In this document: one piece after another, positions 1 to 64,000 of the stretch
Layout: each line of letters starts with the position of its first letter
Numbering within the stretch: the first letter of the stretch is position 1
From: Eledone cirrhosa
Taxonomy: Eukaryota
DNA: 64,000 nucleotides
Direction of reading: 5' to 3'
NCBI GenBank assembly: GCA_964016885.1
Contig: OZ024752.1
Coordinates: 39,990,001-40,054,000, forward strand
Notes under the pieces: generated by a model
The model's database searches: none
What the model was told of the DNA's origin: nothing
What the model saw: only the letters and a program-made list of their open reading frames with translations
Made by a program: the position numbers and the translations under genes

Positions 1-102
1 ACTTTACATTGAAAGGGGCGGTGTGGATGGGGTGGAGGTGGTGGGACGGGAGGGTGTTTTGATAGAGATGCCTACTGACTGTAGTAGGTTTTTACTTTGT
101 AT

Positions 103-740
103 TTAGGTAAGGCGGGTCTTCTCTATTACTGAGTACCGCCAAAGGTCTCGGTCCAGTGACATTGTCTTGGAGAGGTGTAAGCGTGTGAGGTCGGAATTTA
201 TCAGCTCGTCCCATCTATCTTTATTGCCCTGCACTTTGTTATACAGCTGTCGTCTTTCATGCGCATCACGTGACCGTACCAACGTAGCCTTCTCTCGAGT
301 AAACAACATCTGATCCCTCTTATTTCTAATTTTTTCCTTAGTTCGTTTATGCTTTGCCGTTCACGTATATTACTATTGCACATCCAGCGGAGCATGCAAG
401 TTTCGTTCCTCTCTAGTCTGCATATATCCTCTGCACACAATGCCCAGGTCTCACTGCCATGCAGCATTGCTGTTCGTATGCAGGCATCGTATAACCTGCC
501 TTTCATTTTTAGGGAGAACCCTCTAGCGGCTAATAGTGGTATAAGCTCTCTGAACTTTTTCCATCCAGTTCTGACTCTAGCTACTGTACTTTCAGAGCAC
601 CCTCCCCCACTGCTGATTTTGTCACCCAGGTAACAGAAGCTGTCCACTATTTCTATAGAACCCTCTGCGCAGTTGAAGGAGCTAGTATTTTGTGGGCACT
701 TGCTGCTACTTATTGCACCAGAGCACCGGCCACATGTAAA
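103..740 (-). mobile_element. RTE-clade LINE fragment (RT C-terminus)
   Basis: FCYLGD...ARVRTGWKKFREL...LHGSETW...RRLRWYGHV. Confidence 0.9.
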
Positions 741-967
741 ATCTATACATACATATATATATAGTATTAAGGATACTATTTATGGTTATGTATATACTAA
801 AACTTTTTATTGTTATATATATTTTAAACCCTAAACAGTGAAGGTCAGTAATTTATTACTACCTTATTACCAGTAAGATAAATAGCTCAATGTAATAACA
901 TCAGTTGTTCTACAGAGCAGTTATATAGAATTCACAGGAATCAAAGATATGTTCAAACCATTTATTA

Positions 968-1012
968 GCTTACAGTTGTTTCATCCAAACTGAGGTTTGG
1001 AGTCTTCAGAGC
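968..1012 (-). ncRNA. minimal type I hammerhead ribozyme
   Basis: gct-CUGAAGA-c[tccaaac ctca gtttgga]t-GAAA-CAACTG-UA-agc; position 10.1/11.1 is mismatched. Confidence 0.65.
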
Positions 1013-1300
1013 ATTTTTCAATGTTTGTACACATACGTGACCTCCTTTCCAACGCAAGAGACATACAGATACATATGTATATATTGATGCAGGAGTTTAC
1101 ACTGTTGATCAATAATTTCTCACATGTATTCTTGGATGGTATTGGTATGTTCTTGGTTGACATAGGGAGTTGGTCTTTGATCAGCATACTGGCAATTTAT
1201 TGTATGTTAGCTCAACAGTATGGAGCAGTTAATACATATGTATCTGTATGTCTCTTGCGTTGGAAAGGAGGTCACGTATGTGTACAAACATTGAAAAAAT

Positions 1301-1345
1301 GCTCAGAAGACTCCAAACCTCGGTTTGGATGAAACAATTGTAAGC
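1301..1345 (+). ncRNA. hammerhead ribozyme copy with mutated core (CAGAAGA)
   Basis: Inverted partner of 968-1012, with palindromic stem III CAATTG. Confidence 0.5.
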
Positions 1346-1381
1346 TAATAAATGGTTTGAACATATCTTTGATTCCTGTGT

Positions 1382-1426
<45 letters not shown>

Positions 1427-2287
1427 CACAACTTCGAGCGATTAGCGGCCTCTAGACTCACCTGATCAATGAAACAATTGTTAATACCTGAAATAAAGCC
1501 CGTTGTTGTACAGCCAACCATGTTACTCTTCATTCTTTCACTATATATATATTGATTGATTGATTTATTGTTGTTAGGAAGGGTATCTAGCCATAGAAAA
1601 ACAGCCAGAAACCTATATTATGAGACACGGTCACCCAACCCAACTTGCCCCTAAAAGGAACAAACCCATCTAACCCATGCTAACGTGGAAGATAGTTGTT
1701 AATCGATGTTGATGATGATGATGTATATATACCATCATCATCATTTAGCATCCATTTTTCCATGCTGGCACAGGTTAGACAGGTTGCCCATATTGGGAGA
1801 CAAATCTGGCCAGAATTGGCCATGCCCTACCTTGCTCCAATGAGAACTGTAAATTTGGCCAGGGATTTTACAACTGGATGCCCTTCCTAACTACCAACCA
1901 CATTTATAGTGTGGAACTGGATGGCACCAATATGAGGAGAGACAGGCCAGCTATATATATATATGCTTTTGGAGAACACTAAGAGAAGACTGTATCAACA
2001 AGTGCAGCCAGCATCATCCAAACATCAAATAAATGTCCTATGTGATTATTATCCACAAATGCCTCCAAAAACAATAATGTGTTTTATGTGTAACTTATAG
2101 ATATAAAGTTATACAATGCAGTTAGAAATATGCTTAACCCTTTAGCACTTAAACCAGCCATATCCAGCCAGAATTCTCTCACCTCTTTCTGCTCAAACCT
2201 GACTGGCCACTCATACTGATGTTAAGGTATTGTTCTCAAAATGAATAACATCAAAATGTCATAGATTCAATATTATGGGAGATAATT

Positions 2288-2471
2288 ACTGTATTTCCCG
2301 GCGTCGAAGATGCTTCATCTTCGAGGACTCACACTAAATTTGACAACCAAAAATCAGAAAAAAAAAATAATACACATAAAAAATGCAGCCTTTGGCCTCC
2401 AGGACGCATGGTTGATTTTTCGAGACTTATTTTAGGAAAAAAGTAGCGTCTTCGACGCCAGGAAATATGGT
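2288..2471. mobile_element. pogo/Tc2-like MITE nested in a piggyBac MITE; second copy near 45272-45441
   Basis: TIRs ctgtatttcccggcgtcgaagatgc / gcgtcttcgacgccaggaaatatgg. Confidence 0.7.
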
Positions 2472-2619
2472 CGGTGAAATAAAGCCTTCACCATGCTAAA
2501 GAGTTAAACTGTTTGTTTGTTTTTTAATATTATTTAAAATTTGTTTATCTTTGTAATGATATCCAGTTCATACTGATTGTTAATACATTAATAAATTTGT
2601 CCATGCTATCTATTTACAG

Positions 2620-44117
<41,498 letters not shown>

Positions 44118-45080
44118 TTGCTCATTCTCTTTCAAGGACAATATTAAAATATGCTACAACTAATACAGTTATTTCCCCTGCCTCTAACTGAAAATTATTA
44201 ATGAAAATAAAATGAATATAAGTAAAAATTCCCCTCATTAAATGATAAAATAAGAACAAGACTTCCCTAATGTTTTGTGATCAACATAGCTTGAATTCCA
44301 TAAAATGTTTATATAAATATTTTTTTAATTTTAATTTTTTTTCTCTTTTGATAAAAAGTTAACATACATAACAGAATTAGTAACACCTTTCAATAATTTA
44401 TGACAAAAAATAAAGACTAAACTAAAAATAAACTTGGAATACAGACATCTATGAATATATTTAATACTCATGAGTGAACATAACAAATTTTTACTGAAAA
44501 GAAAATATTACCACCAATGAATATCAAGAGAATATCATTAAAGAAATATGTAGTTTTATAAAATTCTCTATTTTCTTTTTTAAAATCAATCGAATTCTAT
44601 AAAATGTCTTTTTTACCAGATCATGACCCTCTCTAAATATTGACCAGTTTTACTAATTATCTTCACCTTTCCATCACACTCAACAAGCTAGAGTGACTCC
44701 TGGCTGATGTCACATCTGGCAATGTAGTACTCAGCAGTGTATTTCACCATTCTTAGAAGAGATGTTGTGGAAATGATAAAACATTAAAAAACATTCATGC
44801 AAGATAGCAATCAACCCTATAAGACTAACTACAGTGTCAAATTCTAGAAACTACTATAATACTCATGATGATGTTAACTTTTTAAAATTTTGTGCTTCCA
44901 ATATTTTTATATCTTAAAACAAAGATTTACTTTTCAAAGTTATGTATAATTTTTTAAATTCAAGTTGTGATAATAATTGCAAACAAATAAATATATAAAA
45001 AGCTAATATATATTTTTAAAAGTCAAACCAACTGGTTCTTCTAGCATTTAAACTCTTGTTCTAAAAAAAAAAAAAAAAAA
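44118..45080 (+). other. probable 3' UTR with candidate AATAAA signals (e.g. 44986-44991)
   Basis: AT-rich stretch with no recognisable TE after the stop; several AATAAA; the true end is unknown. Confidence 0.4.
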
Positions 45081-46928
45081 CTAAAAAAAAATGAATTTTA
45101 AAAGTAACTCCACCTCTGTAAATATTTTCGAATCTGAGCAGATATCTGAAGTAAAAAAAAAATAGTACAATATGAAAATGTTAACATTTCTTTTATATAA
45201 TAAACAATTATAAAATAAACCTTTGATGTGTTGTTTTTTAATATATTGTAACCCTGGTTCAGACAGAAGTTGCCATATTTCCTGGCGCCAAAGACGCTTT
45301 GTCCTTGAGGACGCACCCTAATTTTGACAACCAAAAATTTGGGAAAAAATAATAAACAACCTTCGGCCTCCAAGATGCATGGTAGATTGTTTAGACTTAT
45401 TTTAGGAAAACAGTAGTGTCTTCGATGCCAGGAAAAATGGGTATTTTAAAATTGTGCTGGTGATCTACACAATAAAAGCACACAGTACACACTGTAGAGG
45501 ATAGTGATAAGAAGAGCATCCAGCTGTAGAAAGCTAACCAAACAAGGGGTTAGGAGGATCCTTCAGTTTGTGTCAAAAGCCATGACATCTTCTCCTCTGC
45601 ACTCAATAAAGACCATATGTAAAAGGATGATACAGAAAGCTCAGCCTGTCTGGGAAGACGGTAGCTCCATTTCAGTACTGACTTGATATATGGGTATACA
45701 CTGGTATCTTGACATACGAGTGTCCCAACTAACGAGTTTTTCGAGATATGAGTCGTCTCGCTGCTTTGAGTTATGAGCTAAAATTCAGGTTATGTCTACG
45801 CCATTTTTATTTAATTTAATAAAAATGGCGTAGACATTACAATATAATAGGAGGAAACATAATATTACCACTGATGATGTCAGAGGTGTGTGATAGTAGT
45901 TTCAGATGTTAAGGTCCTTTATTGATGATGCTGTGATACATATTTCAATGACAACAGTGAGTGTGTTGTGTTATTATGTCTGGCAATGTTATAACAACAT
46001 ATATATATATATATGTCCCAAATTGAAGGATGAGTATTTTAAACTTTATTTTATCATGAGTTAAGGCTCTATTGATTCTTCCCTGGATTTCACTAAATTC
46101 TGTTGGATGAATCTATATCCTGATTCTTTTTGAGTTGAGTTTGAATTATTTTTCCCACATCTTACATTAACTATTTTTCCCATTTTGACGCTATAGTCAC
46201 ATATATGTTATGGAATACTGTTAGCTTCTCGCTACAACAATTTCTATACTTTTCATTTATATATTTATACTCGGATTTCTTTCCTAGAGTGCTTAAATTA
46301 TTTGTGACTAATCCCGGTATTTTTTTATTAAAAAAACTGCGATAATATTGCTTTTTGCTGAACTCCTTATTGAAGAGTTTTTTTTCGGAATGTTTTTTTA
46401 CTGTTGTTTCTTGTAAACAAGCATTCGTCTCATTCTGACGTCACCAGCCCTGTCTTTCCACATGTGCGTTTTATTTTTCATAATCACGCATGATGGTGAA
46501 TTAGCCTGTTTTTAAATCCCTTTTTGGCATATTAACCAGTGAGAAATTTTGGTTATCGAGTTGAGCTTTGCTGAGGATCGAATTCCAACCGTGACCATCT
46601 CCACTGAAAGTTTTCGTGAAATAGTCATCAAGACTATACAGAGCATTTGTAGTTGTGCCAAATTGAAGGATAAGTACTTTAAACTTTATTTTATCATGAG
46701 TTAAGGCTCTTGATTTTTCCCTGGATTTCACTAAATTCTGTGGATGAATTTATATCCTAATTCTCTTTGAGATGAGTTTGAATTATTTTTCCCACATCTT
46801 ACGTTAACTATTTTTCCCATTTTGAAGCTATAGTCGCATATATGTTATGGAATACTGTTAGCTTCTCGCTACAACAATTTCTATACCTTTCATTTATACA
46901 TATATAATATATATATATATACATATAT

Positions 46929-46974
<46 letters not shown>

Positions 46975-47049
46975 TATATACATATATATATACATATAAT
47001 ATATATATATATATACACATATATATATATACATATATAATATATACAT

Positions 47050-47380
47050 ATTCGTAGAGACCTGAAAATCCGCCTCTTCATTGCTGTAGTGGAGTCTGTG
47101 CTGCTGTATGGGTCTGAGACTTGGACACTGACCAAGAAACTCACTCAGATGGTGAATGGGTGCTACACGAGAATGCTGTGGATGTCTCTGAACATTAATC
47201 AGTATACACAGAGGATGAAACACTCAGAGCTGTATGGGAGGCTGACGTATGTTGATGCCCTAAGGTCAGACACTGGTCTGTTGGAGACGCAGGACATGGC
47301 AGCGATAATGAGGGACAGAGACCGCTGGAGAGAACTCGTCCATGGATCTTGGGAATTTTACCCGCCTTAGATAGATAGAT
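47050..47380 (+). mobile_element. RTE-like LINE 3' fragment in (TA)n
   Basis: ESVLLYGSETWTL...YTRML...DRDRWR, then an (AGAT)n tail. Confidence 0.8.
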
Positions 47381-47446
47381 ATATACATATATATCTATAT
47401 ACATACATACATATATACATACATATATACATATCTATATATATAC

Positions 47447-47631
<185 letters not shown>

Positions 47632-47635
47632 CACA

Positions 47636-47723
<88 letters not shown>

Positions 47724-47738
47724 CATATATATATACAC

Positions 47739-47977
<239 letters not shown>

Positions 47978-48918
47978 ACTTTGAATAACTTTGAAATGTT
48001 TTGGCCAGTATTGGCCCAGGCCATGTCTAACTTAATAGCACCACCTGGCGAAGTCTTTCAATTCAGGATTTGGGCACCATGGCCCATTCGAGAAGAGAAT
48101 TACTGTTTGCGGAGACATATCCGGGTGTGGGTGGTTTGTCCGGGATTACTTGGAGGAATTTGTCCAAAGACTTCTTGAATTTTGTGTGGTCAGTTTATGT
48201 TTTGACGTGTCCTGGTGTGATGTTGAAGAGAGCAGGGCCGATTGAGGTGAAATAATTGTGCCGTATTGTTGTTATGAGTTGCGATTTAGATTTTTGAATG
48301 GGATGGATAGCACGGGGCCCAAGCCTTGGGTGTATCTTGAAGGCGATGCCAACATCATTTGGGCAGTGATGATGGAACATTTTCCACATCATGCAGATAA
48401 TATAACGCTCACGGCGACGTTGGAGTGAGTAAAGTTTCAGGTTTTCTAGTCGACCCTAGTAGTCAAGGTCTGACATGCCATCTATCTTTTTCGTGATTGC
48501 CCTTTGAGGAGCTTCAAGTTTCATGATACTTTGTTTCGTGTGGGGAGACCACAGTGGACAACAGTATTCAAGGTGTGGTCGGGCAAAAGTAGAGAAGAGA
48601 AGGATAATGGTGTGGGAATCTCTCGACTGGAAGGTTCTGAGGATCCAGGAACACATTCTGCGGGCCATGTCAACTTTGCTGCTTATATGCGTGGTCCAGC
48701 TTATGTTGCTGTCCACGGTTACTCCCAAGTCTCTGATGTTGTTAGATGCCACGAGAGTTTCCCCGGAGGGAAGGGAGTACGGGAGTTTCAGAGCATCCTC
48801 TTTTCCAAAGTGGATCAGTTCGAATTTGTCTTCGTTCAGTAACATGTTGTTCTTTTCCGCCCATTGGGTAACAGCCAGTAGGTCTGACTGAAGGCTTATC
48901 CGGTCATCCACGCCATTG
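47978..48918 (-). mobile_element. CR1-group LINE 3' fragment in (TA)n
   Basis: LQSDL..W....[31 protein letters not shown]; in-frame stop. Confidence 0.85.
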
Positions 48919-49106
48919 ATATACATATATATACATATATACATATATATATACATATATATATATATATACATATATATACATACATATATATACATAT
49001 ATATACATACATATATATATATATACATACATATATATATATATATATACATACATATATATATATATACATACATATATATATATAGATACATATATAT
49101 ATATAG

Positions 49107-49173
<67 letters not shown>

Positions 49174-49220
49174 CATATATATATATACATATATATATAC
49201 ATACATATATATATACATAC

Positions 49221-49253
<33 letters not shown>

Positions 49254-49290
49254 CATACATATATATATATATACATACATATATATATAC

Positions 49291-49321
<31 letters not shown>

Positions 49322-49476
49322 CATATATATATATATACATATATATATACATATATATATACATATATATATATATACATATATATATACATATATATAT
49401 ATACATATATATATACATATATATATATATACATATATATATGCATATATATATATATATATACATATATATATAC

Positions 49477-49507
<31 letters not shown>

Positions 49508-49729
49508 CAATTAAGTTAAAAATGTACATCTACATATGCATACTGAAATACTAGCATGCATATGAATACACACACGTATACATATGTAGATGTACCAAGT
49601 CTTTCACTGGTTACTTTACTGTGAGTATCCAGCTAATCTGTATGTAAACACACAGACAAACCGGTTTTTAGAGTCATACTGGTTTTTGCGGAAACACCTT
49701 TCCTCTATTCTCCAGAAAGCCAGACAAGG

Positions 49730-49774
49730 AATATTGAACTAGTTTCGTTGTTGTTACAACTCATCAGCAATATT
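49730..49774 (-). ncRNA. minimal type I hammerhead ribozyme (intact)
   Basis: AATATTG-CUGAUGA-[GTTG taacaa CAAC]-GAAA-CTAG-UU-CAATATT; 7-bp stem I. Confidence 0.88.
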
Positions 49775-50196
49775 TACCTATCTACCGGCCTTTCTGGAGA
49801 ATCGTAAAAGCACATATCGTTATATGCCTTTTCTATGAAAATTAGTAGTGGGCAGACTAATTTGCATAGAGTGTGAGTACGTACCGGTTCAACGGAGACG
49901 ATAAAAAACAAATAACGAAACGAAATTAAATTTCGTTTCGTTTGTAACTCACTTTTGTATGACTGACGCTTAAACAATTAAGTTAAAAATGTACATCTAC
50001 ATATGCATACTGAAATACTAGTATGCATATGAATACACACACGTATACATATGTAGATGTACCAAGTCTTTCACTGGTTACTTTACTGTGAGTATCCAGC
50101 TATTCTGTATGTAAACAAACAGACAAACCGGTTTTTAGAGTCATACTGGTTTTTGCGGAAACACCTTTCCTCTATTCACCAGAAAGCCAGACAAGG

Positions 50197-50241
50197 AATA
50201 TTGAACTAGTTTCGTTGTTGTTACAACTCATCAGCAATATT
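50197..50241 (-). ncRNA. minimal type I hammerhead ribozyme (intact), 467 bp from the previous copy
   Basis: Identical to 49730-49774. Confidence 0.88.
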
Positions 50242-50608
50242 TACCTATCTACCGGCCTTTCTGGAGAATCGTAAAAGCACATATCGTTATATGCCTTTTC
50301 TATGTAACCAGTGAAAGACTTGGTACATCTACATATGTATACGTGTGTGTATTCATATGCATACTAGTATTTCAGTATGCATATGTAGATGTACATTTTT
50401 AACTTAATTGTTTAAGCGTCAGTCATACAAAAGTGAGTTACAAACGAAACGAAATTTAATTTCGTTTCGTTATTTGTTTTTATCGTCTCCGTTGAACCGG
50501 TACGTACTCACACTCTATGCAAATTAGTCTGCCCACTACTAATTTTCATAGAAAAGCATATAACGATATGTGCTTTTACGATTCTCCAGAAAGGCCGGTA
50601 GATAGGTA

Positions 50609-50653
50609 AATATTGCTGATGTGTTGTAACAACAACGAAACTAGTTCAATATT
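50609..50653 (+). ncRNA. hammerhead ribozyme copy with core mutation (CUGAUGU)
   Basis: Inverted copy of the same motif with an A9->U substitution. Confidence 0.65.
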
Positions 50654-51023
50654 CCTTGTCTGGCTTTCTGGAGAATAGAGGAAAGGTGTTTCCTCAAATA
50701 CCAGTATGACTCTAAAAACCGGTTTGTCTGTGTGTTTACATACAGAATAGCTGGATACTCACAGTAAAGTAACCAGTGAAAGACTTGGTACATCTACATA
50801 TGTATACGTGTGTGTATTCATATGCATACTAGTATTTCAGTATGCATATGTAGATGTACATTTTTAACTTAATTGTTTAAGCGTCAGTCATACAAAAGTG
50901 AGTTACAAACGAAACGAAATTTAATTTCGTTTCGTTATTTGTTTTTATATATATACATATATATATATATACATATATATATATAAATATATATATATAT
51001 TACATATATATATATATATATAC

Positions 51024-51100
<77 letters not shown>

Positions 51101-51135
51101 ATAAATAACAAAGAACGCTTATAGCATATGCATAT

Positions 51136-51193
51136 CTTTACTTGCTAACATTGTTTCATCCGCACTATAAGTGGGACTCATCAGAGCATAAAG
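51136..51193 (-). ncRNA. minimal type I hammerhead ribozyme
   Basis: Reverse complement of 53212-53269. Confidence 0.78.
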
Positions 51194-52537
51194 GTTAATT
51201 ACATACCATACAAGCAATAACAAATCCAAGACATTGAAGAATGAAAGGTAATAATAGACGATAAAGGATAAGAATAAAAATAAAAGTAAAAATAAAGATA
51301 AAAATAAAAATAAGGGGTGCTATCAGTCACAGTTGGGCGGGGTGCTGTCAACATATAGTTACATACAAGCATACACATGGATAAGAGAACAGACAAGAGT
51401 AGACACATGGATAAGAGAACAGACAAGAGTAGATAAGATAATGGGATTAGGTAAGAGTAGGTAAAAAATAGGTGAAAAACAGACTTATAATATATATAAA
51501 TAAGAAAATATAAAGAAATACATAACAAACTTACATATAAGATATAGGGTAAGGAATGAGATAAAATAATATAAAATTAAAATTAAAAATTATATACATA
51601 GAACATAATATAATATAATCGTAAAATAAGATAAAATAAGGTAAACTAAACTCGAATCGGTCAATGGCACGTGCAGACATGAATATCTCCGTAGGATTTC
51701 AACTTTATTTTACTAAATCTCATCGTATGTATTTGTTTTGAATATATTACCTGTGGTGGTGGGTCTGGTCTAATGTGGTATTTCGGTGTTTAATATCGGC
51801 TTTGACCCGGGTGTCCTACGCTGCGTGTGTGTCCGTGTATACATTTATATGTGTATGGGTGTAGGTGGTTATATGTGTCTGTATATATAAAAAAAAATAT
51901 ATATATATATATGTATACCGTCTCTGCATATGCATGTGGTGTGTATACGTGCATATACGTGCTGAACATATTGATGTGTACAATCTTGTGATGTCCCAAT
52001 GCTGTGACTTAATGGCTCTTGAAGCTATTTTTATATATCTTCTGTCTTTTTATATATATTTTGTATGCGCTACAACTGTGTCTGCTTGCTTTAACCCGCC
52101 TCACCTCGCTTGCTAATGCACGTGAATTCTTCTACCTCCTTCGATGCACCTCTCTCTGACCATTGGACTCCTGCCCGTGTGTGAACCGGTTTGTGACTAC
52201 CCCACCGCTCAACTGTGTGAATGCACACCCATGACTTTCGAGTGAACTTTCGAGACTGCCCAACCTGGGACGCCCCCATTGCCTTGCAATGGTCAAGTGA
52301 TACTGGTGACTGTGACACTTAGTGCCTTCGTGGGCCCCTGATGTTTTCAAGAAATATATTTTAAAAAATTGGTCAAGTGATACACATAACTGTGACACTT
52401 AGTGCCTTCGTGGGCCCTGATATATTCAAGAGATATATTCTAAAAAAATATATATCTTATCTCAATTTACTTTATTTCATTTTATTTTATTTCATTTCAT
52501 GTTATCTAATTTTATTTATTTACTTATTTGACTCCAT

Positions 52538-52569
<32 letters not shown>

Positions 52570-53211
52570 ATTTAAATTTTAATTTTAATTTTAAAATTTA
52601 AATTTTAATTTTATTTATTTATTTAATTTTTATTTATTTATTTATTTATTTATTTAATTACATTTAATTACATTTAATTATACATTTAATTATATCTTAT
52701 ATTATATTATTTTAATTTAGTCTATGTTATTTGATTTTAGTTTACCTTATTTTATCTTATTTTACGATTATATTATATTATGTTCTATGTATATAATTTT
52801 TAATTTTAATTTTATATTATTTTATCTCATTCCTTACCCTATATTTTATATGTAAGTTTGTTATGTATTTCTTTGTATTTCTTTATATTTTCTTATTTAT
52901 ATATATTATAAGTCTGTTTTTCACCTATTTTTTACCTATTTTTTACCTACTCTTACCTAATCCCATTATCTTATCTACTCTTGTCTGTTCTCTTATCCAT
53001 GTGTCTACTCTTGTCTGTTCTCTTATCCATGTGTATGCTTGTATGTAACTATATGTTGACAGCACCCCGCCCAACTGTGACTGATAGCACCCCTTATTTT
53101 TATTTTTATCTTTATTTTTACTTTTATTTTTATTCTTATCCTTTATCGTCTATTATTACCTTTCATTCTTCAATGTCTTGGATTTGTTATTGCTTGTATG
53201 GTATAATTAAC

Positions 53212-53269
53212 CTTTATGCTCTGATGAGTCCCACTTATAGTGCGGATGAAACAATGTTAGCAAGTAAAG
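53212..53269 (+). ncRNA. minimal type I hammerhead ribozyme
   Basis: cttta-tgct-CUGAUGA-[gtcc cact tat agtg c ggat]-GAAA-CAATG-UU-agca-ag-taaag. Confidence 0.78.
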
Positions 53270-53399
53270 ATATGCATATGCTATAAGCGTTCTTTGTTAT
53301 TTATTATATTACGGCTCTGTCCTCAGACATTGAGCTAACCTCATACTGCCTGCTGGATAAGTGGAGTGTTATACACCCCTGATCCTTTCCCTAGCATAC

Positions 53400-53517
<118 letters not shown>

Positions 53518-53636
53518 CACACATATATATATATATACACATATATATATATATATACACATATATATATATATATACACACATATATATATATATACAC
53601 ATATATATATATATATACACATATATATATATATAT

Positions 53637-53725
<89 letters not shown>

Positions 53726-53744
53726 TATATACATATATATATAC

Positions 53745-53781
<37 letters not shown>

Positions 53782-53783
53782 CA

Positions 53784-53815
<32 letters not shown>

Positions 53816-53849
53816 CATATATATGATACATACATATATATATATATAC

Positions 53850-55169
53850 ATACAAAAAAAATATGGTCATCAGAACTGTCAGCATACAACAAATACATTG
53901 CCCACAATACTTATGCTGTGCCAATTCTAACGCCAACATTTGGCCTACTGAACTGGTCATTGCAAGAACTAAGTGAGATGGATGTTAGAACTCGAAAACT
54001 TCTCAGTGTTACTGGAACTTTAACATCAATGGTGATGTGGATAGGCTATACTTCTCACGCAAGAAGGTGGCCGGGGTCTAAAATCAATATTAACAACATA
54101 TGAGACCCGGATAGTGACACTGAAGCAACACCTTCAACAGAGGAAAAAGGTTGGCAACCATCTTGCCCAGGTTTATGAGCATGAAAAAAGAAATATGATT
54201 AGAATAGCGACTGATCTGGAGGAGAGATATGGAATAAAGCCTGATATAAATCTCTCACCCAGAGAAATCGGAAGATCCTATTCAATGTTCAAACAAGATA
54301 AAAAAATTGACCAATTTACAGAGAAAGTTGTGCATGGATACTTGAGGCGTAAACACAGACCATAGAGGGGATAAACCACTCAAAAAGCCTGGCATGGAGT
54401 TCCGACAAGTTTATGACATCACACCTTGAGGGATATCTCTATGCAATACAGGAACAAGAACTCCCTACCAAATATCTGCTGCACAAAAGAGGAGGGCCAG
54501 CAGCTGACAATAAATGTAGGCTATGTAAAACAAAGATCGAGGATATGTAAGCCACATTGTTGCCAGCTGCGAAAGAATGTCATCTCGCTACTACCTCCCC
54601 CATGAGACATGATGGGATAGCTAGAACTATCTGGAACGCACTTCGGAAAACAAAATTAACAACAAACGAGGAAGAATATATTGAGACAGATGGCACTAAG
54701 GAATACTGGTGGAACCTGAAAATAAAAACTGCCACCAAATTAAAGCACAACCTGCCTGATATTGTAGTTGGGGACCACACATTTGAAAACGTGTTCTGTT
54801 GTGGAGATCAGCTGCCCACTTGATGTAAACGTTGTCAGAAAAATACAGGAGAAGGAGGACATCTACGGACCATTGATGAGGAGTTTACAAATCCAGTATC
54901 CAAGATACACCTTTAGCTTCATACCCATCATTATTGGTGCTACGGGTTATATACCACCCGCTTTGGACCAAAGTATGACCGAACTTGGATTTGCGGACAA
55001 AAAGGAAGCTCCCTAATTCATAGTCTACAATGGCTGCGATAGCTGGCACCTTCAAATTTGCAAAACATTCTTGCGATTCAAGGGATGACAATTTCTTTTC
55101 TTTTACAACCTTGCCACCAGGAAGGTGGGCCGGTCAAAAAACTATACTCGAAATTAAGAGAAAGAGAAA

Positions 55170-55170
<1 letters not shown>
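53850..55170 (+). mobile_element. R4/Dong-like non-LTR retrotransposon 3' fragment with restriction-like endonuclease
   Basis: AIQEQ, CRLC...H....C knuckle, RHD, PDIVV, VEISCP and PIIIGATG across frameshifts. Confidence 0.85.
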
Positions 55171-63268
<8,098 letters not shown>

Positions 63269-63310
63269 ACGATATTAAACAAATGGAAACTATATTTATA
63301 AAACCATATT

Positions 63311-63376
63311 TATTTTATTATACATATTTCAGGGATACCATATTAAAAATATGGCATGCCTTCTTCAGATAAAATA
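63311..63376 (-). ncRNA. minimal type I hammerhead ribozyme
   Basis: tattttat-CUGAAGA-[agg c atgccatatt ttt aatatggtat c cct]-GAAA-TATGTA-UA-ataaaata. Confidence 0.72.
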
Positions 63377-63720
63377 CAATATATAAGCAGTTTTATAAAT
63401 AAATTTGACGTACCATAAAATATTTATCAACTTCCATTTAAAAAAGTTGGTTTGGTAGTGAAATGTTTGTAAATATTTAGTGTTAAGCACAGTTAGAAAG
63501 AAAGACGGAGAGAAGGAATAAATGTATGTAAAGAAAAACCGAGAGAGATATGGGAGAGAGAAATAGTGTTTTTCTTTACATACATTTATTCCTTCTCTCC
63601 TTCTTTCTTTCTAACACTAAATATTTACAAACATTTCACTACCAAACCAACTTTTTTAAATGGAAGTTGATCAATATTTTATGGTACGTCAAATTTATTT
63701 ATAAAACTGCTTATATATTG

Positions 63721-63786
63721 TATTTTATCTGAAGAAGGCATGCCATATTTTTAATATGGTATCCCTGAAATATGTATAATGAAATA
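63721..63786 (+). ncRNA. minimal type I hammerhead ribozyme (inverted partner)
   Basis: Same motif with one G.U in stem I. Confidence 0.7.
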
Positions 63787-64000
63787 AATATGGTTTTATA
63801 AATATAGTTTCCATTTGTTTAATATCGTATATCTACTCCAAAACTTGTTGAGTGTTTTATATCAGTTATAAAATATTTACTCGTAACCCAACAATTTTAA
63901 ATAAAACTTTTGTATACATATAATATATATTTATATATATACATATATAATATATATAACCTATATCACCGTTTTACGTCCGTTCTTCCACACTAGCATG

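Follow-up and report, generated by a model that had tools for sequence, protein, structure and literature searches.

The window analysed here is a 64,000-nt stretch of the Eledone cirrhosa genome (assembly GCA_964016885.1, contig OZ024752.1, positions 39,990,001 to 40,054,000). Its analysis confirmed the arrangement described in an earlier note made from the sequence alone: a 467-nt unit runs in tandem on the minus strand (1.72 times), is flipped and then runs on the plus strand (1.38 times), all inside (TA)n. Unit positions are numbered q1-q467 in the direction of the hammerhead strand, starting at window position 50203 with the base that follows the GUU cleavage triplet. The left arm (49504..50307, minus strand, 804 nt) has a period of 467 and runs from q364 through one whole unit to q233. 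The right arm (50304..50946, plus strand, 643 nt) comprises q123-q467 followed by q1-q300, and two one-base deletions reduce the spacing of its copies to 465. The arms meet head-to-head at an inversion junction (50304..50307), a 4-nt overlap where q364 meets q123. Both 3' ends face outward into the (TA)n target, which spans 48919..49507 on the left and 50946..51100 on the right. The left-arm end falls at a position hereafter called the short site, its exact place (49504-49509) blurred by TA microhomology, and the right-arm end falls at the long site. The outer ends, q233 and q300, are 67 nt apart in the unit (about 70 allowing for TA microhomology), as the earlier note had stated. The tail (q234-300; 50880..50946, plus strand) occurs at one insertion end only and contains an A-rich/U-rich hairpin (q262-290). 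Independent contigs of a public, untyped run (X1) have TA loose ends at both unit end positions (49901, 49971, 50483), the same two as in the window, which argues that the array is not a mis-assembly.

Two intact type I hammerheads occur on the minus strand, at 49730..49774 and 50197..50241. They are consecutive and 467 apart (CUGAUGA...GAAA at 49743-49767 and 50210-50234), and each has a 7-bp stem I, a 4-bp stem II, a palindromic stem III (ACUAGU) and a GUU triplet. Predicted cuts lie between 49737 and 49736 and between 50204 and 50203; they bound a monomer of 467 nt and 35% GC (49737..50203, minus strand), which supports the unit-length monomer proposed earlier. A third hammerhead, on the plus arm (50609..50653), reads CUGAUGU at 50616-50640; the change at 50622 (core A9 to U) is found in this copy only and is predicted to inactivate it. 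The description of the motifs thus held for two of the three cores and failed for the mutated plus-arm copy. The extended stem I and both hairpins noted earlier were found in the unit (49914-49942, 49991-50062). The long hairpin (q142-213; 49991..50062, minus strand) lies just upstream of the short site, and a homologous hairpin is present in the sister family described below. The Rfam search that had been recommended gave three matches to Hammerhead_HH9 (38.6, 38.6 and 35.4 bits; best E 1.7e-7), all below the gathering score of 52. Folding prediction for a natural two-hammerhead transcript gave pair probabilities of 0.58-0.93 for stems I and II. The circular monomer, whose folding had also been recommended, reached -143.9 kcal/mol, far below 60 shuffles (-94.4 +/- 5.5; z -9.1). 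No ORF was found in the unit or the arrays, and the longest stop-to-stop frames over the unit are 60-67 aa. The hammerhead had been likened to the minimal form of Penelope-like elements (PLEs); by the definitions given in PMC4209133 the motif instead belongs to the canonical type I hammerheads of metazoans and should act as a dimer.

A total of 4,933 exact matches to the 39-nt hammerhead core were identified in the 3.0-Gb assembly (control 0), and this genome-wide search bears out the suggestion of a retrozyme-like family with many genomic copies. A DNA search with the unit, in which 40 of 943 candidates were scored, returned 193 matches, the top ones reaching 97-99%. The forward strand by itself has 1,204 long ends followed by TA and 773 + 196 short ends, the latter counted with two patterns, one catching only the 87% subfamily and the other the rest. 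These forward-strand counts lead to estimates of about 2,400 long and about 1,900 short ends genome-wide; reverse-strand counts include repeats of the same site. Insertions genome-wide number roughly 2,400. The family comprises subfamilies at about 99, 95, 89 and 87% identity to the window copy, and its arrays reach 22 units. Loci L088 and L089, which lie 17.6 kb apart and share one retrozyme insertion together with its flanks, are a segmental or assembly duplicate, and L089 was left out of the counts.

Comparison with the rest of the genome revealed a sister family with 30,976 cores (control 22; pattern excluding the stem II of the window family), about six times as abundant as those of the window family. 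Sister units are 422-540 nt long, collinear with the window unit at about 60% identity and arranged in head-to-head arrays. The sister family (L145:7560-9501, L155, L162-L181) also carries a (TA)n-stemmed hairpin of variable length, and its hammerhead has U-U at the base of stem II and a GUA triplet.

Sequence variation in the ribozyme was analysed in 32 loci that had been chosen for their long end and include the ribozyme. At the stem II pair q445/q456, 8 loci have U-A and 24 have A-U; at position 17, 13 have U and 19 have C. The hammerhead core shows one change across the set. Core polymorphism (0/16 positions versus 79/451 elsewhere; P 0.086) is not significantly different, and the tail is less polymorphic (5/72 versus 69/351 positions; P 0.01). 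Among four units of the family and two of the sister family, pairing holds in 96.5% of cells, and both partners differ in 13 of the 24 pairs; this covariation exceeds all 500 shuffles and the slid controls, a rank that is not a probability with six related sequences. The hammerhead stems covary, and our analysis supports structural selection on the hammerhead and, with it, the earlier identification of a type I hammerhead with palindromic stem III.

The insertion ends were mapped in a core-picked set, namely all 27 loci behind the first 100 hammerhead-core matches. Of their 48 outer 3' ends, 25 lie at q298-303, 22 at q227-233 and one elsewhere, so that two fixed sites (about q230 and about q300) covering about 20 of 467 positions take 47. 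Nineteen of the 20 two-arm loci with canonical ends in this set pair a long with a short end, and the remaining one (L059) has two short ends. A larger set of 88 loci was assembled from 30 best-match stretches merged to 22 loci, the 27 core-picked loci (one shared) and 40 loci picked by long end. Arms longer than 40 nt on both strands occur in 59 of them, and short second arms were seen in others. The 59 two-arm loci comprise 53 long+short, one short+short, five long+other and no long+long. Ends abut TA repeats in 110 of 118 cases, and the tail between the two end sites measures 67-72 nt in the window family. These end sites recur in four subfamilies, with identities as low as 87%, and in the sister family, where ends near positions 268 and 317-327 of the L145 unit were seen in at least 6 of 20 loci (L166, L171, L174, L176, L178, L180), as judged from segments starting at the cleavage site alone, TA matches having swamped the output, and these positions align with q230 and q300. 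The earlier note had proposed that reverse transcription starts anywhere on a circle and so leaves ends at arbitrary points, a reading that the ends of the window locus, about 70 nt apart, would allow. This was not borne out: in the loci mapped the ends are fixed and paired long with short rather than permuted, and given that the same two sites recur, random permutation is wrong and an arbitrary start deserves almost no credence.

Stops of the 5' ends at the cleavage site were considered and rejected, as the 7 apparent q1 stops among 113 were mostly short segments missed in filtering, and no enrichment is claimed. Both flanks share interrupted words in 24 of 59 loci compared with 18 of 150 mismatched pairs, several of these words being plain microsatellite. 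L101 shows a clear target duplication of about 45 nt with unique sequence. The flanks of L031, L066, L096, L100 and L101 carry several repeats of interrupted TA units on either side of the insertion, as if the target had been amplified in tandem.

In its sequence the window family shows each trait of animal non-LTR retrozymes that was open to testing: no LTR, PBS, PPT or ORF, low GC, tandem units, one canonical type I hammerhead per unit, at least two consecutive intact hammerheads and dispersed copies. The metazoan non-LTR retrozymes described in PMC7229834 and 10.64898/2026.07.22.740005 likewise consist of tandem non-coding units of a few hundred bases with GC below 50% and have one canonical type I hammerhead with a short palindromic stem III per unit; they too occur in thousands of copies, with a highly paired predicted circle and PLEs in the same genome. 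At 467 nt the unit slightly exceeds the 150-450 bp range of PMC7229834 and falls within the 51-972 bp given in 10.64898/2026.07.22.740005. Neither main text, as searched, describes arms in head-to-head order, a pair of fixed ends or targeting of (TA)n. Circles have been demonstrated for known metazoan retrozymes, as these sources report, whereas the window family is known here from genomic sequence; only one of nine retrozyme dimers was cleaved in vitro (10.64898/2026.07.22.740005). PLEs were named as candidate movers of retrozymes in PMC7229834. A PLE origin of vertebrate retrozymes was argued in 10.64898/2026.07.22.740005 from co-occurrence and pLTR homology, in a main text that does not discuss tails, inversions or molluscs and gives no integration evidence. 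The PLE link drawn there is pLTR homology; in the window family it is the insertion footprint, and no pLTR homology was found among the loci sampled. The literature searched contained no cephalopod retrozyme and no retrozyme end footprint; the supplements of PMC7229834 and 10.64898/2026.07.22.740005, outside the scope of that search, may list such families.

The footprint itself is known from PLEs. Their insertions include an inverted 5'-truncated copy, a tail of 30-40 bp often at one end only and (TA)n targets (PMC8557442). In vitro, a PLE protein cuts both strands of AT-rich DNA and initiates cDNA at two internal positions, and the tail is what lies between these (PMC11167929). Insertions of EN+ PLEs (PMC3846280, PMC8557442, PMC11167929) share with the window family head-to-head inversion, a tail at one end only, an AT-rich or (TA)n target and fixed internal 3' ends downstream of the hammerhead. 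The window family differs from these elements, as they are described there, in having no ORF, a tail of 67-72 nt instead of 30-40, tandem 467-nt units and a canonical rather than minimal hammerhead. The unit is not an autonomous PLE, neither it nor the arrays holding an RT + GIY-YIG ORF. Chlamys MRC1-type elements (PMC8557442) are likewise non-autonomous PLE dependants with multicopy head-to-tail insertions. According to PMC8557442 they generally resemble autonomous 3' ends and belong to a clade mostly without hammerheads, whereas the window unit has a hammerhead apparently under selection and no PLE homology was detected in the loci sampled here. In the way it works, the window family resembles a non-autonomous dependant of PLEs without itself being a PLE.

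Analysis of the genome revealed 10,597 GIY-YIG candidates, with long RT + GIY-YIG frames present, and about 70 PLE loci from among these candidates were examined. One family, PLE-D, encodes RT and GIY-YIG and has at least 150 copies at 97-100% identity. A CX4CxxC motif precedes its nuclease; this motif is given for Neptune and Nematis PLEs in PMC8557442, and it is on the motif, not on a tree, that our reading of this autonomous PLE as probably Neptune-type is based. All 11 two-arm insertions among 20 PLE-D loci fetched are head-to-head, pair a long with a short end, lie in (TA)n and have a 40-nt tail. At L207:3191-6840 (minus strand) the coding region of PLE-D is divided between two overlapping frames (455 and 784 aa). 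That the 784-aa frame recurs in many copies hints at a conserved intron or frameshift. The pLTRs of L135, L147, L151 and L152 (PLE families A, D and F) contain hammerhead-like motifs with a U3/A8 core and a palindromic ACCGGU stem III, that of PLE-D having GCAA in place of GAAA.

Direct fusions of retrozyme arms to PLE-D were seen in 2 of 108 loci. In L104 (fusion at L104:3117-3410) the retrozyme arm passes at q432, in sense orientation, into roughly the final 260 nt of the PLE-D pLTR (98.6%), and the PLE-D part ends at its long end in (TA)26. L079 (1621-4120) combines a long-ended retrozyme arm and a q87-124 piece with 2.5 kb of PLE-D, which terminates at the PLE-D short end. Template switching would explain both fusions, and so would later PLE insertion with target deletion. 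Twenty further loci showed no new retrozyme/PLE fusion. Proximity across (TA)n to members of PLE families A, B, C and F was rejected as a partner link, being attributable to shared targeting. Two candidate chimeras were not counted: L090 adjoins the short end of another repeat and L032 sits at TATA beside an older PLE. Comparison of the unit with 50 GIY-YIG loci, a small share of the 10,597 candidates, by blastn (word size 7) found no PLE homology; the matches were simple repeats, one inserted copy of the family and the sister family only. The case for a partner therefore rests on architecture and the two fusions. PLE-D may be the partner of the retrozyme, a suggestion that we would put somewhat short of even, and its identity is a tentative lead.

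Taken together, a non-LTR retrozyme family with PLE-type integration is well supported, and mobilisation of the PLE type is highly probable. The comparisons make it likely that the window repeat is a self-cleaving RNA parasite that borrows a Penelope copying enzyme. As a whole, we consider it probable that this is a young, high-copy non-coding hammerhead repeat written into (TA)n by the RT/GIY-YIG protein of a Neptune-type PLE from RNA that was probably a circular monomer. Integration of this type has to be weighed against the possibility that the unit is the pLTR of an autonomous PLE and the loci are its 5'-truncated stumps. Architecture and target are like those of PLE stumps, and the small share of candidate PLE loci examined leaves room for such an element. 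However, the arms repeat the 467-nt unit up to 12 times without an ORF, none of the 108 loci runs from the unit into an ORF bar the two head-to-head or spliced PLE-D fusions, the sampled pLTRs show no homology, and the hammerhead is canonical where the PLE families seen have variant cores; a pLTR is accordingly very unlikely. The inverted arm could also stem from fold-back self-priming on an antisense template, as proposed for inversions in PMC3846280, rather than from a second target-primed event. Arms within one locus are nearly identical, and both stop at the same unit position in three loci (L081 q208/q208, L102 q262/q262, L186 q363/q363), as fold-back would have it. The inner junctions, however, are scattered: in most of the 59 loci the arms stop at unrelated unit positions, as do those of the window (q364, q123), with overlaps mostly of 0-9 nt, and both outer ends lie at fixed sites matching two internal start sites of the kind described in PMC11167929. 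Fold-back thus seems improbable, and a second target-primed event remains our reading of the inverted arm.

The form of the template is a separate question. Units differ by 0.22% within the same arm, by 0.17% between opposite arms and by 3.02% between loci (49 loci). Counting against a single monomer per insertion, a locus's own opposite arm is strictly nearest in only 21 of the 49 and tied in 13. Non-majority alleles are present in all copies in 568 cases and in some copies in 38. Locus-private alleles, private only within 88 of about 2,400 loci, occur in all copies of both arms (13), in all copies of one arm (15), in a single copy (160) or in some copies (19). This homogeneity within insertions fits one monomer per insertion, likely a circle; it is also what the circle model set out in PMC7229834 predicts, and the indirect support for a circle comes from it and not from the end positions. 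Nor do arms that run across the cleavage point, 95 of 113, prove a circle, since PLE-D also forms tandem arms running across its own hammerhead and RNA that is unprocessed makes up the main substrate in vitro, as reported in PMC11167929. Alternatively, a PLE protein could copy linear, uncleaved multi-unit transcripts, the source arrays being uniform and growing by unequal crossover and the hammerhead being kept for a purpose such as freeing 5' ends. The PLE-D arms and the limited privacy of the alleles agree with this, as does the report in PMC11167929 that hammerhead mutants left insertion in vitro unaffected; so do the periodic shared variants of three long arrays (L052, L056/57, L067), from which DNA-level duplication follows. 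Copying of L052 from a dimer circle was rejected, its variants fitting one two-unit DNA duplication. Against linear copying, lineage-defining changes would have to be re-fixed in all units of both arms, as the excess of all-copy alleles indicates; L042/43 holds 22 segments without a substitution on either arm yet differs by 0.69% from the locus closest to it; in most of the multi-unit loci checked, the variants are singletons only; and the hammerhead stems covary. Copying without a circle is therefore a serious but rather unlikely account, and a circular monomer is moderately favoured as the usual template.

Insertion through a circular monomer would proceed as follows. A tandem array would be transcribed, and two hammerheads, paired via ACUAGU, would cleave behind GUU/GUC and set free a monomer of 466-467 nt, to be closed by a host ligase. 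By analogy with the mechanism described in PMC11167929, a PLE protein would bind this RNA at internal sites and nick both (TA)n strands, one strand being primed at q300 and the other at about q230. The outcome would be the arrangement observed at the loci, with one long and one short end 67-72 nt apart and a variable inner junction. Each cDNA would pass the cleavage/ligation point for up to several rounds and so yield arms of near-identical units, and later DNA-level duplication, for which some loci give direct evidence, would lengthen the arrays. A more far-reaching reading is that a viroid-sized circular RNA without sequence kinship to PLEs recruits a Neptune-type PLE protein by structure alone, that one circle is primed twice, at hairpin-adjacent sites and from both nicked (TA)n strands, with rolling-circle reverse transcription both ways, and that L104 and L079 are template switches naming PLE-D. 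We put this combination forward tentatively and regard it as doubtful in its entirety. If true, it would provide the first genomic footprint of animal retrozyme integration and would trace the presence of the PLE tail on one side to priming strictly limited to one site per strand.

Since 2020 it has been an open issue by which enzyme animal retrozymes are moved and whether the circle truly serves as template. The family offers thousands of young insertions that bear a PLE footprint, and two start sites have been mapped; a candidate partner occurs in many near-identical copies, the sister family serves as a natural replicate, and the in vitro PLE system described in PMC11167929 makes the enzyme and template questions directly testable. 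The strict long+short pairing also bears on the origin of PLE inversions and tails. Retrozymes and the PLE footprint were each already known; the advance lies in the link between them and not in a new class.

Several further observations concern the unit and its surroundings. Of 24 runs listed, none containing the unit is marked as RNA, a result without weight for or against expression; X1, X4, X5, X6, X7 and X9 are untyped and X8 is a presumed DNA run. One 496-nt contig of X4 spans a whole unit, and X5 (88 million letters) contains few variants; neither is counted as evidence. Decayed frames at window positions 48456-48918 (minus strand) and 53860-55090 (plus strand) are each cut off at a (TA)n tract. 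A Pfam search of the frames 48456-48917 and 54045-54362 found no family, and the decayed frames resemble what we take to be ends of LINE reverse transcriptases. A second, unrelated hammerhead element occupies 51096-53390 in the same TA cluster. It has inverted arms (51096-51657 and 52729-53309, 95.5% identity), hammerheads with a long stem II at 51154-51184 (minus strand) and about 53220 (plus strand), and about 80-90 extra, tail-like bases at its right end. Copies of this element, which is probably the cut-short end of another PLE-type family, were found in L141 and L142 at 81-93%.
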